From positions 44,082,001 through 44,146,000 of the forward strand of contig NW_027266286.1 of NCBI RefSeq assembly GCF_022045235.1: 64,000 nucleotides of DNA, in the 5' to 3' direction. Below are positions 1 through 64,000 of this stretch, in pieces (position 1 is the stretch's first letter; each line of letters opens with the position of its first letter). The position numbers were made by a program, and so were the translations under genes. Source of the stretch: Haliotis cracherodii. Lineage: Eukaryota. The notes beneath the pieces were generated by a model, which worked only from the letters and a program-made list of their open reading frames with translations, was not told the origin of the DNA and did not search any database.

Positions 1-12211: not shown

Positions 12212-12612
12212 AACAGCCGGAGGAAGGGAATGGTACCATTCCATGGATTAACGTTTTGACTCGGGATTTTAGTGGTAGACCTATGTTTCATCATCCGTTA
12301 CTAATCTCCTGTTGAGTTTGATGGCATCCTCCTCAAGTACCTCTAAAGTTTCTCTGGCAATGTCAGTTCTGATTTCCTTAGATTCATAATTTAGAAACTT
12401 TGGCACCCAACAAGCAGATATCTTATTCATCTGTAAATGTTCATGAACAATAGTTTCAATGGATCAACTTCTTAGACCTGTGTCTTCCTCAAGTTCAGCA
12501 ATGGTTATACGTCTATCTGACAGTATAAGTGTTTTCTATCTCCGTGATTGCATCTTCATTGATGGCAGCTGAGGGACGTCCAGACCTAGGGTCATCATCA
12601 CGGCTTGTTCTC
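12212..12612 (-). mobile_element. Degenerate mariner-family transposase fragment
   Basis: Reads DDDPRSGRPS...RRITIAEL...IETIVHEHLQMNKISACWVPKFL...LVTDDET*VYH*NPESKR*SMEW. This contains the WVPxxL linker and the first catalytic-D (DET) motif, with stops. Confidence 0.85.
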
Positions 12613-14153
12613 TCTCTATATATATATTTATATGTATTTATATATATACACGATCGAGATGGTGTTTGGTTGAACGTTAGCGTGGCTTCTAGAATAACCA
12701 CACATGAGGCATTAATATGATGCCGAGACATGGTTCATGAGAGCTTGCGTTCACTGTTCACCCGCTAACGCATACGGGTATAGGCTGTGTTCAATATTCG
12801 ACACAAATGTAGACATAGGGTACCACTGTTGAGATTCGAACAACGTATTATATTGTGGAAGACGTACATCTTGTCCATGTAACTAAAATGTAAATTTAAT
12901 AGATTCTACATAACGATCACGGGGGGTATTGTCAGTTTGCCGTCACTGTTAACACAATATGGTTGAGATAAAAGCCGTTGAAATTACCACGGTGAAAATG
13001 CATCCTGTGATTATGCTGTGTCTGTGAGAGAGAGATGTTTGGTCATATACAAATATTCTCAAAGATGCATGCAGCATATTCTATATAATTTAAATTTTAT
13101 TAGTTGTCATCGACAAGAACAGCATGACAAAATATAAGTTTCAATTTTTATATAACTACATAACAACATGACCACTTTTTCTCCTACATTTCAGATGTCG
13201 GAGTAATCGTTTTTCTTACATTCGTTTGTCATCAGACTGAATAAGTGATTGTCATTGAAAAGGAGTTGCAAGAACAATTAAACATTGGACACTCAACACG
13301 AGACATTAGATGAGACAAAACAATACCTTATCCTACAGTCACCGTACATGTATACCTGAGTGTCAACAAATGAATAGTTACTTACGATTAATACAATTCT
13401 TCTCCTATCTTTTTTTACATTTCGTGAAAACCTGAAGAAATATACAGTATTTGATAATAACTTTCAAGAAACGAATATCGGTGTTCTTTTACCGACTCTG
13501 TATATAGGTATATGTAAGCATAAGCTTTGACAAATAATCATAAAACTGATATAATGCAAGGCCCCTTTCCTGAGTAACAGTTTTCTGTATAAGGCCATCC
13601 AAATAATATGTTGATTTTTCAACTCCAATCTCAGCTTCGGTCAGTCGAAAGAAAAAAAAGTCAAAACATACAAATCTTCCTTTGGTTGATGATACAACAG
13701 GTATGTTGTCTGTATAGATAAAACTATGTGCAAAAATTATATGAATCTTGTCTTCAGGAGCTTCCAATTTTAACATTTACCGAACGCGCAGCCCCGACAT
13801 TGGAACATGTGTTGGGTCGTAGTGCAACGTTTGCTGTATCGGTGTAAGAAGATGCAGCGTTGAATCGTTTTTCTCACAGCGGAATGATATCTGTATTGAG
13901 GCGGTGAATGGGCGGAAATATGACCCTTTCTTATTTTTGAACGACATAGTAAAGTAGAACAGGCTGGAATGAGGAACACACAAAATAGTACAGACCACCT
14001 AGTCTGAAAATATTAGACGTGACAAACAATAACAATTATTAACATCAAGTCAATTGAAAGTGCCCATTGGAAGACAGATACCAAATAGAACTCCATGTGA
14101 AGAAAGATAAACATACACAATATATGAATCATGGAATACAAATGTATGCATTT

Positions 14154-17100
14154 TTATGAAGACTGGACATCTGCAAGGAGATCCCTTTTAGCCTCCTGTG
14201 TCAATGACGGTTGTAAAAGTAGCTCTACACCCGTCATAGCAAGTGCCTTGCTTACTTTCAGTGTATAGGGCTGGGCGTCAGAGGAACCTGAAATACAAAA
14301 CGTACAACGATGAGTATTATGTTTTTTCCTTAAACCTATATTGACGAGGGGAGTGGGGGTGTGCCGACACGCCATGATATAACTGAAATACTGTGATTTA
14401 ACTGGAATACTGGTAAAAGCGGAGTTAAACTAAACTCTCACACACCTGCCTTGTTCATATCTAATACATATAGCCTGTGTAAAACCGTACAAGCCAATGA
14501 ATCTTAGGCGGCAATTTGTCGCCAGGGGACTTATGGATAGATCAAAAATATTATTGTCGCCACTTTTGGTTTTTTATATCAGTTACTGATCACTCCGAGT
14601 GTGCTGTAAGAGGTATACCTGCTGCTTCGGTGAATTCTGTTGTGTGGTTGATGCAGTTTTTCCTCCCCACGAAGAACATTGGGTGGATGCTCGGCACTAC
14701 ATGCGACACGTTTCCCATATCCGTGGAACCAACGTACTTTCCCCTGACTCGTTCAGTGGGCGAAAATTCCAGCCCAAGGGACATGGCATGTTCCTTGTAG
14801 GATGTGGCCAGGATTTGGTTAGTGATGAGGCTTTCGTACGCTTTGGGGTGAAAATAATAGTCAGCCTGTAACATAATAAAAACACGCTTAGAAGCAGCGA
14901 GAAAATACATAAGCTATAATTAGGATTTATTAAATTAAGGCCAATTAGTTCGTGGATGTGTGACTGTCGACTGTATCACTTGCCCAACTACGCAATAACA
15001 GCTTGGAACAATCGAGTTTGTGGGGCAATCGCACCCGTTGCTGTTTGCGTTAATACCTATTGAGGACAACAATCATCAAACGTGCAATTATATACTGGGT
15101 GAAGGTATAAATTAGCAATGCCTGATGCCATATACCATAGAAAACGTGAATTCAAAGTGTAAAGATTAACTGGCCTTCCAAACGTCAACTTAAATGTGCT
15201 TTTGAACACTTGCACAAAGCGATCTAAGATGAACGTAACTCCCATACTGTAACATAGGCTTACAATAGTTGTAGCGCTAAGATAGCTTTGTGCAAGTGGG
15301 CCCAGGACTGCGATCTTCACAATCAAACAATTCTATAACATAAATGTATTCCTCTTTTACATTACTTCTCAATGCCGAATTATATCTGAAATAAATTACC
15401 ATTGCAAAATTTAGCATAGCTTTGTCCGAGTTCGCTTGTATTTCCCATCACCTCCGCATAGCAATGGGACGGTATCATAATATTACAAGACATGAAAGGA
15501 TTTGCCTGTAGTGTATACTAATATTGTGGAGGATGGGGACCATTTTATATTGATTTGTTGTAAATACAGTATGTTACGTACCAAACAAATGTGTTATTCA
15601 TCCAACACAGTTTAAATTTAACCCGTTAATGTCTTCATCTGATAAGAAGGTAATTAAAACACTTGCTGTGCACATTTATCATGCAAATCATGTTTTAGGG
15701 TCTATATATCTATAAGTACATGTGGTGTTTTTACCCTGTTTTCACTGATATGCAAGATGACGAATCACCCTGCAGTACAGGATACATTTCATAGGTTTAT
15801 ACCTGTATTCACTGTTATACTAAACCTTGCAGTCTTTAGACACTGTCGTACTTTGCACTTTGGGGGTGGCTCTGTCGTCGTGGGCAAGTCAGGAACCTGT
15901 GATTGATCATACCTCTAGGTTTGTCAGCACCATACCCGTGCTCGTAGGTTTCACCAAAGTGATAAAATACCAAAATCGTAATACATTTGCATCAGGGGCG
16001 GTCGGGTAGCCTAGTGGTTAAAGCGTTCGCTCGTCACGCCAAAGACACGGGTTCGATTCCCGACATGGGTAAAATGTGTGAAGCCCATTCCTTGTGTCCC
16101 CCGCCGTGATATTCCTGGAATATTGCTCAAGGCGGCGCAAAACCAAAACTCACTCACCTCACATTTGCATCACGTGACTGGAGAGTTTTCATAGGTTGTC
16201 AATGAAACTGTGGTGATACCAAGCGTTACTGATCGCTGTTTGATTTATCGATCATTGAAAGGTGATGATAAAGATGTGTGAAATATATTCTGAGGTAAAC
16301 GATAGACTGTAGACTGTATACTGTCACTGTCAGTCTAGATAAAGTCGATATTTGATATGCATATCTTCGTTTTGTTCTCATGGATGGATCGTAAAGAGGA
16401 TATTCGTAACCGGGCATACAGACAACTCTTGGACGTTTCCCAGTGTAGGCCAAAATTCTGACTTCAAGATTAAAAGGTATAAATGATCTCAAATAATGAT
16501 TCTTGGTATAATCGTGCTTGGCAATTCACAGGGGTTATACAATACAGTGGAAGCAGCTCATCAGTGTTTACGTCATTTTAAGAATTATACAATCTCATGC
16601 AAAACATATAAACGTCAAACTGTATGGTTCAGACACTTTTGAAAGCCAGCTTCACGGTCATGTGACCGTCCAGTGGAAAAGTCGTATATCGTGTAAACTT
16701 CACATTACAAAATTACAGTGCGTTAAGCTTGCATTCACTGTTATACATCATGTAGTTGAGGCCTCACCTTGCAGCCTGTCGCTGTAGCAGCAGCCTCGAC
16801 ACAAGCAGAGAACTTCTTCGTCAGCTCCTTCACCTCATTGTCGGTGGGCGCCCTGCAGTTAAACTCCATCTCAGTCAGCTCGGGGATGATGTTTGGCTTG
16901 ACTCCTCCGTTGTGTATCACACCTAGGATTAAAAAAATATGTTTTCATGATTTTGTATAAATATCATGTACTGCTCAAACTAAGGTATTTACCAGGTTTA
17001 CATTCGCTATATATCAAATATCTCGAATAAACTTACAATGTTTTGACCATTTTCTTCTTATATAAATTTCACTCAATACATTGTTAAAACCAATTTCTCT

Positions 17101-20100
17101 TTTCATATGTTTTCAATTCTTCGGGGTTTTATAAGATATTAATCTTTTTTAAAAATGTCGTGGTTGGTAGTATTTTTGTCCACGGAACATTCCGTTTGGG
17201 CAAAGAATACGTCTGTATACGAACAACTAAACCAATAAAGCATGAGTGAGTGAGTGAGTGAGTATGGTTTTACGCCGCTTTTAGCAATATTCCAGCAATG
17301 TCACGGCGGGGACACCAGAAATGGGCTTCACACATTGTACCCATGTCGGGAATCGAACCCGGGTCTTCGGCGTGACGAGCGAACGCTTTAACCACTAGGC
17401 TTCCCGACCGCCCCCAATAAAGCATGACCGAGCATTGATATTTGATAGGATCTTACCAAAATCATAAGCAAATTTAACAAGGGTCATACATGACGTGTAT
17501 AATATCTTAAAATTCTTCAACAAAAGTGTATAGTAATGAATACGGAATTATATACAATAAAGGCTTATTTTCTAAAGTTTAACTCACTCCAGGGCATAGT
17601 CGTACTCTTTCGACCAAACAATACATAACTTACAACTATATTGAATTATATAACTTATATTGAATTAAAGTCTGGACTAACATAGTTACCATGCACTCTC
17701 CAGTCAGGTTTCATCTGTTGTCTGAGACAGGAGACGTTCTGGTAGCACAGGACGGCGGCGTCAAGAGCGTTGATGCCGTTCCAGGGAAATCCCGCAGCGT
17801 GAGACGCCTTGCCGTGGAACTTGATGAAGCACCTTGGTATGTCACAAAACATTCATATCATCATTTATTACCCAGAGGGTTAGAAATAACCGAGTTCATA
17901 ATAATCGTATATGCACAAAGGCAGATAGCATTTAACGCGCACCAGTGTACTGTTTAAGTCATCCAGACCGTATTGTTGGCGTCATCCGAATTTTATTGTG
18001 ACGTATGGTCGGAATGATGTCACACTAGAAACGACGTCATACAAGCTGATGATTCGACTATTGTGGCTTTCTAAGACGGCGGTCGTCATTGGTGTTTTGT
18101 TCTAAAGCGGAACGCAAATGGATAAGAAATAATGGGTAATATAAGAATTTATTACACTTGCATACATGTGTGCCATACTGATTGTACGAAACTCGTGTAA
18201 AAATGCATGTATTACCCTCAATTTCGCTTGGCAAATATAAGAATTCCGACATTCGTTTCGTAAAATCAGTATGACACGCTTCCTTTTATAAAAATCCCCA
18301 TATAAGGGATTAGTGTAGTCGACTTACACGCATGTCTATGTTACTAGACCCAAAGTTTATATGTTAACTTTAAAAATCTGTTTGCAATTCTATTATTAAT
18401 AACAGCGGGAAATAACAAAGTTAGATAAATACTTTTGCCTAGCTAATGCTGGCATATATTCCGCCGTCTCCGGTGTTGGGTGGGCCATCATGGCGACGTC
18501 GATGTCTTTGAATACTCCGGCATTGATCAGATCTATTTTTCCTCCCATTGACTCCTCAGCCGGAGTCCCCAGTACCGTCACCTGCGGAGACAAGCGTCCT
18601 CATCAGTGGCACGAGCAGGCATCAGTTTCGTTCATACACTAACAGTAAATACGTACCAACATAAACACAAGTAACTTTGACCATGAGCAGTCGAACCCCG
18701 TTATCTCGAACCTATTCTCCGAATAAATAGCATCTCATATGTTTGTGTGAAGTTCTTCTCGTTTCATGTATCTAGTACCTTTCATCACAGAAATAGTGGC
18801 ACTTTGTTGTATTGGTCCAAATCGAAAAATTGCAGTGATGTGAAAGTCGTCGCAGCGCCTTGAAACTTTGCATGCGGGTAGACCTTGACCCGAAATAACC
18901 TCTGTGGGCGAGGCTATGGGCCATAACTGACAACCCCACGACCAAATACCAATGGCTGGTTGAAAATATGTCGATAATTTATCCGGGGAAAAACCCGATA
19001 ATTAATACCTGGTTTTACAGATTGGTTGATCTTCAAATGTGTGCGGATGCACGGGTGGCCAAGTCGCCGTGCAGAGTTGCGTCCCTTGGGCACACCAGAA
19101 ACCTATGATTGTGGGTTCGAATCCTGGTTCGACCTGATTATGTTTCCAGGTTTGTCAGCACCATAACCGTGCTCGTGGGTTTCACCGAAGTGGTAAACGT
19201 CTGAGACCTGCATCACTTCGGGCTTTCCTCCCACATTATATATATAATTAAACTGACACCCCGTGATAAAACCGGAATAATGTTAAAAGCGTCGTTAAAC
19301 CCAACTGACACACTCAATCAAAATGTGTGCACAAAAAAATACATGTACCCGTCACTTCAGAGAAGGGCAGGTTGATGCTTTTTAGAGGCAAAATGTGGCC
19401 CAAGAGTTGGGCACACTTCAAATGTTCCTTCCCTTTCATATTTCAAAATGCTATACATCTCTAATCGGTGAGTGAGTGATTGAGTATGGTTTTACGCCGT
19501 TTTTAGCAATATTCCAGCAATATCACGGCGCGGGACACCAGTAATGGGCTTCACACATTGTACCCATGTCGGGAATCGAACCCTGGTCTTTGGCGTGACG
19601 AACGAACGCTTTAACCACTAGGCTACCCGACCGCCCCCCATCTCGAATCGGAATGAAAATAAATGTCACCTCATCATAATTCATGTAAAAAACCATCTGT
19701 TTTGAACTTTTAAATTGTTAAATTGTAAAATAAACAAATATAGAATTTTTAAAGTCTGTTTGGTTCATCAACAACCCGATTAAACACTAAATACATGACA
19801 TTGTTTATGGATAACTTTTTTATTCTTTGTTACGACGTTTCAGAGCTACTTCTTGTCCTTACTAAAAATTGTGTGTGAGATTATTGTAGTAGCACAGTTG
19901 GGGTATGAATCTGGACGAGGTGGCAGTGGTCCAGAACCCCTATTCCCTATACTACTATATGAGTGACGCAGTAGGTGACATGTGCAGTGCCGTAGCCAGC
20001 CGGGTGTGTGTGGGTGGGAGGGCACAGTTGCCGCCACTCCCCCCCACACACACACATATTTTTTTTTAATAGAAAACAGTTTTATTTGAATTAAGTTGGG

Positions 20101-20555
20101 GACAATTGGTACTTGTACAAACATTTGCCCTCCTGTCAAAAAAAGTTAACTACGGCCTTGATGTGGGTCATTCTATTCAATACATCCCATACCTTGCCAA
20201 TGGGTTTCCCCGCCGCCTGTAGCGCAGCCTTTATCCCCAGGCCTGCTGCCACGCCCACTTCAGCTATGAGGTTGTGGCCACATGCGTGTCCGATCCCCGG
20301 CAGAGCGTCATACTCACAAATGACCGCCACATTCGGACCAGGTCCGCTCTCTCCGTACTCTGCCCTGAAAGCTGTTGGGAGGTTATACCTCCGCTGGACA
20401 TCGAACCCACATTTCTCAAGATACCCAGTAATGTAGTCATGTGCAAACGTTTCCTCATAGGCAAGTTCAGGGTGTTTCCAGATTTCTTGACTGAGAGTGT
20501 TGAGATCTGCTGCGTTCGCGTCAATCTCCCGACAAGCGACCTCCTTCAAGGACAT
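14154..20555 (-). CDS. PM20D2: Peptidase M20 domain-containing protein 2-like, copy A (complete, 6 exons, ~396 aa)
   Basis: Exons 20555-20193, 18581-18433, 17832-17690, 16922-16768, 14865-14619, 14287-14154 (1191 nt, phase-consistent GT-AG introns). Motifs: [49 protein letters not shown]. Confidence 0.95.
15994..16160 (+). mobile_element. SINE family 1 (short tRNA-derived)
   Basis: A box TAGCCTAGTGG, B box GGTTCGATTCC, (ACTC)n tail, TSD ACATTTGCATCA. Confidence 0.9.
17244..17414 (-). mobile_element. SINE family 1
   Basis: Same consensus; TSD CCAATAAAGCATGA. Confidence 0.9.
19469..19638 (-). mobile_element. SINE family 1
   Basis: Same consensus; TSD CATCTC(T/G)AATCGG. Confidence 0.9.
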
Positions 20556-21092
20556 GGTGATGCGAGTGTTGTTGATACAGCGGCGAGTCCTGACTAGCGA
20601 AACACCTGGCAGAGTAGACCGGGAAATTGATGCACACGGCACTTAACCACATGACATGCCACTGGCCTCCGATATGGGCGGTGTCTCCTCGCTGACATAT
20701 GACGCGTGCCTGGTTGACTTTAGATTCACAATCCTATATCGTTCTATTGCACGGATAGCTCTAGGCATTTATTTACATTTATACATTCGGAAATTGTATA
20801 GTTGTTCGGGTATACTAACAGTAAGCTACAACACCGCAATACTTATAGAGCTGCCACAGTTGATATCCATTGGAAATGTATGGCGAATTGCCAAATCGTA
20901 AATCAAATCCTCCTTTTTCCTAATGTAAACGCTGTATTCATATTTGGAACATATATACATACAATAAGTTTGTCGAACAGTGCCGAACACAATATATTTC
21001 AGGCATATTACTTTGATTAAAGGTTCATTATGAATCGTTTTGATAATCATCGGAGACAGAGAATTTACCCCCTGCTATTTCCACCGATACGG

Positions 21093-21375
21093 GATGGCAC
21101 GGGTGGCCTAGTCGTTTAAGGCCCCGTGATTCGCTGTGCAGAGTTGCGTCCCTTGGACACGCCAGACACCTATGATTGTGGGTTCGAATCCCGGTTCGCC
21201 CCGTTTCTCGGTTTCTAGGTCTGTGAGCACCAAAGCCTGCTCGTGGGTTTCACCAAAATGGTAAACGTCTGAGACCTGCATCACTTCGGGCTTTCCTCCC
21301 ATATTAAGCTGACACGCCGTGATATGTCTGGAATACTGTTAAAAGTGGCGTTAAACCCAGCTGACTCTCTCGCTC
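21093..21375 (+). mobile_element. SINE family 4 (tRNA-Leu-like long head)
   Basis: GGTGGCCTAGTCGTTTAAGGC...GGTTCGAATCCC; TSD TTCCACC(G/T)ATACGG. Other copies at ~7557-7791, 19046-19318, 31796-32035(-), 47727-47996, 63006-63271. Confidence 0.85.
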
Positions 21376-22962
21376 ATTCCACCTATACGGACAGTACAAC
21401 TGACGGTACATTATTGTTTTTACGGCGGATAACTAAGCTCACAAACACGTTAAAATCAGATCTTAGTTCTCGCTGCCGCCAAACAAAGATCTGAGGACAT
21501 CCCATCACGGGTCACGTCAGACCGACCTTTGGCAAACTCTGGCCGACCAGTGGAATTACTAACATGTCCATCATTGTTTAGCGGTAGCGAGAACTAAGAT
21601 GTGATTTTAATGAGATTGACTAAGCTCATTGATTATCAAAAATGTACCATATTCAGAAAAGTGTACGCTTTTATCTATCTTGGATAATCGTGTGTATTCA
21701 TTTTCTAGTGAGTTACAATTTAAAGCCACTCCGGCATACAGTGAGTCCATACATGCCCCGCCCCGTAAAGATCCGGGTTAAAATGGATCTTTTGCAACCC
21801 GTGCTTGTCGTAAGAGAGGACTCACGGAATTGGGTGGTCAGGCTCGCTGACTTCGTTGATGCATGTCATCGTATCCCAATTGCAGACAACCGTCATATAA
21901 CCCAAATATTGCTGAGTGCGGCGGTGAACAACAACAAAAAAAAAAAACTGAACATACTGCAATAACCTAATCTCGGAAACGTGTATTAGTCGGTATTTCA
22001 GCGATATCAAGACGTGTCAGCTTGATGTTGGAGGGACGCCCGGAGTACACATATCTTAGAAGTTTACAGCATTGGCGAATCCCGCGAACGGGGGTATGTA
22101 AAACCTGGAAATTGAATGTATTCCCTGAAGAGTCACGAACGGCTGCATCAATATGTGATGCAGAGTTGCATCCCTTACTTGAGTCGCTGATCTTGACTTA
22201 GTGAGTGAGTGATTATTGTTTAACATCAACATTCTATCTATCCTTGGATTCTATCAGATGTTGAGCCTTCGTGTCGAATTGTTAAACGTCTGCGTTATAC
22301 TAAATTCAACAAAAATGTCTTTCTCAAATTCGTACAACCGTTGATGCTTATTTTTCAGTTTCTTGTCCAACCTGCGTCGTTTGGTAATTATAAACATGTT
22401 CGTACTATCAACATAGCGATAATAGACAGAAAAGAACCTGTGCATGACAAAAACGATCTTGCTGTCAGCATGACAATAATATATTGAACAAAACGCCCCC
22501 ATTGGGATCCCTATACCAATTGCGTGGCTCGATGTTCATGATGTCAATCACTGGACTGCCTGGTCCAAACTCAATTATTTACAGACTGCCGTCATATAGC
22601 TGGGATGTTGCTTGAGTGCGGCGTTAAACAACAAACAAACATTGGGATCCCAGGTGAGGACAGATTCCCATGGATCCAAATGAATCGTGTGGTCAGGCTC
22701 CGTGATTTTCGTCGATTGCGTGTCAGCGTACCCTACGGCATGGATCGTGGCTTATACTCTCATATTGATTGTCTGGTTCAGCCTCGAGGATTTAAACAAC
22801 AACCAATTATAATTACAAACAAAAAGAGAAAAGAGCGTTAACCTATAGTATTAGGGAATAATGGATATTTTATGATCTCTTCTATGCTGTCGGGATCCAA
22901 AAGAAGCGTATACACAATATATTAGTTGGGCCATAGTCAACAGCAGAGGTCATTGTTAAAAG

Positions 22963-23135
22963 CGAGTGAGTGAGTGCGTGAGTATGGTTTTACGCCGTTT
23001 TTAGCAATATTCCAGCAATATCAGGTTGGGGGACACCAGTAATGGGCTTCACACATTGTACCCATGTCGGGAATCGAACCCGGGTCTTCGGCGTGATGAG
23101 CGAACGCTTTAACCACTAGGCTACCCGACCGCCCC
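22963..23135 (-). mobile_element. SINE family 1
   Basis: Same consensus; TSD CATTGTTAAAAG. Confidence 0.9.
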
Positions 23136-23324
23136 CATTGTTAAAAGACAACATGCAGTGCCGGAAAATATTCTGGAGTGAGTTATGTTTTGTACCAACC
23201 TATTTTTAAGTGGGCATTATAGACGACAGGATAAGTCGGCATCACCGCGGGAGGATCATAAGTCCGCGTCAACCAGGGAGTGTATTCTGAGACTTCGTAC
23301 GTGGCATGACGTAACCCAAGTCAT

Positions 23325-23575
23325 TTTGTTTGTTTGTTGTTTAACGCCACACTATATTCCAGCTATATGGCGGCGGTGTGTAAATAATCGAGTCTGGACC
23401 AGACAATCCAGTGATTGACATCATGAGCAATCGATGATATTGATGACATGCATCAACCAAGTCACCAAGCCTGACTGCCCGATCCCGTTAGTCGCCTCTT
23501 ACTACGAGCATAGTCTCCTTTTATGGCAAGCATGGGTTGCTGAAGACATGTTCTACCCAGGATCTTCAAGGGTCT
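23325..23575 (-). mobile_element. SINE-like family 2
   Basis: Matches the 7228-7463 and 44561-44815 copies. Confidence 0.8.
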
Positions 23576-23874
23576 AACCCAAATCACATGCGTCGGACAT
23601 TTATACAGGCTTTTAACTTCGAGATAGACACGTTGATGAACCAGAATCAGATGTAGCGGACCAGGTAGTAGCAGAGAAAGCTATTATAGATTAAGCACCA
23701 TTGTCTTAATTGCTATTTCAGTTTTCCTGTAAATAATAATGAGCCGATACGATCAGAGGCAAACAGCAAGCCGCCATTGTATGAGTAGACACGGTCAGCA
23801 ATATCTCACTTAAATTCCCATCCCTCATGTATATAGATAGTCGGCTCTTTTGATAAACAAGTGGGAACTAGGCT

Positions 23875-26120
23875 GTCCTGAATGCCTGCAGGGAGACAAA
23901 CACGGGTTACTGGAGACCTAGTTTGTCCTAGAATGCCTACAGGCAGACAAACATGGGGTACTGGGGACCTAGTTTGTCCTAGAATGCCTACAGGCAGACA
24001 AACATGGGGAACTGGGGATCTAGTTTGTCCTAGAATGCCTACTGGCAGAAAAACACGGGGTACTGGGGACCTAGTTTGTCCTAGAATGCCTACTGGCAGA
24101 AAAACACGGGGCACTGGGGACCTAGTGAATGCCTACAGACAGACAAACACAGGGTACTGGGGACCTAGTTTGTCCTAGAATGCCTACAGGCAGACAAACA
24201 TGGGGACAGGGGACCTAGTTTGTCCTAGAATGCCTATAGACAGACAAACACGGGGTACTGGGGACCTAGTTTGTCCAAGAATGCCTACAGGGAGACAAAC
24301 ACGGGGTACTGGGGATCTAGTTTGTCCTAAAATGCTTACTGGCAGAAAAACACGGGGTACTGGGGACCTAGTTTGTCCTAGAATGCCTACTGGCAGAAAA
24401 ACACGCGGACTGGGGACCTAGTTTGTCCTAGAATGCCTACAGGGAGACAAACACGGGGTACTGGGGACCTAGTCTATGCTGGAATGCCTACAGGCAGACA
24501 AACACGGGGTACAGAGGACCTAGTTTGTCTTAGAATGCCTACAGGCAGACAAACACGGGGTACTGGGGACATAGTTTGTCCTAGAATGCCTACAGGGAGA
24601 CAAACACGGGGTACTGGGGACTTAGTCTATGCTGGAATGCCTACAGGCAGACAAACACGGGGTACAGAGGACCTAGTTTGTCTTAGAATGCCTACAGGCA
24701 GACAAACACGGGGTACTGGGGACCTAGTTTGTCCTAGAATGCCTACTGGCAGACAAACACGGGGTACTGGGGACCTAGTTTGTTCTAGAATGCCTACTGG
24801 CAGACAAACACGGGGTACTGAGGACCTAGTTTGTCCTAGAATTCCTACAGGGAGACAAACATGGGGTACTGGGGACCTAGTTTGTCCCAGAATGCCTACA
24901 GGCAGACAAACACGGGGTACTGGGGACCTAGTTTGTCCAAGAATGCCTACAGGGAGACAAACACGGGGTACTGGGGACCTAGTTTGTCCTTGAATGCCTA
25001 CAGACAGACAAACACGGGGTACTGGGGACCTAGTTTGTTTTAGAATGCCTACTGGCAGACAAACACGGGGACTGGGGACCTAGTTTGTCCTAGAATGCCT
25101 ATTGGCAGACAAACACGGGGACTGGGGACCTAGTTTGTCCTAGAATGCCTATAGACAGACAAACACGGGGTACTGGGGACCTAGTTTGTCCTAGAATGCC
25201 TACAGGGAGACGAACACGGGGTACTGGGGACCTAGTCTATGCTGGAATGCCTACAGGCAGACAAACACGGGGTACAGAGGACCTAGTTTGTCCTAGAATG
25301 CCTACAGGCAGACAAACACGGGGTACTGGGGACCTAGTTTGTCCTAGAATGCCTACAGGCAGACAAACACGGGGTACTGGGGACCTAGTTTGTTTTAGAA
25401 TGCCTACTGGCAGACAAACACGGGGTACTGAGGACCTAGTTTGTCCTAGAATGCCTACAGGGAGACAAACATGGGGTACTGGGGACCTAGTTTGTTCTAG
25501 AATGCCTACAGGCAGACAAACACGGGGTACTGGGGACCTAGTTTGTCCTAGAATGCCTACTGGCAGACAAACACGGGGTACTGGGGACCTAGTTTGTCCT
25601 AGAATGCCTACTGGCAGACAAACACGGGGTACTGGTGATCTAGTTTGTCCTAGAATGCCTACTGGCAGAAAAACACGGGGTACTGGGGACCTAGTTTGTC
25701 CTAGAAAGCCTACAGGCAGACAAACACGGTGTACTTGGGACCTAGTTTGTCCTAGAATGCCTACAGACAGACAGACACGGGGTACTGGAGACCTAGTTTG
25801 TCCTAGAATGCCTACTGGCAGACAAACACTGGGACTGGGGACCTAGTTTGTCCTAGAATGCCTACAGGGAGACAAACATGGGGTACTGGGGACCTAGTTT
25901 GTCTTAGAATGCCTACAGGCAGACAAACACGGGGTACTGGGGATCTAGTTTGTCCTAGAATGCCTACAGGCAGAAAAACACGGGGTACTGGGGGCCTAGT
26001 TTGTCCTAGAATGCCTACAGGCAGACAAACACGGGGTACTGGGGACCTAGTTTGTCCTAGAATGCCTACAGGCAGACAAACACGGGGTACTGGGGACATA
26101 GTCTGTCTTGGAATGCCGTC
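23875..26120. repeat. 51-bp minisatellite, ~44 copies
   Basis: Unit AGAATGCCTACAGGCAGACAAACACGGGGTACTGGGGACCTAGTTTGTCCT. Confidence 0.97.
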
Positions 26121-26690
26121 AGGGTGACAAGAGAAGTCGTAGTTGCAGAAATGAATAATAATGTCCTAAATTGGACTAATCAGCTTCAAGTACTTATTGT
26201 GGCGGAAATATTCAATTGGTTCTTAAATAACTTTTCATTCTATAGTATATGTATGTATTAGAATACTGGAATATATATCTTATTGTTAATCATTAAATTA
26301 CAAACCCAAATGACAGTTCACACATTGTGTTTCAGAATGAAAGCATTCAGAAATAGTTGCATGATGATCAGCTGAACAACGAACTAGGAACAGATTGTCA
26401 GTTCATAATTACCTTCCTTTCTGTGTGTGAGAGAGCTCAATGACAAAACGTAAAAACTCATTGAATGCATTTTCAAACCATAAATGTACAGGGCCTATTT
26501 GATTATGATGATCAACTACAGACCAATGACATATCTCGTCCGCTTCAAACATCACCCCTTACTTTGTTCATCGAGTGCGGATGAGGGGAGGTGAAATTGG
26601 GTTTAACGTATGGATCAAGATTACTGCAGTTATATAGGTACCTAGGTACATTTCCATTAATGAAAAGATGTAACTATTACAAATCAAGGA

Positions 26691-27080
26691 CGACTGCCTC
26701 CGTGGTCTAGTGGTAGAGCGTCCGCCCGGAGAGCGGAAGGTCTGGGTTCCAATCCCCGGCAGCGTCATACCAAAAGACGTTAAAAGATGTTACTCGCTGT
26801 TACCCTGCCTGGCGCTCGGCATTAAGGGGCTAAAACAAGGACTGGTCGGCTCGGAGTATGTATACTGTGTCTGAGTGGGGTATTCATGTTAGAAAGCGGC
26901 ATTGTATCTCAGTGGGCTGGTACTATAAACCAGTCCGGACTAGTACAAGCAGACACACACACGCACGCACGCACGCACGGACGCACACACACATACACTC
27001 ACACACACGTGCATGCACGTCGCTATATAATAGCAATAATCTTGGACGCGATGTTAAACCTCTTTTCACCTCACCTCACC
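26691..27080 (+). mobile_element. SINE family 3
   Basis: Full-length copy with (CACCT)n tail. Confidence 0.85.
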
Positions 27081-29632
27081 AATCCAGTACGGCTGAACAG
27101 CTGATTTATGCGATCACAGGAACATGTATAGTTGACTTAAAATCATGCATCTCAAAGAAAATTTTGTGCACTCATTAGCTCCATTAAAAATATTTTTTTA
27201 CAGCAGTTACTCGTAATATTATGGCATCACGCACATAAAAATACAAATGCATTTGGGTGGAACCGACGATCGATTCAACGTAATGGTCTATTACATACAA
27301 ACACGACATATCGGTCGCTTCATCAGCGGCTATTCACAGTGGTATCCATGAAGCATGTTGAGGACAATAGTTGACGTTTGGCCACACGCAATAAACGCAA
27401 TTACAATTTCCTTCGCACCTTTTTTAAACAATGAAACCACTCCAAAGGGGGACAAAATTAAAACTTCAATTTCATTCGATGAACATATAATCCTCAAATA
27501 ATATGTCCTGAACGTTTGTTTATTTCTAAATTAAGTGCCACCCTGACGTTATGTAACACGCATCAATAATACAATTGTCCTGATTGGTTTTATATACAAT
27601 GGATCATTGTTAGTTCGGGCTGAGGTGACCTGGAAGGTGGAGGAACGATTGAAGTTTCGATTCAGTGACGAGCCCACTTGTGTCCCACTGTTTGTTGTCT
27701 ATTAAGTTATTGTAATGTAAGTGGCGTCTTTCTTCTCCGCACACAGAGGGATAATGTCTGTCGATATATTCTCCGGTGATGGTAGGGTTTTGTCATGCCC
27801 TAGTGATAACATTAAACTTTCATCGTGCAGTGCCTAACTTCAACAAGCATCCTGTTTATTCCCAGGCTACATAAACTGATATTAAATCAATATAGATCCA
27901 CGACAACCAGACGCAGAAACACACAAGAATCGATTCATATTCTGTCAGAACATCCAATGTTTGTACTCTCGCCACTGGGGCTATGGGCATTATATTTACT
28001 ATCTAAATAAATTTTAGTTTATGGACATAACGAAAAATATGTATAATAGTGAAAACGTCTGTCCGGAAACCTCCTCGTCCGTACATGAACTGTTTGGAAC
28101 GTCTACATATGTACAAAATGACATTACTCATGATCAACAGACTAGACTAATTAATCAGGAAATTTAGCATTCTGGACGATTTCACAGCACTGCCCAGATT
28201 AACGGGGATGCGTGCGGATGAATAATCTGAGCTGTTCGGGCTTCGGTGTTTGTTTTATGTGTGTAACGTTGAACGAATTTCATTCTGTGAACACTATGAA
28301 GGACAACCTGTATCCGCTATTACTCTTACGGGCACACTTGTATGTAATTTTTTAGCGTAAATCATTGTCCTAAAACAATAGAAAACCAAACATAACCAAC
28401 TTACACTTTCAAAGGCACGAACGTGTCCATATATTACCAAGTCTGGTTCGACAGAAATTAAATGAGATTCTTGAGATAATCCAAGTTGAACGATACAATC
28501 GACACAGATTCTATTGATTGAGCAGGAAACATGTTATTTATCAATAACCATAAAATGGCACCGAAGTGTTCAGCATATCTCAATAACTGGTCAGACGTGC
28601 CGTTCGTTCGACTTTTGCAAAGGTAATATATTAAAATGTAACTTCAATGTTTTGTACATCAATTCAGGTTCAATAGAACAAAGAATAGAGTGTGACGTGC
28701 GAATCTTTCTCTGCGACAAAGACCAACAAAATCATTTATATCCCACAGAACATGACATTCATAAAATAGTTCATGCATAACTGTATCAATCACAATGACT
28801 ATTTTCTCATTTTTGTCAACAATAAGAACTGTGTGATGATGATAAAATAAGTTGAGTCATACAATCTCAATGATTTGCAATCACACAAAAAACACAACGG
28901 TTCCGCTCAATGGGGTTGTCATGACGGCGCTCATGTTGTGGGTGGTAGACGACAAGTCAGTCTAGAGATGACATTGCTAAGGCAGGCGACATCTATTGAA
29001 AAGCAACACAGCGTAAAATATCGATCAAATTTGTTTGGAACTTTCTTCAATGTTGCTTTATGTTGTCAAGGTAGCATTTAGCAGATTATGTACATCCCAA
29101 ATTAATTATTGAGTACATTTCATGGTAGCGATGAAGCACTCTCATTGATGTATACTCAACATCTTCTTTAAGAGCAGACACAATATTTGCGGGTAGTGGT
29201 ATGTTGCTGTGCCACTTGACTTGTGATGCTTTGCGAGATGTGATTGTTACGTGACTCGCTGAATGCATTGGCGCTGACAGCCGCGGGATCGGAAAGTCCT
29301 AGAAAAAGGCGACGGAATAATACGTTTAGAGTCTACTTCTAAAGACGACACATTTTGGCAAATGATTCTCATTTCGGATTTTATGTGTGCCCAAATACAT
29401 TTCTTTGGGACAACCTTAAACCATCATTTGTATGAACGAAATAGGAACCTTTAAGACTGATTGGCACATACCGATACCCGAATTGTTGAGGAATGTATCT
29501 ACTGTATTCGTGATTGGACATTGTCTACAGCGGTTACATCGAAGTTAGTGATATCTGAACAATATCTGAACAAGTTCATATATTACTGACTGGTCCCTTG
29601 AGATCATTTGGTGACCGACAATAAAGGTAACA

Positions 29633-32600
29633 ATGAGTAACCAGGTCCTAACAGACAGCGGTGTGAGTTCCGCTGCCAGGTCTATGACTATATGTTGTGG
29701 CAGCACGGACGATGATGACAGGATGACCAACGAGACGTATTTCTCTGAAGAAGGAACATGTGACTCTTCTGACGAGTATGACACAGATCTGGATCTTCCC
29801 CTGAATGCCAGATCACCACCTCCTGGTAAATATGAACGTTATAATTGAGAATTTGTTCTTAATTACAAAAATATGTAAGGACACGATGTTGACCCAAATG
29901 TGCCTCTCGTTGTCATCATTTGAAATGACCAATGTATAGCATTCAGCTATCCAGGGATTGAGACGTAAGGATTAATATAGAAATATAATGACCATTAAAT
30001 ACATCCGTTGGATTGACAACTTCGAATTTAATGTGACGACCTTGTCATATATCCTTTCGAATGATACGTTTGTAAAACCATGTTAAAACTGTGTTAAAAA
30101 ACGCGCTATGCGACTGACCAGTGTCTGTGTCGTAAGTATCCATACATGTTGGCTGGTCACCAAGTACGGACGTTATGACGTCATAATGTTTGATGTGCTT
30201 ACGTGTGTGTCACGTCATAACTGGCCCTGTGCGCACTTCGAGCTACCGAGATCGGATTTCGGTCACAAGATAGATTTATTATATTCATTCAATAACGTGT
30301 GAACCTGTTATGCTGCATTCGTTACAACTGTTTCCAGCCAAACCTTCGGTCTTTGTGGTGTACAACCCCGTACAACCCCGCTTACGACACATGTAACTCA
30401 AAATCCAAACAGAAGAGCAAGATAATATGAGACATCTCCTTTTACGTATAAAAATATATGTTTACTCAGTAAAGTATCGTCAGACCTGCGTTCGATATGA
30501 GCTACATTCAAAACGTCAACGTCTTAATATCTACCGAAACAGATTCCAATTGATTCAAACAGACTTACAAAATGCTTACTAGTGATCACTGAAAACCATT
30601 GATGACACCGCGAAAAGGGTACCCCGTGAAGATCTCGGTTGCAGTTGGTCTTCATCAACCCATGAATGTTATCGTATCCAAACTGCATAGATTGATGCTC
30701 ATGATATTAAGCACTGGCTTATCTGGTCCAGACTGCCGCCATATAGGTGTAATATTGTTGAATGTATGATAATGGTGGATCTACAACAAACAAACAAAGT
30801 CAATACGGATTATTCGTTTCAGAAACACCAGACGAAGATAAGCTAGACGTGGTGTGTAGAAAGGTGTATCGGAGTGCTTGCAGTCGCCAGACTCCTGTCA
30901 TGACGTACCCACAGCGGAGAATAGAGGACGGGCTGTCCAACAGGACACTGCATCTCAAGTACCGGACAATGGGTTGTAATGCAATGAGGCCTCTATCAGT
31001 TGCCCTAACGGTGAGTACACACAATCATAATCATATTTTAAAGAGCCCATTCTGTAAAACATATTAATATGGGTATAACCGTCGCATGAGTAAGTGAGTG
31101 AGACGAACAATACGCTGCTTTTATCAATCAATGTTTTATTCCAACGAACCACCATAGGTGTTACAGGAACAATACATAAACTATAAATTGTCGTGATCAC
31201 TTGGTAAATTGTAGGTTATAGTGTTGTACTCATCTTCTGACAGCATTATTAATAATTCTTATAAATCGAAGATCTTCAATCTTCAAAAAGTGCCACGTGG
31301 GGGACATTAGAAAAGACATTTACACTTTGTACCAATGTAGGGAATCGAACCCGGGTCTTCAAAGTGACGAGCGAACGCCACTAGGTTACCCCTCCCATCG
31401 AAATCAACAGAACATGTTGGAAGTGATAAATGCATCAGCATATACATGCAACGATCACAACACGGCGACCTGTACGTTGATTTCAGGGCATTTAATATCT
31501 TCAAGTGACATCTAGCGTTCTTTTATTAATGAAGATATATTGACCTAGTAAAGGTACTGGTATTTGTATCAACACGTCGCACTGAAACAAAAGAAGACGA
31601 TGCCATCAATGCCTGAATCCTTTTGGTTTTTTTTTATAAAATCAGATGTGATGTATATAGTTATTGGTTTTGTTTTCATATTATAAATATATATCACAGT
31701 CATGGCACAGGACTAGTAACGGCCGAAATTATCACATTGTGTACCATAGACTTTAACCTTTAACCTAATGTGACAAAGTGTTCCTTGTGCTAACAGTGAG
31801 TGAATGAGTTTGGGTTAACGCCACCTCGAACAGTATTCAAGTCTCTATCATGGCGTGTCAGAGTAGAATGGAAGGAAAGCCCAAAGTGATCCAGGCCTCG
31901 GACGTTTACCACTTTGATGAAACCCACGAATACGGATAGTGCTGGCAAACCGACAAACATATTCTGCGCGAACCACGATTTGAACCCACAAGCATAGATT
32001 TCTGGCGTGTCCAATTGTAAGCAACTCTGCGCCTTTCACGACTGTGGATGCTTGTACTAGCCCGGATTAATGTCGATTTTATAGTGCTAGCCCACTGAGA
32101 TACCATGCCCCAGGTTTACATGGATACCCCCACACAGTATACTGACTCCGAGCCGACCAGTTCTTTTTTATCCCCTTAATGCCGATTGCAAGGCAGAGTA
32201 ACAACAAGTAACATCTTTTAACGTCTTTTGGTATGACGCGGCTGGGGATTGACCACCGAACTTCGGATCTCCGGGTAAACGTTCTCTCTACAACACCATG
32301 GAGGCTGACCGAAATAACGAAGCATGCCTGGAAACATATAGACAAGTTTGCCAAAACAAAAGTTGGATTTCTTCATCGTTTTTTGTATAATGTGTGATAC
32401 TTCAGATGAATCATAATTTATAGGTTAATTACTATCACAAGTGCCTCGTCAATCACTATCGTCCTGCTTGCCGTGAGAAACTACAATGGGGATCGTCAGA
32501 TTCCATGAATTACGATTATTCACAGGCGTGTAGTTGGAATATTGCTGACTACGACGTAAAACAACAACAACAAAAAACATACAAAGTATTACGAGTTCAC

Positions 32601-35600
32601 GCCATCAATCTCTTGAATATTGTATTTCAGAATAACCTGCGTGTTGAACGCCTGGATCTCCAATACGCAGACATGAAGGCTGAAGGAGTGAAGGACCTGG
32701 CCACTGCGCTCTCAGACAACATCACAGTGTCATATCTGGTAGGTGGAAACTTTTGCTATGTGTTGACCTCTTATGGCGCATTTCATGTGTCAGGAGAATC
32801 TTGTATCTCGAAGGATGTCCGAAATACAAAACGTCAACACCAGAGAATAGCTATAGTCATTCTAAAATATTCAACCATACCCACTGACGCAGATTTCATA
32901 GGGGGTAAAAGGCAACACGAGGATGCAAATTATGATCATGAAGAGATCCGGAAGTTCATATATGTGAATGAAGAGATCCGAAAGTTCATATATGTGAACG
33001 AAGAGATCCGAAAGTTCATATATGTGAACGAAGAGTTCCGACAGTTCATATATGTGAATGAAGAGCTCCGAAAGTTCATATATGTGAACGAAGAGATCCG
33101 AAAGTTCATATATGTGAACGAAGAGTTCCGACAGTTCATATATGTGAATGAAGAGCTCCGAAAGTTCAAATATGTGAATGAAGAGATCCGAAAGTTCATA
33201 TATGTGAACGAAGAGCTCCGAAAGTTCAGATATGTGAATGAAGAGCTCCGAAAGTTCATATATGTGAATGAAGAGTTCCGAAAGTTCATATATGTGAATG
33301 AAGAGTTCAGATGGCACAGGGGCGGTCTTGACGCCGAAGACCTGGGTTCGATTCCCGACATGGGTACAACGTGTGAAGCCCACTTCTGGTGTCCCCCACC
33401 ATGATATTGCTGGAATGTTGCTAGAAGCGGTGTAAAACCATAATCATTCACTCACTCAGATGGAACAGGGAGTAGTTATTTTATGAAATGGACAAGGGAA
33501 GGGATGACCCGGTTACAGCAGCTGTGATGAATCACATTTATGTACCTTAGATCTGCCATGATCCACTGATAGTGGAATGGAACCACACAGTCCCTACGAT
33601 TATAATACTTGATGTGTTAGCACCATACCGTGCTCTTCGGTTGGACTAAACAGGTAAATATCTATAGCTTCCGTTACCAAGGGTTCGTCCCAGTAGACTG
33701 ACATACGGTGACATCACTTCAAACGGTCAGTGCTGCGTTTACCTTTAGACTAGCATCTAGTCTCTGAAATGAACATATCGTACAGAAAAAAAACAGTTGT
33801 TCAGTTATCTTAATAAAAATATAATAAAAAGGAGCCCAGTGACTCTCTTCATTTTCAGACCTGATACTGCAGTGATCTAGACTTGCCAAACATTATAGAC
33901 TTGCATGGGCTGTATTTGATATATATTTGTATGATCAGGGTCTGTGAGACAGACTACGTTTACCACTCACAAATATATTTACATATGTTCATCTCTGGAA
34001 AATATATGCGAAAGGTATATGTGTGTCCTTATACACGAGGTTAATTACACAATAAATACTGTCCATGGATAATTCATTTGTGTCAGTGTCGGAATAGTGT
34101 AAGACTCGCTGGTGTCAGCCTTGTATTTCTTGCTTGAATCAACACAGAGCAGTTCTAAAAACACCCTTGCAAAATGCATGTTGATCTATGTGCCTGTAAG
34201 TGTGCAATCGATGAGAATCTTTTGTCTCTGCACTTGTAGCAATGGCAAGAACGTCAATACTGGGTATTGTTGTATCTTGTACTGCTTCATTTAACACAAG
34301 GCAAAGCGCCAGAAAAGATATCCATAATTAAAACATCCCCTGTAGTAGCGTAACAACAGAGCATAAGAATGGAACATGACATGCAAATGCAAGCTATGTA
34401 GATAACTGCTCTGACCTACATGTCAACATATGACAGGCCGACACAATGACATACATTTTCTGAATATTCAAATGCGTGAATATTACTTTATACATAAATT
34501 TACAAGGAATAAGAATAAAAACAACACTTTGTGTTATCAAAGGAAATTAATGATAATTTTATTTTTGTGGCATAATACGTTTTGTCATTAAAACAATCTA
34601 TCATCAGTACAATCATAAAGCTGCTTTACCGTCTGGGGAAGCCGAAAGGACACTTGCAAGTATTTCAAAGTAGTAATTATGACTTTACATAAATAATTCG
34701 TGATGACACTCAGCTTTCACATAGTATCGACACATCCGTGATTATAATCTGTAAATGGCGCTAATGAGCTTCCATAGGCTTCTAACATGCACCTCGTCTA
34801 TAAACGTGCAATCATGTAACATACCCCGTATACATGGATCGTCAGTGACTGTGCATATTGTTGTTTCCTTTAGAACCTTGGAAACAATGACATCGGTACA
34901 GAGGGGGCGAAATGGGTGGCATATTTGCTTCTGAAGAACAGGCTGATAAAACACCTGAATATAGAAGGTATGTCTATTCACACGTTATCTACATGTTTTT
35001 GTGTATGCCAATGTTTGTTTGACAATCCCATTTGACAAGCATGACAGACGCTTTTCATGTACAGTCATTCCAAAAGTACATTTTGCATATCACCATGAAT
35101 GGACACATAATTAATGTGTTGTACTATCCCCGTCTCATATTACTTCAAAGTCCCCCTCAAAACTTCATTTATATATGTACAATGAATATATACATGAACA
35201 ATGTAGGTTAAACTTGTAAGATATGAATGTGATGGCCACGGATTTTACCTTAAAAAAATCACTTAAGACATTAATCCATGGTCAACGTTTCTAACTTGTT
35301 AATATTCACGTTCTTGTTAAGTCCTATTGCTCTGATATTCGGTATATGAATGTGTTACCAACACCAAAGAACCGTCTTGATATGGTTAAAATCCGATGAA
35401 ACATATATTTATACAGATGAACTGGTAAAGGGGAACATTTAATGTCATGCTATTAATATTTATTCTATCATGATTTGGGATAGTACTCGATTTTGATTGG
35501 TCAATAAGAGGTATCAAGTCACAATAAACCTCCACTGAACAGCCTATCTGACGACCGGATCACCGCGGAAGCTAATATTTTATATAATAGTACGTCTCTT

Positions 35601-38600
35601 ACAACCATTGTCGGTACGCATATTTAAATACTTATATGTACAATCATAGACTACAAAATCCAAAGTTGAGTTTGCTGCAATATTCATAGGCTGTATGGTA
35701 ATACATTGCAGGCAGAAAAAAACGACAGAAATATTCAAAGAGAATGTAGTTCAAGCTTGGAGGACAACAGCGCTTGTCTATAAACGACTGTGAGGTTATC
35801 TCTGTTGCATCACAATGAGCGACATGGCGTCATAATAGTGACGTGCGATGTATAACGAAACCTTCCAAGGTTGTCTCAGTTTTGTGTAGGTGTGCCCACC
35901 CATCTTAAGCTTAAGAAGTTGCCGTGCTACATGCTTTATTATGGTGTGAACAAACTGCTTGAGCATATAGATCGACACATTTAGTTTAAAGGCTGTCGAT
36001 GATTCCGGAGAGGGACTCATCCTATTTCGCTCCACTCAGTGTGTTTGCTGACACCAACGAGTTCGCTTATTGTTTAGTCATGGTAGAATGGAGAGAAACG
36101 CTGTGTTTTCATTGTTCAGCTAGCTTGCCAGTATATTTAACCGCGCTAAATCTAACTTTTGAATCCTCGATTCCAAATTCAATTTAGCGCGGCTAAATGA
36201 TTAGCATTTCCGATTTGTACATTGCAGGAAACAAACTCACGGACAATGCCGCTCCTCACCTTGCTATGGTGCTTGAAGTAAGGCTCCTAAATATTTGAAT
36301 GCGTGAGAGAAATAACGTCCATTTGAAAAGTATTTCAGTTTAATACGGCGTGTTAACTTACACAGAAATTTATTTGCTTGTTTGATCGTTTATTTGTTGT
36401 TTAACGTCGCACTCAGCAATACTCCAGCTGTATGACGTCAGTCTTTAAATAATCGAGTCTTGACCAGACTATTCAGTCATTGACATCATGGGCATCGATC
36501 TACGCAATTGTGATACGATGCCATGTATCAACAAAGTCAGCGAGTCTGACCTCCCGATCCCGTTAATCGTCTCTTACAACATGTATGGGTGGTCTAACCC
36601 GGATCTTCGCGGGGTTTACTGTTATAGGAGCGGTTAATGTGATGCAAACCGTAGACATTAATCACTTGGATGAAACCCACATGCCCAGAAAGGGTGAACA
36701 ACAACGATCATAATTGGGATGAATGTGGGGATCGAACTCGTGACCAGATGATTCTGGCACTTCCAGGGAACGCAACTCTGCATACTTTGCTTCAGCACCG
36801 TAGATAACTTGTCTGTGCCCCTTATCTTTTAAAATAATCACAGTTGTCTGAAATTATATATTATATATTTTATTATATATTATAAGTAACATTATATCGG
36901 TTAGATTGCCAATGATTTTTCTTCACTGAAATAATTGTAAATTTGTCAAAATATATTTACAGAAACCTGTTTACAATTGACACAAATGATAATCGCTTCA
37001 TTAGGGTTTGATGTAGAAGATCAACATTCTGTCTGAAAGGGAATTATCAGTTAATGGCATTCTTCCCTTACAGCACAACACTAGTTTGAGTATTTTAGAT
37101 CTCAGCCACAACGAGTTCTGCGACAATGGCCCAAAGCTTATCGCAGCAGCACTTGGTGAGTACGCTGTTTTAACAGCTCACCATTTACTTAGGTGATGTC
37201 GGTAACGGTTTAGGAGATAACATATTAAATACGAGTATCTTCGTGATCGAACTACATTGGACAAACCCTGGGACACGACTTTTCTCACTTCTGAATATGG
37301 CTTTAAGGAAGAAGACTATTTTCCAACTTCCTTTATAGATGACCACTGTTCTTCGTGTGGCATATCAGTATTTACTCCAACTGTAACACCTTGTAACCAA
37401 ACGATACCGTCTTCTTATTGTTACAGGCAAAATTCTCAACGTTGCACGTGTAAAATATTGATTTTTTTGAATAGAAGTATCAGTTGAGGATGGTCCTGTG
37501 TTGGGAGAGGCACCGAGGCGATATGCCATTTAATTACAGATTTTTGTTATTTACTGCTGTCGTTTTTTTGCATCTTCAAGGACTCAACACGGGTTTGGAA
37601 ACATTTCGAATGAGCTGGAACCACATCAGAGGCAAAGGAGCTGTAGCCATTTGTCAGAGTTTGAAGGTAGGTTTGTGTTACAGTTGTATCTTGCAAGGAA
37701 GAAATCATCCATTATTCCTGTTACACTCATTTATTACAATCGTGATGATATTGTAATGAATAAACACATTAAGAAAACGTTTAAGGCTTCATGCGTTTGC
37801 AATTTCATGCACACGTGTTCCATCTAACGCAAACTGCTTAAAACAATAAGTTTAAGTTTAGATTGATGCATCTGCACAATGAAACATTCTTCCAGGACAT
37901 TTAGAATACAGCATTATGATTGGTCTCCAGACAACAGAGGGTTCGATTCCCACTTTTGGTGGCCCCCGCGTTTTATTGCTTGAATATTGCCAACAGCGGC
38001 GACAACACCATACTCACTCACCGGAGAGGACAGAAAACCCGACGAACAGAGTAACAGAGTGAATTGTGAAATTCAGCACTATCAATGCAGTCTGACCTAT
38101 GTCGCTACTCAACCACATACGATGACGCCATGTCTACCCTATTATTGGGTGGACTTTTGATCATGATGTCATTATAGCTGTGTGTACTTAATGTGCAAGA
38201 CCACCTGATTTTTTCTCTAGGTGGGGCTGTTTGAATAATGAATATACTTACATAATATGCACTCACAGTAATTTTATTTCCTCATATAATGATAAAAAGA
38301 ATAAAATAGCATGCTAAAATTTTGATGATTTGAGTGCAACATACGCGACTTTGGACCGATCGTCAATCGTCAAACCTTGGACTATTCATCTCACTGGAAA
38401 CTGATGACACAACACTCATCACCTCTGCCACCACCAAATAGTTAATTATTGTGTCATTATGTTCCCAATTTCAAACTCCAATCGAAATCTGTGTATTTTC
38501 TTTCAAATTCGAAATTCCGTTCGCTTCAAAAACAATGTGCAAGTATAGAATCTATGTTTGGATCTTCAAAATTGGAAACACAAGAGGTTTATCTCCGAAA

Positions 38601-52433: not shown

Positions 52434-55299
52434 GGTCCTTAGATGATGCAATACAACTTACACAAGATACACGTCCACCGTCGAAATGTACCTCCAGTCA
52501 TAGCAGAAAATAAACCGGAAGTGACCGTGAAGCCCCCTAAACATGGGGTGCTTACGCTTCCCGTGCAAGCGTTGGGATACACGAAATCTACAGGCTGAAA
52601 GCGAGGATTATATGCGGTTCCGTGGCACACAACTCCGTTGCCTTACACAAAGAGCAAAATAATTAACATTAGGCAATGCAGCTATTGCAGTGTTCATTTT
52701 TCAGGAGCTCTTGAAATTGAAGAGATCTTAAAGTTTTTCAAAGTCAAAGTAATTACGAACCCGTAAATCAAAAGAATTATCTGGCTCCAGCAATCGAGAG
52801 CCTCACACAAATGATGCTTGATATCAAATTGGACCTAATGCCATTTAACTAGAAAGGGAACCTCTTAAAATGTCCATCGTCATCTTCTCCGAAGGATATT
52901 AACTAAAATGAATGGTTCCATTGTGTGGTTTACAGTTATCCGTGAAGTATTACTCTGCTAACGGAATAAGCCGAGTGGATCCGAATGCACAGTCACGTTC
53001 ATGTAAAGTCCTGTTGCACAGTAATTGCCATTATACCGACTTGATCAAATTCTGAATTCAATACATCAAAAGATGCCTGTAAACCAATAACTGCTGGTAT
53101 AAGTGCCACGGTAGTTACAAAAGACGAAATATTCTGTGCCCTTCACTCAAAACAATTTCAAATGTATAATGAAACCTTGTTAATCCGGATGGTGCGGTCG
53201 ATAGTAAATCATCCGGATTAGCAAAAGTCCGGATTATGGATGGTGACTTATGTTACTCTAAATATACCTGTGGGGTTTCCGGATTAACGGGGTTTCGCTG
53301 TATTTTTATATTTATTTTCAGGTTATACTCCGACTACTACTTTCTGGACTATGGAACGTCACCTGAGTCGTTCCATAAACATGTTCTGCTTTCCGTCAGA
53401 ATGATGAAGAACTGTTTCCGGAACAATTCTGTCAGAAGATGCATGTTTAGTTTGGAATTATATACAATAAACTGCCGGTATTTACTTTCTTTAAGTTAGT
53501 TGCAGCTATAACACTAATGATACAATTGCAGTATATCGGATATCAGACATATTTGTTTGATGCTTCAACGGCGACAGTTGGCCATATTGACAAATATATG
53601 TTCCTATTGCTTATTAATAGTAGAAAAATTGATCGCAATGCACAAATTGGTTTAAATTATACGAAATTTGACAGCAGCCCAATTCATTCACATATATATA
53701 TATGCAAATTTTAGAAATTCAATTAATCGGACTACAACTTGTTGACGTCCGATATATACGTTGAGAATTTATTAAAGGTAACATATGTTGGGAGAAGACC
53801 TATTAATCACACTGGCATTGTTTAGTCGAGCAAACATAGAAGGGGGAAAACAAACTTGGAAACTCTTGTTAGGGCGGCTCTTCACGCACCAAAATGCTTA
53901 TGCCTTGCCTAAATGGCGGAAGGTATCGGAAATACTGCAATCTCGCCAAAGGATATATCTACATATCTACAAAATCCCTCTGTCCCTGAAACAGTAGCTC
54001 GATATTATATCAAGTGTGTCATGAAATCGATTGTGCTTCATAAAACTGTATATTCAGAACTTATGCATATTTCACACATATTCACACTTAAAAGATAAAG
54101 TTATGAGTACATTTTTTCTTTAAAAATAAACTGACTTGCCCTTACTATTCATGTAGCCTTCTGGCTGAAGCGTTCGATTGTCACGTCGAAGACCGAGTTC
54201 GATTGCTCACATGCGTACAATATATGAAGCTCAATTCATGTTTCTTCCCGCGGTGAAATAGCTGGAATAGTGCTTATAGCTGCATAAAACCTGCTCACTC
54301 ACTCGAGCGAACGAGAGATCAGAATCTCAACACCTAACAGCTGCTTCAATGCACGTGGACGGCAAATTGTAATGTCTTTCGTCTTTTGGTGTTGATCACA
54401 AATAGTCTGATTGGAAGATACAAACCCGTCCGATAAAATGTATCATAATCTCAAGCCAACGTAATTTAGTTTCGAACTACAAACGTTACAGTAGTGGCAA
54501 GTACATGTACGCTGAGCCCCTTGATTACGAAAATACTAAACGTATAAGGTGCCCTTTGATATTCTTCTGAGTATCGACCCAAACGCTTGTTTGTGTACTT
54601 ACAAAGACACACCGACAGAAAGGTTTTTAAAGTCTTCCCGTGTGTACACGGCCAAATCCAGTTGTCTCGAACTCGGATGTGTCGAATCCCGGTTATGTAG
54701 AACTCACACTCCGCCCCGGCAAACTCTTCCAATATTTAACACCAGTTTGATATGTCGAACTGGATGTGTTATCTCGAAATCAATTTGTTGTCCCGAGAAT
54801 TATAAATTAAAAAAACTTTCCCTGATGAGTCTAACTAATATAAAATTCAAAACTGCAAAACCGTACCGATGAAATGCAAAATAGATATATAGCCCAAAGC
54901 AACAATTCGTCTTAAAAGTTATTTATTTGTCCATACCAACTCGTCACTATAATGTCAAATATTGTCATGGTGGGTAGAAAAGTTGGATCAAGTGGATCTG
55001 CACTGAAAGCGGAACAGCCCGTCATTCGCGCGTGACATTTGAGCGTGCTAGACCTATCTACTTATGTCTTGACTGTAATAAAATCATGTCAAATGAAAAG
55101 CCTAAATTAGAAGCTTATCTTTCTTTGGTGTTATTAAAGGGAATATACAATGATAATCTGTAAGCTATTCTCAAGGCAGTGTTATTGATTTTCTTGGTCT
55201 TGCTATTCAGTTAATTTCAAATGCAAATAATAAAATATACAACACGAACTCAACATATCATTACATTACGATACATGGTGAAATCCACAGATAATTTGA

Positions 55300-55456
55300 G
55301 TGCGGTCGGGTAGCCTCGGGGTAGAAGCTTCGCTTCTCACGCCGAAGACCCGGATTCGATTCCTGGTACAATGTGTAGCCCATTTCTGGTATCCCCCGCC
55401 GTGATATTGCTGGAATGTTGCTAAAAGCGGCGTAAAACCATACTCACTCACTCACT
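55300..55456 (+). mobile_element. SINE family 1
   Basis: Same consensus; TSD CACAGATAATTTGA. Confidence 0.85.
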
Positions 55457-56586
55457 CACAGATAATTTGAAAACATTGGTAATTCAGGTTTATGATTATT
55501 GCAGGGGGTGCACTGACAAAGGTAAGACCGCAAATCAAGTTTCATATTGTGAAAGAGATGGTCTAGATCACCCAACTGTTAGTCAAATTTTTTTTTCTGT
55601 TGAGAGTAATTTCAGAATAGAGGTTTTGAGACTATCCCTATGTTCCGGGATGTCCCTCGGCTGTTATGTTTATTGTGCAGACCCCCTTGTAATAGCAGGC
55701 ATTGAATCACGAACAATTACATGACAGTTTGTTAAATAACTTGTTCAACCCATCATGACAATGACTGTAATGATGGTGACGGACAAATAAATACCTTTCA
55801 TGCCATTAAAGACAAATTGTTGCTTTGTGATTTATATCTATTTTACAGCAAGCGGACTATATATAGTACGTTGAATTTTATAATCTTTATAACTTGCATA
55901 TACAAGTATGAATGGAGCTTTGATAAATGCTTCCGGGTTTGTTTATTTTTCTTATCCTATGCTTTCTGTTATCTTAAGGTAATAAGGTCTGTTCGGTTGT
56001 GTCAAATTCGGATAAGTCGAACCATTTATCAGGTCCCCAGGAATTCGAGACAACTGGATCTGGCTGTACTTTTAAAACAAATAAACGCACTATTAAATGT
56101 TAAAACATTTATTCACATGCCGTTCCATATGAATTTACGATATATCATTAATAAATGTCGACATAAAGTACACATAGTTTACTTTAAGGGTAGAGTAATT
56201 TATCAATTTCAAACCCAAACGTGTATAAGTCGGACTGGGTGTTGACAGTAAATGCTGACTTTCTACATGACCTTAATAGTTGACCTATCCCAGCCGTGAC
56301 ACGTGTCATCGCGTCCTTACCGTAAATAGCTCCAAACGTGACTGATTGTATATGACATCCATAAGACTCAATGGCTTGTCATTTATTCTCTCGCACTGTT
56401 CGAACAGAACGCCTTGTGTTTGAATTGAACAAGGACAGTGATAGTTATACGAAGAACTAGACACTAACCTTTGGGACATCGCAATATTTAGTATTCAAAG
56501 CTCTAAAACGGTTTCAGCTGATGACATTCTGGACGCGGACTTTAAAATATGAACACAACATACCCGTATCGCTTTGGATTACATTC

Positions 56587-56754
56587 GGGGCGGTCGGGTA
56601 GCCTAGTGGTTAAAGCGTTCACTTGTCACGCCGAAGACCCGGGTTCGAATCCCGACATGGGTACAATGTGTGAAGCCCATTTCTGGTGTCACCGCCGTGA
56701 TATTGCTGGAATATTGCTAAAAGCGGCGTAAAACCAAACTCACTCACTCACTCA
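56587..56754 (+). mobile_element. SINE family 1
   Basis: Near-consensus copy; TSD ~ATTACATTC. Confidence 0.9.
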
Positions 56755-57725
56755 CTTGTATTACATTCTCCCGTTGATTTCCCCAAAGGGTTCCATTTTG
56801 ATAAGACGGTATTTCATCCATCGCGAATCCCTTTAGGGTTGATCTAGTTCTGGATATCACAGAAGGGTTATTTGTCGGACAGTTGATTGATATCTAAGAA
56901 CGAGTGAATACACTTTTGGGGATCTCAGTACCTGTCCGGTCGTTTTGTTAAGTGGTCTCTATACACCATAGCCTGGTGCTGTCAGCGCGCAGTACAAGCT
57001 AGTTTCCAAAACAACAATGTAGGTCACGTACGATGGAGTAATACAATATCCCTGGTATCACAAGATGTATGTGGAATACAAACAAAACACTTGTCACCAA
57101 TTAAAGCTCGTACCACTTCACTTAAGCTTATCACATACCATGAAACAGGCTGGTGATGAAGCTGAACCTGACCAATAGAGTTGTCACATCTGTTCAGTCA
57201 GTATCAACGAATTAACCATAAGTAATGAACCTTGTTCTTTAACTCTCTTGTTGCTGGTTTGGGTGTAATCTTCACCAAATAACGCATACGTCGGAGACTT
57301 AAAATCGGCTGGTAACGTGTCGGTTATATGTAGTAGAGTGGAATCTTTATCACTTACAGCATGCATTGTAGTCTTACAAATCGGCATGAATCTATAGTCG
57401 TTATACGGGTGATGCATCAATATAGACTGTTCAGACGTTCATTTATTAAACAGAATCACATGATATCGCAGGATCACGTGATATCACAGGATGTGATTGG
57501 TTTTCATTGAGAAATGTTGACAACACTCTACACTGATGCCAAGACAAGACACTGTTGACACATGGCCTGACCGTGTCCCACGCTACTATCACGTGCTACA
57601 TTACTCTACGTCAACATGTATGTGATTTGAAAAGTGGGTCATTTGACGCCTCTGACCTGATCCAGCGCAACTCCTTGCAACGTCAGTGACCTAGGGGTGG
57701 AACAATAATAAACCACGATCTTAGC

Positions 57726-57780
57726 TGCTGAGTCATGCTAACTTGTACAATGTTATCTCGATATCTACTTAATATATAAA
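57726..57780 (+). promoter_or_regulatory. Putative promoter of the ATP-grasp gene: ARE/MARE plus TATA box
   Basis: TGCTGAGTCAT (57726-57736) is the NF-E2/Nrf2 consensus. TATATAAA is at 57773-57780. A donor CAG|GTAGGC follows at 57866/57867. Confidence 0.55.
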
Positions 57781-59382
57781 CAGAATATACTGAGAAATAT
57801 TTATTCTGAAGGAAGGTTTGACCAGAACCAGGCCAAGGAGCCCAGCAAGACTTTGACCATAGTCAGGTAGGCACTATCGGGATTATGTATATGTGAAGTA
57901 AAATATTTCTATGTTGTAACCATTTTTGTAAACGTTTATGCCATTCACTTGCTATTATGAAACTGGAAGATGTTGCTCACCTAAATGTTTGCATGAATTA
58001 TTGTAAATTGATAATGAAACCCTTATTTTGGAATATAATGCTTTGTCAATCAGAAGTGTCAGTTCACAGTAACCACCTCTGATTGAAACAGATGATTTGA
58101 CGACCGTATAACTGCAATTATTTCTTTCTTTTTTATTGTCGGGAAATAACTATATATACATTTGTAGTTTTCACTGTGGTCCTGAAATATATATATACAA
58201 TGCATGTAGGGCAATACATCCTGTTCAGAAAACGACGAGGACAGTTATTTCAACATTTTGAAACAACGGGGAGATTAAAATTTATCATGTTTCTACCGCC
58301 GACTGTGATGTCATATCCGTTTCGTAGCGTCACGATGAACGTTCATAATAGAGCTATATTTTGAACTACTTGCTATATTTACTTCATGGCTTACGAAGTA
58401 GCTGTGTTGTGCATTTACGATGCCTCTGATATATGCGAGTAATTTATGAAGAATATCAATGTAAAAAAATATTTTGAGTATATATACAGCGACAGGTTTT
58501 ACACTGCTTTACCTATATATGTGACGGCGCTCATTTGACATTTGAAATCATACGCTGATTTAAAAATATTTCAATAGGAAACCGCCCCTGAGAACTTGTT
58601 TTGCGTATAAAGTATGTTTCTAAGTTATGTTCGTTAAGTTGTAAAGATTATTGAACAACATTGGAGATGTGATCAGGTAACAGGTTATGGTATAACGTAA
58701 ATACCGCTCGAAGTGACGTTAAACCAAACTGCCGACGCACTTGTTTCAATTCAAATACCAAATCCATCACATTTATACCTTCTAAATAACACTAACTTGA
58801 TGACTGAAGTTGGTCGTAGCTTTTATACACAATATAGTTGAGTTAGATGCTGTACCTTATTAGGCTTGATTATGTTTGACACGAAGAAATAATTACCATA
58901 GGTTTTATAATAATTGTTAAAATTGTTTTGTAAATCTCATGTGTTCCTCATTTGTTCATTTACCTTAGAATATATGTTAAGTTTTATACTTCGTGCTTTC
59001 AAGTTATACCCGTCAAATATGTATTTGTTACATTAAACGTATATAAAAAAAACGTGCCATGTCCTTTACATTTGTGGCCTTTGAGGCAATGAACAATATG
59101 TAAAAATATTGCATTCAAATATCAAATGGCTTCAGTTTTACCCTTTATTAATCTTCGTGCAGGCCTTTCTGATCATGAATATAAAGAAGGTCTTCGGAAA
59201 ATAGTGCTAAGAGTCTCCTTCCGAAACCCCTTTCAGCAATAATTACTTACTGCTATTGTTAAAAGGGGAAAAAGGAAAGTAATCATTTATCAGTTCATAT
59301 AGTAATGAGTTATGCATAAGTTTTATATTTGTTGTTGTTGTTTTTTTAATCGAGCTTTATCACTTTTCAGTTTAAGAAGAAC

Positions 59383-60333
59383 ATGTCCAGTAACGGGAAA
59401 TACAAAATAATTGTCCTTCATGACAACAAGGAATGGTTTTCCTTCCTGAAAGAAGCATTCAAAGAATATGACGTCACAATGGAACAGTGGATCTCTGACG
59501 AAATAGATTTTGATGTAACCTCTGACCCCCCTAAAAATGCTGTCTTTTACAACCGATGCAGTCCATCTTCTTACGTCAGAGGACATCGCCTGTCTCTGGA
59601 TCAAGCAAGGGTAATAATTCAATGGTTGAGAAGTCACAACCGGATCGTTGTCAACGGGGAGATGGCTATTGACGTGGAGGACAGCAAAGCCTATCAATAT
59701 GTGATGGCGAAAAAGAGTGGACTCAACGTACCAAAGACAATCTTCACATCCAACCCAACTGCACAACTGATTGAAGAAAACTTTGGAAAAGATTCAGCAT
59801 TCGTTATCAAACCAAACCGAGGTGGGAGAGGCCTCAACGTGAGAAAGTTCGACAACCTAGCTGATTTCGAACACGACACGGAGCCACTTCAATCCACAAC
59901 TGGTCTCTACGTCATCCAAGCTTTCATTCCGTTGACCAGCGGACTTTTCCGGGCGGAATTTGTTGGCAAGAAATACCTGTACACCAGCAAGGCTACGGCC
60001 TGCGATGGTTTTAACTCCAACTTTTGTCCGTGTGAGGTACCACGCGACCGGTTCAAAATTCTCCCCGATTTGGAGGATCCTTTCATTGAGAACTGTACAA
60101 ACTTCTTCAGAACGACAACCCTTGAGAACGGTGCCATTGAGTACATTTATGACGCCAATGGTGTTCCATACGTCATTGACATCAACTGCAACACGGGTTA
60201 TAACACCGAGGCGGAAGATGAAGCTGGTTCCAAACAGGGTTATGTTGAAGTGGCCAAATACGTCTACAGCAGAGTGACCGAACTAAGGAAATCTCATGCT
60301 GAAAAGTTGAAGCGCTTAGATGTGATTCAATAG
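59383..60333 (+). CDS. ATP-grasp ligase, bacterial RimK/glutathione-synthetase-like family, 316 aa, intronless CDS
   Basis: Clean ORF with acceptor TTTTCAG at 59370, just 12 nt before the ATG, and AATAAA at 60411. Motifs: HDNKEW, VFYNRCSPSSYVRGH, WLRSHNRIVVNG, KAYQY, VIKPNRGGRGLNV (ATP-binding Lys plus Gly loop), VIQAFI, RAEFVG, IEYI, IDINCNTGYN. Confidence 0.9.
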   Translation: MSSNGKYKIIVLHDNKEWFSFLKEAFKEYDVTMEQWISDEIDFDVTSDPPKNAVFYNRCSPSSYVRGHRLSLDQARVIIQWLRSHNRIVVNGEMAIDVEDSKAYQYVMAKKSGLNVPKTIFTSNPTAQLIEENFGKDSAFVIKPNRGGRGLNVRKFDNLADFEHDTEPLQSTTGLYVIQAFIPLTSGLFRAEFVGKKYLYTSKATACDGFNSNFCPCEVPRDRFKILPDLEDPFIENCTNFFRTTTLENGAIEYIYDANGVPYVIDINCNTGYNTEAEDEAGSKQGYVEVAKYVYSRVTELRKSHAEKLKRLDVIQ

Positions 60334-60704
60334 TGGATGCAGGGCATCTGACCGCTGACTGTATGAGTTAAGTATAATACGATAGATCATCAACATTATC
60401 ACAGTATTCAAATAAAATTTCAACTATATCAACTAAATTGTTTGTAATTCTTCATATAATGATACACTTTGTCGAACGACGACAAAGATATGAGACACAC
60501 TGTGATGTCCTATGTTTGTTTGTTGTTGTCCATGCCTCACTTAGCTTTATTCCAGCTATATGACGGCGGCTGTAAATAATCGAATCTAGACCAGGGAATC
60601 CAGTGATCGATATCATGAGCATCGACCCAAGTCGTCAGGGTACAATTACGCGCAATCAACCACTTCACCGTGCCTGATTGGTTCTACCCCTGTTGTCAAA
60701 CATA

Positions 60705-60900
60705 CATAAAATCCATCAAACACATGTACCGGATTATATAGAATCCATCAAACATGTATACCGGATTATATAGAATCCATCAAATATCCATACCACACTA
60801 TATCAAATCATTCAAACATGTGTTTCAGACTATATACAACCAGACTATATGTAAACATACAAGTCAAATGTTCATATATCATGAAATCCATCAAACATAC
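60705..60900. repeat. Degenerate ~32-bp tandem repeat
   Basis: AATCCATCAAACA...CCGGATTATATAG repeated. Confidence 0.7.
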
Positions 60901-61551
60901 GTACATACGAAACTCAACATAAGATGTTGTTAAAATGTTCTCCGCAATTTGAGAATATTGTCAATGTCATGATAAAACTGTTCCGAGAATAGAGAACATG
61001 GTCTATCTATTTAAACAATTTGAGAAAGTAACAATTCGTCATGTTAACTTTGTTTGGGGTTAGTCCATTGTATGGATAGGTTTCAGCCAATGGATTAGTA
61101 ATCCCCTCAACCATGACCTATGTGCTTATATAAGATAGCTACGCGCTAAATCGCAAAGTGTTCATTTCACGACAAAACATTGTTCTATCATGACGTCATT
61201 TCTTGAGATTCCAACATGCGTTCGCAACTTGATGACGTCATGTATTGGACGACGTTACTAGCCCCTATCTCACATTCACGAATGAACACGATTTAACGTT
61301 TTTCCTTAAATCGTGTTAGAACGTATGAAGGTCGCGCACTCATTCGTGTTCATTCGTGCCTCGTACCATCAGCATAGGTTGTTGGGGACCAAATTTAACC
61401 CGGAATCCCAACAGGATGGGATATATTTGGAAAATATATGTACCTTCACATTAACTTTGCTGAAAGTGTAAAGTATGATGTGATTCTTGTTCGATTATTG
61501 GAGTGATGCTATTGATTCATTCATGATAACATCATACACAACAATAACAAG

Positions 61552-61865
61552 AGACCGCCCCCGTGGTCTTGTGGTAGAGTGTCCGCCCGGAGAGCGGGGG
61601 GTCCCAAAAGACGTTAAAAGATGGTACTTTTGTTACCCTTTCTGGCGCTCGGCATGAGGGGCTAAAACAAGGACTGGTCGGCTCGGAATCAGTATACCAT
61701 GGCTGAGTGGGGTAGTCATGTTAAACTGCGGCATGGTATCTCAGTGGGCTAGCACTATAAATCGACATAGTACAAGCTAGCAACACACACACACTTACGT
61801 GCATGCACGTCGCAATATAAGTGCAATTATCTTGGAGTCGACGTTAAACCCTTTTTCACCTCAAC
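61552..61865 (+). mobile_element. SINE family 3 (B box deleted)
   Basis: Matches the family consensus. Confidence 0.8.
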
Positions 61866-63005
61866 CTTATCGTGAAGTGTTAGTTTCCCTGAAATGTGCA
61901 CGGGGCCGCTGCATGTAGATTCGTCCTTAGTATAAACTTTGGCTCATTTGGGTGCTACACTCCTAAGCTAAGCTGCCGCGCCCTGATTCAGCTTAAATAC
62001 TGCACAGTCCACCCAACTTCACCGATTAACTCACCCAGCTGTTAAAGGAATTAAGTTCATAAGCCTTGAATATAGTAGAATTGGTTGCAGATTCAGAGTG
62101 ATACACTCGTGCACACTCATTACTCTATATAATGATGGGTATCCCCGACTTACTTAATAGGTTGAAGCTTACATTTTATATACGTATTGTAAACATAACT
62201 TATGTGTATATTTTTACCGGTAGTCAAAGTGACCACGAGGCATTATAGGATTGGCAATAATGTAATACAACAATGATACCATGCAAAACATTACATAAAA
62301 TCATAGAATGTATTTAATTACCGGATTTGCTTAGAAGTAATACCAGCATAATCACATTAACCTAATACCATAATCTTATATACCACACATGTCCACGACA
62401 CAATGGAGGTGTAACGAGTGATCGAAGTATACATACATCGCAATCTTCCATACCACGGTGGCATTTTATTGATGTGATACTGAAAAAGCAATACTGTTGG
62501 CTTTCTAGACTATCAAATGTGTCGATAGACGTGATACAGGGGTTTGATATGGCTGTTTCTGCTCTTTCTGTTCATATAAGCGTTTAATACAAACTCGTTG
62601 TCAAGTCAGAACCTGTGCATTTACCTGTAGTAACAATAAAAAAATAGTTACCCAAAATATTTCCGGTGTAATGTATTTGATACTTAATATTGCGATTGCA
62701 TGGCAATATAATACTAATTTAAACAATTGCAATACTATTCAAATCTCGCTATCATCGTTCGTCCATATTTTAACAAATACAATTATTTATATTCTATCCA
62801 AAAGCATAACTGTTTTTTCAAATATTAATCACAGTCTTATTTATCACTCTGGTATGTTAATGTAGGTCATCAGTACATAGTATTCACAGTGTCTCTTTGG
62901 GCATATACAGTTGCTTAAAACGTGTAAGGTGTGATTTACATCGTATACACTCTGTGTTTATGAACATATACATGGGTTGATATATGTAAAAACTATGTGT
63001 GTGTA

Positions 63006-63271
63006 GGTGGCCCAGTCGTCTAAGGCGCCGCGATTCGCTGTGCAGAGTTGCGTCCCTTGGGCACGCCAGCTATGATTGTGGGTTCGGATCCCGGTTCGCC
63101 CCGATTATGTTTCTAGGTCTGTTAGCACCATATCCGTGCTCGTGGGTTTCACCGAAGTGGTAAACGTCGGAGACCTGCATCACTTCGGGCTTTCCTCCCA
63201 CATTAAGCTGACACGCCGTGATATAACTGGAATAATGTTAAAAAGCGGCGTTAAACCCAACTCACTCACAC
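63006..63271 (+). mobile_element. SINE family 4
   Basis: TSD ACTATGTGTGTGTA. Confidence 0.85.
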
Positions 63272-64000
63272 ACTATGTGTGTGTACCTCTCACATCAAAC
63301 TGATAGGCAAAGGAAGTTAAATAGGTGCACAGATCTTTGTTTTCAGACTATGGTCAAGGTAGCATTGTTAAGACAAAGAAAAGAGCGCTAAACATTTTGT
63401 CAGTTCTAGTGTATATCATGTATTAAGTTGAATATTTACCAAATTACAATAATCCTTGTGCTTAATCATAAACTGTAAAACATGAAATATATTTCAACAA
63501 ATTAATGTGGAACATTGCTATATATAGGTGATTTGACGACACACACAGGCTGAGTGTTGTGAACATGAAAATAATGACGGTATATGTACTGTTTACTATG
63601 AATTTCATTTATACCAGTTAATTGACAAAGTGGTTAGGTGGAAAAAAATGAACCTTATTTTATGTCGTATCCGAATAGTTACCACCAAACACTACATTAT
63701 TATTTACTGTTTATTGTTGTACACCGGAGATTCAAACGACACTATCTTCAGCCTTATCTTTTACTACGCACTATGATAACAACAGCTGGGTATATTCTCA
63801 ATGACTGCTTCAGTATAGCACCCGAAAGTATGGCGTTGGTTCGCTTTTCTTTCTTCTGACGATTGCTCTTGTTTCGCTATGGCACTGAGGCGGTACGTGC
63901 ACACATATTACTAAAAAGTATTTGTATTTACTGTATACTTCAGTGCGAAAGATTGAGTTTTTCGAAGTTGAAAAGGTGAATGTTTTATTGCAGTGAACTT

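Follow-up and report, generated by a model that had tools for sequence, protein, structure and literature searches.

We describe a gene of the abalone Haliotis cracherodii which is probably best explained as a real abalone gene for an ATP-grasp ligase, belonging to a single old clade of animal genes and with a likely ancient bacterial source. It was found in a window of 64,000 nucleotides (the whole stretch of DNA that was analysed), which is situated at 44.1 Mb of a contig of chromosome size; the genome has 1.18 Gb in 80 contigs. The features of the locus, in positions of the window, are as follows.

57499 to 57866, plus strand: exon 1, non-coding 5′ UTR, from contigs of sequencing runs X1 and X3; the 5′ limit is a lower bound
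57867 to 59370, plus strand: 5′-UTR intron of 1504 nt, GT..AG, GC 0.325; contains the repeat at 57987 to 58127
57987 to 58127: dispersed host repeat inside the 5′-UTR intron, with at least 233 first-look candidates genome-wide
59371 to 60466, plus strand: exon 2, comprising the complete CDS between 12 nt of 5′ UTR and the 3′ UTR; 3′ limit approximate
59383 to 60333, plus strand: CDS of 316 aa, predicted ATP-grasp ligase made up of a pre-ATP-grasp N-domain, a central and a C-terminal domain; K102, K143, Q179, E253, D266 and N268 of the product are conserved
60411 to 60416, plus strand: AATAAA, candidate polyadenylation signal, from the sequence; transcript contigs end close by
60525 to 60665, no strand assigned: dispersed host repeat of high copy number, in the 3′ flank, with at least 1656 first-look candidates spread over many chromosomes
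61089 to 61200: dispersed host repeat further out in the 3′ flank

The gene is a genuine, transcribed Haliotis nuclear gene. The splice from 57866 to 59371 that had been predicted in an earlier note on this DNA was seen in RNA-like contigs of two runs from two organisms, X1 (organism A) and X3 (organism B). In the read layout the joint appears as 57862->59367 with a skip of 1504 and GT..AG ends, which corresponds to 57866|59371 when the cut is moved by +4. The donor is CAG|GTAGGC at 57866|57867, while the acceptor (...ttttcag|) ends at 59370, 12 nt before the ATG. One X3 contig of 1185 nt connects 57720-57862 with 59367-60408. Exon 1 is represented in X1 by a contig at 57499-57862 (depth 46 versus a background of about 5-7) and in X3 by a contig at 57720-57862, and both run into the region from 59367 onwards. 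The depth in X1 is about 1000 in the CDS versus about 7 in the intron, a ratio of about 150:1, and it is from this contrast and the splice that the RNA nature of the runs, tagged 'RNA?' by guess, was deduced. Host transcription and processing are evident from these data.

A TATA box at about 57774 had been taken for the promoter, but it is rejected as the sole promoter because the transcript contigs start upstream of it, at 57720 in X3 and at 57499 in X1. The proposed AATAAA is compatible with the ends of the transcript contigs at 60408 (X3) and 60466 (X1), which do not show true transcript ends. The 316-aa ORF is intact and intronless, as had been described, and forms a single coding exon; other long ORFs of the stretch exist only as out-of-frame or antisense overlaps of it. 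Host repeats had been reported on both sides of the gene. This holds for the 3′ flank, where two were found, but the repeat at 57987-58127 is intronic and not upstream of the gene. A scan of 56500-61500 against Rfam gave no match. Exon 1 contains an ARE-like element.

These data also refute the reading as a bacterial contaminant fragment or a chimeric contig misassembled into the abalone genome, to which we assign practically no probability. The protein family is of bacterial type, as such a reading would have it, but the transcripts use a spliceosomal intron, and a host repeat lies within this intron as well as others in the flank. In the independent, DNA-like run X18, flank, intron and CDS are evenly covered at 26-45x, and the check for a coverage break that had been suggested revealed none across gene, intron and flanks. 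The repeats in the 3′ flank reach read depths of 1e4 to 6e5. A tandem paralogue is found 80 kb away on the same chromosome, and orthologues in other animals reside on scaffolds of 2.4-63 Mb. Together, the chromosomal setting, the even depth in X18 and the host repeats place the gene in the host chromosome.

The coding exon is more conserved than the intron: the divergence from related abalone data is 1.3-1.9% versus 4.6-4.8% (three runs). The two abalone paralogues are old, with saturated dS and a dN of 0.326, and their CDS are identical in GC and GC3.

According to its predicted structure, the abalone protein has an ATP-grasp fold of the LysX/ArgX/RimK kind, with the ATP-binding lysine K143 and the Mg2+ ligands retained. 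The AlphaFold model of the 316-aa protein (pLDDT 94.4, pTM 0.91) comprises the three domains of ATP-grasp enzymes, which hold the nucleotide between the central and C-terminal ones. Its top matches in Foldseek are ArgX, LysX, RimK and PsnB (E 1e-15 to 1e-14, TM 0.63-0.72), and at least 500 ATP-grasp chains of the PDB are matched at E<=1e-3, the top ones with a probability of 1.00. A structure search of the Atlas gave TM 0.88-0.89 to RimK-like clusters. When the single abalone protein was compared to the PDB by phmmer, no match was obtained; solved structures were reached by profiles only, the family profile matching ArgX at 6e-12 and RimK at 3e-11. K143 aligns with the lysine of ArgX and AMdnB, the abalone 'VIQAFI' with the 'VQEYI' hinge motif, and E253 plus D266-x-N268 with the D...E-x-N of AMdnB. 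In a set of 50 family members, each of the positions assigned to the ATP-binding lysine, the hinge and the Mg2+ ligands is either invariant or conserved to 90% or more. The motif order listed in the earlier note is real and mostly family-wide, with S60, S62, R66, K143, E253 and N268 invariant or nearly so.

By sequence comparison, the abalone protein belongs to an uncharacterised family which is claimed by no curated model. A family search among 1.84 billion representatives yielded 726 at E<=1e-3, and a genome search with a 13-sequence alignment led to at least 565 bacterial species loci. The large Atlas clusters of the family are exclusively bacterial, and so are the clusters found when a neighbouring sequence (P0061) was looked up. 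The claim that this is a RimK/glutathione-synthetase-like ATP-grasp family of overwhelmingly bacterial type is thus upheld. Homologues occur in many cultivable bacteria (Bacillota, Idiomarina, Planococcus). The bacterial members have been automatically named 'alpha-L-glutamate ligase'. Protist members are sporadic, and named eukaryote members come from five genera only. Our literature search did not find a paper on this ATP-grasp family in animals.

Every curated family cutoff is missed by the abalone protein. For TIGR00768 (RimK) it scores 30.9 bits versus a cutoff of 143.4, with bacterial members at 50-68 bits, and for TIGR02144 (LysX/ArgX) 21.8 bits versus 275.6, so that it does not qualify as a LysX/ArgX equivalog. 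PF08443 has no match to the abalone protein at E<=1, while 35 of 50 family members match at E<=0.01 (best E 2.8e-10). It was also correctly stated that the protein is not one of the usual animal ATP-grasp enzymes, as none of their Pfam families reaches threshold. The animal RIMKLA/B, glutathione synthetase, carnosine synthase, synapsin and tubulin-tyrosine ligases share the superfamily fold (synapsin 1pk8 is at Foldseek rank 46, and Pfam TTL has a trace match to the abalone protein with E 0.11), but the nearest relatives of the abalone protein form a separate bacterial/protist family.

The closest well-studied systems are bacterial-type ligases. LysX/ArgX, the ligases of the LysW amino-group carrier protein (3vpb, 3vpd, 1uc8, 5k2m), provide the best profile match (6e-12) and the best structural matches (E 1.6e-15, TM up to 0.72), and their hinge 'vQEYI' and Lys loop align with the abalone family. 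However, the identity is only 15-16%, the equivalog cutoff is far off, and bacterial homologues lack a LysW-like neighbour. RimK, the ribosomal protein S6 poly-alpha-L-glutamate ligase (4iwx, 5zct, 7qyr), has the same three-domain fold (TM 0.66-0.70) and a profile match of 3e-11 over the central domain, and its two ATP-binding lysines are spaced as in the abalone family. It differs in that the identity is only 13-17%, that the abalone family possesses an invariant N-domain motif of its own (HxNxxW ... NRxSxSxxxR), and that bacterial family members have, after 'CP', a Cys-rich insert that the animal members lack; nor was a RimA/RimB or S6 context seen in the family of the abalone protein.

By analogy with ATP-grasp ligases, we infer an ATP-dependent carboxylate-amine ligase activity. 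The enzyme, which would be cytosolic, would use ATP to phosphorylate a carboxylate; an amide bond would arise when an amine, most probably an amino acid, attacks the resulting acyl-phosphate. The substrate would be held by residues N15, W18, S60, S62 and R66 of the N-domain, which are invariant. This putative chemistry is read from the fold and the residues only. A function other than amide ligation on an ATP-grasp fold, be it that of a kinase of the ITPK1 or synapsin type or that of a graspetide-type peptide macrocyclase, is rather unlikely. The family profile also matches inositol-trisphosphate 5/6-kinase 1z2n (2.5e-5) and MvdD/MdnB-type enzymes, and the invariant Ser-x-Ser-x3-Arg could bind phosphate. 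Graspetide macrocyclases (PsnB 7drp, AMdnB 7m4s, PruB 9bou) rank high in Foldseek, with PsnB second, and AMdnB is the best and sole PDB match of a gastropod-only profile (5e-5). However, in both sequence and fold the protein matches the LysX/ArgX/RimK amide ligases most strongly and most often, and the macrocyclases have only 11-17% identity, their cutoffs (TIGR04187/04184/04185) being missed by more than 300 bits. In addition, no conserved precursor-peptide gene was found next to the bacterial members.

The gene neighbourhood of 80 bacterial loci does not have a family-wide partner, and the context, which is not conserved, offers no firm hint at function. Catalase, monooxygenase and disulfide-reductase genes adjoin some bacterial members. 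Neither a LysW carrier or lysine/arginine biosynthesis cluster nor rimA/rimB-type neighbours were seen near these 80 loci. A luciferase-like monooxygenase recurs beside the family gene in 9-11 loci, in Bacillota only. With the catalase, monooxygenase and disulfide-reductase neighbours and the ARE-like element of exon 1, a role in redox or stress metabolism is possible, as a speculation.

Animal members were found in Haliotis, Batillaria, the flatworm Macrostomum lignano and the amphioxus species Branchiostoma floridae and B. lanceolatum, a distribution which is a lower bound, since only 30 of the best 150 hits bear names. A search of the named database with a profile of the animal clade revealed no further named eukaryote among the matches listed. 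The identity is 41% for amphioxus (1e-86) and 33% for Macrostomum. The abalone gene, its tandem paralogue and the genes from Batillaria, Macrostomum and Branchiostoma form one clade (UFBoot 100 / SH-aLRT 99), which was recovered in 100% of 200 bootstrap trees; it sits on a long common stem and contains no bacterial sequence. Exclusive characters are also shared. All named animal members have a linker of exactly 7 residues, which is not found elsewhere among 342 family members (P0007 has 3). Cys59 and TGLY, again exclusive among the 342, are common to gastropods and Macrostomum, while amphioxus has T59 and NGLY at these positions.

From these comparisons, the animal members appear to descend from one ancestral gene that is older than the divergence of protostomes and deuterostomes and later disappeared from most lineages: a single animal clade with exclusive characters leads to the conclusion that the gene predates this split and was lost many times. 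The acquisition specific to the abalone lineage that had been proposed is therefore not supported, as the relatives in Batillaria, Macrostomum and Branchiostoma share both the clade and its exclusive characters. The gene is not restricted to Haliotis or to gastropods, the Macrostomum and Branchiostoma genes of the clade being orthologue-like.

We consider it highly improbable that the gene passed recently from a bacterium to the abalone or gastropod lineage and then gained the intron and the polyadenylation signal. Such a transfer would fit the overwhelmingly bacterial nature of the family, the CDS without intron and the small number of annotated animal members; moreover, a family member (L039) is present in Vibrio halioticoli, a bacterium of the abalone gut. 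However, L039 has only 36% identity and falls into an ordinary gammaproteobacterial clade, and no bacterium exceeds 38% identity. Also at odds with a recent transfer are the grouping of amphioxus and Macrostomum with the gastropods, the characters that their proteins have in common, and the paralogue pair with its saturated dS and identical GC and GC3. Any transfer would have to be older than the bilaterian radiation, and the intron and polyadenylation signal are then ordinary features of an old animal gene, not signs of recent domestication as had been suggested.

Molluscs, flatworms and cephalochordates are very unlikely to have received the gene by separate transfers, be it from one closely related, unsampled donor lineage or from animal to animal. 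The distribution over three distant phyla is extremely patchy, and the identity between phyla (33-41%) is hardly above that to the best bacteria. However, among the best 150 of the 726 hits no non-animal sequence falls inside the animal clade, and the character distribution fits the species tree, with TGLY and Cys59 in Spiralia and NGLY and T59 in amphioxus. At least three events would be needed, versus one gain plus losses.

For the ultimate source of the animal gene, sequence comparison gives a slight preference to ancient horizontal transfer, by which a pre-bilaterian ancestor would have received it from a bacterium. Of the horizontal transfer proposed in the earlier note, the bacterial-type family and a plausible bacterial source thus stand, but the animal genes form one old clade. 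This clade has a long stem within a polytomy; when the tree is rooted with an outlier, which is a sequence within the family and not a true outgroup, the base is occupied by bacterial lineages and the animals fall within a later radiation. A vertical eukaryotic history is less likely, but a grouping of animals with Paramoeba is not rejected and some nearby sequences look eukaryotic. According to this alternative, an old eukaryotic gene (e.g. of the Amorphea ancestor) was passed vertically to animals with massive loss and without any transfer into them. A transcript of Paramoeba atlantica (Amoebozoa) is a family member, and holding animals and Paramoeba together gave a p-AU of 0.71 in the AU test, even beating a short free search. 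Furthermore, in high-GC metagenome loci, homologues that bear an insert adjoin a GH3 gene broken up as though by an intron; such DNA looks eukaryotic. However, the Paramoeba sequence was taken from a transcriptome, which may contain bacterial contaminants, and the careful tree does not join the animals with the Paramoeba group. The exclusively bacterial large clusters, the few eukaryotic genera and the basal bacterial lineages under the outlier root also speak against a vertical history. Routes of origin other than these two are unlikely.

A patchy distribution of an enzyme of bacterial or microbial type in bilaterians has been explained before by old transfer plus gene loss, for alpha-amylase (PMC7003070), which is a different enzyme family. 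For the ATP-grasp gene we tentatively envisage a bilaterian enzyme lineage which would have been captured from bacteria before the protostome-deuterostome split, would have persisted under selection for over 500 million years in a small number of marine or aquatic lineages (abalone and other gastropods, a flatworm and amphioxus) and may make an amide-linked metabolite or modify a protein or peptide.

In summary, the story of a recent horizontal transfer is replaced by that of an orphan enzyme of bacterial type, which seems to have been present already in the bilaterian ancestor and to have survived in a handful of lineages. This provides a clean case for studying how genes of bacterial type are retained and lost in animals over long times and points to an enzyme family of hundreds of bacterial species and several animals. 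Its function is directly testable, since two of the animals, Macrostomum and amphioxus, are used in the laboratory and many bacteria with homologues can be cultivated.

An intact single-exon CDS of 316 aa, preceded by a 5′-UTR intron and followed by a polyadenylation signal, had been described in the earlier note, and all of these elements are present in the sequence.

Elements of the gene in the window:
57866/57867, plus strand, consensus splice donor (CAG/GTAGGC)
up to 59370, plus strand, polypyrimidine/AG acceptor ending 12 nt 5′ of the ATG
59383..60333, plus strand, intact CDS of 316 aa
60411-60416, plus strand, AATAAA

Logan contigs of four public sequencing runs were aligned to window positions 57000-61200. 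The aligned joint 57862 to 59367 skips 1504 nt and, with the cut shifted by +4 to GT..AG, corresponds exactly to the predicted joint 57866/59371. It was found in two of the runs, X1 and X3, which are from differently coded organisms and studies. One X3 contig of 1185 nt joins 57720-57862 to 59367-60408 and thus contains the complete CDS together with the 5′ exon and the greater part of the 3′ UTR. Word depth in X1 is ca. 1000 in the coding exon, ca. 46 in exon 1 and ca. 7 in the intron; by this contrast the X1 material is RNA-like, its run type being a guess.

Contig ends mark transcript limits only approximately, both 5′ and 3′. Exon-1 contigs start at 57720 (X3) and 57499 (X1), upstream of the TATA box at ca. 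57774 that had been proposed as promoter, so that transcription does not start from this box alone. At the X1 limit, window positions 57470-57501 contain an E-box that is palindromic, 'ATCACGTGAT' (core TCACGTGA), as well as a CCAAT box in inverted orientation ('GATTGG'); these may mark the real, TATA-less promoter. An ARE-like element GCTGAGTCA (57726-57737) lies within exon 1 as transcribed in the X1 and X3 contigs, not upstream of the start. At the other end of the gene, a contig of X4 (organism C), with 2 differences over 860 nt, departs from the window at 60280, so that the C-terminal tail (60280-60333) differs, and the Haliotis rubra protein has a different end from residue 307 onward. 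The variable tail could reflect an alternative 3′ structure or lineage-specific changes.

A contaminant or chimeric contig is excluded. In X18, which is DNA-like, coverage is even (26-45x, ca. 95-98% identity) from the flank through exon 1, the intron and the CDS to the 3′ flank. The window spans 44.08-44.15 Mb on a contig of chromosome size (assembly of 1.18 Gb in 80 contigs). In addition, dispersed host repeats occur in the intron and in the 3′ flank. The putative SINEs reported on both sides of the gene correspond to dispersed repeats, the first of which resides inside the intron.

Dispersed host repeats:
57987-58127, in the intron, at least 233 first-look candidates on many chromosomes
60525-60665, in the 3′ flank, likewise spread over many chromosomes, with at least 1656 first-look candidates

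Elsewhere in the window, strand composition is strongly biased, with a GC skew of +0.65 at 1-2000 and of -0.47 at 38001-40000, the latter coinciding with a minisatellite.

The best protein matches are from Haliotis rubra (LOC124269584, 93% identity) and H. rufescens (LOC124110294, 58%). The latter is almost identical not to the query but to a second intact copy of 306 aa in the abalone genome (L002 1492-2412; C23:44221897-44222799), which lies 80 kb further downstream in the same orientation and shows 58% identity to the query. A partial third copy of ca. 46 residues (L003, C23:44222999-44223136) follows ca. 200 bp after the L002 stop and duplicates residues 33-78 of the L002 N-terminal region. 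The abalone genome thus carries two old paralogues, the query and L002, with a dN of 0.326 and saturated dS between them. L002 also has a pyrimidine-tract/AG acceptor directly 5′ of its ATG and a GTAAGT donor ca. 390 nt upstream, which suggests that the 5′-UTR intron is probably older than the duplication.

No curated model claims the abalone protein: Pfam gives only sub-threshold ATP-grasp traces, and with NCBIfam rimK_fam it obtains 30.9 bits, below the cutoff of 143.4, which the bacterial relatives (50-68 bits) do not reach either. An AlphaFold model from a 50-sequence alignment (pLDDT 94.4, pTM 0.91) was matched by Foldseek to ArgX, LysX, RimK, PsnB, DcsG and Ddl (E 1e-15 to 1e-13, TM 0.63-0.72, 11-17% identity), and the family sequence profile matches ArgX (6e-12) and RimK (3e-11). 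Profile alignments place K143 at the ATP-binding lysine, "VIQAFI" at the hinge, and E253 and D266-x-N268 at the Mg2+ ligands. These residues and N15, W18, S60, S62 and R66 of the N-domain are invariant or at least 90% conserved in 50 members. The suspected RimK/glutathione-synthetase-like type is borne out by this fold and these residues. Compared with related data in three runs, the coding exon differs by 1.3-1.9% while the intron differs by 4.6-4.8%, a ca. 3-fold slower change. From fold, catalytic residues and slow coding-exon evolution we predict that the protein is catalytically active as an ATP-grasp enzyme and would most likely join a carboxylate to an amine via an acyl-phosphate, as established for ATP-grasp ligases.

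When 1.84 billion representatives were searched exhaustively with phmmer, 726 relatives were obtained at E≤1e-3 (60 at E≤1e-30); the large Atlas clusters nearest to the abalone protein are all bacterial. In a pattern scan that took one genome for each bacterial or archaeal species, at least 565 loci were confirmed, all with 31-38% identity to the abalone protein; bacterial carriers include SAR11, many Bacillota, Saprospiraceae, Idiomarina, Burkholderiaceae and Vibrio halioticoli. The last is associated with the abalone gut, but its member (strain NBRC 102217, 36% identity) groups with Idiomarinaceae, apart from the abalone gene, and is therefore ruled out as recent donor. Gene neighbourhoods of 80 bacterial homologues show no conservation. 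The sole recurrent co-oriented neighbour is a luciferase-like monooxygenase immediately upstream in 9-11 Bacillota loci (at ca. 2900-4000 in L023, L036, L047, L055, L057, L058, L059, L070 and L076); a small number of catalases and disulfide reductases is present as well. As no carrier protein or precursor peptide is prominent around these 80 homologues, no substrate is assigned to the family. The literature searched contains no report of animal members of this family.

Members were also found in Branchiostoma floridae (P0008/P0277) and B. lanceolatum, on chromosomes of 26-30 Mb, in the flatworm Macrostomum lignano (P0019, on an 838-kb contig) and in a transcript of the amoebozoan Paramoeba atlantica (P0013). 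The abalone protein shows 41% identity to that of amphioxus over the full length (1e-86) and 33% to that of Macrostomum. Trees were computed with FastTree (166-168 rows) and IQ-TREE (LG+C20+F+G4, PMSF); of the 726 matches they include the best 150, 30 of which carry names, so that the list of animals is a lower bound. In both, all animal sequences, including two Batillaria proteins, form one clade together with three further sequences. In the completed thorough search this clade has UFBoot 100 and SH-aLRT 99, is recovered in all 200 bootstrap trees (100%) and has a stem of 0.85 substitutions per site. Mere long-branch attraction is rejected by exclusive characters among 342 aligned members. 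A linker of exactly 7 residues follows the invariant "CP" in animal sequences alone, among them amphioxus, Macrostomum and the named gastropods. Bacterial members have a Cys-rich insert ("CPADxC...CP"), which is missing from the animal proteins. Cys59 and "TGLY" are restricted to gastropods and Macrostomum; amphioxus has T59 and "NGLY" at these positions, as expected if the split of Spiralia and Deuterostomia came after acquisition of the gene. Clade and characters together indicate that the gene was already present in the bilaterian ancestor and has since been lost in most lineages. The model of an acquisition by abalone followed by domestication thus lacks support, and a recent horizontal acquisition is rejected.

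The distribution in animals is patchy, as the earlier note had anticipated, but in the tree of the best 150 matches the animal clade nests inside no named bacterial group. With the most distant outliers of the family as root, Calditrichaeota and Zixibacteria lineages, both bacterial, branch off first, and the animals share a later polytomy with a protist-like group and the main groups of bacteria. We therefore favour what would be an ultimately bacterial origin, and an ancient transfer into a pre-bilaterian ancestor is somewhat more likely than not. That the gene is an older eukaryotic one is possible but clearly less probable: the bacterial base of the outlier-rooted tree speaks against it, while an AU test does not reject a clade of animals and Paramoeba (p-AU 0.71), the constrained tree having even scored better than a short free search. 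The same reading draws on homologues from metagenome contigs with a GC content of 0.69-0.70 (L145, L151, L090, L095), which carry, at the site of the Cys-rich loop, an in-frame low-complexity insert of ca. 550 nt. The neighbours in L151 are COQ7 and a GH3 glycosidase whose N- and C-domains are in separate ORFs with a microsatellite between them, as if split by an intron, and this DNA looks eukaryotic, possibly algal. Multiple or animal-to-animal transfers we consider improbable.

In summary, ancient transfer being the preferred reading, this is a real, expressed and conserved orphan gene of bacterial type for a predicted ATP-grasp ligase. Its interest lies in an ancient bacterial-type gene that has been kept patchily across Bilateria, with an orphan chemistry.
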